This document shows positions 1 to 64,000 of a DNA stretch of 64,000 nucleotides, piece by piece. The stretch comes from Cirrosporium novae-zelandiae (taxonomy: Eukaryota): the NCBI GenBank assembly GCA_026023565.1, contig JAPETS010000022.1, forward strand, positions 248,001 through 312,000. Direction: 5' to 3'. The notes under the pieces were generated by a model that saw only the letters and a program-made list of their open reading frames with translations, made no database searches and was not told the origin of the DNA. The position numbers and the translations under genes were made by a program. Each line of letters starts with the position of its first letter. Position 1 is the first letter of the stretch.

Positions 1-1186
1 TGAGAGACCTAGCATGGCTAGTGAAAAGCCCCAGAAGAGAAAGGCACAGCGATACAAGTAAGGAAACACCCTCATTATGGCCAAAAGATTAAACTAATGC
101 GATTTCGTGCTCTACAGTTTCCAAGCTAATCAAATCCAACTTTCTGGTCCTATTCCGGGAGAATTATATCACCGATATGTCGAATTCAAGCCATTCGTGG
201 CGGGCATGTTCACCTCGCACTCTCTGCGGGGACGTATCTTGAATCGTGCTCTCCACCACCAACACGCCCGCATCTACAACTACGATCGCGACACCATCTA
301 CGGCATGGAACGGTCTCCATCCCCCGATCTAACCCTCCAATTCCTCAAACTCGTCCATTTCGACATCGGCGCCCGAATATTCACCTACGTCATCACACTC
401 GACAGCCTCTGGAGATTTACCGAAACGGGAAAAGAATTCGGCATCGATTTATTGAGCAAACACACCATGCACTCGGACGTCTCAATCTACATTGCCTTCT
501 CCGGCGAATTCTTCATAAGACGTCTCCACCACCGCCACCAAGACCCAGACTCGCAACCCACACACCCCCCCGACGACATCTCAGGCGGGCCCCCCTCGGA
601 CGAACCCCCACAGGACCCAGCCTACTATGAACTAATCATCGACAACGACAGCGGCACCTACCGACCCAACGCAAAGCTCCTCCCCCTCCTAAAATCCTTC
701 CTCCACCCCAACTTCCCCGGCCTCAAAATAAAAACCCTCGACTGCAATTCCGACGCCGAGGAAATGGGCAAGCTGAAAACCGAGCAGCGAGATAGAAAGA
801 AGAAGGAAGGTGGGGGTGGCCGGTTCAAGCAGACCAGCTTCAGCAGCGCCTCCAGCAGCATCAGCTCCAGCGACGAAGAGGATCTGGATCGTCTGGAGGG
901 CGTGGATAGCGGACGGTTTGGAAAGCTAAAGAGGGAGATGCAGGGCAGTGCAACGAAGGATCGGATTCGGGAGTGGGTTGCTAGAGGGGCCGGTGAAGAT
1001 CATGTTGTGGTGGAGAGGGCGGATGGGAAGGTCGAGGAGATTCCTGTGAGTGAGTTGCAGAATGGAAATGCAAATGGAAATGCGAGTGGAGATGCGTCTG
1101 CTTCTGCGTCTGCATCTGCATCCGCCCAAAAGGCCCCAGCGACGGACCAGGACCAGGGCCAGGGAAATAATGAAAAACATGCGTGA
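1..1186 (+). CDS. 3' part of a conserved fungal protein (probably the C2-domain-containing family); 5' end lies outside the window
   Basis: Intron 58-117 (GTAAGG...CTAAT...CAG) joins QRYN|FQANQIQL into the long ORF. Motifs RILNRALHHQH, FTETGKEFGIDLLSKHTMHSD and IDNDSGTYRP are recalled from fungal C2-domain proteins; the C2 domain itself is not in view. Confidence 0.7.
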
Positions 1187-2962
1187 TGAATAATTATGGT
1201 ATCGGTATCGGTATCAACAACTCGGGATCTTTTGAATAATGGTTCCAACCAAACCAAACCAAGAACCCTCCATCCTTTTTTCTCTCTTAATATCTAATAT
1301 CTTATTGTTCATTCCTCTCATTACACCCTCCTACCCCCCTCCTTCATACTGGCAACCCCCCTATACATACTCTCACTGGATTTACGACAAAAAAAAAACA
1401 CGCCAGTTAGTTGGCTGACTTTTTTGACGAGCGAGGGTGAGGGAAACGGGATGGATGGATTTATTTCACCTCTGCTTTGGTTCAGTTCGGTTCAGCTCGG
1501 TTCTTGGAAAGAGAGAAAACACAAACATCAAATCTCCCACGATAATATTTTTCTTTTCTGATTCTACCAATGATGATGACATTTCCTTTTTTTGTTATGG
1601 TTTTATTAACGATGAATGAACGAAGGGGGGGAAGGGAACTTTTTGATTCAAAAGGGGATAGGCTACTACTCTATTGTAACGCGAGGGTGTGTGTGTGTGT
1701 GTATGTGGATGACTGGGATCCTTTTATATATATATTTCTATCCTATCCTATCCCATCTATCGATCGATCGATCTATTACGTCTATGTCTATGTCAATATT
1801 TATAATACTTATTATTACGATTGTTATTATTATGGTTCGGTTTCCAAAACCCCCAAGTATAGCAAAAAAGAAAAAAGAAAAGAAAAAGAGGAATAGTGTA
1901 TAGCTACTCTACTATAGAGCGTAAAGCGAGTGGTGTGGATTTGGATCCTTTTTATATATTCTATCTACCTATCCTATCCTATCCTATCCATCTATGTCTA
2001 TGTCTATGTCTAGCTAGGACGTCGTCCTATGTCTATAATCCTACACTTCATAATCCCTATTTCCATTTCCATTTCCATAATTCATTATTACAAATGCAAT
2101 CTTCCAACTTAGATACCTAGGTAGACAGGTAGACAAGTAGACAGGTAAATAAGTGCACTACTACACATCAACTATAGATAATCTATAATAGTCACTCTCA
2201 CCAAAAAAAATCCCATTTCCATTCCCCTTTCACTTAACTTCAACCTACCAAATTCCTATTATTTAAACAATTTAAGGCTATTTGGGGAGATTTTAGTAAT
2301 TTTTTTTTAGTAATTATTATTATTATTATTATTTTGTTCTTTTGGTTTAATATTTTGGTTTGGGAGGCGTGTTAGAGAGATTGAGAGATTGAGAGATTGG
2401 ATTTATCTATAGGTTGAGGGTTTTGATTGATTGATCGATTGAGGTTTCCAGTCTGCTGAACTTGTATGATTTACTAAATTTTGAATTTTTTTTTTAATGT
2501 TGGAATAGACTAAGCTTTTAAGTGGTTTTAAATAAAAAGTGGGTATCTCTATCTCTATCCTTGTTAATGAAAAATAGTACAGGCTATAAACACACTTGCA
2601 CGGTAAGGAAACTAGTAGTCTAAAGACGATCTATCTATATGGACGGTTAGCTATGTATGGAAGGATACAAGGAAGTAAGGAAGTAAGCATGTTTGCTATG
2701 ACTATGACTGTGACTGTGACTGTGAGAATGATTGCTAGAAATCACAAATGAGAAACAAAGTGTGCATATGAGTGTGTACGCGCGTGTGTATGTGTGAATA
2801 TGCATATGTGCAGTTAAACCAAAACCAAAACCAGAGCTATAGTAAAACCAAAGTCCATCCCGATCGAATTGATATCAAAAAAGAGAAAAATAAGAAAAAA
2901 AAGTTAATCCTCATGTCTCTTTCCATTCCCTTTCCCTATTTCCTTTCCTCCCACCTCCCCCG

Positions 2963-5900
2963 TTATCTCGCCCCCGAATTCCTCGAACTCCTCAATCTCC
3001 TTCCGATCCCCGCCGTGGATGTCGCCGCAACAACAACATTCTCTCTCTCTTCCCTTGCCGTTCCTCTCCTCCTCCTTTCCCCACTTCTCGGTAGCTTACT
3101 CACGGCCATACCCGCATGTTTTTTTAGTGGTGGTGGTAACATTTGCGCGCTTTCTTTTAATTTGCCTTTGGGTGTTGTGGCTACCGGCGTAGCGGTGGCT
3201 GTGGAGGGACGACTGCTGGAAATGGAATCGGAAGTGGAAGTGGAGTTGGAGATGGAACTGGTGCTGGAGCTTAGGACGTTCATGTCGAGTTCTTTGAGGG
3301 TGGGAGCGTGAGTTTGGGGATTGGGGTGAGGTGGGAGGGCTGCCGAGGCCGAGGAGGGACGAGGATGGATGTGGTAGTCTGGGTCTTCGGAGCCTTCTCT
3401 GGTGTCTGTATAGACGCGGGATTTGGCGGGAGAGGAGTTTGATGCTACTGTGGGGTTTGGGCGTCGGAGTTTTGTGAGGAATTGTGATGTGTCTGTTCGA
3501 GGGAGGTTTGTGATATAATGGTATTGGGTTTTGGGTGGTGTGTTTCCGGTGGGTACGTATTCCTCTAGATCTTCTAAATGGAGATCTGTTAGAGGTTGTC
3601 GGACATGTTCGTTCAGTATTTGCAGAGAATTTTGGAGTTCCTTGGTGGAAGTATTGACACCCTCTTCAAAGGCACTGATTCGTGACTTTACTGTGTCAAA
3701 ATCCTCTCGGAAGCTTGAGTAGGCATCTTGCACACTTGAAGAGACACCTCGAAGCGCTTGGAGGTGCATATCGTGATGCTCACCATTTTGGGACCTTGCG
3801 CGCGTAACAAATTCGTCGAGAGCTTGCATCTGAAGCGCCATGTCTTTCATCTGGGCATCCACAATACGGATGGTTTCCTCATGTACAGATTTGGTGGTTG
3901 ATTGGATGGCAGTGTTGCGGTCACTAATAGCATTCCAATCATTCTTCATCTTCCCCTTTAGAGTATCGCGGGACTCGATAACTTCGGTAAGCAAAGACCT
4001 CTCCTTTTCGGTCCAGTTGTCCATTTCTTCGTTATGTTTGAGATTCGCAGCTTCAAATGTTGCTTGGGATGCAAAGAAATCTTCACGAATTGCATTGACC
4101 TTGGTGTTCAACCTGGCATCCTGAGTTTCACCAGTCTTGTTGATCAGATCCGTAATTTGGACGAGGAGGTTTTGGCGATCTGCTGAAGATTGTTGACGTT
4201 CCTCTGCAAGGCATGTTTCAAGACGATTTGAAGCAGAGATGTTTGAATCGAGAAGAGCATGTTGTGCCTGTGAGAGCTCTTGTCGGAGTCTCGTAATCTC
4301 TAAAGCTTGAGAGTCGAGATGCTTAGACAATTCCTCAAAGATACCCTTAAAGTCTCGACCAAGGGAACTATATGAAGCATGAAGCTGCGTCTGGAACTCT
4401 CCTAGCTCATTTATAATTTCTCCAGAGATGCGACCTGCTGCGGCTGATAGACCATTCAAACCTTCACCAACCTTTTGCTTCACATCCTCTCGCAAGACCT
4501 TGATCTCCTCCAACACATTGTTCATCTCATCTCGTGCAGATAGGGTCTGCTTCTCAAGCTCTTTTTCAGATTCGGTTAAAGAATCGCCCTTTTCCCTTAA
4601 CCGGTCCTGCCATATATCCGCCTCCCGAAGCTCGTCCGTAGCGAAGCTTTGAATCCGGCTTTCTAGCTCAATAAGTAATTGCTCTTGCTGCCTTTGGAAT
4701 GAGTCGACTTTTTGGTCAACTGTCTGCGCAAGGTCGGATACATGGTCTTTGCTTGTTTCCCATCGATTCTGGTTCGATGCCCTGATGCCTGATTTGCGCC
4801 TAAGTTTTGACTGTAGGCCGTCCACATCTTGCGTGGTCTTCTCTAATGTCGTTATTAGCTCTCCCCCGATCTTGCTGAGCTGCTCTTCGGTGCTTGCATG
4901 AGCCTTGCGCAAAGCAGTTTCTTGTGCAAGGTTTTGTCTGGTATTTGCTAATACAATCTCCGTCTTTTCCAGAACGCCTTTTGTCTCTTCCAGTAAGTTT
5001 TTCGTGCTTTCGTTGTCATTCTTTAAGATGTTGAAGCTACTTGTCAATGAGAAAAGTTCCTGGACCTTATTTCGAAGATGTGTTTCCATCGTCTCAATCT
5101 TGGCCGCCTGTTCTTCGCTAAGGATTCTCCGAGACTCGCTTTCCACAGCCATCTCCTCATAGGCATCGTTGCTCAAATACACTCCATTGCGATGTCGGGT
5201 GGCGATCAGTTCACTCTTCAATTTCTCAATCTCCGTTGCAAACTCTTTCAACAGTGTCTTCTTGGATATCATTTGATTCATCTGCGGCTTGTTGCGGATA
5301 TTCTTCGCCCGAAATGCATAATCTAATGTTGATATGGTCTCCTCCAAGTTGCTCTTTGCTGGTGATACCGTAGCAATGATACAAGTTTTCGTTCGTCCAC
5401 CCAAAGAATCTTGTAATAGCCTTGTGAGTTTGGATTCTCGGTACGGAATGTGCGAGCCCTTATCCACCAAAGCATTGATCACTCTACCAAGGGTGAGTAA
5501 ACTCTTATTAATTAGCCCAGCCTCTGCTGCACGTTTATGTGTTGCACCACTCCTTTCGACATTTTCACTGCCTGCCAGATCAACTAAATTGAGCTTTCCA
5601 GCGCTGACAAAATCTTCTCCGTTTTCACCAATTCTCTTAATATAGGTTGTGACGGTGAATATAGTATGACTTCGCGAACTGAGGTCGTTGCATTTTGTCG
5701 CAGCAACTTGACGCCTGTAGCTACCTTCCTGTAGAAGCTTTATACCCTCGCTTGCTGATTTAATAAAAGACTCGCCCATTCCTTGCACAATCGTCGAATT
5801 ATTTCCTGACTTCTTATTCCCTTCATCAAAAATTTTAAGCTTTGTCTCCTCGATAGATAGCAAGTCGCGCAGCTCCTCGTTGTAAAGTTCAATAAAAGAA

Positions 5901-6455
5901 CATTTCACAGAACTCTCGGTTTTATTATCGTCTAGTTTCCTGAACAGCGAGTACAGGACCCTCGGAATAATGCCAGCATTATCGGATAGTAGCCCTAACG
6001 TGTCCGTCATGTCACCAGACATAGTATAAGTCTTTCCTGTACCGGTTTGGCCGTATGCGAAAACAGTACAATTAAAACCAGCGAGCATCTACTCGATTTT
6101 GTCAGAAAGGGAGTAGTTCAACCTGTCATAGGACCATAAAAGTTACCTCTTCAAGAATTGGAGCCATGACATCTTCATATATAATTGATTGATCAGCGGC
6201 TGCTGAGAAGACCTTATCGAATGTGTACGTTTTGTTTGACAGTGCGCTGGGACCGAGGGAAAGTTCAATGAGTCGGCCTTTCATGCCTTCAGTCTGCAAG
6301 ACTATGCCACTATTCTCCTGGACTTCTCGATTTGAGCGACCGCGACACCGCACAACAACATGTATATTTGTATCCCCCATAGCATCATTGTCAAAATCTC
6401 GTTCTTTGCGCTTGTGGCCCATTTTTCTGGGACTAGAATATGTACTGGAAACCAT
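2963..6455 (-). CDS. bimC: Kinesin-5 (BimC/Eg5/Cin8-like) mitotic motor
   Basis: Exons 6455-6147 and 6088-2963; intron 6089-6146 (GTAACT...TAG). Motor motifs NIHVVVRCR, GQTGTGKT, SSRSH, LVDLAGSE, HIPYRESKLTRLL; long coiled coil; BimC-box-like TGNTPPK. Confidence 0.95.
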
Positions 6456-6942
6456 TTTTGTTGATTGAGGTTGTTTAGCGTAGAATTGTGTTCGCCATTA
6501 AATGGTAATTGAACTTGGATAGGGTAATGTTCTTTTCGGGGTAGGTATACGCGAGAGGGTGAGGTGACTGAACTTGTTTGAGAGTACTTTATAAAATATG
6601 AGTAAAGATGTTTATCCTTGCACCCTCGTGCCGACAGATGTAAACATTGCCAAGCGTCTGCCTTCGAATTCCTCCCGAAGTCACGTGCCAGGAACAGTAC
6701 TGCCTTACGACGTAATTACAAGCGTGACGATGTTTGCTCGGTTTGTTAGATTTGTTTGGTTTGTCTAATTAATTAATTAATTCATTAGACTACAACCCCA
6801 ACTCCTCCTTATATCCTATGACCCCATCACACCGTTGGTTACCAGCTGCGGGACGGGCCAAGATCTCAACGTCTCAACGTCTTTTTGAAGTAGATGGAGT
6901 GGCGCTACAATCAACAGCATCAATATCTCAATCATTATCACA

Positions 6943-8541
6943 ATGCTTACAGCTGAAATTCTCCCAGGCAAAGGTCTTGGACCTTTCATTCTTGGGGCTT
7001 CCCTTCATGACGTCTTGACAAGGTGTAAGGCTCAACCACAAACATACCCCAAACTCGATTTATCCTACTCTTCGTCCCAACCAGTATCACAGCCTATCGT
7101 TTTGGGTCTTCCAGCAAATGGTCTACGTTTTCGTTTCGATGGCCCTGATCAACGGCTACGCTTGATCGAGGTTCTGGACTTTTCAAAATCACAGCTTACA
7201 TATAAAGATCAAGATCTCGTCAAAGTTGGAGGTTCACCTACTACTGAAAAACCTACAGGTGTTACAGGGCCGAATTTTCGTCATGTCTACCGTCGTCTTT
7301 TTGGCCTCTCTTTTCCGGGAGAGTACGTCCCACCGACTCCTGGAAGTGGGTCAGGTAAAGGAACCTATATTCTGTCATATCCTGGTATAGCGTTTTCGTT
7401 TCCGCTGCAGCATTCAGCATGGTCACCTGAAGTAGACTTTGTGGACCTCCTTCTCTCGTCCTCCTCATCCCCAGCTACGTCCATGGCCATATTTGACGGC
7501 GAATCCTGGCCTCAGTCACGAGGGATTCTTTTCAACAAACCACCATCTTTTCCAAGATCATCTACACTTGCTCTTGGGGGAAAGGAAGTCGGACCAGATG
7601 AAATCGAGAAGATAGTTGTACACGATCAGGGAAGACTTGAACTTGTCAGAAGATCCAGTACTCCTTTCTGGATTATTCTGAATGAAACTAGTCCACAGGA
7701 ACTTGTAGCTGAGCTAGGCCCACCAGATGCAATATACAGAAAGAATGATAGGAGAATGTCGATTCACCGGAAGCAGAGTGCAGGATCGAGGGATCAATCA
7801 CGGCCTCGAGGACATTCTTTTGCTGCCATGTATGATGACTCCACCGATACGGATCGATCGTCCACCACAGCTGCAACCGAGGATTCGGATGTAGAGGATG
7901 ATTTTTATGATCATGAAGGAGCTGCATCGCCAGAATGTTTTTATAATTACTTTCACCACGGTTTTGATGTCTTTATATCCTTTCCAGCTACTCGATCGCC
8001 GCCCTGGGGAGGGTCAGCACCTGATGAACCTGCACCAATAACCAATCGGCTTACGACTTCGAAGCTAATCATCCACGGCAATATTCCCGGTTCATATCCC
8101 TTCAACAGGCACCGCCGCAGCCGATGGGTACTTGATTTTGGCAGCAACTCAGAGGCATCCATGGAAGGTTCTTTGGAATCATCAGAACAGAATGAAAACG
8201 GCAACGCCCCGAATGTGACGCTCGACTCTGAAACCCCCTTCCCTGGGATCTCATCCCATCTTAAAGCTGTGTGGAAAGATTTCTACGGAAGCAAGGATGA
8301 GGAAATGTCCTCTCAGCGGGGAATGGTGCTCAACAGGGGCTGGGGTAACAGCCCTGGCAGCAGCTGTGAGCTTCTTGGAGGATGGGAGGATGGTGAGGCT
8401 GGCCCATCTGGAGAGGTTGAACCTACCGGAACTGCGGAACAAGGACAAGGCGGGCTAGGCAATACAGAGTTGTTTGGATTCCCGGGTATGATTTTTGAGG
8501 TTTTAAAGAATAATGCAGTCAGTTCCTTGACGCTATATTGA
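6943..8541 (+). CDS. UPF0183 / PHAF1 (C16orf70-like) family protein
   Basis: 532-aa single-exon ORF with LGPFILGASLHDVL, LRFRFDGPDQRLRLIEV, LVAELGPPDAIYRKND, FYNYFHHGFD, KLIIHGNIPGSYPFNRHRR and FGFPGMIFEV, typical of the family. Confidence 0.85.
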   Translation: MLTAEILPGKGLGPFILGASLHDVLTRCKAQPQTYPKLDLSYSSSQPVSQPIVLGLPANGLRFRFDGPDQRLRLIEVLDFSKSQLTYKDQDLVKVGGSPTTEKPTGVTGPNFRHVYRRLFGLSFPGEYVPPTPGSGSGKGTYILSYPGIAFSFPLQHSAWSPEVDFVDLLLSSSSSPATSMAIFDGESWPQSRGILFNKPPSFPRSSTLALGGKEVGPDEIEKIVVHDQGRLELVRRSSTPFWIILNETSPQELVAELGPPDAIYRKNDRRMSIHRKQSAGSRDQSRPRGHSFAAMYDDSTDTDRSSTTAATEDSDVEDDFYDHEGAASPECFYNYFHHGFDVFISFPATRSPPWGGSAPDEPAPITNRLTTSKLIIHGNIPGSYPFNRHRRSRWVLDFGSNSEASMEGSLESSEQNENGNAPNVTLDSETPFPGISSHLKAVWKDFYGSKDEEMSSQRGMVLNRGWGNSPGSSCELLGGWEDGEAGPSGEVEPTGTAEQGQGGLGNTELFGFPGMIFEVLKNNAVSSLTLY

Positions 8542-8843
8542 GACATGTGGTAAGAATCGGTGTGAAATTTTTGGAGTTGCTCCCTTGGGTGAGTCTTGGA
8601 TCTGGGTAGAGATTGGGATTGGGATAAGTACGCAATTGCGCCGGTAACGAATCTAGGTTTAGCTTAACTGCATGATAATATATTAAGTAAATCTAATAAC
8701 AATATAATGCATACACAACAACTTCCTACACGGTATCTATAGTTCTATAATTATTTCTACATCCCAAATAGCTTCTGTACCTCCCTATTGCCGCAAACAT
8801 TTCTAAACTAGTAGATAGTCCTCCATTTATATTGCATGCCGTA

Positions 8844-9851
8844 TCAGCCAGACATAAAATGCTGAACCTCCTTTTCACAATACTCCCATAACCGCTTTCC
8901 CGTCCCCCGCTTCTCAAACCCCTCCATAATATCCGGTCTCGCTGCACCAACTCGTCCCCACGGGATCAGATATGCGCCATTATTCTCTTGCGAGATATCC
9001 TCAGACAGTCCCGCATAAAGCTCCGTGTACGCGCCATACACAACATCGTAGTTGAACAGCAGATCCACAATCTTTTTCTGGAGCCAAGAACCTCCGCGGT
9101 CAAGGTTCGTCCGTAGGTGTCCCGGATTCAAGGACACGGATACAATATCCTTGTCGAAATAGCGCTTGGCTGTTTCGAGAGCTAGGAGGACGTTCCCGGC
9201 CTTGCTCTGTCCATAGTACCACATCGTCCCCCTCTCGGGTTCCCATCCCTCTGCGGGCTTCTTGGTTGCGATGTCGTCCCAGTCGACCCCGTCGGGCTTG
9301 GGGGAGAAAAGCCCGTGGCCGTCGCTGCTGACCCAGACGGTACGTATGCTTCCCTTAGGGGAAGAAGGGTCTGCAGCCGTAGCCAGGAGGGCCGGAAAAA
9401 TAAGACGGTCGAGGAGGAAGTGGCCGAGGACGTTGGTGCCCCATTGGACTTCATAATTTTGGGCTGTCTGGCTGCCTTTTTGGGGGTTCATTATTCCTGC
9501 ATTGTACCAGGCTACGTGAAGTCTCTTTTCTCGCTTTAGGAATTCTTTGGCAGCTGGAGCGATGGTGTGAAGATCGCTGAGGTTCAGGACTAGGTAGGAG
9601 AGTTTGCCAGTACTGGTGGGAAATGAGGATTGAATTGATTTAATGACGCGCTCAGCAGTGGGGGCAGAGCGAGATGTTATGTAGATGTGGGCGTTTTTGG
9701 AGTAGAGGAGGCCGGCTAGGGAGAGACCAATTCCTGATGTGCTGCCTGTGACGAGGTAGACTTTGTTGGAGAGATCGGGGAGAGAGAACTCGGTGAAGGT
9801 GGGTTTGGAAGGGCAAAAGCCAGAAAGATGTTGGCGGAAGCCGTAACTCAT
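8844..9851 (-). CDS. Short-chain dehydrogenase/reductase (retinol-DH/WWOX-like classical SDR)
   Basis: TGSTSGIG Rossmann motif, NAG, TNVLGHFLL, VSS, catalytic YGQSK, LNPGHLRT. Confidence 0.92.
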   Translation of the reverse strand: MSYGFRQHLSGFCPSKPTFTEFSLPDLSNKVYLVTGSTSGIGLSLAGLLYSKNAHIYITSRSAPTAERVIKSIQSSFPTSTGKLSYLVLNLSDLHTIAPAAKEFLKREKRLHVAWYNAGIMNPQKGSQTAQNYEVQWGTNVLGHFLLDRLIFPALLATAADPSSPKGSIRTVWVSSDGHGLFSPKPDGVDWDDIATKKPAEGWEPERGTMWYYGQSKAGNVLLALETAKRYFDKDIVSVSLNPGHLRTNLDRGGSWLQKKIVDLLFNYDVVYGAYTELYAGLSEDISQENNGAYLIPWGRVGAARPDIMEGFEKRGTGKRLWEYCEKEVQHFMSG

Positions 9852-10638
9852 CTTGAGAGCTGTTCGGGAGAAGGGGGTTAGTATTAGTTAGGATTCGGAT
9901 CGCGTTATGATATTTGAGGAGTAGGTCACTGCAAACTTGAAGTTCAAGCAGAAAATATAGAGATACAAAAAGAAATTTCCAGAGGAATGAATTGACAATG
10001 GCGACTAACGAGACATTTGACAAAGTTGATAGATCCAAGGCATGATATATATATACACATATTACATGGTAGCCTGTTGAAAAAGGACTGTATACTAGAA
10101 TAATTAACGGCTGACTATTTTGGCATATTTTAGAAGACATCGGTCAACTCTCCGCATCTGAATGATAGGAGACATATAGAAAGACATAATCAGTGGGGAG
10201 GCTAGATGTATGTGCGGGTGGCTGCTGACGGCCTGAGACAGGAAGCGGCCGCAAAACCCGACAATTAATGACAGCAAATATTATTCATATTCCTACGGGC
10301 GGAGAGCCTCCGCATTGGAGAAGAAAGTAAGAGATGGTAATAGTTAAAGATTTGAGAAGATGAAGATTGAGTTTAGAAAGAAGGAATGTTAATAGTTGGG
10401 CAATTGGATACCTGAGGCATCATACAAGGACACTTGTCTCCGCCCCACATCTTGTGGCGCACCGAAGGCATCCCCAAGCGAACTGTGGCTTATCATTTGC
10501 TTTCGTCATTCGGCGGTGCCCCATATCGTCCAACTCCAACGCCGAATTTCTCAACTCATCTTCTTTCACTTGAAAGACCCTCAATATACCCCATTTTCAA
10601 CCTCTGCATTTCATTTCTATTACATTTAGATTCATATA

Positions 10639-12435
10639 ATGGTCGTGGATACGTCTTATTACGATGCCCTTGGCGTTACGCCAGCTGCTACAGAGCTTGA
10701 GATCAAGAAAGCATATCGCAAGCTTGCAATCATAACTCATCCAGGTCAGAACCCTCTGGGAATCCGCTACGGCAGATACTTTCTTTGCTTTATGGTTACT
10801 AATTTTCATATATAGATAAGAACCCAGGTGATGAAACTGCTCATGAAAGATTTCAAGCCGTATATACCCCGCATCTTTTAAATGGCTCGACCACTATAAT
10901 CTAAATAATGACGTCTAAATATTTTCCAGATTGGAGAGGCCTACCAAGTCCTCAGCGATCCAAAACTACGAACAAATTACGACAAGTATGGCAAAGAGCA
11001 AGCTATACCCGGTGGTGGTTTTGGTATGTCGTATCTCTAGATCATCATCTATATCTCTAACAGCCAGGAAAACAGAGGACCCCTCTGAATTCTTCTCTAT
11101 GATTTTCGGTGGCGATGCATTCAAAGACATTATCGGCGAGATATCCCTAATGAAAGACCTTACGAAAACTATGGATATAACTATGGAGCAAATGGAAGAA
11201 GAAGAGCTCGCCGAGTCGGCAGAAGAAAAACTCAAGATCGCCGAAGAGAAGGAGAAAGAAGCTGCGGAATCATCTACCGCTACCCCAGCTCCAGAATCCT
11301 CGGACGCCAAACCCCCACCAGAATATTCTGAGAAACCTGCCACTGAAAAATTAGACACCCCCACTACAACCTCAACCCCAGCCTCAGGGACCGCTACACC
11401 CCGCCCACGATGGGATCAAAAAGCAATAATGGATAAATCGGAAGAAGACGCACGTGAAGAAGCTCGCATGGATGCCGCCGGCCTAACACCAGAAGAAAAA
11501 GAACTCCAGAAGAAGGCCAAGAAGAAGGGCGGGCTATCCAAAGAACAGCGAGAGAAGCTGGCAGCTCTAGAACGGGAGCGTGAAAAGGCAAGGGAAGAGA
11601 GAGTGAATACCTTGTGCCAGAAGTTGGTTGATAGGGTCAGCGTGTGGACAGAGACAGATAAAGGACAGGACGTCACCACAAGTTTCCAGGAGAAGATAAA
11701 ACTGGAGGTTGACGAACTGAAGATGGAATCATTTGGCCTAGAAATCCTCCACGCAGTTGGCGCGACATATCTCCAAAAAGCAACGTCCTTTCTCAAATCA
11801 CAAAAATTCCTAGGCGTATCAGGCTTTTTCTCCCGCCTAAAGGAAAAAGGTACCTTTGTCAAGGAAACATGGGGAACCATCTCCAGTGCCATCGACGCCC
11901 AACTATCCCTCGAAGAAATGGCAAAGATGGAAGAAAAGGGCGGCGAACACTGGACCGACGAGAAGAAAGCCGAATACGAGAGAAAGGTTACAGGAAAGAT
12001 TCTCGCGGCCGCCTGGAGGGGAAGCAAATACGAGATCCAGAGCGTCCTGAGGGACGTCTGCGATAAGATTCTATACGACAAGAACGTCAAACTTGATAAG
12101 AGAGTTGAACGTGCACACGCCATGATCTTAGTTGGTAATATCTATCAAAACGTAAGAAACTCTCCTTTCCCTTCCCCTCTCCCCCGCTTCCCCTCCTCAT
12201 CCTCCTCCTTCTAACATCCCCATCCACAAAACAGGCCCGACGCAACCCCGACGAAGAAGGCGAATACATGGCCTTCGAACAACTAATGGCCGACGCCGCC
12301 GCCAAAAAGGGGAAAGAAAATAAAGAAAAGGAAAAAGAAAAGGAGAAGAAAAACCACTTTTCTCATCATTTTCACAAGGATAGCACGGAGGGCGGGAAGC
12401 CGGCGGAGGCTTCTTCCTCTGCGGCGGCTGCTTAG
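10639..12435 (+). CDS. djp1: J-domain protein with DnaJ-X domain (Djp1/Caj1 family)
   Basis: Introns 10745-10815, 10860-10929, 11024-11075 and 12152-12234 give [13 protein letters not shown]...[19 protein letters not shown]...[13 protein letters not shown], then DnaJ-X ([30 protein letters not shown]); ends EASSSAAAA*. Confidence 0.9.
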
Positions 12436-13380
12436 GGTTAGATGGATGGGTGGATGAATATGGATATATAGATGTACGGGTGTGTGTGTTTGTTTGTGTG
12501 TGGGTGGGTGGGTGGTTGTGCGCTGGGGCGAGGGATGGGACAGAGACGGAGACAGAGATAGAGACAGACAAGCCAAACAGACAAACAGACAGACAGATAA
12601 GTAAGAGGAAATCAAATACCCCCCTGGAATTGGAATGGAATGGAGCAGAGCAGAGCAAATCCATCAATGACTGACTGATTACATCTACATCCCTAACAAA
12701 GAGGAACAATGAAACTAGTACTAAATATGTTTATGTTTAAACCCCTGTCTCTCTTTCTTTCTTTCTTTCTACTCTTTTTTTTCCTCTGTTATATATCCAG
12801 ATATAGATATCCATGTATCCATGCACCACTATACGTATGTATATATGTATGTATGTATGTTTTTAGAGTAGAGTAGAGTAGAACCATAAGCACCACCTCC
12901 TCCTCCCTCTTCCCTCTTAATTCTGGACTTGTATAAAAAAAATCGAAAGAGAAATTAATGAAATTTAAAATTAATCTAAGGAGGTACAACTACCCTAGCC
13001 CCTCTCCTGAAAAAAAAAAAAAAAAAGCATAATGTGTGGGATTTGCGGTTTATTGATTACGATACAATGTATGGATGGATGGATGGATGGATGGATGGAT
13101 AGATAGATAGGTGGGTGGTGGAAGTGCTGAATTCTACTCAACTTGATATTGATATATGAGGAGATGGGGATGGGCAGGGATGATCAAGAGGGAAAAAATA
13201 AAAACCTGATGGTGAGTGGTGAGTGGTGAGTAGTGAATTGTGAGTAGTGAGGGGGGGTTGAATTGATATTATCTCATCTCCAAGGTCTATTCCCACAACG
13301 CACGACAATAATCCCCCTCCTCCAAAAAATAATTCCATTCATACATCCATTCAATTCCCCCATCCCATCCCTACCCTGTT

Positions 13381-14640
13381 CTACCCCACCCCACCCCCCA
13401 CAACCCCCAAGAGCTCCCCCATCCTCCTTTCAAAAACCCCCATCAACTCCTCCACCTCACCCTCCCCAACCTCCCTCTCCAACCGACTCCCAACCCCCCA
13501 CCCCACACCCTCCGTCCCAACAATATTCAGCATCAATCTCGATCCAGCAGCGCGTTCGCGCTCTCGGGGTTCCGTGCCCATGGCGGCAGCATCCTCGCCA
13601 TCGTCTCCGTTGTTGTTTGGGTCTTGTGTTTGGGGTTGAGTTTGGGTGGTGAGTGGTGGTAGTGGCTGTGGTGGGCCCTGTGCGGCGGCGCTGGAACCTG
13701 GACGTGATTGGCGCGGGGCTGGGGGTGGTGGGGTTGGGGGTTGTTGGTCGAAGCCCGGGGCCCAGTCGATTTGAGCGGAGAGGACTTGGAAGGTCGGGGT
13801 TAAGGAGGAGATTTTTGTTATGCGGTAGGGGTAGCCGGTTTGGTTTTGGGCGGGGGCGATTGGTTCTGAGGGGTTAGTGCTGTTGTTGGAGGTGGAGTTG
13901 CCGTTTCCGCTGCCACTGCCGCTGGGGTTGATGTTAATGTTGGTGGGGTCTGCTGATAATGGTGCTGGTGGGACTGGGACTGGAGGTGATTGGAGGGGGG
14001 GATCAGGTTCAACATCAATAATTATATAGCGATCTTGGATACTTGGTTCCAGGGCCGGGAGAGCAGATGGACGGCGGTGATGGGGTCCTGGACCACCCTG
14101 GGAGACTCCGAATTCTTGCTCTTGCTCTGAGGTTCCGTAGCCGTAGCCATAGCCGTTTTCATTTCCCACGCCCTCACCAGTATTTCCCCCCCCTAAATAC
14201 CCCTCCACGTCTGTCCCCAGACTCCTCAAGCAAGCCTCAACAACACCATCACTTGCATCATCGCTGAATATGTAATGCACGTCCGGATGATGATAGTCTT
14301 TTGTGATTCTTGTCGTCGAGATGGGTCGGTTTTTTTCGTTTTCGTTCGAGGTTGACACGAGCGTGAAAATTGGGTTAAAAGGGGTTAGCAGTGGTGGTGG
14401 CGGGGAGGGCGATGAGGCTGTTTCTGCTTGCTCTCCTAGGAGGGATGTAGAGCGGTCTCGTGCTGGGTGGGGTTGCTCTGGGGGTTCTTGGATTGGGTCT
14501 TGCACTAAAGCGGTAGGGATCGAAGGGTCAGACACATTCTTGGAGTTTGCAGTATGAAACGACTGTGACGCGCCATGTTCTCCGCTTGGATGTTCTGTTG
14601 TGGCCCCAGTTTCTTCTATACGCATCCCTGGTTCAGCCAT
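13381..14640 (-). CDS. Conserved fungal protein, putative Atg31-like autophagy scaffold subunit
   Basis: 419-aa ORF with short ordered blocks (HPDVHYIFSDD, DRYIIIDV, ISSLTPTFQVLS, LMLNIVG, VEELMGVFERRMGELLGVV) in low-complexity linkers. Block order resembles yeast Atg31 (inference). Confidence 0.7.
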   Translation of the reverse strand: MAEPGMRIEETGATTEHPSGEHGASQSFHTANSKNVSDPSIPTALVQDPIQEPPEQPHPARDRSTSLLGEQAETASSPSPPPPLLTPFNPIFTLVSTSNENEKNRPISTTRITKDYHHPDVHYIFSDDASDGVVEACLRSLGTDVEGYLGGGNTGEGVGNENGYGYGYGTSEQEQEFGVSQGGPGPHHRRPSALPALEPSIQDRYIIIDVEPDPPLQSPPVPVPPAPLSADPTNININPSGSGSGNGNSTSNNSTNPSEPIAPAQNQTGYPYRITKISSLTPTFQVLSAQIDWAPGFDQQPPTPPPPAPRQSRPGSSAAAQGPPQPLPPLTTQTQPQTQDPNNNGDDGEDAAAMGTEPRERERAAGSRLMLNIVGTEGVGWGVGSRLEREVGEGEVEELMGVFERRMGELLGVVGGGVG

Positions 14641-15257
14641 GATGGTAGGAATTAGGTGGGATCGAGGAGCTAGAAGGAAATGGTGGTGTTGTAGTGCGGT
14701 GCAGTTTGAGTAAGGAATGAGGAGGTGCCGGTGTGGATCCTAAGTCTAAAAAGTGACTCGCCAGTAAGCTCCATCTTGATCAGAATATTCTTCAAGGAAG
14801 CAAGCCCCAGAAAGGCATCAAAGGGTATCGATGCCTGGACACCGAGGTTGGGGTCCCCGGATTTTCTTTATCTATTATCTTCACGTGATGTTAATGATCC
14901 GCTTCTGTGATTTTGTGTATGGTTCTTTATTAAATTTATCCAAAATATTCTAGTTATACTATCTAGTCTTGGCACGGCATCTTCCGAGATCCTTAACAGA
15001 AACCACACTTCCAAATTATATTAATATTTACGCGTATTATTGCTCTATTAAAAATCAATCTTCAATCAGGTTTTATCATTCTAGCCAATCTACTTAAGGG
15101 TATCAATAATATCAATGCTTCCAATACCCCCAATGTACAGTCGTTCATCCACACCCTAGGATCGTCAAGTCATTAATATCCAGGTTGTGTACCCGGTACT
15201 TTTGAACGCCATGCTAAGAATGCAAGTTCTGTCCCTCCACTAAAGTGAATTGCATCT

Positions 15258-15607
15258 CTATGTCCCGGATGTAGTTTCACCACTGCCATCCTTCCATTGG
15301 AACTTCTGACGACACATGGGACATAAACCCTTTGACGAGTCTTGTTGGATCCAAGTAACCAGGCAATGCATATGGAACGAATGATGACATTTACCAATGA
15401 CTCTCAGTTTATGTCAGAAAGCTTTAATCAATATGTATCACAAAATATAGAGAACATACCTAAAGTACAATCATCCCCGGGATACTTGCACGTTGGACAC
15501 GTGCCATCGAATTGAACTCGACAGATCCCGCAGACGTCGTCTGATATTCCTGGTAAGTCCCACCGCCACGCTGCCACGGCGTCCACCTCCTTTACTCTTA
15601 CTTTCAT
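15258..15607 (-). CDS. apc11: Anaphase-promoting complex RING-H2 subunit Apc11 (96 aa; absent from the ORF track)
   Basis: Exons 15607-15460 and 15400-15258; intron 15401-15459 (GTATGT...CTGAC...GAG). Translation MKVRVKEVDAVAAWRWDLPGISDDVCGICRVQFDGTCPTCKYPGDDCTLVIGKCHHSFHMHCLVTWIQQDSSKGLCPMCRQKFQWKDGSGETTSGT. Confidence 0.97.
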
Positions 15608-16193
15608 CTTGCACCGTCTTGTTTCGCTGGAGAGGGGCTAATTCGGTGACAATCACAGACTTCTCGCTTTCCAGAGGTTGGGTCACAGATTTCCTTCGTT
15701 TTATAGATTTCCTGTTTGTAACCTCCACTATACACGGCGAAGTAGAGCTTGCAGCAGTGTTGGGAATGGGCACACGTCGTTCCTTGATAGTAAAAGCTAA
15801 GAGTTGTGTTTCTCCTCGCCTAATTTCTCTCGTCTCTTCTTCAGCGGCTGTGTAATTTGCTATTTCTTGATCGAGTCCAGTCGGCCACCGCCAGGTCGGT
15901 TTCGCAAGATCCCTAGAGTCGCGAGGTCGATTTCCAACTTCTTTCTCCAAGACTTTGGAATATTGGCTACTAAGATATAGGAGCGTTTGAGGCCGTTTGA
16001 GGGTCTGGATTCGCGTCGACTGTCGTGAGAGCTCTGGAGGAGGAAAGCTTTGGAGTGTTGATTGTTTGGATTGTTTAGGGGTCTCAGGTTTGGGAGATTC
16101 GAAAGTGGGTTTCTGAAGAGTTGTAGTAGGCCTCTTGAGGAGTTTAGTAAGGCCTTGTTTGAATTTTTGTGAAAAGGTTTTGGGCTTTTTCAT
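15471..16193 (-). CDS. Unknown 240-aa basic ORF upstream of, and overlapping, APC11 in a different frame
   Basis: Open from ATG 16193 to TGA 15471; K/S/T/P/R-rich; no recognised family; last 137 nt overlap APC11 exon 1. Confidence 0.45.
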   Translation of the reverse strand: MKKPKTFSQKFKQGLTKLLKRPTTTLQKPTFESPKPETPKQSKQSTLQSFPPPELSRQSTRIQTLKRPQTLLYLSSQYSKVLEKEVGNRPRDSRDLAKPTWRWPTGLDQEIANYTAAEEETREIRRGETQLLAFTIKERRVPIPNTAASSTSPCIVEVTNRKSIKRRKSVTQPLESEKSVIVTELAPLQRNKTVQDESKSKGGGRRGSVAVGLTRNIRRRLRDLSSSIRWHVSNVQVSRG

Positions 16194-16480
16194 CAATGAT
16201 TATGCTGTGGTAGAAATAATATAATATATAGGATGAAGGTGGAGTGGACCTACAGTAGGCCTAGGTAGGTAGATAAACTGGTGGGGGGGCGTTGGCTGTA
16301 GGAGTAATTCCAGCCGAGGAAGCCGAATAAGCCAAAGCTCCTTCCCTGCGTTCTCTTATCACGACAATTATAAGATAAAAGACGAAAGTCCCAGTCTTAC
16401 CATATTACCAACCCAAACACCACTCAATCGAAGTCTAGTTTCTTCAATATTTAAATCTTCCATATCCGGTGATACAACCA

Positions 16481-17536
16481 ATGTCCCAATCACTCCTCTT
16501 CCGCCCCATCCTCCAGCAAAGAACACCGCAATTCCTCCACCGGAGCTTACCCCGCGTCGCCGTTCTCAGCCCCCGCAAAATGTCAACTTCAGCAACAAAC
16601 ACCTCCCCCTTTTCCACCCTCCTAATCTCGCCATCCACCCTCCAGAAAACCCTCACTTTGACGGAGAAGCCGAAATCACGCATCCTCCCTCTCTCCGCCT
16701 CGTGGTATCTCCCCAACGCGCCCACGACCGGCCATGCCTCGTTCCTCCAATCGCACATCCCCTCCTCGGTCTTCTTCGACCTAGACGCCATCTCCAGCAC
16801 CCCACCGTCGCCATATCCCCACATGCTCCCTTCGCCCCAGAAATTCGCCACCGCGATGAACGAACTAGGGATCAAGAGGAACGACACAATCGTAGTCTAC
16901 GACACAGCCGACCTAGGTCTATTCTCCGCGCCGCGAGTCGCATGGACGTTTCGAATCTTCGGCCACCCAAACGTCCACATCCTAAACAACTACAAACTAT
17001 GGGTAGAACAGGGCTACCCAACCGAAAGCGGGGAGGTCCCCACCTCAGCTTTACCCCCAACATCAACCTCAGACCCTTACCCGACCCCCTCACTCGATAC
17101 CTCCCAAGTGGTCCCCTTTGAAGAAATGCACTCGACCGTATCCTCCCAAAAAGCTACCACCACTAGCTCCCCAACAACCATAATCCTCGACGCGCGCCCC
17201 GCAGGCCGCTTCACAGGCGCATCCCCCGAACCCCGCCCAGGCCTCCCCTCAGGCCACATGCCCACCGCCATCAACATCCCGCACACGATCCTCCTGGACC
17301 CCTCAACCAAAACCCTCCTCCCCAAAGAACAACTGAGAAAAGTGTTTGAGGAACGAGGCGTTAAAAGTGTGGAGGGGAAACAGGTTATATGTAGCTGCGG
17401 CACGGGGGTTACGGCTACGGTGGTGGAATTGGGATTGGAGGAAGCGGGGTTGGGGAGGGGGAGGGTGTATGATGGGAGTTGGACGGAGTGGGCGCAGAGG
17501 ACGTCTGAGGGGGAGGGGTTGATTGTTAAGGATTAG
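16481..17536 (+). CDS. tum1: Thiosulfate/3-mercaptopyruvate sulfurtransferase (tandem rhodanese)
   Basis: SWYLP, HIPSSVFFDLD, PHMLPS, FSAPRVAWTF, LDARPAGRF, active-site CGTGVTA, YDGSWTEW. Arg-rich N-terminus before a second ATG at 16580. Confidence 0.93.
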   Translation: MSQSLLFRPILQQRTPQFLHRSLPRVAVLSPRKMSTSATNTSPFSTLLISPSTLQKTLTLTEKPKSRILPLSASWYLPNAPTTGHASFLQSHIPSSVFFDLDAISSTPPSPYPHMLPSPQKFATAMNELGIKRNDTIVVYDTADLGLFSAPRVAWTFRIFGHPNVHILNNYKLWVEQGYPTESGEVPTSALPPTSTSDPYPTPSLDTSQVVPFEEMHSTVSSQKATTTSSPTTIILDARPAGRFTGASPEPRPGLPSGHMPTAINIPHTILLDPSTKTLLPKEQLRKVFEERGVKSVEGKQVICSCGTGVTATVVELGLEEAGLGRGRVYDGSWTEWAQRTSEGEGLIVKD

Positions 17537-19527
17537 GTATTGGGGCGTGTAGTGTAGAGTTCGTTGCCTGCCTACCTGTATTATCCCAGGGAGGGGAGGC
17601 AAAGAAAAAGAAAAAGAAAAGAAAAAGTATCCATCCATGACTTTATCAGTCAATCGGTCGGTAATCACCTACCTTCGCCTACCTACCTACATCTAGAAAC
17701 AGTTTCGAGAAAGAAAGAAAAAAAGAGAGAAAGAATATAGATCTCTTGAACCGTAAGGTAACGAGAGGGAAGTAAGCAAGTAAATAAGTAAATTAAAGGT
17801 ATATATAATCATGACATCATATCCTTATCAAGGAAACCAAATCTGTCTGTCCCTAGGTATGCATATATATATAAGTATGTTAAGGCTCGAGCGTCTATCT
17901 ATCCATTCATCCATTCATCCATTCATCCATTAATTATAGGACAGAAATGACCTCTCTTCTCAGACTTGCCACTCTCCTATTCTCTCCTATTTTTTCTCTT
18001 TTCCACTCCCTTTTTTCTATCCTCTCTCTCTCTCTCTCCTATTTTTTTCTCTCCTTTATTTCTCCCTCTCTCTCCATATCTATCTCTTCTTCGTAGAGAG
18101 AGAGGGAGAGAGGGTGAACACCAAACACCAAATCCAAGGAAGAAGAAAGAAAGAAAGAAAGAAAGAAAAGAACGAGAACTGGAAACTAGAACTATCCATT
18201 CCGCATTCCTAGCGTGTTGTATGAACCTAACTAAAACTAAAGCTAACCGAACTGAACTAAACTAAACTGAATTAAATGAGTGTGTAATGCGTGCATGCGT
18301 GCTGTCCGTCCCTTCCATCCATTTAGGAATATAAAGGTCGAATAGAACAGGACAGTAACAGCAGCACTGGTAGCCCCCAACCCCGAAGAACAAAGTTATT
18401 ATTGATTACCCCCTCTCCTCCCCCTCCCCCTATTCCATCCATCCATCATTTTCCAGCCTTCGAAGTAGAGAAATATGGAGGGGAGAGTCCAGAAAAAGAG
18501 AGAGAGGAAAAAAAACTAGGCGCTAGAAGTAATGATTAAACAAAAAAAAAAGAACCCAAGAAAGGGTTTAAGGTGTCATGTGGTTTTCTAGGGATGTGTC
18601 TGTGGGTGTAGGTGCGTGTGTGTAGTAAATAATCAAAACACGAGTTTTAGTTTCGGGGGTTTTTTTTCGATTTTTTGGTGTTTTTGTTTTCGTTTTTTTC
18701 GTCAAAAGAGAAAAAGGAAAAGAAAAAGAAAAAAAGACATCCCATTCCGACCAATCATCTCAATCTAATCTTCAGAGCCCCCCTTGAACATTATAAGGTA
18801 GTAGGTAATCTGAAACCCCCCCTCCTCTACCAGACAACTTTTTTGGCTACTTTTTGAATCCCCATCACATCATTTCTACCAGTTCAGAGAATTTTTAAAA
18901 CCAACCCCCCACCTCCCCCCCCCTCCCCCACACACACATACGCTCCTCTCTCAATCACACACAAACCAAAGGAAAGAAAGAAAAAAGGTGAGTAAAAAGG
19001 TGAGTGAGAGCTCTTTTGATCCTGGGTTGAAACAAAAAAAAGGTTTCGCTCACGTTCTTTTTTGTGTATTGATAACTTTTTTTTCCGGAAAAAGGCTCCT
19101 CCTTCTCGATAAAAAAAAAGGGCCATTTTGACTATTCTTCATTATCCTGCCGAGAATGAGAAAGGTTTTTAGAATAGCAAAAGTGTCTTCAATCCCATCA
19201 TTTACTCCACACCATCTTTCTTATAATCGTTGCAGCAGAAACACCATTTTGTCGATTGCTGACTGAAACTGGCCAATCATTGAGCTTCGAGAAAATATTG
19301 AATGAGAGCCATGCAGAACACACAAAATACACCATGAACGAATTAACAAAAACGAACTGGATTTTTGTGGTTGCATCTGCAAGGCTCAGATTTCATCATT
19401 GAATGTTGAATGAAGACCTGCAGACAATACGATGTTGTCGCATCACATTCACAGACTAGGCCATTGATTCAACGTGTTCCAAGGTTTAGAAATAGTTTCT
19501 TGTCTCAAGGACATCAAAGTAAAATGA

Positions 19528-20614
19528 CTAAGGAGTCCAGAGCCGGCCTCTGCCGCGTGAGGATTGTGGTCTACCTCCCCGAGGAACGCGTAAAGTACCA
19601 GGAGTAGCATCAGCCTTAGCAGGTTCAGGATTGCGGGAAAATGAGTTTGGGTCAATGGGGTCCTTAATAACCATAGACTTCTTTGGTCCAGGCGGAGTGA
19701 TGCTGCGACGAGGTCTGTGGTTAACTCGATTGCGATTACCACGAGTGAATGGACGTGTCTGGCGGGGTTGACGAGGGTTGAATACAACCTCCTCATCGTC
19801 ATCATCGTCGTCATCGATTGGGACTTTAGGTGGAGGGACCTCTGGCGCTAATTCCGCAACCGATTTTGTCGCAATACCATATTTCTGAGCCCAGCTGCGG
19901 GTCTTTTCGTCATTGCTTAAGAGAATGAGTGTTGTGGGGTCCGTTAGCTTGTTTGCGATATGATGGAGATACCAAAGTGTCGAGTTCAAGAGGGGGCGGA
20001 TCCACCTGGGGGGGAGAGCTGATATTGATGTATCGCGTCTTCGAGGAGAAGAATTTGAATTGCTGGTAGAGCTCGTAGTTGAAGCGCTTGACAAGGGCCT
20101 TGTCTGGTTGGTGGTTATCGAACTGAAAGGTTCTTCATCAACGTCGGGTTTCTGGAAGTTCAACTTATCCAATAGCTGCTGCGATAATTTGTTGACGCCA
20201 GGTATATTAGCTTCTAGCTTAGACTTCACACGGTATTCCGGGAGGAGATGTTTTTGAACTTCTGTCCATTCTGTATAATGAGCCTCTGGACCCTGGAGAG
20301 TAACGGACCGGGTAGAAGCTTTTCCCATGGGGGAACTAGAAGCGCGATCGAGGAAGTCGAGAATATTTCCAGCTTTCACACTGGTAATGGATTTGCCATG
20401 AATGTTATGCTGAAGTTTTTCAAGGGCTAGTGATGGGTTAGCATTGAAATAGATCAGTCTTGCGACGACAGCGATAAGGTATCAACATACTGGGCATAGG
20501 GATATAAAGGGCGATAGAGCCACCGAGCACCCACTTCTCGATTTGGTCAATGCTCTCGATGAGGGTTGACTCATCAGGAATACATAAGTATGTTTTACTA
20601 GATGAAGCCGCCAT
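19528..20614 (-). CDS. PIN-domain protein, Nmd4-like
   Basis: Exons 20614-20491 and 20426-19528; intron 20427-20490 (GTATGT...GCTAAC...TAG). PIN-like CIPDESTL, LYIPMPTLEKL, LILLSNDEKTRSWAQKYGI; C-terminal RGRGRLWTP. Confidence 0.75.
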
Positions 20615-21454
20615 CTTCGCGATAGATAGCTTAGGTGATGAAAGCGGGATGTTGTGGTGTTGATCAGCCAGCAACGCGGATACAGGTATTAATCGCCCTC
20701 TCTAATATAACACGTTGGAGTTTAGATACGGATGTCAACTGAAGAATGCGCTTTGTGGAAAGGGACTCACGGGCGGCGCTTGCTCTGTCATGGTTGTCAT
20801 TCTGACACATTTTCCCTCCAGTCGCTTTTCAAATAGAATCAGTGCTTGGAAAGGCACCGCACAGTAGTTTTGGCGATGCAGAGTTTGGGGTACAGTAGCT
20901 AGAGAGTAGCAAAGAAGGAAGGCAAAATTGTTGGGCGGCACCGAGGGAGGAGACCTTCAGTCGGTCATTGACGGCGGCGGTGATGGGAAAGTTGGATGGG
21001 TAGCGAGTGAAGTGGTTGGAAGATTGGGTTAACCTCATTGGCCATAACCAACCATACCCGACCACAACCCAACCATACGCCCGCATCTCATCATCATTAT
21101 CAATCCTAATCTGGCAAATTAAACGGGGGCTTAAGCCCTACTAAACCCTACCGTGACCCTCGAGCCCCTCGAGCCCCTCGACCCTCTTATAAGCCTTTTG
21201 AAATGTCTGAGGGGTTATTCTTATTCTTAAAAGTACCTGTACTTTACAATCAATACTCGAGTAGTCCAATAGTCACTTTCTCTCGGCTTCTAACTCCCAT
21301 AGTCTATTTCATCTTGACACTCGCTAATACTAGCTAATTACATCTATCACACTTAGATTAATTATCGCAAATTTATCTAGAACAAGGTACCTTTCGCTAT
21401 GCGTTCAAGAAAAAGAGGACCATCGGTCATGATATATATACCACATATACCACA

Positions 21455-23435
21455 TCACTCACCGTCTGAACCTGGGGCAAAGAAAAATCGTTTAATTCGT
21501 GATTTGTCCGCATTATCGTAAGACGTATTGGGCCCAGCTTTGCGCTTGCCTCCTGATCCTGATCGATCCACCAAATTCCCCGACGAACTGTCTCGAACTG
21601 CCTCGATGATTGTTCGCTTGGACAAACAGTAGTCAATGTGTTCATTAAAGCCTCTATCGTCAGCTGGTTGAGGCGTTCCACATATTGGGCAATCCCATGA
21701 GTCGCCGTCGGGTGGCGCTGGATCATGCTTTTTCGGATTTGGTACCACCTCCTTCCCATGCCTTCTGTAATCAATGTCTTGCTGTGCTACTTCTTGGCTC
21801 AGTGCCTCCAGCTCATTCATCTCATCTTCCTTTTCTTGTGCTGCTGCCTCTTCAAACTCCTCTTCAGGCCACACTTCCCATTCCTCATCCTGGTCCGTTG
21901 AAGCCACAGAAGCCTTATGCGTAGATGGCTCCGCAGATAACGTGACAGCTGGTTTTCGTCGACCGAAGAAGTCAATGCCTCCTTTCTTCGTGCTGATAAG
22001 ATGTGTGCATCTCAAGCCCATTAACCGGAGCTTCATGCCAGGGTTTTCCTTCTCAAGCTTTACTAACATGGGCAGTGAATAATTATATAAGTCATCTGCT
22101 AGCCATACTGCCTTTGGGGGAGCAGTCTGCCGAGTATAGACTTCGTAAGTGTGTAACTTGATTTTGATAACGAGGGTTCTCCCCTTGAATTGTGTCCTCG
22201 CGAGGTCTTTCTCCAGCTCCTCTGCCGTCCACCTAAGTTTAGCCTTAAGTTCTGTCATATTACCCATATCTCGAAAGGTGCTCTCGGTTCCAACGCTTTT
22301 GCGTTCATATTCCTCCGCGGGTTGGATATTTGTTCGGCCCAGCCCTAGGTATGTTTGCATCAAAAACTGAAAGGCCTTCTCTCCGAACAGCTTTGAAAGA
22401 TAAGCTCTCTCCGAGTAGATATCCCCGCAAGTTTTGATGCCAATAGCATCCAGCTCACGTTCAAATACTCGACCGACCCCATTCACCTTGCGCGTAGGTA
22501 GATCCTTCATAAATGACATAATAGCCGCTCTATTGTTAGGGACCCTATACTGTCCATTGGGTTTGTTCTGATTTGATGCAATCTTTGCTAGTTTAGCATT
22601 CGGTGCAATCCCAGCAGAAACCGTTATCTTCGTTTTCTCCGCCACCTTACACCGCAGCTCCGCCACAACATCCTCAACTTCCATCTCATGGTCTTCACAA
22701 TATTTTGTAATATTCAAGTAGGCTTCATCGATACTTGCACTCTCAAATCGCGGGTCATAATCGGCAAGGATTTCCCGCACCTCTTGGGCTTTTGCATTAT
22801 ACTTTTTGAAATTTAATGGGAGACAGATAAGATTTGGACAGAGCTTCTTTGCTACAAAACCAGCCATGCCACTCCGACACCCAAATTTTCGCGCATTGTA
22901 GTTACATGTCGTAAGGACTCCCTTTCCAACCGCCATGGGAACATTTTTCAACTCTGGTCTATCCAACTCTTCTACAGCAGCATAGAAGGCATCGCAATCA
23001 ATGTGGATAACATATTGGGAGAGATCGCGGGTAAGCTCAAGTTCGGCGAGATAATCGTCTGCTCTTCGGAGGTCCGAGGTCAAGTTCAAGCGTTGAAGTT
23101 GCTCCCTCTGTAAAAGGGTACGTTGAATCTTTTGGGTAAGATTTTGATCACGGACTTCTTCGCGATTAAAGAACTTGGAGCCCTTGGAAGCATTATAGAT
23201 GATCTCAGAGACCTATGAATAGCATTGCAGTTAGTCAAAGTATTTCTTTGCAGCAACATAACCAGTGGTACAAGCATGCCTTTTGCTGATCTACAGAATC
23301 CTGCCCGGCTTTTGTCAACGAAGGCCCCAAAAGGGAATATTTGAGAGTATCATGTTCATGGTCTGCAGTCAGCGCAAGAGAACCGGTTTGATCGCCGTTG
23401 TTAGAAACCGATGTCTCATTTGCTTCGGTGTTCAT
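21455..23435 (-). CDS. polk: Y-family DNA polymerase kappa (DinB)
   Basis: Exons 23435-23280 and 23212-21455 joined by a GC-AG intron. Motifs SEIIYNASKGSKFF, HIDCDAFYA, TCNYNARKFG, SIDEAYL, LRLMGLR, UBZ finger CPIC...HIDYC and PIP-like RIKRFF. Confidence 0.95.
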
Positions 23436-23698
23436 GTCAACGGGCTCTAAGGCCTTTCTTCAGTTAAAGCATGAATACCTAGGTAAATAGGCTGAAGAAG
23501 TGGTGGATCGGAATATTAGGCAGAACACGTCAAAGAAACTCGCGTAGACACGACGCGAACTTCAACCAATTTAATAGGCGAATTTCCCCGATTTCAAAAG
23601 TATATTGCACGGGAACAAAAGCCACAATGAGGACTGCAACACTCCGGCCAATTCTCGTAAGAGATTCCCTCTCATGAGGCAAAAACATACAAAAACAA

Positions 23699-23811
23699 TG
23701 GTAGGAGTGGGATTCGAACCCACGCTCCTTTCGGAACTAGAAATCTGAGTAACTTTGGAAGTTAAAGTACGAACTTGAGTCTAGCGCCTTAACCAACTCG
23801 GCCATCCTACC
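23699..23811 (-). tRNA. tRNA-Leu(CAA) with canonical intron (about 23743-23773)
   Basis: Minus strand reads GGTAGGATGGCCGAGTTGGTTAAGGCG-CTAGA-CT-CAA-G-[31 nt]-T-TCTAG-TTCCGAAAGGAGC-GTGGG-TTCGAAT-CCCAC-TCCTACC-A; long variable arm; T-run downstream. Confidence 0.95.
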
Positions 23812-24620
23812 GATTCGTTGCTATAAGGAGGTAAGAAAGTGTCTATGTTTTCCGGACGGTTGGGAAGTTAGGGTTGCCGTAGAGTAATGTATTTACCATT
23901 TTCCGTTTAGTAAATACTATAAAACACACCAGAGCAAAGTCGGTTGGGTTGATAGGAGACGCCTCGATTTCACATGAGATATAAGTATTATAGTACTGAC
24001 GAGGATATATCCAAAACTCAGATGCATCTTGAAAATATTATATTTCTTTTTGAAGCAATGTAAAAAGCCAAAAGCCATGACAGGGTCCGCATATGTGAAA
24101 TCCCTTCTTTGTATATTGGAATGTATAAATTATATACTAGTTGCTTGCGCATTTTGTTTTGTGGCTTGAAGCGCACATATTGGCGTTTGGGTAGCCAGCC
24201 TGTTTTTCTCTTCCCTCCATCTGACTTAAAAAAAATCAGCAGTAATAGCATGTTGTGGGTATCGTCTCAATCTCCGGTCCAAGATCATAAGTTGCCAAAA
24301 ATGTCACCAACAAAAGGAAGGTAAACAACACAAAAGACAGGACAGATTCGACTAAAATCCTAGGTTCGCCCTCTCTTTTTTTGTGCTTTCTTGTCCGTCC
24401 GAAGTCGATTGCGGTCTTCGACTTCATTCACCAATCAGGACATTATAACTCCGAATGTCCAGTCCTTATACAAACACCATCTATCCAAATCAAGTCAATC
24501 AAGCCAACCAGAAATATACGCCCAAGTGCTGTTCCAACTCCTAATCGAGATAAACAAAAGAATTTACCCACTATAGATCGTAAACTTGACCGAGCCTCCG
24601 TTATTATAAAGCGTGGATGT

Positions 24621-26669
24621 TCAACCTTCTTCATGGCCACTCTCTTTCCAGTTCCATTCACCCATTCCATCGGTAGCCCATTCGGCCTGGCTTACCCTCT
24701 CAACATCTCTCTCAGCCTCCTTCTCAATCTCTCTCTCAATCTCTAGCCCCGTTTCTAATAAACCCCTTCCTTCCTCCACCTCGATATTCAAGGCTTCACA
24801 CTCTTCTGGCCCGAGAACTCTCCCCCCCACCTCAACATCGCTAGCTTTAACCTGGTACTCCAACGCTTTCTTTCCCTCCGCAATCAACAAATCAGCCATT
24901 GTCATGCATCGCTTGATACTTTGATTGATTTTCTGGGAGTCAACAAGAAGCTGTTGATGTTTCTCGAGATCGCAATCAGCGTCTACAAGACGATTGCGGG
25001 GATATGTTATACTCGACGAAGTGGAGGAACGGGGAGAGGAGTAATCGGAGCCTTCTTCAGAAAGACTAGAAACAGCATCACCGTCTATGGAATGATCGAG
25101 AATTCCGTCGTCGGTTTCGTCTTCTTCGTCAGTCGTAATCGTATCATCTCCCTCCTGGGTATTCTCATTTAGTGTGGCAAGACCAACAGCTTCAGATACC
25201 GCTCGACGTTTGCTCATAGGCAGAGAAAACCGGCCAGTGCGACTGGCACGACGATAGCGGCGAAGTTCAGCAGTTTGCTTTCGCATTTCGCGTTCAAGCG
25301 TCCGATTTATAGCTAGTAGAGAGGAATTAGATATCTCAAGGTCAAGAACTTTACGCTCTCGGCGAGCATCCGCAACAGCGTCTGGAAGTTCGGGTGGAGG
25401 TTGAACTGTTGCGCTGGGGGCAGATTTTGTCGGGCTAACCGGCTGAGAGAGATCAGGTGTCCCAGCTATTGAGAAAGGGTGTGGGAAGGTGATACTTTGA
25501 GAGAGGCCGGGGGATATCGGTGGGGATGTTGGGGGAAGCAAATTAGGAATCTCCGAGGTTGCAATTGTCGGCGGGGCGGGAGATTGGGGTACACTGGCCG
25601 CGAAGTACGACATGCGGGAGGAATTGGAGTTAGTACTGGAAGTTTTCCTATGAGTGATTTGTGAAGCTGAAACATTGCTACTCCTTCTTCCCATATCTCT
25701 AGGTTCAAGTAAAGGTGACTTCTTTGCTGTGGTTTGCAAGCTTTCAGAAGAAAATGGGGGAGGTGCGTTTTTTCTCAAGGACGTTTTTCGTGGCGTGATC
25801 CCAGCATCTTTTATGGGTGATGAAGGGCGCTTGGGGAGGGTAGGCGTACCCAATCCGGGGCGCATAGCAACTATTCGAGGAGAAGTAATATTGCTCGATC
25901 GAGAATGATCCGATGGAGGCTCGGAACTGCCGAGAGGTGGGCTCGATGCATCGCAGGCATAAAAGAATTTTGACTGAGTATGCTCATGTTTAATATGCAC
26001 ATTTCCACCATTAGGTTCGGATTGAGCAACATCCTCATTACCATTTGCGTAAAGGAATGTTGATTGTCTTGATGACTTGGGCCTCTGAACTTGTTCGACA
26101 CTGGATGCTGGAGAATTTGCGTCAGCCGCATGAAAGAACGGCGAACTCCCAGGACTAGTTATGGACATCCTCGAGTCGGGTGAGGTTGATTTGTTTGATA
26201 AGGAAGAGTTCAGTGCCTGGTCGTTTATGCTTTGCGGTCTGGACATCCTCGCTTTCCCTATACCAAGTCCCAAGCCAACGCCAGCTTCCTCACTCTTTCT
26301 GTGTCCAGCGGACCTTGGCCTAACTCCCACAGGTGTATTTTCGGTCGTTGTCCTTGGGCTGATGGGGGTGCCATGGTCCACTCGTGCCTTTCTGGGCCCT
26401 GAACGTGGTGTGATGTTGGCATTCAAAAAGGACGAGGCAGGTGTGCCCCTCTCCTGTTGAAGTCCATTTCTCGGAGTTGTAGGATTGCTGTCTTGGGATT
26501 TACGTAGTAGCGGGGAGGCGGTGGGAGTAAGAGCGCCTGCTAACCTCGGAGTCAGAGGGCTTTTTGCACCTCTCAAGTTTGCGCTGAGAGCTGGAGTGAG
26601 TGGCTTGCCAGGGGTGGTACTCCGACGACTCTTATCCATAGCAGGTGGGCATCCAGATGGAGTGCGCAT
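24621..26669 (-). CDS. Conserved fungal Ser/Pro-rich protein with C-terminal coiled coil; function unknown
   Basis: 682-aa ORF; many SP/TP sites; blocks ARRERKVLDLEISNSSLLAINRTLEREMRKQ and SQKINQSIKRC...LIAEGKKALEYQV look conserved. Confidence 0.85.
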   Translation of the reverse strand: MRTPSGCPPAMDKSRRSTTPGKPLTPALSANLRGAKSPLTPRLAGALTPTASPLLRKSQDSNPTTPRNGLQQERGTPASSFLNANITPRSGPRKARVDHGTPISPRTTTENTPVGVRPRSAGHRKSEEAGVGLGLGIGKARMSRPQSINDQALNSSLSNKSTSPDSRMSITSPGSSPFFHAADANSPASSVEQVQRPKSSRQSTFLYANGNEDVAQSEPNGGNVHIKHEHTQSKFFYACDASSPPLGSSEPPSDHSRSSNITSPRIVAMRPGLGTPTLPKRPSSPIKDAGITPRKTSLRKNAPPPFSSESLQTTAKKSPLLEPRDMGRRSSNVSASQITHRKTSSTNSNSSRMSYFAASVPQSPAPPTIATSEIPNLLPPTSPPISPGLSQSITFPHPFSIAGTPDLSQPVSPTKSAPSATVQPPPELPDAVADARRERKVLDLEISNSSLLAINRTLEREMRKQTAELRRYRRASRTGRFSLPMSKRRAVSEAVGLATLNENTQEGDDTITTDEEDETDDGILDHSIDGDAVSSLSEEGSDYSSPRSSTSSSITYPRNRLVDADCDLEKHQQLLVDSQKINQSIKRCMTMADLLIAEGKKALEYQVKASDVEVGGRVLGPEECEALNIEVEEGRGLLETGLEIEREIEKEAERDVERVSQAEWATDGMGEWNWKESGHEEG

Positions 26670-27980
26670 TATGACATTATGGAGGTTAATAAATATTATA
26701 TGATCAAGACAGATGGAGCGGAGATTTCACCCAGTAGGGCGAGTAAAGTTCAGTAGGGTGGAGGTGCGTGTGTACTATGGGTACAACCACGAAAGAGTGG
26801 AAGATGAGTGAGACTTGGGTAATTGAAGGTGGGTTTTTGTTTTGGTTGGTCCAGGTTCCAAATCGCGGGTTACGGGGTACGGGAGCCACCGCTTCAAGGG
26901 GAGATTTCGGGAGTTACGTTTAATCCAGGCCCAGGGAAGAGGCCCAAGACGCCTAACTAACAAACAGCTAGACCGAAGATCCCCAAGGACCCCCCAATGG
27001 ACAACCCAAAGGGAAATCATACATGTGCCCAACCCTTTTTGGTGTTTTGGACCATCATTAGACTAGATTACTCTAACGTCCAGGACAGGGCTCATCCTCG
27101 GACTCCTTCTACCAACACGCCAGCTGAAGATAAATATTGCATTCTTTATTCAAAACATCTGATCAAAACAGGCCGTGGCCTCCAGTAAAGTCGGATAAAC
27201 GTACACATCACCCATCATAAGTCTATAGATGATAACGTCTCTCATAACCCGTCTTTCTTTTCCTTTCATCAACCAGATCGCATCCCAATACATAATGTAG
27301 CAAGAAATTCACCAAGCCGAAATTGGTCCTTCTAGCCTGAGGCCTCTTTTTGGTCGTGACATCTCGGCATTAAACATCAAACATTCCCAAGGTATAAAGC
27401 CTCTGACCACCAAAAAGAAAACGCCCTGCAAGAAAACAAACAAACAAGCGAACAAATAAACGGGGGATATCAAGGCTCCAAAAGTCATACATAATGCAAT
27501 GACCGCAGACAAATCAACGCCCTCTTGGAGTGCATCACCCTTCATCTTTGATAAGTACTCCAAGTCCCATACCCCGAAATTCGCTATACGTTATGCATCA
27601 CAAATAAACAACAGATCAGCAACAAAACTTCGTCCCCTGGTGAGACACGAAAAAACAACTCGGGTTGTCCGAGAAGAAAAGCCATGTCCCCCTGAAGTAG
27701 CCCATGCAAATCTAGGCACTATGATTATCCAAGAGAGATTATTAGGAGGAGAAACAGCAGAATGTGAACCGGCTAGTGAGATCATGACCATGGTCAAAGG
27801 AAACGTTGACAACAGATTGCCGACCCAAAAAAATAAGCGCCAATTCCAAATCGACATTTTCTGGGAAACACAAGTCACCATCTTTTTCTCTGGAATATTG
27901 AGGCAATAATTCCACCGACCAAGAGTCCGCTGTATTCAAATCCCGCGTTATCATCTCTCGAGAAAATCAAGCAACCCAAA

Positions 27981-30315
27981 TCACATGACGCGACAGACCG
28001 GTCCGTCGCGTTGGGTAGCTTCTTCAGGCTTTTTTAGAGCTTTTAAAGGCTTGGTAGTCTTTGGGATTCGACCCCCCGCTGCCCAGGCTATGAATGCATT
28101 TCCAGCAGGACGCGCCGCCTTTTTGCTTGAACTAACACTGTGACTATCACCTGATTGATGAACTGGGTCCGGGACAATGACAACCCCTGGAGGAATCACA
28201 TTAGCCGGGGGCTTTTTCCTCCGTGGAGGAGGCTCGTCAATAATGAGAGGCTCTGGAGGGGGTAGGGGAACGGGCGGAGGAGGAATAGGTTCTGGAGGTT
28301 TTTCTTCAGGCTTCGGTGGGTCGGGGACAGGCCACATGTGCATGGTGATTGTCCACTCAGGCTCAACCATAGTCTCCCAAACTTGGGGGAGAATGATCTC
28401 GCCGTTAGGTCCAACCAAGTCGTAATGCCCATTGAGGACATGCTGGCCAATTACATCGATATGAACAAAGGCTTGTTTGATCAGTTCTTCCATACCCTAG
28501 ACTTTTGGTTAGCAACCGATATTCCATTTATTTCAGCTGGGTGAATGAGATACTTACCCCCCAGGTATTGCAGAGGTGCCATGGGAAGCTGAACTTTCGG
28601 CCGACTGCATCTTTGAACTTGATGGGCTTCTTTTTCTCTTCAGGGGGCGGAGGAGGAGGGACGGCGGCGGCGGCGGCGGCGGCCTCAGCAGCAGCAGCAG
28701 CAGCAGCCAAGGCAGTAGCAGCTTCAGCCGCTTCTTTAGCTGCTTTTTCGGCAGCTTCAGCTTGGTCTTTGGCTGCCTTTTCGGCAGCTTCGGCTGCGTC
28801 CTTGGCTGCTTTTTCTGCAGCTTCTGCCGCCGCCTTCTTCGCAGCCTCCACTTCATCATTAGCCTTCTTCAGGTCCTCCTCAGCTTTCCGAAGAGCTTCT
28901 TCTTTAGCTTTGTCTGCAGCCTCCTTGGCTTTCTGTGCTTCTTCTTGGGCTTTGTCAGCCGCAGCTTTAATCAAATCTGCTTCGGCTTGAGCTGCAGCAA
29001 TTCTCTTCGCAGCTTCTTCGTTCGCGGCTGCCCTGGCTTCATCAGCTATTCGTTTTGCATTCTCAGCAGCTTCTTTGGCTGCCTGTTCTTTCCGGGCCTT
29101 TTCTTCGGCGGCAGCAGCAGCGGCGGCTTCCTTTCTATCTTGCTCTTCCTTTTGGGCCTTCAGTAACCTCTCAAGACGCCTAACGCCATCTCGTTCAGCG
29201 GCGTCAAGCTCTTCTTTACGCTTCCGAGCTGCCTCAGCCTCTATCCGTTCTTGCTCCTGCTTTTGTCGAAGTAGGAGCTTTTCCAGACGGGCAATTGTCT
29301 TCTCCTCGTCGTCCTCGGGCGGAGGCGGGGGTGGTGGTGGTGGTGGTGCAGGCGCTGGTACAGCAACCGGTGCGGGAGCTGGGGCAGGCGCCGGTGGTGG
29401 AGCTGGTGCGGGAGAAGAAGCAGCGGGAGGTTGAGCTGGTGTGTGCGCTCGTGGAGGAGTAGGTTGGTGATGGTGTTGCGTTAACATGGCTGGGGGTTGA
29501 TAGTATAAGGAAGGGGGCATTCCTGGCATTCCTCCCTGCATCCCCTGCATCCCCTGCATTGCTCCTTGCATTTGATACGCCTGGGCCTGGGCATATTGAT
29601 AGTAAGGGTTTGCCCCAGGGTATCCCATCATGTCTTGTGGCATAGGAGAGCCGCCACGAGAATTAGATTGACGATGCATATGTTGGTAGTAATTTTGAGC
29701 TGCCTGAGCAGGTTGCGATTGCATGTACTGTGGAGGATACCCATATTGTTGACCGTATGGTATCATTTGATTGGGCTGTTGGCCATACTGCATGTAAGAG
29801 TTACCTGAAGACGCACTGTTCGGATAATGCGCAGGAGGGGCATTAGGTGGCCATTGGGCATAGGCCATACGCTCTGGCCCTGCAGGGCCAGGGCCATATG
29901 GCCCGAAATCTTCGGAATCCACGCTTCCGGACGACGTTGGTGGTGTTGTTGGTTGGTGATGTTGCCGGGTCCGTACCCTCTCGGGCGCACCCTGGCGCCG
30001 GGATGAATGGCGTCGGGGTTGGAGATCCACGACTGGCTGAGGATGATGGGATCTCCCACCAGGCCTTGACGCTGAATCCTCTGGGTGGAGGTCGTCTGGG
30101 TACACCACCCTCCAGCCCTCTTCTTCGTCTATTTCCTCGGGATCTTCGGGAGCCGAGTCTGAATAGCTCTCGCTTCCCCCTTGAGGGGATATTTGTACGC
30201 CGTCTTCGTCCGTCCAGGACGAACGGTCAGAGTTATCAGGCTCTGGCGCCACCGGGGTACGGTGCCTCGTGACGTGGTGGTAAGTGGGTCGTCGCCTTGT
30301 AGTCATGTTAGTCAT
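27981..30315 (-). CDS. Fungal protein with P/Q-rich region, Ala/Glu/Lys coiled coil, ubiquitin-like domain and terminal CaaX
   Basis: Exons 30315-28558 and 28496-27981; intron 28497-28557 (GTAAGT...GCTAAC...TAG) joins KPIKFKDAVGRKFSFPWHLCNTWG|GMEELIKQAF...IILPQVWE; ends CRVM*. Start codon uncertain. Confidence 0.85.
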
Positions 30316-33300
30316 ATGTGATTAGGGGACTATCCAAGAGTCTTGGATTGCCGCAAGTATGGAGGCGCGGCCTGCGACACTTACGGCATGGAAATTGTTC
30401 TGATCAAGATATTATCCTGCCCTGATCTTTTCTACCGGAGAAAAGATCAAGTTAAGATAATCTCGATGAGAATGGATTTCAGGTACTAACCCTTTTTCCT
30501 TCTTGTCGCCAGAGACGACGTTGTATAAACTTGGCTTCAGTGGCACCAAATTTCGAAGCGCCAGATGAGGATGGGAAAATAGGATCTAGGGTTGTTTTCC
30601 AAATAGACGTTCTGGGGTGAGATTATAAACTAGGGAAGTCAGGTTTGGTAGAGTTGTTTGCTTGATGGCCTAGAGGGGTCTTGTAAAGTTCCAGCAAGTT
30701 CTCGGGCCAGATTCACAAATGGATTGATGATTGATTATATGTGCTTCTTTCAGCCTCGATCCTCAGCGAGGGGGGGTTGATAGGAGCAGAGTATTTATAG
30801 GCTTGTAGCTGTGACGCCTAGCGTGGGGCTAATGGCTGAGACTGAGACAGGCGCAAAGGGATGCTCTTATGTCACCACTGAGTTTCCAATGAATTCGATT
30901 ATATTTCAGGTAATTTTTCCAATAGCTTTTTATTCGCTGATTTCTAAGACCAGGTAGTTTTTCGAGGCTCGAAAAGGGGGTGAAGGATACTCTGAATGTC
31001 TGACTGGAGGGAGACTGGGGCCGATGAGAGGAAGAAAGTTCGAGCTGATGGGAACAATCGAATGATGCAAGTAGCAACAATCGAGAGACAATGAAAGGTC
31101 AGTTTATTTCAACGGTCGCGAAGGCAATCGTTATTCAATTGAAGAATTAAAGGTAAATTCAAAAGACGAGTTCCTTTCTACGAATAAAGTAAATTGATGG
31201 GGGTGGGGGGGAGGGAGGGGTGTTTTGTTGTTGTGGTTTTTTTTTTTTTTCCTTAGTTGTTGATTGTTGATGGATAAGCCCAAGTCGAAGGGGGAGGGAG
31301 GAGCCAAGACCAAAGGGCTGCGGCAACAAGCGAAACGAGAAAGGAATGGATGGAGGGGTTTAATCCGAAATTCCTTAGTTCAGCTCCTTGTCTCCTTGCG
31401 CGGCTATCAGGGCTAATCAAAAAGTCCACGGGATCCAAATGGAAAAAAAAATAACCAAAATATAATTAATTTCTTAGCAAGAGACCAATCCAGTTCCTCT
31501 GGTTCGTTTTTTAATCTCGTTGTCAAGGTGATGGATAGGACGAATATCTGAAGGTCCGTCTTGAGATGGCCGATAATGATGATGAGGGTGGCGATTGGCG
31601 ATTTGCGATTTGGCGGGGGAGCGGCAGGGTTGGGTGGGTGGGTGGACCAGCCTGGCAGCACACAGAAAAAAAAAGAAGAATTACGACAACACAAAGACAG
31701 TAAAGTCTAGAAGAGATCGGCTGGTTGCGTTTCTTGATCTCGTTAACTGTCCTCAATGTGGGCAGTCTGTCCTTTGGTGTCCTTGGGTTTTCCTAGGTTC
31801 CCTTGGTTTCCTGAGGTCACTGGGTTCACTTGATCCAAGTTTGCTGGGGGGGGTTGGCGGGTAGGGCGATTTATTGAAGATCTGGTGGATATGAAGAGGA
31901 AGAAAATGGGGTGGGTTATGGGTAGAATAGATGATGGTGGGTCAAATGGGTCAATGGGTCAATGAATATTTAATGAGGATGATGATGGCAATCTTTTTGG
32001 TAATTCTGGTAATTCTGATAATTGGCGTTGCCAGTGCAACACAACATTAGCTGCCAGATGGGATGGTAGCCAGGTAGCAAAGGTAATAGTATAGTCAGGT
32101 AGGGCAAGGTATGCAAGGCCTTCTCCGAAGGATGACGGTAGGAGAGCAACGGTCAAGTGCTCCAACTGCTTCTTCGTCTTCTTCTCCTCCTTCTAGCCAG
32201 ATGTTCGATATGATGATGACCAGTCTGATGATGACCACGGATGTGCAGATTCTCACTGGTCTGTTCTGGGTACATTTGACCGAATCCTGGAGTTTCCCGG
32301 ATTTTTCTGGATTCCTGATTCCTTGATTCCCTGATTCTTTGATTCCTTGGACAGTTCAACACTGGAGAGGATGGTAAGATGGGTCGAATAGATGAATGGG
32401 ACTCATGCAGAACGAGCAAGCAAAGGAAGCAGAGCAAGCAGCATAAGCAGCATGTCGCCAGGACACTCTGAACCTGAGAAGTCCACGTTCATCGAATACT
32501 TGTCCACTGGGGCTCCAATATATACCAAGACAAGTTCCTTTGTGGCCGGTCCCACTTCTTCTAAAAAGAGTCATAGCCCTCCTTCTCGCCCATTAAACAC
32601 AGGGAGCCCAGGAACGGTTGGATACATTAGTGCCCGAGGTATCCAAGGACAGAGATGAAGGTAAGGATTTCAGATGTCAATTACTCAATTACTCAAGACC
32701 CCCCCCCGATACAACCTAGGAGCTATAGCACTCAAAGACCAATTCTGTAGTCTGGATTACTGCACGGTGGTCCGCTAGGGTACGTGGTGGATGAAGAATT
32801 CACCTCAGTTAAGCCTTAGTCGGGCCCCAGGATGGCCGAAGAAGCACTCAAATGGCTCTGTACTGGCCTTTCTTTTACTGAGAAGCTGCCACGTTCAAGT
32901 ATGGCTGCCCGACTCCATCGCCTGATGTACAAAGGCATAGGCTGAACAAGTTCCTATTTGTCCATGTACATCCTTTGTAATAACAGCTACTTGAAACTCT
33001 GCAAGATAATTGGAGGAAAAGTAATAAATGGAGCCCGATCTAAATTCAAAAATTTCCTTTCAGTAGTGAGGCGACCAAGGCTAAGCAATTACGACGAGGC
33101 TATTTTGATGGGAAAAGTTTCATTTTCAAATAGAGAAAAAGAAAGAAAAAAGGATCCGGGAAGGGTCGGTGTGAAGAACTTCTTCAGCTCCTCCAAGGCC
33201 AGAACTCGGTCGGGCACCAAACCCACATGAGAAAAACAATTCCGGATTAACCCAAAGACCCAAAGACGACAGACCCAACCTGAACTCAACAACTCCCGCA

Positions 33301-33978
33301 ACACATCCCCCCCACCCTCGAATCGATCACTGACCAGAGAGACCTACGAGACCGACGTGACCGACGAGACCGACGAGTACAAACCCAAAAGGACAAACAT
33401 GTTCTCAAAGTGTCCATACTTTTGAACTACAACAGGCATGGACCATTAACTACAAGCCCTCCAGGTATCTGAGTACTCTTCTCCCCGCCTTGGCTTTGAA
33501 CCAATTCCTCAGGTACCCATCACCACTCATCATCCTCTTGTCAACAACTGGTGCTGCACTGGCTATTCCGGGATCTGATATCAGCTTCTATCCCTTGATT
33601 CTACAACCCCCATCTCATTCCATTTTTATCCCACTATGTCTTGCAGATTCAGCCATCATCGTAGGGCCAAACTCTGCAAGGTAATCAGCACTTCCTAAGT
33701 AATCAACTATTTTAATCCTCCCCAGACGAGCCATGACGTTGCTAGAACCGCTCCTTATCGATCTCCCTTGCATAGTTCTTGTCCCTTCAGCTGGTAAGAT
33801 TTGCTGCATCATGCAGCATCCATGAAAGCTTTAGATGTCTGGTCAACATGTATCAGTCTCTGGTCTTCCATAATTGTGTCGGTGAGTCATGAGCAATAGA
33901 CAAGCAACAATGGATAGCAGCCTCTGGAGAAATATGTCTTGGCTGTGAACGGCCAAAGGCTTGTAAATATATGAAACG

Positions 33979-35346
33979 TTACTTGGCTGCCTCAGAGTCA
34001 CGGTCAAGGAGCTCTTGTGCTGCAATGATCTCGGCCTTGGCCTTTTCGCCCAATTTGCCCCGCGACGCTGTTTCCTGGATAATCTGTTTGAGTTTAGAAG
34101 TGGCTAGCTCGTTCAGTTTTATTACAGTCTCCTTGCTCATAAGAGGCAATTCATCCTCTGCACGCGTCTCAGATGCCGGCGACTTCTTGCCGTTGGGTGG
34201 TTTTATCTCAAGTAAGGATGAGGCGGCCTGCAGCCCAAGCTGTTAGCATAAATGACATGGAAAAATTGGGATAGAAAGTGATAGATAACGAAAGACATGC
34301 AAAAGGTAAGACGATATAAAGGCGATTTTATATCTGAATAATCAAAAGTACCATTGACTTTTAAGATTAAATCATGACACATGTCGTCAAATAATGCTTC
34401 TTGCCGTTGCTATCATGTCTCAAACCCCACCAATCTGCAGAGGCCACCAAAGATGGCTTGTGCACGGAACTTGCAAGGAATGGTATATCAAGTACTTACG
34501 AGTTTCAGGCCATAATAACCTCTGATATAGTCATCGCAGAGCTCAATACTTCGACAGAATCGTCTTATTGCCTCGTTATAAAGAGACTCTCGTGTTTCCA
34601 AGGGTTCAAGGTCACGAGCGTTTGCTGAGAGAAATTTGAGCTCTCCAAGCCGAGCGTGTATCTGGTAATTCAATTGGTATTTCGAACAACGGACATAATT
34701 GGATAGATATCTTACATTCCAGGCATTTGGGACGATAAGAAGGGCCTCCTCAATGCTGAAAATGGCCTGGGCCATAAAGCCTTGGGACACGTAGAGGTCT
34801 GAGAGCTCGCACCAAGCCTCAGCATCAGTTGGACTCGCATCAAGAAGTTTCACAAGAGCGGCAATGGCATCGGCCGGCCTTGACAAGGAGCGGAGAAGAG
34901 CAATTCGCCGCTTAGCAACGGGCTATCGAAATGTTAGTTTGGAGCCCAAGAAAATGCGCAGTCTATCCCACCATATTAACTGGATTCTCAGATAGCGTCT
35001 GCTCATACTCCTTCAGCACTTCCAAGAGCGCGGATTGGTTTTCTGCAATGGCTTCTTGATATATTCCTCGAAGTCCCATAACGTGCTCGTTTGTCGCACC
35101 AAACCGTTTTGTCAGTTTTTGCAAGCACAGATGGGCAGACCTATCATCTCCAGTTCGCAGACATGCTAGAAGGAGGTTTTCATACGACAACCATAGCTCG
35201 GATGTCTCCGGGGTCGAAAGTAATGGTAAAGATAGATTTGCGAATATTGATTCCTGGGTTTTGAGCAGCAATGGTGCCTGCTGTGCAACACGTAGTGCTG
35301 TAGACTGTGATAGATGGCTCGGAATCATCCCTGAAGCCATAGCCAT
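33979..35346 (-). CDS. emc2: ER membrane protein complex subunit 2 (TPR protein, Oca3-like)
   Basis: Introns 34923-34971, 34662-34715 and 34228-34499 give YENLLLACLRTGD...NPVNMPVAKRRIALLRS...PTDAEAWCELSDLY...RFCRSIELCDDYIRGYYGLKLAASSLL...AAQELLDRDSEAAK*. Confidence 0.9.
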
Positions 35347-35854
35347 GATGGTCGATATAGTACTGCAGATATGAGTATTGTATCTAGGCAGATGACTTTT
35401 TTGCAAGGGTGATAAGGGAAGTGGTGGTGTAGAGCTGGGACGTATTTGTGAAAGTGGATGTGAATGCTTTTTCGGAGGTGACAGCAATCCTCCGAAATTG
35501 CGCAATTCAACCTTAAATCTTACCGTATCAATATCGCCCCACGACAATAACGTTGAGGTCTAGATGTAGCCTAGAGAGCTACATTTATGAACAAAAGTCT
35601 TTTATGCAAGACTTGAGATTACAGCCATCTATATTCCAATAGTTTGCAATTACAGGGCCGTAAGCTCCTGTCTAAAACTAATTGTTATCAGTCTTTTCCA
35701 ATCATTAGCGAGGTCAGCTTTGGTTCAACGGATTACGTATCGAGATGCCCAAGGATGGGCTTTTTTGAAATATTGACCCCGTCCAATCGTGAAGTCTATG
35801 AGATCACCCCGTGCTTATAATCTTTCTCTCTGAGGGACTGCCCTCGATAGCAAA

Positions 35855-38800
35855 ATGTGAAGCTCCATGTTTCTAGAGGCCATTTCACGACTGACATGGA
35901 AATAGGTTTGAAAAATCCCTGTACGACCTCATTCGAGGTTTGCGGAACCATAAGGGCAATGAGAGGGCATACATACAAAATAGCTTGAAGGAATGTAGGA
36001 CTGAAATCAGAAGTCAGGATATGGGTTCGTGCTGCATCAACACCAGGCGTCACTCCATCACTTACTCAGCGGGCATCAGATCTCAAAGCCACGGCCCTGC
36101 TTAAGCTCATATACCTGGAAATGTTTGGGCATGATATGTCCTGGGCTTCATTCAATGTTCTAGAAGTAATGTCGTCCGCGAAATATCTGCAGAAGAGGGT
36201 TGGCTACCTGGGAGCCGTTCAGAGTTTCAGGCCGGACACAGAAGTGTTGATGCTGGCAACGAATCTTCTGAAAAAAGTATGTATTCCTTGGTTCGAGGGT
36301 GTTGCTGGTGCAACGAGTTGATCGGATATTTCAGGATGTCACTTCATCCTTGCCTTTGGTCATGGCTTTGCCCTTGGGTGCCCTTCCACACATCAGTACG
36401 CCCTCTTTAGCATTATCCTTAGTAAGTGATCTGCTTCCCAGACTTTCTCATTCGCAAGCCGTAATCCGCAAGAAAACCGTTGCTACATTGTTTCGCATGG
36501 CTCTGGTCTACCCCGAGACCTTGCGGCCTGCTTGGCCCAAAATAAAAGACCGCTTAATGGATGTGGACGAGGACCCAAGCGTGACGGCGGCAGTCGTAAA
36601 TGTGGTGTGCGAACTAGGCTGGAGAAGACCCCAAGACTTCCTTTCTCTAGCTCCAAGATTATTTGACCTCCTTGTGGGTGGGAGCAACAACTGGATGGCC
36701 ATCAAGATCATCAAGCTTGTAAGCAGTTGCGCCACCAGCTTCTAGTATTAGCCTAACATCAACAGTTTGCTACATTAACACCCCTGGAGCCTCGGCTTAT
36801 ACGAAAACTACTTCCGCCGCTTACTAACCTCATAAGGACGACGACTGCTATGTCGTTGCTATATGAGTGCATTAATGGAATTATCCAAGGAGGAATCCTT
36901 GAAGCATCAGATAGCGGACGGGAGGGGGACGAGATTGCTAGTCTTTGTGCAGAAAAGCTTCGAGGCATGATTGTCGTCGAGGGCGACCCGAACCGTATGT
37001 TTCAGAGTAGCCCATTAAGAGATCGTCTAACGTCATGTAGTGAAATATGTTGCTTTGCTTGCTCTTAATAAGATCGTGTTGACTCGACCCTTTCTCGTAT
37101 CAACGCAACAGGATGTTATAATGGATTGCTTAGATGATTCAGATATTTCCATACGCATCCAAGCCTTGGATCTTGTGATTGGCATGGTAAATAGTGATAA
37201 TTTACAGCCTGTTGTTGAACGTCTTATCACTCAATTAAGACTTTCTCCTACCGTATCAGCTATTGATGACCCAATGAATGATCGGGGACCAAGGCCATTG
37301 GAACCCTCTGCAGATTCCGAGGAGGAAGACCCCGAGGAGTCATTAAGAATCTCTGGACGAAACATCGACGAACGACCAGCTTTACCCGACAGCTACCGTC
37401 TTGATGTTATCTCAAAGATATTGGATATTTGCTCCCGAGACATGTACACCAATGTCACAGACTTTGAGTGGTACATCAAGACTTTGGTGGATCTTGTTCG
37501 TTTAGTACCAGCGCCTAGTGCATTAGAAAGTATAGAGGGGTTGCCTGTTAACCCGCTTGCCGATGAGGTTATACCTCCGAAAGATGATGTATCATCCAAC
37601 ATCGGCTCTGAACTACTTAACGTTGCTGTCCGGGTCAAAAGTTTAAGGTCAGAGGCAACTCGAGCAGCTGAGGCCCTGGTCTTGGTTGATAATCGTCCAA
37701 ATCTCTTTCCGCCCACAGGTAATGGCGGCCAAAATGTCTTGAAATCAGCCGTATGGATTGTCGGTGAATACGCAGAATACCTATTGAATCCACAAGGTGT
37801 CTTATCATCCCTCCTGCACCCGTCGACTATGCAACTTCCGGCCGAAATTCTCATCTTCTGCATTCAAGCTGCGCCTAAGATTTTTTCTCGCATAGTCCAT
37901 ATGAATGCCAGCCCTTGGTCTCCTGAACGTGAAACTATGTTGAATCTGACTTTGAAGAGGCTAATCACCTTCTTGGAAACCCTTTCCACGCATCCCAACC
38001 TTGAAGTTCAAGAACGCTCAATTGGGTTTCTTGAATACATGCGTCTAGCTGCCGAATCTCTCTCATCCGAAGGTCGAACTGGGAACGAGCCACCGTTATT
38101 ACTGACCTCCGTGCTGCCCTCCCTCTTCTCTGGGCTCGAACTTAATCCAGTAGCGCCTGGCGCCCAAAGAAAAGTGCCTATACCAGAAGGCTTAAATCTA
38201 GATGCACCCATCCATTCTGATCTTGCCGGACTCCTCCAAACCTCGGAATTTGATACGGAGTTCTCCTCTGGACGCGAGGATTTCGATGACTTCTACTATA
38301 AACCACCCCCGTCTGCTCCTACATATGCAGAGGATACTCCTGCGGCGGAAAGACTCAGAATACCAGATTCCTATCAATCCCAGACCTCGCCGATTACCTC
38401 CTCAGAAGCTGCCGAACTTATTGAGCGAAGACGAGCAGAACGGAGAGAACGAAATAAAGACGACCCTTTCTTCCTCGGAAAAGAAGATGCAGATTCCACG
38501 CCATCTACATATCACAACATTCTCAGTTCCGGCAACGGTGACGTTGACATAGATTCAATACCGATTATGGCTCTGGATCTTGGGCCCAGCAGACAGGAAG
38601 GCATGGCACGCCCGATACGCAAGAAAGCCCGAAAGAAGGTGGACATTACTTTCGACGAAACTCTTCCTGATAGTGGCGCCTCCTCTGCACAGCACTCTGG
38701 TACAGCCACACCCTCTCATCCAGCTACCCATAAGAGTAAAACGAAGCGCCCCAAAGCTCTTCTCCAGGTCGATTCATCGGCGCTTGGGGGAATCTCCCTC

Positions 38801-39169
38801 TCCGAAACGGCCTCTGGCCCGGGAGCGTACGACGAGCTAGAAATGGAACGGAAAAAGAAAGAGGAAGAGGAAATGAAGGAGGCGATGAAAGAAGTAGAGC
38901 GTTTGAGACTTGAGATGCAGAGAGCGAACGAAAGGGTACAGAAAGTAGGAACACCTGAAGGAGGAGAGGTCATTAGGAGAAAGAAGAAGAAGATAAAGGG
39001 GAAGAATAAAGCCACGGAGCCGGCAAGGGATGAAGTGGCAGGACCAGCAGAACCGTCTCCGGAAGGCGATGTAGTAGTTAAGAAAAAGAAGAAGCGGAAG
39101 GTCATATCTAAAGCGGCGGAGACAATGGAGAGGGGAGAAGTTCTCCAGAGGGAGGCTAGAGGGCCATAG
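35855..39169 (+). CDS. apl5: AP-3 adaptor complex delta subunit
   Basis: Introns 35857-35905, 36025-36079, 36277-36334, 36719-36765 and 36995-37040 give MFEKSLYDLIRGLRNHKG...LEMFGHDMSWASFNVLEVMSS...KRVGYL...NNWMAIKIIKLFATLTPLEPRL...DPNLKYVALL. Confidence 0.95.
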
Positions 39170-39480
39170 ACAAGTAGGATCGATACAAAACACTAATATA
39201 ATATTTTTAACACTTGTAATTGATTGCACTGCGCCAATGTCCAGTTGCTAAAAAACAAGTCCATTATTTCTTGTTCGGGGTATTCTGTCTTTTCCTGCCT
39301 CCTTGATATCCTGCACTATTTCCAGCCGTTCGACCTCCTTTCCCTAACATACACACCCGCTTTCAATTGTCTCCAATCAATACCCTACGGGGGGCATCCG
39401 CAATCATCGTTTCCTCTGTCCACACAAAACTCCAAACCCCATCTCTCAAGCCCACATCATATCCCAATCCCAATCCCAAT

Positions 39481-39754
39481 CTAAAAGAAATACCTCAACA
39501 ATTCCAAGACGAGACCGCCAATGAGCAGAAATGCAAGTAGGCCAATCCAGATTGGAGAAATTGGAGATTTATCGCCAGACTTGGCTTTGCGCACACTCTC
39601 AGGCTTGCCCATTTTGAAAGCTTCATGTTTGGCGAATTTGTCGTTCGCGCGGCGTTGTTGGGGGGTTTGGGCCTATGAAGGGAAGCGCCTGTTAGTGGGG
39701 GGGGGGGCAATAGGATGTAGGGGCAATAGGCGAAGAGGGAGGGAGTTGTACCAT
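39481..39754 (-). CDS. ysy6: RAMP4/SERP1 (Ysy6-like) tail-anchored ER protein, 64 aa (absent from the ORF track)
   Basis: ATG-only first coding exon 39754-39752; intron 39673-39751 (GTACAA...ACTAAC...TAG). Protein MAQTPQQRRANDKFAKHEAFKMGKPESVRKAKSGDKSPISPIWIGLLAFLLIGGLVLELLRYFF. Confidence 0.92.
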
Positions 39755-41792
39755 TTTAACGGTGGGCGGGATGTGTAAGTAGATTGTCTGTTATAGGAAT
39801 ATTCTGGAGGGATGCGAGATCCGTTGATGGAGGGAGGTATGCAGATGCGGAGGTGATGTTCTTAAGTAGAACTGAGTAGGTTTTGAAAAGCTTTGGTAAT
39901 GTCTCAACCAAGTAGCATACAAAAATGCGGAAAGGAGCCTCGAACTGTTGTTCCACTGTGAGCTTCGAGCTTCGAAAGAAGGGGGCTTTTTGGGTTGTAA
40001 GAAAGTATACGGAGGTGGTATCGGGTAGACTCACTTCTTAAATCCACAGATCCTGCACCAAGAAATTTTGTAAAAAGGACAGATATATCGCAAATCACAG
40101 ATAGTATACAAGCTGTCCTTTCAAGAAGGATGTCGAAGAGAAAAAAGGTTGAAGCTGAATTGAAAGGATGGCAAAAGATTTATTAATCAAATGTTCCTCC
40201 TTCAACGTGTTCACAAGCCGCCTACGACGAGCAGGGGCTCCTGTATTGTGATCACGTGTTGATCGGAGTTGGAAGGAGCTTCTCCGCATATATTCCCGTG
40301 GTTCCGAATAGGACTAATAGCCATGTTCAACTGACGACGAGTTTCCAAACATGCCTCGAATACCAGTGTCATTGTCCCGCAGTTCTACGTCTAGGGTTTT
40401 TCTACAGCCATCCCCTATTTTCCCCTCCCGTCGGCTTCTCTCCACCAAACCACCTGCTCCCGAGAAACCAGTATCTCCCCATGTACGTTCGCCCTCAATT
40501 TCCTCTCCTCCTCTATTTTTATGATTCTCCCTTCATAGTCCTATCACTCACGGTTTTCCGCCCAGCAGGTCGGCTTCTACAAATCCTTTGGCCGGCCCAT
40601 AGGTAAAGTCTTTCTCGGTGCGATAGCTACCTACCAGCTTATATATTGGGTATGGTTAAAAATGGAGACTGAAGATATAAGATGGGAGAAAGATGGTATA
40701 TACCTAACTCCGTTTTTCAAAATAGTCTCCTTTTAAGGGAATTGGACTGGGCTTAGGGAGGCATGCTAATTGGCGATGCTAGCGGAAATAAAAAGGCTTG
40801 AAAACAAACTAAAGGAGCTTTCTCCTAATCAATAAGAGGAAAGGGAGGAACGAGGAATGGATTTTGTGATAACATTGTCTAAGGTTGTGCTTTAAGAGCC
40901 TACTTCCAGAACTCGGGGCATGGCCAGGGCTTTGGCTCAACCCGGGGATGTTGAAGTACCAGGATGCTGCTGCTGCTCATATCAATCAGTCCCCATCAGG
41001 ATTTGAAATGCCTAATAGACAGGGGAGTTTTTATCCCAGTCTACACCATGAAGGAAGGATTCTCCCTCGCCCAATGGGAGAAATGTATGTATACAAGGTG
41101 AGTTACTCTTTACTTGCTTCCAGCAGGGATAGCTAAGAGAGGTGGTTCAGGAAACAGCACTTTTTTTTATATCACTAATATCCCAAGAAACCTGTGTTTG
41201 TTCATAGGTGCTACTTATTATGAAAAGTTACCTTTGCCAGTGTTGATACAGGATTTGAAATGAATGTATTTTTCTAGCACCACTGCATCTTCTGACTATA
41301 AGTAGCCGTACTAAGGTTCTGCTGTGATTGTATAACATAGGAGAAAGAATCTGGCTGAGATGATGATTATTCATTTTATTATCCGCTTTGTCACCTTCGA
41401 GTTATCGCGGACTGGTCTAGCTAAGAATACGATATTTTCTAATAGCCAATTCAATTCTACCGAGTTATCCTCCAAATCCATCTTTTCATCTTTTTTCTCT
41501 CTCTATCAATTTCATCTTTCCCACCCATTACCTTCACCCAACTAGGATGAAACCCAACAACCAACCCCTTTAACACGCTTCGAAACATCGAATATCCCCT
41601 AAAAGAGTTTTCCAGTTTTCCAGTTTTCCAGCCAGTCGTTCCAATGGCCTAATTATATATATCCATCCGTCCTCTCCTCTCCAACCCCCCAGCAAGGCCT
41701 AGTGTAGTGTATATATAAATATATAAACAACCAGATTCGGCTCCCACAACCACATTAGGGGGGTGATGATAATAGGTACCTGGCTCTCGGTC

Positions 41793-41832
41793 GAGGTTGA
41801 GGTTGAGGTTGAGGTTGAGGTTGAGGTTGAGG
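41793..41832 (+). repeat. (GAGGTT)n microsatellite, about 6 units
   Basis: Directly visible tandem hexamer. Confidence 0.9.
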
Positions 41833-42560
41833 GGGACGAGGAATGGATGGGATAATGTAAAAGGAAGTATTACTGTAGGGGTAGTAGTAGTGGGATAGGA
41901 TAGGATAGGGTAGGGTAATTAATATTTTTATTGTCTCCTCTAACAATAACAACAGGCATGGAACAGCATGCAAACAATTCCAATAGAAGCGTGTCATATC
42001 TACCCAATTAACTCACTCACGCACGCACGCACGCACGCACGCACGCACAGCAAGAATCACAAATCAATAACTATCCTCGCTATACTATTTGTTATCTAGA
42101 TATCGCAATACAAATATAAATACAACCAAACATGCTACTTATTGTGATGTTATATATAAACTTTTATGTAGATAGTTTATAGGTATAGAGGGAGGGGTGG
42201 CAGACATGTGGGTGGATAGGTATAACCATCTTTCTCCTCCCTTCTCCCACTCCTCCTTTACTTCCTTCTTTACTGCCTTCCACTTCCCTCCGCTCTACCG
42301 CCCCACACTACCGATTACGTCTATCAAATATACCTATTGTGCCTACTATTGGGTCTAATAAAAGCCAATCAATCAACTAATTCATTAATTGTGATATAGA
42401 ATAATTCAACCCAGTTTGACAGCATATATACATATACATACGAAGCCAACAATATAACATAGACCTACACTATTACCATTACCATCACCCCCCCCATTGC
42501 CTCAGTCCATTTATATATATAAAAAATATTAGTCTATACCCCTTCATCCCTCATCCCTTT

Positions 42561-42615
42561 CTTCTTCTTCTTCTTCTTCTTCTTCTTCTTCTTCTTCTTC
42601 TTCTTCTTCTTCTTC
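42561..42615 (+). repeat. (CTT)n microsatellite, about 18 units
   Basis: Directly visible perfect trinucleotide run in an SSR-rich spacer. Confidence 0.95.
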
Positions 42616-43686
42616 TCCTCCTCCTCTTCTTCTTTTCTAGAATAACCTAATCCAATCCAATCCAATCAAATCAAATCAAATTAAAACCAAACTCTCCTCT
42701 CTCCTCTACATTTTTATTTTTCTTTTTCTTTCTATTTTATAAAAAAAAAAAAAATGGAGGAGAAGCAGAAAGATGAGAAATGAAGCGGGATTAGGAAAAT
42801 AAGGAAAAAAATGTGGGAAGAGGGGGGGAGGGTGGGGAATGAGGTATGGAGAGTGGAGGGAATAAATGAAAGGGGTGAGGGGTAGAAATATGTTGGAAAT
42901 GTAGTGATGGTAGCGGTGGTGGGGGAAATGCGGGGTTAGGAAGTGGAAAGTGGGGGGGTTAGGAAGTGGAACTTGGGAGATATGAATAACTGAATACTGA
43001 ATCTTTCAAGGGCGAGCGAAGAGAACGATCTATTTCCGTTTCCATTCGTGATGATAATTACGGTAGATAATTAATTATACATAATAGGGCAGTAAAAGTA
43101 AAGAGCAAGAGCAAAAGTAGGAGTATTATAATTCATGGATAGAATATATATAATCTACGCTACACTCCTGTGGAGGGTGGAGGGAAAAAAAAATTATAGA
43201 TGTTATTTATCTTTATTACTATTGTTATAATTTATCATAGCTGCCATTATTATTGTCCTTACCTTCCTAGGGGTCATTAGACATTAAACATTAAGCATTA
43301 GATTAGACATATATATCTTTATACCTTCAAGTAATCGCACCATTCCTCGCACCTTCTCATTCATAGCTGTAAAAGTTCCCAGCTGCTCTGTCCTTGCATC
43401 ATCACTTCCCCCCCCTCCTCTCCTCATCAACAATTAAGGTAAAACATCTTCATCAACTACCCCATAACTATCATCTCCAACTCCATCATTTCTAGGTGCA
43501 TCCCAACATCCCAATACAAATCCCACCCCTGTGCCTCGAACAGCGGGAAAACAATGTTCCATTTCTCTTACGTGGTTAGCTTTTCTTGTGTCCTTTTCTT
43601 CTTTTTCTTCTTTTTCTTGCTGGTTGAGAGATGATGGATATGATGAGGGGGGTAAAGGATTCAGGGAAAGGGAAGATGGATGGGTT

Positions 43687-43995
43687 TTAGTAGAGGAGGG
43701 AGATGGGGATGGGGTTGATGATGACAATGTCGGAGGGATATGGTGTGGGGGCGGAAGGGTTTCGTCCGGGAAGGACACTGATGGTTTTGTAGGATACAAG
43801 GGTGACTTCGTTGAGACGGATACGAACGATGGAACCATATTGCTCGTGCCATTTGGAAAATGGTTGATTGCGATGGAGAGGTAGGCCAAAATAGGAAATA
43901 GGAAACGTGGTACCTGTGGTAAAGCTGCGAGGTTGGGACATGAAATATAACAAAAAGGATCGAGGTTCGAGTAGGAAATAATAAAGAGCTACCAT
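43687..43995 (-). pseudogene. Probable cytochrome P450 N-terminal relic
   Basis: Frame encodes a hydrophobic N-terminus then KWHEQYGSIVRIRLNEVTL, resembling the P450 LHxKYGxxVRIGPNEV block; stops soon after, with no ExxR, PERF or FxxGxRxC downstream. Confidence 0.5.
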
Positions 43996-44702
43996 AGAAT
44001 AACAGTGGCAATAATTGGACGGTGATAAAAAAGTTATCATTTTGTTATTGTCAACTTATTAAAATCAAATAGAAGAACACAAATTTAAAAAACTATTAAT
44101 AGCCATGGTAGCGAGCGATGAGAAGAACGGCAGCGAGATGTGTAAAAACTTTATGTTGGTTAAATAGATCCAAAAATCATATCATCCAATAGCATTGTAT
44201 GATTTAAGATGGCTAGATTCCATTATTTGAGATGATTGTCGTACAAAGATTGATTAGCGGAGTAGTGGAGAGTAACTGGGGTCAATTATCCCCGAACACT
44301 TATCTCAATTCATACCATCGGTGTCGACGTTACCATTTTGGCAATCACTCATTTAGGGCAATCTTGGTTATCAAGTCAGTGCATATTAGACTTTCCTTCT
44401 TGGCCAACATGATTCCATACATGATGAATTCCAAGACGGAGCTCCGCTGCTTATTGATGGCGGAATTCTCTGCCAAGGTCCTCTGCCAAGAACTAGAATG
44501 GTCCAAAGGTCTTGGAGATCCACTTGTCATCCGGTTCCTTATCTACACAGTAAGAATTTGCCCCTGATAATCGTCCAGGATTAGTTTGTTATCGGGAGAA
44601 AACCGGCTTTGTAAGACGTATGCCAGTATCGTATATAAAGGCCCTGCAGGCCAAGGGTTGTGAAATGTCAAGGAACTCGTCAATCTTCAATCACCCATTG
44701 CC

Positions 44703-46576
44703 ATGGACGTCGAGAAGGATACCAAGTTCCCCCAAGTTGAAGAGGAAAAGAAGAGCGGATCTGATGAGGCTGTCGGTGAGGTCGACGCGATTCAATATGA
44801 TGATAAATATGGTCATATCAAGCGTGGACTGAAGGGAAGACACGTCCAGCTCATGGCAATCGGAGGCAGTATCGGAACTGGTCTATTCGTTGGGATTGGA
44901 TCTTCTCTCAGTACTGCCGGTCCATTATCGACGTTTCTCGCTTTCATGATTTATCCTGCCCTCTTTATTTGGCCATGCTTTCAATGTGTCGCTGAGGTAA
45001 GCAATACAGGAACTACACGACGATGATACTGAACCGTGCTAACTTGTCCACGTCTTTAGATGGCAGCGCATTTGCCAATCCGCGGAAGTATTTTCGAATA
45101 TGCAACTCGTTATCTCGATCCAGCATGTGGGTATGTACACATCCTTCTGTCTCTCCAAGAATACACCTAACGTCGCAAAAGTTTTGCTCTCGGTTGGACA
45201 TATTTCTATGCATCTTCTATGCTGTTTTGTGCCGAAATATCCGCCGTGGCTACTGTGATGCAATACTGGGATTCCGATACAAATCCGGCGGCATGGATCG
45301 CCATGTGCCTAGTGGTTGTTCTTTTTCTCAATGTCTTTGCTGTCAAGTGAGTACCCAAGCCTATCCCCTGTCAATGACAATGCTAACGAATTATTGCAGA
45401 TGGTATGGTGAAAGCGAATTCGTTTTCAGTTCGACAAAAGTCCTTCTCATCATCGGCTTATGCCTACTCACCTTCATTACCATGGTTGGCGGGAATCCTC
45501 ACCACGATGCTTATGGCTTCAGAACCTGGACAAACGGCAATGCTATGCATCCGTATTACACAACAGGCACTACAGGTCGTTTCTTGGGATGGTGGAGCGT
45601 CATGATCTACGCGGCCTTTTCCATCTCCGGTCCAGATCTAATTGCACTTGCAGCTGGTGAAATCGAGAATCCACGTCGAAATATCCCAAGAGTAGCTCAG
45701 AAATCTCTCTGGAGAATTGTAGGCTTCTATGTGATTGGAGTTCTCGCAGTCGGTATCATTTGCTCGAGTCGGGATCCACGTCTTCTAGGAGCGTTGAATT
45801 CTGGAGCAGCTGGCTCAGCAGCCTCTCCATGGGTTATTGGTATTCAGAACCTCGGTATCCACGGACTTCCGGGTTTCATCAACTTTTTGATTCTCGTGTC
45901 TGGCTGGAGTTGTGGAAACGCATACATGTACAGCAGCTCACGAACTCTGTACTCTCTTGCGGTCAAGGGCCAAGCACCCAAATTCTTCCTAAAGTGTACT
46001 GGATCAGGATGTCCTATTTGGTGTGTTTTGGTAGTGGCCTTGCTTTCTTGCATCACCTTCATGGTCTCTAGCAATTCTTCGGCGGTCGTATTCAACTGGT
46101 TTGTGGATCTTGCAACGATTGGATTTTTGATATGTTATACTTTGATGATAGTGACTTGGGTAAGAAACTTCCTCCGTTCACCTAGGAATCATTCTAACAT
46201 TGCACAGGTCGGCTGGAACAAGGCATTGAAAGCACAAGGAGTCAGTCGAGATTCTCTGAGCTGGAAAGCACCCTTGATGCCATACGCAGCATACATTGCG
46301 ATCGTCTCTGGTTGTGTGATCATCTTACTGTCTGGGTTCGACGTGTTCTCCCCATTTTCAGTTCAAGGCTTTATTACCTCATATTTTGGAATACCATACG
46401 CCGCCTTTGTGTTTTTGTTTTGGAAGATATTCAAGAAGACGAAGTGGGTCAAACCAGCGGAGGCAGACATCTGGTCCGGCAAAGCGGAAATCGACGAGGA
46501 ATGCAAAATCTGGGAAGAAGCTCCTCCTGCTCCTCCACAGAACTTCATGAAGCGTATGTGGGAATCGATTTGTTAA
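44703..46576 (+). CDS. Amino-acid permease (YAT/APC superfamily)
   Basis: Introns 44997-45059, 45131-45181, 45347-45399 and 46160-46207. Motifs KRGLKGRHVQLMAIGGSIGTGLFVGIG, WYGESEF, AAGEIENPRRNIP, ASPWVIGI, YSSSRTLYSLA. Confidence 0.95.
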
Positions 46577-46999
46577 TTAGAGTACTTTGATAATCTCAAA
46601 AATTTATTCGTCATCAATCGTATGTTATGATAAAAGACTAGTCGAATAGCCTTGGAAATTTCGGGTTAGAGGTCTATAGTGTGCATTTAGCCACAACATA
46701 GTTCTACATAGTACATAACAAATCACTCGTAATTTTTACTAGAAAGGGAATGTAGGGTTCCTTTTATCCTCGCGAGGATTCCATTCTACCGGGAGAAACA
46801 AATGTATTTGTCCTACCTAGTCCTACCATCCAAGTCGTCTATTTGCACTATTAGCACTATCGATAAGTGTCAATGGATAAGTGTCAATGGGCTCTTCTCC
46901 GAGGGCTTAGATGGCTAGTCATAGTGGGGACTAGCTAATAAATATAGAATGTCCAATTGGCAGGATGAAAGCTCTCAGTTGCAGTATCTAAAACATGGA

Positions 47000-48380
47000 T
47001 CAGATGTTTTCAGCTACCCATTCATTAAATATTCGCATCTGTTGTGATTTATTACCGAGGAGCAATAGACGGTCTGTCAGTAACTGGGTATGACACTCTC
47101 CAGGGCATATGCGAATCGTTGTTTGGGGATGACCATACTACAAGACAAAGCGTTAGCAAATCATATTAGCCACAATGAAATCTGCGTAAAGCCAAATTAC
47201 GACAATATTATCGAATAGAATGTTGTTCTTGGGATGGAATTCACTGTTCTTGCCTAAATGGTTCATTTGAGGTTTGGGGTTCGCTTGAATGGTGATACAT
47301 CCAAGGGTAAATACCTTTAAAGCGGTTGCCAGAGTTTCGATATCAGATCTGATAATCTCATTTCCACCAGCTGTGATCATTATATCACCAACGTTGAGGT
47401 CATTCCACCACGAAGGTGGAGCTGATATCGGCGAATTGTATGGGTCAACTTCAGCATTTCCCAAAAAATGCTTATGCCACATCTGTAGACCAGATATCGG
47501 GAGGATATCTTTCTGCTCGTTGTATTTCTTTGACGAAGTCAATATATTAGCATTTGGCCATGGGGACATGAGCACGGCATTCTTGAACTTCCCGTTGACT
47601 CGCAAGGATGGGATTGTAGGATGCGGGTGGCTTATATGCGAGAGGAGAGATAGGATGAGATGCCCACCGGCAGATTGACCAAAGAGGGAGATATCAGATG
47701 GGATTTTATTTAAATCTTCCAACAAGTACCTCATAACCGTGGTGACCTGTTGCAGCTGCCGAGGATATGGGTGCCCTGGTGCGAGATCTATTCGCACAAC
47801 TGCATCAATTTCCGCCACTATAATACACAAGTGACACGTAAAGGACCAACCATAAGCCATAACCAACACAGATACATTTCCCGTCTGACGCTGTGTCTCC
47901 AACATGAATCCCATATCCTCTGGTGTAATGGGTGCACAATATCCACCCCCATGACAATATAATATCACCTTGTGTTCCTCTGGAGATCCCAACCAAAGAG
48001 CTTCAGTACCATCCGAGAGACGGATAATCTGTTGCGGGAGACCTTTCAACCTAGAAAATAGAGAAAATGACGTGCGAGTAGAAGGGAGAACAGCTTGGTA
48101 TTCCCTAGAGTCCAAGGCTCCAGCAAATGCTCGTAGAGCTCCATAGCTAATATGCCTTCGAATTGTTGGAGCACCGTGGGGGCCTCGAAATGGCGCTTTG
48201 GGAATACTGAGAAGAATCCGAAAGACTGTGATCCCTGATTAGTTGTTGCAAAAATGATGTAGTTATTTCTCCCCCCTCGGCTGTAAACATACACGTCCAA
48301 ATAATTCTTCCCCCCAGAAACAGCCAATTTGTAAATGACAAACGCGAGCCATTTGAACCCTTGTTGGAAGCGACGCCCAT
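47000..48380 (-). CDS. Alpha/beta hydrolase (HSL-family, Say1-like esterase)
   Basis: Introns 48235-48292, 47788-47850 and 47138-47314. Oxyanion HGGGY, nucleophile GQSAGG, MSPW, last exon YGHPQTTIRICPGECH (catalytic His) ending EWVAENI*. Confidence 0.85.
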
Positions 48381-49306
48381 TTCCTCCAAGTTTGAAGAGA
48401 TCTGAATCTCCTCCAAGCAATTATTTGGCTTTCATCTTTCATAGGCGAATGTTGCAAATATCGTATTTCTGTGACTGTGTAAAAGGCGGTGGAGCTATGA
48501 CTGCCCGAGACCCAGGGAACGCCTAGCAAAGTCTTAAGATAAGAGACCTTGGGGTCTTGATGCTTAAACAATAGTTAAAAACTAACATTCAACTCCACCG
48601 TCAGATGGTTCGGGATTTCCGGAACTTATGGTTTACTCGAGTACTAACAAATGTCCACAGGGCACTCTGTACTCTTTGCACCCTTGCATTTTCCATTTTC
48701 AGATACTATGATACAGTAACTGTGGAGTAGTAACCTTATCAGCTTCATCAATCCCTATCAAGATTCAAACAGAACTCAAGACATCTTTTATCAACGCTGT
48801 TCTATATCAGACCCCCTTGAGTTCGATTAATAGCATGATTCGGATCCAACCGTCCCGCTATGACGCGTTGCAGTTCCTGGCGATGTTGAGTTACTGTGTA
48901 TACGCCACCCTGGTGGAGGGATGCATTCTAGTTCGGTTCTTCTCTCTCTAGTTCTGACCCAAAACACTCGGGACATGGTCTTTTTGACTTTGGAAGGATC
49001 CATATAGGATTTGCTTATGCCAAGGTACAAACAACCATATTAAACAGCGAACTTGCTACTAGTTAGTTAACTAACATGAACCATTTCCTTAATTACTCTA
49101 TGGGTTTCTAGATCTGGTAATAAATGCTGCCTAGGACAAACTAACGGATTTCCAGACAAGAGTTGAATGCATATAACTTGAAGCTTTCCGCTCTTCTTGT
49201 TCCTCTTCCATTGTCCCATCATCCATAGAATTGCATCTCCACTCATTGGTATTGTCTAGTAATCTTCTCCAAATCTCCACTCTTCCGTGTCTCATTTCCT
49301 GACATC

Positions 49307-50940
49307 ATGGCTGGTCTCCCCCAAATCCCTCCTCTAAACCTGGATAATTATGAATGGCGACCCTCTCCATCAGACCCCTTGCTCTATCAGCGACGTTCCT
49401 GCGGCTCAGAAGCTACTGTAGGTCTCAAGGAACCTAACGAAAGAGGGGAATACGATCTCTACTTTGGCTGCCCCGTTCAGTTCCATCAAGGTGTCTCGAC
49501 CCTGGGGGATCTTGAACGACATGTGAAAACGACGTGGAAGAAATTCCGCTTCAGTCACCCGGAGGTCACATATACTCCTGGGTACGACGATCAGGTAACT
49601 TGTCTTGTTCAATACCGCATCCCGAAGAATCCAGAGGAGGTTGAAAGGTGGGCTGAAGAAACTGTGGTTGTGCATACAACTGACAAGAACTACACCGACC
49701 TCCGCCAGGAACTCGAGGAAAAGCGCAAGGCAGCTGAAGTCAGTGAAGCATCCAAGGGATTCACCATTCATATTGCAGCCCCCGTAGCAAAGTCTGACTC
49801 CCTCGACGGCAAGGATGTCCTGTTCATCTTCCATCTTAACCATATAACCACAGATGGTATGGGAATCCGCGTTCTTGTTGGACAATTCTTCCGTGATCTC
49901 GCTCTTCAATTATCAGGTGGTGGGGATTTCTCTATCGAGGGTCTCCAATGGGCTGATACGGTCAAAAACCTTCCTCCCGCTTATCTGGCTGTCCGTAAAC
50001 CTGATATCGATCTAAATGGCCCCAAGTACGAGCAGATTCTATATGCCTCGGTTGGTGTCATGATGCAACTTCCTGTAAGCATCAAATCCCAGTCCCCTCA
50101 CCTTTTTATTTCCGAGTATCTTAATTGATCCAACCCCAGGCGTCCCACTCACTCGTCCCCAAAGAGTCCGGGCCTTCCTACTCCCGCTCAGCCTTCGCGC
50201 CCTTCACCCTTGAGGAAACCAAAGCCGTCATTAGCGCAGTAAAAACTAAACTCGGCCCCACCTTCACAATCACCCACCTCGCCCAAAGCGCCGTCTTCAT
50301 CGCCCTACTACTCTTCAACCCGGTTCCAGAATCTGCCCCTGAAGAGACAAGCTACATCTCATCCTCTGTGATGGACGGCCGACGCTTTCTACTCGAACCC
50401 CACAATGAGAAAACCCCCTTCTCAACAATTTGCCAGTGCTCAGCTACAATCGCGTATCCCGCTATCAAGAGCTACAACATAACCAAATTCTCCAGCAAGA
50501 AAGAAATAAACGAAGCTCTAGCCAAGGGCTCCGAAATAGCAAAACAGGGCTACGATTCCTGGATTAGTATGCCGGAAAGCCTGACATCATCAGCCTCAGT
50601 CCTCGAAATGGTCGCCATGCTGCTTTCAACAACTCCGATGGGAGAATCTACAGCCAAACTTGCCGCACCTCGATTTACTTCTGACGGGATCGACGAACGG
50701 TTCATTCAACCTACGGGCGAGGGAAAGAATAGTGAAAAGGTTTTTGATATCAAGGATATTCTTTTCTCTGTCAACCAGATCTCGGCATTCCCATCTGTTC
50801 GCCTGCATTCGTTCCGCGGGTCATCAAGATTATCAATTGATTATAATCAAGGGTGGTTTGATGATGCGTATATGCAGGAATACCTAGATTGTATCAAGCA
50901 GCTGATGGTTGGGTTTGCAGATATGGAGTTGCGGAACTAA
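49307..50940 (+). CDS. Tri3-like (trichothecene 15-O-acetyltransferase family) CoA-dependent acyltransferase
   Basis: Exons 49307-50074 and 50140-50940 (522 aa). N-terminus YQRRSCGSEATVG...YDLY...RFSHPE and HxxxD motif NHITTDG resemble Fusarium Tri3; also TITHLAQSA, MDGRRFL, SDG. Confidence 0.85.
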
Positions 50941-51494
50941 AGGACTGGTTTAGAAGAGACTAGGAATGATGACGATAGAAATGAATGAATCGAACAAAGG
51001 AGACGCCCAAGACCACAACGTAGATTGATGATTCATTTTATTGTCCGCATGTACTGTACACCGACATAGGTTAGAATGAAGAAATACATGCAATTGAGGT
51101 ATCCAAACATACAGGCGCATTCTTGCCTACATACTTGGACAAAAATCTCTACTATAAAAGTATAGACTATATCTATTTGTCTAAATGAAAAAAGTATAGT
51201 TACTACGTACCTAGGTACCCTTGGGAGGAACCGCGGACGGAGTTTTTAATAGTCGGAGCTTGCGATTAACCTTCGGATAACTAGAAACGGAGTCTTAGGG
51301 CTTTTGTTGAATCCAATTTCGTCCAATTGGCCAACCACTTTCACCAGAGGCCAGACGTGCTCATGAATTTCCGTTCATGACTTTATATAGGGTTAGATGC
51401 TTATGAACTTGGTTGTATTGTCACCGTAATGAAAAAAATGGGTCTTATTCCATAAATCTGATCTCTTTAACAACCAACCAGCGATAAGCGATTA

Positions 51495-51631
51495 TCCTCC
51501 ATGGCGCGTGAGTAAAATCCCACAAAGTATTGTAGAACGTCTTCTAACCGGCAAAAAGAATTGGCTAGCGCGTCCGGCTGTTAATCCGACAGAAAACCGG
51601 GAGGTTCGTGGTTCAAGCCCACGTGGTGGAG
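51495..51631 (+). tRNA. tRNA-Asn(GTT) with canonical intron (51584-51595) and an extra 51-nt spliceosomal-like insertion in the D-arm (51508-51558)
   Basis: Without both insertions: TCCTCCA-TG-GCGC-AATTGGCTA-GCGC-G-TCCGG-CT-GTT-AA-CCGGG-AGGTT-CGTGG-TTCAAGC-CCACG-TGGTGGA-G. B-box intact; oligo-T runs downstream. Confidence 0.88.
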
Positions 51632-51641
51632 TTGTATGATA

Positions 51642-51665
51642 TTTTTGATATTTTTTGATATTTTT
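51642..51665 (+). terminator. RNA polymerase III oligo-T terminators for tRNA-Asn
   Basis: Three T-runs of 5-6 nt (TTTTTGATATTTTTTGATATTTTT) starting 11 nt after the discriminator base. Confidence 0.7.
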
Positions 51666-51978
51666 ATATATAAATGTATATGGGAGAGGAATGAGAAGGG
51701 ACTTGAAAAAGTCTAGGAAATTTTATCAGAAGAAGCTCTATAGCGTCCAGACCATCTTATTGTAAATGCCAACCAGAATTAATTACATGTTCTGTGTAAC
51801 CTGGTACAATCCGTGTTATCAAAGTTCATGATGGTATCGTAATCTATCAGCTCTCGGCCGGATACATTTTTCAAAATCTAGCAATTGTTGAATAAGTAAC
51901 TGACATTTATAACATCTCCCCTCTAAATTTATTCTCCTAGCCTTATTTGTGGCAGATTCATTATGCTTCTACCAGAGC

Positions 51979-54900
51979 ATGCCTTCCCTCCCACGCCCCC
52001 TCCCTAAAAAATGGTCACTGACTATAACTCTCCCAAAATCGACTTTTCCTGCCCGAGTCTCTCCGGCAGAACAGTCTCTCTACCTGAAACGATGCACCGA
52101 TGATCTTTATGCCTGGCAGCGTCGGGAACGACCTGCTGACAGAACCTTTACTCTTCATGATGGTCCACCCTATGCGAATGGAGATCTACACATCGGTCAT
52201 GCTTTGAACAAGATCTTGAAGGATATTATGTGCCGCTATCAGCTTACGCAAGGCAAAAGGGTGGACTTTGTACCTGGATGGGATTGTCATGGATTACCAA
52301 TTGAACTAAAGGCGTTAAAACAAGATGATAATGGCACATATAAACCCCAATTTGTACGGACAATAGCACGGGAATTGGCGGAAAAGACTGTTGAAAAACA
52401 AAAGGCTTCTTTTCGATCATGGGGAATAATGGCAGATTGGGATCATTCGTGGAAGACAATGGATAAGGAATTCGAGATGAGACAGCTAGATGTGTTTAAA
52501 GAGATGGTTGATAGAGGATTGATACATCGCCGGTTTAAGCCGATCTTCTGGTCTCCCTCCACGCGAACAGCGCTTGCTGAGGCGGAGGTGGAATATCATG
52601 AAAACCACGAGTCACAGGCTGCATATATTAGGTTTCCGATCAAAAAAGTTTCAGATGCGCTGACCCGTATACCGAGACTTGATATCTACAATCTTTGGGC
52701 CGTCATCTGGACCACAACACCATGGACTATACCAGCAAATAGGGCCATTGCTATTAATTCTCGTATTAACTACTCGATTGTAGATACCCCAGACTATGGC
52801 CAACTAATTGTTGCCGATTCAAGACTTTCTGAGTTTCTTGCGGAAACAAACCTCGCTGAGGGTTCCACCGTGCTTGCACACTCCATCAAAGGCTCCGAAC
52901 TTTTAGGAGTCGGTTTTGTGAATCCATTCCGCGGAGTAGAAAAAAGGAAATGGTCACAACCTTTCTTGCACGGTGATTTCGTTTCCGAGGAGTCCGGAAC
53001 TGGCCTGGTACACTGTGCACCAGGTCACGGTATGGAAGATTATGAACTCTGCCTTAGAAACGGAATAGAAGCTTTTGCCCCTGTTGACGATCGTGGCTGT
53101 TTCACAAAGGCAGTGATCGAACAGAACCCTTCCGCCGATATTTCGAAATTCAATGATATTATTGGCAAAGAGGTTATATCGGAGGGAAACCGGGCGATTC
53201 TACGGCGCTTGGAAGATTCAAAGTATCTGCTGCTTACTCGCAAATATGTCCACAAGTACCCCTATGACTGGCGTTCCAAGAAGCCTCTGATCATCCGAGC
53301 CACCGAGCAATGGTTTGCTGATTTAAGCGACATCAGAGACAAAGCCATCGAATCTTTAACGGCTGTCCATTTTTTCCCCGACACTGGTCGAGCTCGACTG
53401 GAAAGTTTTGTCAAGAGCCGTACGGAGTGGTGTATATCTCGCCAACGAGCATGGGGTGTTCCTATTCCTGCACTTTACGATCGCGACACGGGAGAGTCTG
53501 TGCTAACAAAGTCCAGCGTTGAGCATATCATCAAGATGATCAATGAACGTGGAATTGATGCCTGGTGGAACGACAGTCAATATGATCCCGCGTGGACGCC
53601 CCCTGAACTACGCGAGAAAGATGGCAAGAAAAAATACCGACGAGGCACTGACACAATGGACGTCTGGTTTGATAGCGGTACCAGCTGGACACACATGCGC
53701 GACTCTCTTTCAGGCACTACTCCCCAAGCAGACGTTTACCTCGAAGGCAGCGACCAACATCGTGGATGGTTCCAGTCCTCCCTTCTGACGCGCATAGCGG
53801 AACAGGAATCTCAGTCCAAGGCCATAACCCCTTTTGTGGCCCCCTTTAAAACTCTGATAACTCATGGCTTCACGCTCGACAGCAACCTCCGTAAGATGTC
53901 CAAGTCTATCGGGAACACCATTGCCCCCGAGGATATAATAAGAGGGTCCCTTCTTCCAACCCTCAAAACAAAAAAGAACAAACGTGCAAACCCTAACGAG
54001 CGCGGAAAGGCTGTCCACGACTCACTTGGTCCGGATACTTTGCGTCTCTGGGTGGCCAGCAGTGATTACACTCATGACGTAGTCATTGGGGTTCCGGTGT
54101 TGAAGTCCATCCGTACAAATCTACACAAATATCGCGTCTCTCTCAAGCTTATCCTAGGTATACTATCTGATTTCGATCCCAAGGATCCCAAGCACCTCCT
54201 CGCATATTCGGAGCTTACATTTATCGACCGTATCGCGCTCTTCCATGTCTCTCACCTCTCTGCTGTTGTCCTTCATCATTACAGCGAACACAGATTCTAC
54301 AAAGCAGTCAATGCCATAACAGCCTATCTAAGCACGTATTTTTCGGGTATTTACATAGAAGCGATCAAAGATCGGCTGTATACCTCGAGCCCAAGCGGGG
54401 TTCCCAGACGTGCAGCCCAGACGGTCATATGGCACATTCAAGAGAGGCTACTGGCAATGCTGGCGCCCATATGCCCAATACTTGCAGAGGAAGCATGGGA
54501 ACATATGCCCTCGGCGGTGAAAATCGCATCACAACCACCAGGCCAAAGAATCATGGAGCCCACACCTCCCGAATGGGCGAACCGAGTCCTGAGGGCTGAC
54601 CTATCCGTCCTCATGGCGGTAAACACGGCCATCAAGACTGCACAGGAATCTGTCCGAAGCCAAAACCTCATGGGCTCGTCCCTTCAGTCCTACGTGCACC
54701 TGTCACTTTCCCCCAAGCTGATGCCCCTATTCCAAAAATACTCACACGAACTAGAAGACCTATTCGTGGTAAGCGGCATCAGCATAGCCTCACTGGACAG
54801 CCCCTCGGACAAAGCACACACGACAACCATAACCGAAACCGCAGACTGGTTCAAAAAGGAAGAGTTTCACGCCCACAGGTACGAGGAGAGCAGCAGCAAA

Positions 54901-55149
54901 ACCCAATCCGAAGAGACCGAAAAAACCGAAGAAAGCGGTGATGGGGAACGGGGCCTGGCATATGTGTACAAGCCCCCACAGCACAAGTGCATCAGGTGCT
55001 GGAGGTACGTGGCCGAAAAGGAAGACACGCTGTGCAAGCGATGCGAGGACGTTGTAGACGAGCTGCGGGAAAGCAAACCTGAGATTTTTGAGTCAGGAGA
55101 GGAGGACGAGGACGGTGCTAATGCTAACGCTGCTGCTGTGGCTGCTTAG
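51979..55149 (+). CDS. ism1: Mitochondrial (bacterial-type) isoleucyl-tRNA synthetase
   Basis: LHDGPPYANGDLHIGH, PGWDCHGLPIE, WTTTPWT, GTGLVHCAPGHG, WCISRQRAWGVP, EGSDQHRGWFQS, KMSKS and C-terminal CIRC...CKRC. First in-frame ATG at 51979; an upstream exon is possible. Confidence 0.95.
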   Translation: MPSLPRPLPKKWSLTITLPKSTFPARVSPAEQSLYLKRCTDDLYAWQRRERPADRTFTLHDGPPYANGDLHIGHALNKILKDIMCRYQLTQGKRVDFVPGWDCHGLPIELKALKQDDNGTYKPQFVRTIARELAEKTVEKQKASFRSWGIMADWDHSWKTMDKEFEMRQLDVFKEMVDRGLIHRRFKPIFWSPSTRTALAEAEVEYHENHESQAAYIRFPIKKVSDALTRIPRLDIYNLWAVIWTTTPWTIPANRAIAINSRINYSIVDTPDYGQLIVADSRLSEFLAETNLAEGSTVLAHSIKGSELLGVGFVNPFRGVEKRKWSQPFLHGDFVSEESGTGLVHCAPGHGMEDYELCLRNGIEAFAPVDDRGCFTKAVIEQNPSADISKFNDIIGKEVISEGNRAILRRLEDSKYLLLTRKYVHKYPYDWRSKKPLIIRATEQWFADLSDIRDKAIESLTAVHFFPDTGRARLESFVKSRTEWCISRQRAWGVPIPALYDRDTGESVLTKSSVEHIIKMINERGIDAWWNDSQYDPAWTPPELREKDGKKKYRRGTDTMDVWFDSGTSWTHMRDSLSGTTPQADVYLEGSDQHRGWFQSSLLTRIAEQESQSKAITPFVAPFKTLITHGFTLDSNLRKMSKSIGNTIAPEDIIRGSLLPTLKTKKNKRANPNERGKAVHDSLGPDTLRLWVASSDYTHDVVIGVPVLKSIRTNLHKYRVSLKLILGILSDFDPKDPKHLLAYSELTFIDRIALFHVSHLSAVVLHHYSEHRFYKAVNAITAYLSTYFSGIYIEAIKDRLYTSSPSGVPRRAAQTVIWHIQERLLAMLAPICPILAEEAWEHMPSAVKIASQPPGQRIMEPTPPEWANRVLRADLSVLMAVNTAIKTAQESVRSQNLMGSSLQSYVHLSLSPKLMPLFQKYSHELEDLFVVSGISIASLDSPSDKAHTTTITETADWFKKEEFHAHRYEESSSKTQSEETEKTEESGDGERGLAYVYKPPQHKCIRCWRYVAEKEDTLCKRCEDVVDELRESKPEIFESGEEDEDGANANAAAVAA

Positions 55150-58100
55150 TTGGGTCGATTTTGGCTTCGTTAAAACACGCCTATAACTGCTTGTCTTGCT
55201 TGCTAGCTGTCGTAGCGTGGTGTGGCGTGGCGGATTACGGATGATCGCCCCGAGCGGGCTGGGGGATGGGGAATTGTTTCAGTTCCGCATGGCGGTTATA
55301 CTATCCTGTTGTCCTGTACGTTATATGTATGTATGTTTATACTAAATTATTTCACCAAGAAAAAAAATTCGGTATGAAGAAAAAACCAAGCACGTATACA
55401 CACATACATATACACGCACATATCCCCTCTGCATAATACATGCAATACAATACACACATATATGTAGTACCTAAACCCAAGTCTGAACCCAAAATCTGAA
55501 TCCGAATCCAGACAAACGGCTAGCCTAGCACGTATGTATGTATGTATGTATGTAAGCACACGCCCGACCCGTTAACCCTTCCTTCCATACATGCATACTT
55601 AGTAGATGCATACCTAGTAATTTGATGCACGCGCGCACATCCATACAAATACCTAATTCGGTATATGTACATGCCATTCTGCAAGAAAAGGAAAGAATAA
55701 TTTCCAGTTTTTTTTGTAATTTTTTTTTTTTTGAAATCAATTTAGTCGTTCACGCGCATATATAGTACATACCATACATACTACAGAAAAGAAAGAGAAA
55801 TATATATATATAATTTTTAACTAATTAGTTTTTTTTGTATTTTTTTTTTTTTTTTAAAACAAACTGGGTTGGTTAGGAAATAAAGAATTTATACAAAAAA
55901 AAAAAAAAAAAGAAAAGAAGGAAAAAGATGGAAGGGAATTTTTTTTTTTTATGTCAGGGGAAGTTGAGTTGATTGAGTAAATAAGTCTAAGGTGAGTGAG
56001 TGATGGAAGAGTAGGTAATGGAAGTTATAGTAGATTACCACCTACCTGTCTACCTTCCTTCACCCTCTCTCTTTCTCTCTTTCTCTCTAATCCATACACA
56101 TTCTCATATTCTCACATACATACATTCTCACATACGTAATTACACACATTCCTCCATTTCCCATACCATACCATGTCATTACTCACTCACTTACTGCTCA
56201 CACTCACTTGCCTTACCCTACCTTAACAATAGCAAATAAGTAAGTAGTATATATGGTAAACTGTATACAAGATGAAAAAGAAGAAAGAGAAGAAAGAAAG
56301 AAAAGAAATATATATCTAGATAAAAAAAGGATAATTAGAAAGGAATTCTTTCATTATAGTAAATAAAGTGAGTAATATAGGTAGTCTAAGTTATAGTAGA
56401 TTTACCTACCTACCTACCTACTCTACTCTACTCTACTCTACTCTATCCACCTATCTATCCACAGTAAGCGTATAATCCATCTCTCATACAAGTACAAAGT
56501 AATATATTATTAATCCACAACCCCCCAATACCCCCCCCCCCCCCTATACCCCCCATCATGAAGAATTTTTTTTAGTCCATCTATGAAGGAAGGGAAACAT
56601 AGCCATCAATTTCCTATTTCGGTTGCTGTTGTGCGATATTGTGTGTGTGTGTGTGTGTATGTGTGTGTTTTTTCGGGGGACCCGAGGGTTTGGGTAGGAA
56701 ACAGGGATGTTGGGGATGGGGGTTATGCGGTATGTATGTATGTATGCGGGAAGGGGGACGGGGGACGGGGGACGGGAGGGATGGGAAGGATGGGGATTGG
56801 TTTTTACTTTTTGGAAGGAATTATTTACATTACATTACGTTACTTTACATTATTTTTTGTGCTGTGTTTACATAGTATTATGCTTGTATGTGTGTGTGTG
56901 TGTGTGTGTGTATGTGTGGATTGGGGGGGGGGGGGGTTAGGTAGGTTAGGTACAATATATTAACATTTATATTTATTTTACTTTACTTTACTTCTTTTTA
57001 TCTATATCTATTTATTTATTCTTTTTTTTCTCTTTATTTTCACTTTCATTGTTTATTTAAAAAAGGAAGAAATAAAGAAGAAAAAAAAGAAAGAGGAAGA
57101 AGAAGAAGAAGAAGAATTTATGATGTGGGGATTGGGGGGGGATTTTTGTTTCTGTTTCTGTTTTTATTTTGTGTGGGTTAGATAGGTAAGTAGACAAGTC
57201 CTCTAATGAATGATCCAATCCATCTCTCCATCTATCTAATCTACCCTATCTAAGGTACAGTACACAACAACATAGCTTCTTTAGCTTGTGGCTATAAGTC
57301 GTAGTTAACTCCCTTTACATCCCATTCCTTTACCTTATCCACCCATTCTCCCTCGTCTACCTACTTATTCCCTGGTACATATATTTGTTTTGCTCTTTTC
57401 ATTCATTCATTTATCGAAGCTATCAATTCTTACTCTGGTGTTGAAGTGTGCATGTGTGCAAGTGCTCAAGTGAGGACCTATTTATCTTTTTTTTCCTTTT
57501 TTTTTTCTTCCTTTTTTTGGTATATGAGGTTGGGAGGTGAATGGGTTATGCGAATTATGCAAAGGTTAGGGGGATGGAGGGAGGGGGTTGGGGGTTGGGG
57601 CAATCGATGGGTAGACGGATATAATATACACACATACATATACATTTCCTTCTTCCTCCTCCTCCTCCTCCTCCTCTCCTCTTCTTCTGCTCCTCCCATA
57701 CTTAAGCAAGAAACATCCATCCCATCTCATCCCATCCCACCACCCCTATCCCCCCTTATCCACCCCATCCCTTTCCCCCTAGGTTTTTGTCAAGTCTAGA
57801 TTGGATTTATAAGGATCTTATCGTATCGGATAATGAAATGTCTAATATCTAGTAAGATAATATATACTACTAGTAAAATAAAGAACGTAGGGACGTAGTA
57901 AAGAATTCGGAATGTGTATAAAGTAAATACAAAATACAAAGGTACTACTACTATAGAAATCCACATCCATTGGTTTCCAAATTTCTAATTTCTAATCTCC
58001 GTCCCGGTGGGGTAGGGGGGGAAGAGTCCGGGGGGTTTATCTCTTCTTCGCCCTTTCAATACTATACGTGTACATCTATGCATAATGGGCATGTGGCATG

Positions 58101-58220
58101 TGGCATGTGGCATGTGGTTTGCCAGGTTTACTTTGCTAGACTGGAGATAATATAGATTGTAGATGGATTTACTAGTAGACTAACATAGCTGTGTAGGATA
58201 GATTTTAGAGTGTTAAGGGG

Positions 58221-58564
58221 GGGATGGGGGTTGTATTGTGTGTACATGACCACAAGGCCAAGGGGAGGTAAGCCTGTATTGTGTATTCGTGCATACTTAC
58301 GTAAGTAACCACGTAGGCCACCACACGGTAAAGTAGGATAGGTAAGATAGGTAGGGCAGAGTAAAGCTGGGGACCGGGGGGAGGAGCTAGATTATGTAAA
58401 ACCAAAGCCAAGGGTAATGAGGCACCGTAGGCTACACGGCAAGATACGTACTCGAGTAGGTACAGTAGCTAGGTATAGAGAGGGGGGTAGCTGTATTGTG
58501 CATAACCACAAGGCCAAGGGCAGGTACTGTAGGCCACGGGAAGGTAAGGTAGGGCAGAGCAAAG
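58221..58564 (+). repeat. Imperfect local direct duplication (about 58221-58357 vs 58481-58564)
   Basis: Shared blocks TGTATTGTG, ACCACAAGGCCAAGGG, GTAGGCCAC and GGTAGGGCAGAG occur in the same order in both copies. Confidence 0.65.
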
Positions 58565-59318
58565 GTAAAGTAAATTAAAGATAAAAATAAAGATATGTCA
58601 CGCCTCCATCCATCCATCATGGCTATTTTTTGACTTAGAACTCTCCAACTCGAACTCGGGTCCGGTCCGGTTCCCGGTCTGACGCCTATGTTGCTGTTTC
58701 TGTTGCTGTTAATCAATTAATTAATATATACACCATGTCACGCAGGTAACTTGTACATGTGCATGTGCAAAGCAAGGAAGCAAGGAAGCAAGGAAGCTAA
58801 GCGATCACCGACGGCGGGTGTTTTTTTTAAAAAGTGTTTGGCTTTTCTAGACTCTATGGGGAAGAGGGGAGCGAAATGCGTTTGTTTGTTTGTCGCCTCC
58901 GTAGGTCTTACCTTTGGAAATTTGAGGGAATCGGAAATCGGGATGAGGAGAAAGTTGATTTGATGGAAACAGGGATTGGGCCTTTTTTTTGTTGTTTGTT
59001 GTTCATTTTTGCGCAAGATCGACTCAACAAGGAATTCAATAACGATGGTCTCTCGCGAGGGGAGGTCGGCCCGATATCTAACTCTTTCTTTGGTAAATCA
59101 AAAATCATTCCATTCCAAAGGTAGGTAAATCGCCAAATTCCTATCTATCCGATCTCTCTGCGTTGTGCATGTCTAATTCTGTGATGGGTAAAAGGATTTA
59201 ATCGGCATCAGATAAACCCCGTCCACCAGATTAATAGCCCCCCCATCATCATCGATCGTCATTGATTGATTGTTTCGCATGCCAAATCCGTTGTCATTCA
59301 TTCAAATTCGGGTCGGGT

Positions 59319-61009
59319 TCAATTTAAATCCCAGCACATATCCCAGTGTCCGCCGCGTTTAGCAAATCCCAAACTGGCGATCCATTTCCTGACCTCGCAT
59401 CGTCCCAGTTCGTCAGCCTCACATCCATTCAACGGCACGACCCGGTCATTAATCAATATCCTCACCAACTCTGATCCCGTTTCCAACCCTGTGCCTTCGT
59501 CACACCGCATCTTTTCAAAATATGCCCGACCCGCGAACGGGACGGCCCACGCGGCCGAGAAACCATCGCTATCGGTTGCGTCTGTGATGCTGGTGTTTGA
59601 TAGGGGCGAGGTGTTGTTGAAGAGGTTCAGGGCCGAGAAGATGGGAATCATGTCATTGTCGTGCGAGAAATCGGCATACAGGCGGACGTTGGGACCTAAA
59701 GGGAAGGTCGAGGGATCAGAGTCGAGAGTTTTGTTGACCGACGTGTGATCCTTGACCGGTCGGTCCGTCATTCTCGAGATAAGCTCGTTGACGAACCCGA
59801 CACCTTGGGTCGGTCCTAGGGGATTGCCACCTCCATATCCGTAATATTTTCCTAGAGATTGGTAGTAGTTGTATCCTTCCCATTCCGAGCCAGTGAACAA
59901 CGAACAAAACGGCGAGATGCTGCCCGAGGGAGAAGCGATGCTTGCGAATGGACAAAGATCCATGAGATAGATTGTTTGCTCGAGTGAGAGGTTAGCATTT
60001 GGGAGAGCGCGGTTTAGACGCGAGGTTATGGGGGGAGCAAAGGTTGAAAGAAAAGTTTGTTGGGCAACAGCACCAACGGTATTAATTTCGTGGTCCTCGA
60101 AAGCGGTACAGAGGCCATGACTGAGTGTATTGTTCTCCCCGTCCGTTTCTGGAATAACGAGGATGGGGTAGGGGTAGGCATCATCTTTGGAATATGGTGA
60201 GGACTGTTTAGCAGCATGATACCCTTGGGAAAATTTCAGAGCAGATTCGATAACACGGTTACTACCCCCCGCACGTATGAATGGGGTAAAATTCAAGGCA
60301 ATATCCTGGTAACGGCTGAAGAATTTGATGCCCGAATGAACCATTTGATTCTCCCCAAAGACGGTCAGCCGGTCAGCTCCCAGATTGTATTTATAGTTAG
60401 CGAGAAAAGCATATCTTCCAGAAAACCTATTGCGCTGGACGTTGGAGATAATCTGCTGGATTGTTTCATTGTAGAGTATGGTTTTGGTGCTGGTGGGATC
60501 TCGACCTCCATGACGGGAAAGGAGCTGAACAAAGGAAATTCGACAGCCGTCTGGGAGCTGGGTGGATATCTCCGAAGGCACAGCAAAGTAAGGAGAGTAT
60601 TGACCCCAAAGATGAGATGTTTCTGGTTGGCATTGATACCCATCGTCAATGGTGTCGCAAGCACTTGTATCCCCATGCTTGGAGAAAAGATTAGAAACCC
60701 TAGATGGGTCCTCGCATCAGTATCAGGTCGCATATTCCCTCAGGATTGTAGGGCAACATACCGAAAAAGTAAACCCAGAAAGATCAGCATCAAGCCCATC
60801 AGTGTCCAGGTCGAGCACACGCCTGAAGACACACCAGGCCTAGACGGATATCCATAGTCACCGACCTGGGAAATTGAAGAATCACGTCTCGCGGAAGGGG
60901 CAAACTCTAGAGTTCTGTCGCTTTGATCATTTTGGTCATTGTGGTCATGTTGAGTATTCTGGTTGTTCTGGTCTGAGACCAATAACGCTTGGCGTTCAGA
61001 AAAGCTCAT
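59319..61009 (-). CDS. Histidine acid phosphatase / 3-phytase (PhyA-like) with N-terminal type II membrane anchor
   Basis: Exons 61009-60762 and 60699-59319; intron 60700-60761. CDTIDDGYQC...HLWGQYSPYF, RHGGRDP, ADFSHDND, VRILINDRVVPL; TM segment WTLMGLMLIFLGLLF after about 65 residues. Confidence 0.92.
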
Positions 61010-62009
61010 GCCAGCTTCATCTCCTGCTGGAGTAGTTGCTTTTGGATAGTTATTAGACAATTAGACATTTGAAGCTGAAACTTAACGTTGAGCTTAGGCC
61101 TCACGTTGTACACCGCAGACACCACAGACGACAACCAATTGCGTAGTACACCGCTGGCTCATGCAAGGTCCTGGTCAAACCCAGCAGCTTCACTGTCAGT
61201 TGTTGAACAAGTTCAAAACAAAAAAAAGAAAACAACTGCGAAAACGACCACGTTCCTGCTTTTCACCACCGATATCAAAATCTCTGGTGGATCTTTGTTT
61301 TGGGCTTGCCGCCGGCCAACAGCAGATGGGAATTATTGGGTTAGTTTTGCCGATTATATGTTGCGTCGTTGGGTCAGGCACCAAATGTGCCTCTCTAGTT
61401 CATCATTAAAATTACAAAACCATGTCGCTTCTCTAAAAAATCATACCAGATCATCACATGAGAGAAACTTGCAGTTTCTAATTTAGTAATTAGGTCTAGA
61501 AATATTATCTATCCATGTCCGTCCAGGTCCCCCCCCCCCCCCCCCCCCCCGAGATGAATCCCCTTATTCTCTCCCTCCCGCTTGCAATAGCAAGACCGTG
61601 CAATCGAACAATCCATCCAGGACCGTCAAACGTATAGCAATGGTATATCACAACTAGAAATCCAAAATTTCCTGTAATAGCCAAACCTTTATATTCAGTA
61701 GCAGTTGGTCCCCAAAGCACCTGGTCCTGTTGAAAATCCCCAGGAAAACTTCTAGACCATACCCGGCATATCAACTCTTCCCCCTCCCATGAATATATAT
61801 ATAACAGGACAACTCTGAGCACTAGAACACACAAATTTCGTTCGCCTCCATACCGAAAAACTGCCATCCCTGGGTATCATGCAAAAGGGAAGCATTATAC
61901 GCCTGCTGAATCACCATGACAATTTTTAAATCCAGAAATAAAACACGAACCCGCTGAAATTCTAAAAACAAATTTTGGGACATATTTGAGCTAAGTACAG
62001 AATTATACA

Positions 62010-63599
62010 TTAGCGGGGAGGATGCCAGCTCCCCTCATGCCTCCCCGGCGTAAATGGATCCAGCAACGCTGGTCTCGGTCGACCCACTTCGGTTGTCAGA
62101 GCTGCTTGAGGAGGAGCCTGGCTTTCGGGATAAGGGCGTGGAAGTTGCGGTGGGCCATTGGGGGCCCCAAAAGGGGCTTGGATCGGTGGAGCCGTGGTGA
62201 TCGGGGGAGGCAAAGTATATCCAGACGGAAAATCACCTGTTCGTCGTCGAACATTTCTCCCACTCTGCCGGTCCTCGGTTTGCTGCCAATGTGCATCTGG
62301 CTGGGCTGAAGTTTGAGCTGGAAGTAACCTTCGTAAACGTGGAGACTGTGGTCGAGGTGGGATCGTGGGCGCTCCGGATACGCTGTAAAGTACTTGACGG
62401 AAATAGTTCCTTTCCTCCCTGTAGAATTCACGTTCTTCGGTCAATTCTCGAAGCTGCTGCTCGAGTTTGGCGATCGATTGAGATGCCTCCTTTTCCTTTT
62501 CCTTTCGACGCTGGCGAAACCTGGCCGAAGCTCCCGCATTCCTTCTCCGTTTTTCATCAGCAACCGAAGAAGCGGACTGGACGTCTACCGGAACCTGGAT
62601 GGGACCCTGACCCGCATCCAGGGTCATCAGTTGAATACCACTTTGATTTGGGGTCCCGCTGGTGTGGCCGTACTGATTTTCAGATTGATACGGCGCTTGT
62701 ACCGCCCCCGAGGAACCTGTAGAGTTGAATGTTGGTGGGAGAAATGAAGATTTATGATGGCCAGATGGCAGATTATGAGCGGTGGCGGGAGAAGTTTGAC
62801 TAAGCTGGCTATATGACGAGAAAGATGTGCTGGGGCTGGCACTTTGAGAATGGGGGGCTCGTACAGGCCCCCCGCTGATTCTGCGTCCAGCGGAACCTGG
62901 GTCTGAGATTGGAAATCCAAAGGAGGTTGTTGCCACCACGGTTGGAGGGGTACCGGATTGTGGGACGTCCTGATTCACCCGTGGTCCGGAAAGCACAGAG
63001 GAACCTCGATTCTGGAAACTCAAGAATGGAGATTTTTGAGCATCAATGGTTCCGGTAGGCGGATTCACCTTTGTCACACTGATTGAACGAGCTGGAGACC
63101 GTGGTGCGAGGATCCGCCGTGGTCCTTGTCCTTGCATTGGAGTGGATCCGGGGCCGTATTCCGTAGATGAAAGATATCCTATTCTTGGGGATGCGTTTGC
63201 TGATCGAGTGGTCTGAACGGCATGTTCGGGGTGATTTTGCGAATATGGAGCTGGAAATGGATGAGGTTGCGGGGAATTTAGGTGTGGTCGTGTCCGTGGA
63301 AGGGTAGAAATGCTTGGAATGGTAGGGGAAGAGGGATTCAGGATGCTGCGAACCCCCAGGGACCGTGATGGGGTATGTTCGGAGCCTCTGGCAAGGTCGC
63401 TCTCCCCCGGTCCTGGCTGCAGCCGATCACGTACAGGAGCCGTGTTTGAGATGATGGAATGTCGTGATGGCGGAAACGATTGAGGTGGGATGTTTGGCGA
63501 AAATTGAGCTGCTGAAGTAGACTCTCCCAGTTGCCTGGCTGCAGAGTTGTCATGAGGACTTCTCGACGGCGGACCTGGCGCATGGGGCCACTGCGACAT
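62010..63599 (-). CDS. bZIP transcription factor (Zip1/MetR-type basic region)
   Basis: ADEKRRRNAGASARFRQRRKEKE followed by a leucine zipper. First ATG at 63599; an acceptor (pyrimidine tract-CAG) near 63687 suggests an upstream exon. Confidence 0.88.
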   Translation of the reverse strand: MSQWPHAPGPPSRSPHDNSAARQLGESTSAAQFSPNIPPQSFPPSRHSIISNTAPVRDRLQPGPGESDLARGSEHTPSRSLGVRSILNPSSPTIPSISTLPRTRPHLNSPQPHPFPAPYSQNHPEHAVQTTRSANASPRIGYLSSTEYGPGSTPMQGQGPRRILAPRSPARSISVTKVNPPTGTIDAQKSPFLSFQNRGSSVLSGPRVNQDVPQSGTPPTVVATTSFGFPISDPGSAGRRISGGPVRAPHSQSASPSTSFSSYSQLSQTSPATAHNLPSGHHKSSFLPPTFNSTGSSGAVQAPYQSENQYGHTSGTPNQSGIQLMTLDAGQGPIQVPVDVQSASSVADEKRRRNAGASARFRQRRKEKEKEASQSIAKLEQQLRELTEEREFYREERNYFRQVLYSVSGAPTIPPRPQSPRLRRLLPAQTSAQPDAHWQQTEDRQSGRNVRRRTGDFPSGYTLPPPITTAPPIQAPFGAPNGPPQLPRPYPESQAPPQAALTTEVGRPRPALLDPFTPGRHEGSWHPPR

Positions 63600-64000
63600 G
63601 TGATCCTCGTCCTCTTCAGGATGATGTTGTGGAGGAGTACATTGACGTTTTCTTCCCCTCTCACTGCAGCTTCGGCCCTCCAAACGCTGCAGAGAGAGAG
63701 AAGAAGAAGTAGTTGAATCTAAAGAATAGCCAGCTAGACGGTCTTGGATTATTGATTGTGAATATGGACCAGGAAAAGGCGGAAAGGAGGAACGAATACT
63801 GAGGCTGGAAAGAGCCAGAGCGGCGAATAAGAGACAAATATTATAAGATGAATGAGGTCACGTTTTTATTTTTTTTTTTTTCCTTTGGGGGGGGGGGGGG
63901 GGGGGGGGGGGTTTATGGGGGTGGGATGATTCGTGGATATCAGTCTACTCAGCGGCAAGTAAAGTAGTCTGTGACAAAAAATATTGGGGGGATAAGGCTT

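Follow-up and report, generated by a model that had tools for sequence, protein, structure and literature searches.

A candidate spliceosomal intron in the D-arm of a tRNA-Asn gene of Cirrosporium novae-zelandiae, with a second gene of the same design on a metagenomic contig

Splicing of tRNAs is described as spliceosome-independent both in a 2025 paper (PMC12530127) and in a 2026 review (PMC13149111), and the former assigns spliceosomal introns to Pol II transcripts. Spliceosomal introns have been reported from other structural RNA genes. Fungal U6 genes carry up to four of them, with canonical signals and unconserved sequence, although for most species it has yet to be validated that they are spliced (PMC5855946). 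Ectopic spliceosomal introns are also described in the rDNA of lichen fungi, and in yeast a 57-nt intron of this kind was spliced out of Pol I transcripts (PMC8527467); the same paper cites Bhattacharya et al. 2000 for rDNA spliceosomal introns of ascomycetes, mostly lichen-forming ones. The tRNA introns that lie outside the canonical site, as in the red alga Cyanidioschyzon merolae, are described as removed by the tRNA endonuclease (PMC3728597). The word stem 'spliceosom' does not occur in two reviews of tRNA introns and tRNA genes (PMC4090602, PMC13578239). A search of the open-access full-text literature returned no tRNA gene with a natural spliceosomal intron, in agreement with an earlier note on this DNA, which knew of none described. 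An artificial yeast tRNA gene with the actin intron was reportedly spliced by the pre-mRNA pathway (Kohrer, Vogel and Domdey, EMBO J 1990).

Here we describe a tRNA-Asn(GTT) locus of Cirrosporium novae-zelandiae, at 51495-51631 on the plus strand of a 64,000-nucleotide stretch of genomic DNA (the window), whose D-arm is split by an mRNA-type insert. The insert resembles the introns of U6 genes in S. pombe, Rhodotorula and others, and also those of U1, U2 and U5, in that it lies in a short structural RNA gene, interrupts a critical conserved part of the RNA, and combines canonical signals with an unconserved interior. U6 is a Pol III gene, and T-run terminators together with a B-box suggest the same for tRNA-Asn. 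However, the host here is a tRNA and not a spliceosomal RNA beside the catalytic centre, so that an origin by a reverse-splicing accident is less obvious. Also unlike U6, the tRNA-Asn intron splits the internal promoter (the A-box), and the gene has a second intron of the endonuclease type. With the ascomycete rDNA introns it shares an ectopic position, a length of about 50-60 nt, and a non-Pol II structural RNA gene of a filamentous ascomycete as host, whereas theirs is a Pol I rRNA and no second splicing system is needed there in one small molecule. The tRNA introns of C. merolae, nucleomorphs and archaea are alike in lying outside position 37/38, in occurring more than once per tRNA gene, and in causing standard scanners to miss the gene, but they are cut by the endonuclease at motifs resembling a bulge-helix-bulge (BHB), whereas the tRNA-Asn insert fails the BHB pattern and carries mRNA splice signals. 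The construct of Kohrer and colleagues, as reported, has in common with the present gene a Pol III pre-tRNA as a spliceosome substrate in a fungus; theirs was engineered, with the intron in the anticodon loop, and ours is natural and in the D-arm. Within the scope of the open-access literature, tRNA would be a new class of host for ectopic spliceosomal introns in structural RNA genes.

The native locus was not recognized as a tRNA by ARAGORN, with or without its intron mode, nor by the Rfam tRNA model, at the gathering threshold or at E <= 10, as the earlier note had expected of standard scanners. That note had also proposed a tRNA scan with and without the insert. Using ARAGORN, we found that tRNA-Asn(GTT) was called only after in-silico removal of 51508-51558, as predicted from the letters. 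When the intron at 37/38 was removed as well, a classical 74-nt class-I cloverleaf resulted, in which a T.T at acceptor pair 4-69 is the single mismatch. The positions that the earlier note gave for locus and insert proved exact, and its description of the arms, paired save for one acceptor T.T and with the 37/38 intron kept, holds for this cloverleaf. The boundaries of the D-arm insert cannot be slid, because the bases flanking each junction differ; for the 37/38 intron, placement one base leftward is equally possible. As read from the sequence, GACAG of that 12-nt intron could base-pair with CTGTT in the anticodon loop. An expanded D-loop that needs no splicing was considered and rejected, the native sequence being accepted by neither scanner used (ARAGORN and Rfam).

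Rebuilding of a tRNA by excision is rare in this DNA. Among 1,315 segments of the form GTRNGT..AG (35-120 nt, both strands of the window), removal of a single one gave a junction-spanning tRNA, and that one was the D-arm insert. When any GT..AG of 30-120 nt was allowed, 38,083 segments yielded ten tRNA calls, two at the Asn locus and eight at a tRNA-Leu gene, with none outside these two real tRNA loci; the eight came from deleting pieces of the intron or flank of tRNA-Leu itself. This tRNA-Leu(CAA), at 23699-23811 on the minus strand, is the sole match of the Rfam tRNA model in the window (54.9 bits). It is an ordinary gene whose canonical intron measures about 31-34 nt, T5 runs lie at +4 and +14, and ARAGORN missed it in its default bacterial mode.

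The tRNA-Asn locus is intergenic: a plus-strand ORF ends 555 nt before it, and a plus-strand gene for a mitochondrial-type isoleucyl-tRNA synthetase (IleRS, 51979-55146) has its ATG 348 nt after it. A 27-nt word (51026-51052) in the flank 3' of the upstream gene is repeated several times in the genome, because three extra 31-nt contigs of a DNA sequencing run (X1) cover it, at depths of 350-1150 against 347 for single copy. The features of the locus, of a second gene introduced below and of the mRNA introns used for comparison are collected in the table.

Table. Features of the tRNA-Asn locus, of the second gene (contig L002, in contig coordinates) and of likely mRNA introns in the window
Feature	Positions	Strand	Description and basis
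tRNA-Asn exon 1	51495-51507	+	13 nt; acceptor 5' strand, positions 8-9, D-stem 5' strand, 5' half of A-box; ARAGORN cloverleaf after excision
Candidate U2-type GT-AG intron (spliceosomal type)	51508-51558	+	51 nt, between tRNA positions 13 and 14; excision test, signals, no BHB
5' splice site GTGAGT	51508-51513	+	sequence; donor type also found among likely window introns
Branch-point motif CTAAC	51544-51548	+	putative branch A 51547, 11 nt before intron end
3' splice site AG	51557-51558	+	sequence
tRNA-Asn exon 2	51559-51584	+	D-loop (3' half of A-box), D-stem 3' strand, anticodon stem 5' strand, loop with GTT; ARAGORN
Canonical tRNA intron at 37/38	51585-51596	+	12 nt; 74-nt cloverleaf after removal
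tRNA-Asn exon 3	51597-51631	+	anticodon stem 3' strand, variable loop, T-arm, acceptor 3' strand, discriminator G; ARAGORN
Three T5/T6/T5 runs, Pol III terminator-like	51642-51665	+	first run 11 nt past the tRNA-Asn gene
L002 exon 1	996-1008
L002 D-arm insert	1009-1060		52 nt; GTAAGT, CTAAT with A 12 nt from end, AG
L002 exon 2	1061-1148		includes 27-nt canonical intron, ARAGORN i(39,27) after excision
L002 T runs			three T5 runs, first 7 nt past the gene
L002 TATATT	-34 to -28
Likely window introns	36277-36334, 36719-36765, 36995-37040, 50075-50139, 29459-29513	+	picked by eye
Likely window introns	28497-28557, 20427-20490, 34923-34971, 60700-60761	-	picked by eye

The D-arm insert has the sequence features of a U2-type intron in its donor, its branch motif and branch distance, its terminal AG and its length, and all the signals that the earlier note had read are present as it stated them. 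That note had also likened the insert to the mRNA introns of the window, and the likeness stands against nine likely introns: the insert measures 51 nt and has its branch A 11 nt before its end, against 46-65 nt and a branch motif 9-17 nt before the end in the nine. These nine are predictions only, chosen by eye from 213 overlapping and noisy ORF-joining GT..AG rows for a consensus-like donor and for CTAAC, CTGAT or TTGAT 9-17 nt before the end. For a 51-mer with fixed ends and the composition of the window, the chance of carrying all three signals was estimated at about 1e-5, where the signals were defined as any of 12 donor hexamers of our choosing, an AG end, and a CTRAY motif whose A precedes the end by 8-20 nt. 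The earlier note saw no Pol III-stopping TTTT inside the insert, and none is there: the longest T run is 2, as it is in the insert of the second gene. Neither a target-site duplication nor terminal inverted repeats are visible at the junctions 51508 and 51558. A multi-copy introner-like element in this genome was considered and dropped, as the insert is single-copy at >=80% likeness in the X1 contigs, where a filter may hide short pieces.

The earlier note had proposed scanning for tRNA halves parted by an intron-like segment, and such a scan was run on metagenome contigs with a pattern in which GTRNGT, a gap of 30-60 nt and AG part the D-arm. Two loci were returned. One of them (L001) was rejected as a GC-rich chance match, with no tRNA call from any of 30 segments. 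The other, on a 2,152-nt contig (L002), is a second tRNA-Asn(GTT), at 996-1148, with an insert at the identical 13/14 site and a CTAAT branch motif; it is the one true match in the whole metagenome collection. ARAGORN calls a tRNA there only after excision, and 1 of 32 GTRNGT..AG segments of the contig yields one. The mature sequence folds into a perfect cloverleaf. The search pattern imposed GT and AG on this gene. It left free the fourth base of the donor, the branch motif with its spacing, the full cloverleaf, the canonical intron and the terminator, and it constrained the length of the insert only through the 30-60-nt gap. No match to this pattern, or to one for exon 2 alone, turned up in 596 Gb of prokaryotic genomes or in viral contigs; these collections are free of fungi and serve as a chance control only. 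Both insert-bearing genes stand between two coding genes on the same strand, with the next ATG 348 nt (window) or 299 nt (L002) downstream, a coincidence being possible with n = 2.

With two genes at hand, removal of the insert by a machinery other than the spliceosome could be weighed. The tRNA endonuclease might cut at an ectopic site, as in Cyanidioschyzon and nucleomorphs, or a nuclease-ligase pair might act, in which case GT..CTAAC..AG would be coincidental. Such ectopic tRNA introns do exist in the red alga (PMC3728597). At the sole possible junctions of our inserts, however, we found no bulge-helix-bulge: the central helix forms 1 of 4 pairs in the window gene and 2 of 4 in L002. The endonuclease route of ectopic tRNA introns is therefore not available to the D-arm insert, and its identity as a BHB intron was rejected on this ground and on its site at 13/14 in place of 37/38. 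Both genes moreover carry the full set of splice signals, at a chance of about 1e-5 each, and their branch motifs lie 11 and 12 nt from the intron end, as in the likely mRNA introns of the window. We regard non-spliceosomal removal as very improbable.

Next, we considered how the gene may be transcribed. Three T5-T6 runs lie within 45 nt after both genes, in the window a T5 at +11 followed by T6 and T5, and in L002 starting with a T5 at +7, so that oligo-T terminators are in place; the ordinary tRNA-Leu of the window likewise has a T5 at +4. Runs of five or more T occur at 2.17 per kb on the plus strand of the window, but triples within 45 nt are found only six times on that strand (64 kb), and the sole triple of L002 is the one behind its tRNA. 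The B-box region, at about 51610-51620 in exon 3 by its consensus, is intact in both genes. The A-box is not: the insert cuts it between bases 6 and 7 (TGGCGC / AATTGG). With the A-box interrupted in the DNA itself, initiation by Pol III is uncertain. Transcription by Pol III is pointed to by the T-run triples, the lack of a long T run inside the inserts and the intact B-box region.

Transcription by Pol II from a host gene would be an alternative. The tRNA could lie within the 5' leader of the downstream gene or be reached by read-through from upstream, and the intron would be removed co-transcriptionally, after which RNase P and RNase Z would free a tRNA or a tRNA-like RNA; or the intron might serve the mRNA only. 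The position of both genes, downstream of one same-strand ORF and 299-348 nt upstream of the start of another, fits such an arrangement, as does a TATATA about 110 nt upstream in the window, and the split A-box speaks against a standard type-2 Pol III promoter. The T-run triples argue the other way, beginning 7-11 nt past each gene, as terminators do at tRNA-Leu, and being so rare on the strand, and the B-box is intact in both genes. The TATATT of L002 also speaks against a Pol II host. Its position is presumably the place of Pol III-type upstream TATA elements. We judge a Pol II host to be quite unlikely, though a serious alternative, and Pol III to be the better candidate for both genes.

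We then compared the two genes with each other. After removal of both introns they align without gaps, with 57 of 74 positions identical and 17 different. The differences fall almost wholly in the stems: of 21 pairs, 13 are shared and 8 differ in both partners, which makes 16 differences, and there is no one-sided change. Seven of these eight are standard pairs in both genes, the eighth being the T.T of the window gene against G-C in L002. Of 32 unpaired positions 31 are identical, and a purine swap in the T-loop makes up the seventeenth difference. At pairs 6-67 and 7-66 both bases differ between the genes, and each 13-nt exon 1 matches the 3' acceptor strand of its own gene. Without the donor hexamer and the AG, the interiors of the two inserts show no significant likeness (the observed score is reached by 38 of 500 shuffles), and the likeness of the 5' flanks is no better than that of shuffles. 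The two genes together display the pattern of ectopic introns, with a common site across taxa, conserved signals and an unconserved interior (n = 2). This is what would be expected of selected tRNA genes with an intron whose signals are kept and whose interior is free, but the covariation could instead reflect selection on the tRNA-Asn family of each species, with the insert-bearing copies as recent offshoots (n = 2).

The hosts are far apart, in different classes of filamentous ascomycetes. The IleRS of the window is no more than 61% identical to any other among 5.8 billion proteins. Its named matches at 57-60% are from Acarospora, Pleopsidium, Sarea, Glutinoglossum and Aspergillus, and the top matches bear Lecanoromycete, Geoglossomycete and Eurotiomycete names; the best-scoring named relative is a lichen-forming fungus, with others near the top. 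Because identity stops at 61% and the matches are spread over Pezizomycotina classes, the host organism seems to have no close sequenced relatives in that protein collection. The contig of the second gene is Dothideomycete-like, as judged from a neighbouring Rtc1/WDR59-like gene with 62-69% identity to Dothideomycete proteins. The neighbouring genes of the two loci differ, so the loci are not syntenic. Since a Dothideomycete-like contig has the same design, the arrangement is presumably either old or recurrent in filamentous ascomycetes; an old shared intron and two gains at the same bond both fit the two genes.

Other copies of tRNA-Asn were surveyed in the X1 run (36 Mb of contigs), which alone among the runs compared contains this stretch of DNA and may be its source. 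A 34-kb contig holds a tRNA-Asn-like paralog in which the D-stem runs straight into the D-loop, without an insert. Over 51562-51631 (70 nt), the window copy differs from it by 10 letters and 4 gaps, and in the 5' part by one base of the acceptor 5' strand (A, where the paralog has G, at position 7) and one D-loop base (T against C). A 33-nt word of the T-arm and acceptor (51594-51626) was found at twice single-copy depth, and a 21.6-kb contig starts within it. At least one further tRNA-Asn-like copy is thus present, represented by its 3' part only. As the contigs carry paralog copies, the window gene is not the sole tRNA-Asn gene, and with an insert-free paralog in the same genome the window copy is possibly dispensable. 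In two DNA runs of the same study from other organisms (X2 and X3), the matches were pieces of only 33-42 nt, one of them from the AT-rich stretch 51632-51673 and all others from within the IleRS gene, and no orthologous tRNA locus was among them.

These copies bear on the possibility that the gene is a pseudogene, dead on arrival. An intron or intron-like piece would have entered one tRNA-Asn copy, for example by reverse splicing and reverse transcription, and left it silent or without a tRNA product; L002 would be an independent insertion at a favoured site, its intact stems reflecting youth or gene conversion from live paralogs. The insert-free paralog, the T.T in the acceptor stem of the window gene, the split A-box and the blindness of Rfam and ARAGORN to the native locus are all in keeping with this, as are the single further case from the metagenome scan and the lack of synteny between the loci. 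However, a pseudogene origin needs two insertions at the identical phosphodiester bond in two fungal classes, both of which kept donor, branch and acceptor. It must also account for the perfect cloverleaf and the 31 of 32 identical unpaired bases of L002, and for the absence of any one-sided stem change between the copies. Exon 1 is matched to its own acceptor strand at 6-67 and 7-66, and upkeep of this match by conversion across the insert is unlikely. With its 10 letters and 4 gaps, the window copy is also no fresh duplicate of the insert-free paralog. We consider a pseudogene unlikely.

The reading that we favour, with somewhat more confidence than doubt, is that 51495-51631 is a live nuclear tRNA-Asn(GTT) gene whose product requires both the spliceosome and the tRNA endonuclease. 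At the level of sequence this reading is well supported, and the second gene strengthens it. Such a gene would contain two kinds of intron, one U2-type spliceosomal in the D-arm and one endonuclease-type at 37/38. Pol III would start by means of the intact B-box and upstream elements and end at the T5/T6 runs, giving a precursor of about 160 nt. U1 would pair with GUGAGU, the branch A at 51547 would attack, AG at 51558 would be used, and the spliceosome would link C13 to A14, restoring the D-stem and a loop with A14 and G18-G19. The L-shape would form only once the D-arm had been rebuilt, and RNase P, RNase Z and the SEN endonuclease would act afterwards. Since SEN, RNase P and RNase Z measure the L-shape, the spliceosomal step is predicted to precede removal of the 12-nt intron by SEN and Trl1. 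Several points weigh against this reading. The 5' exon would be short, 13 nt and a leader, and the transcript carrying it would be uncapped. In the window copy there is the T.T at 4-69, a paralog of it lacks the insert, the A-box is split and the loci are non-syntenic; and for L002, the single true match in the metagenome, GT and AG were demanded by the pattern.

A wider reading is tentative, and we hold it to be possible rather than probable: that these genes belong to an old, widespread and unannotated class of ascomycete tRNA genes with a spliceosomal intron in the D-arm. In such a class, two splicing machineries would act in fixed order on a 74-nt RNA, tRNA supply would be coupled to spliceosome capacity, and censuses based on scanners would be undercounting. 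If the favoured reading of the window gene is true, a natural spliceosome-dependent tRNA breaks the division between tRNA splicing and the spliceosome, and tRNA joins the short list of non-mRNA hosts, which comprises U6, other snRNAs and rRNA. It would also demonstrate that an intron can persist within an internal Pol III promoter, and offer a clean system for studying the spliceosome at work on a very small, uncapped Pol III transcript. For tRNA annotation it would reveal a blind spot, in that ARAGORN and the Rfam tRNA model both miss such a gene.

The inserts of the two genes were also examined for folding. That of the window does not fold significantly (z = -0.59; 53 of 200 shuffles fold as well). 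The L002 insert (1009-1060), in contrast, forms a strong hairpin of -13 kcal/mol (z = -4.36), and none of 200 shuffles folds as well. In this hairpin an internal AACUUAC is paired to the donor GUAAGUU and sequesters the 5' splice site, a fold that the window intron does not have. The hairpin might be the remnant of a structured introner-like element, or it might be a regulatory feature.
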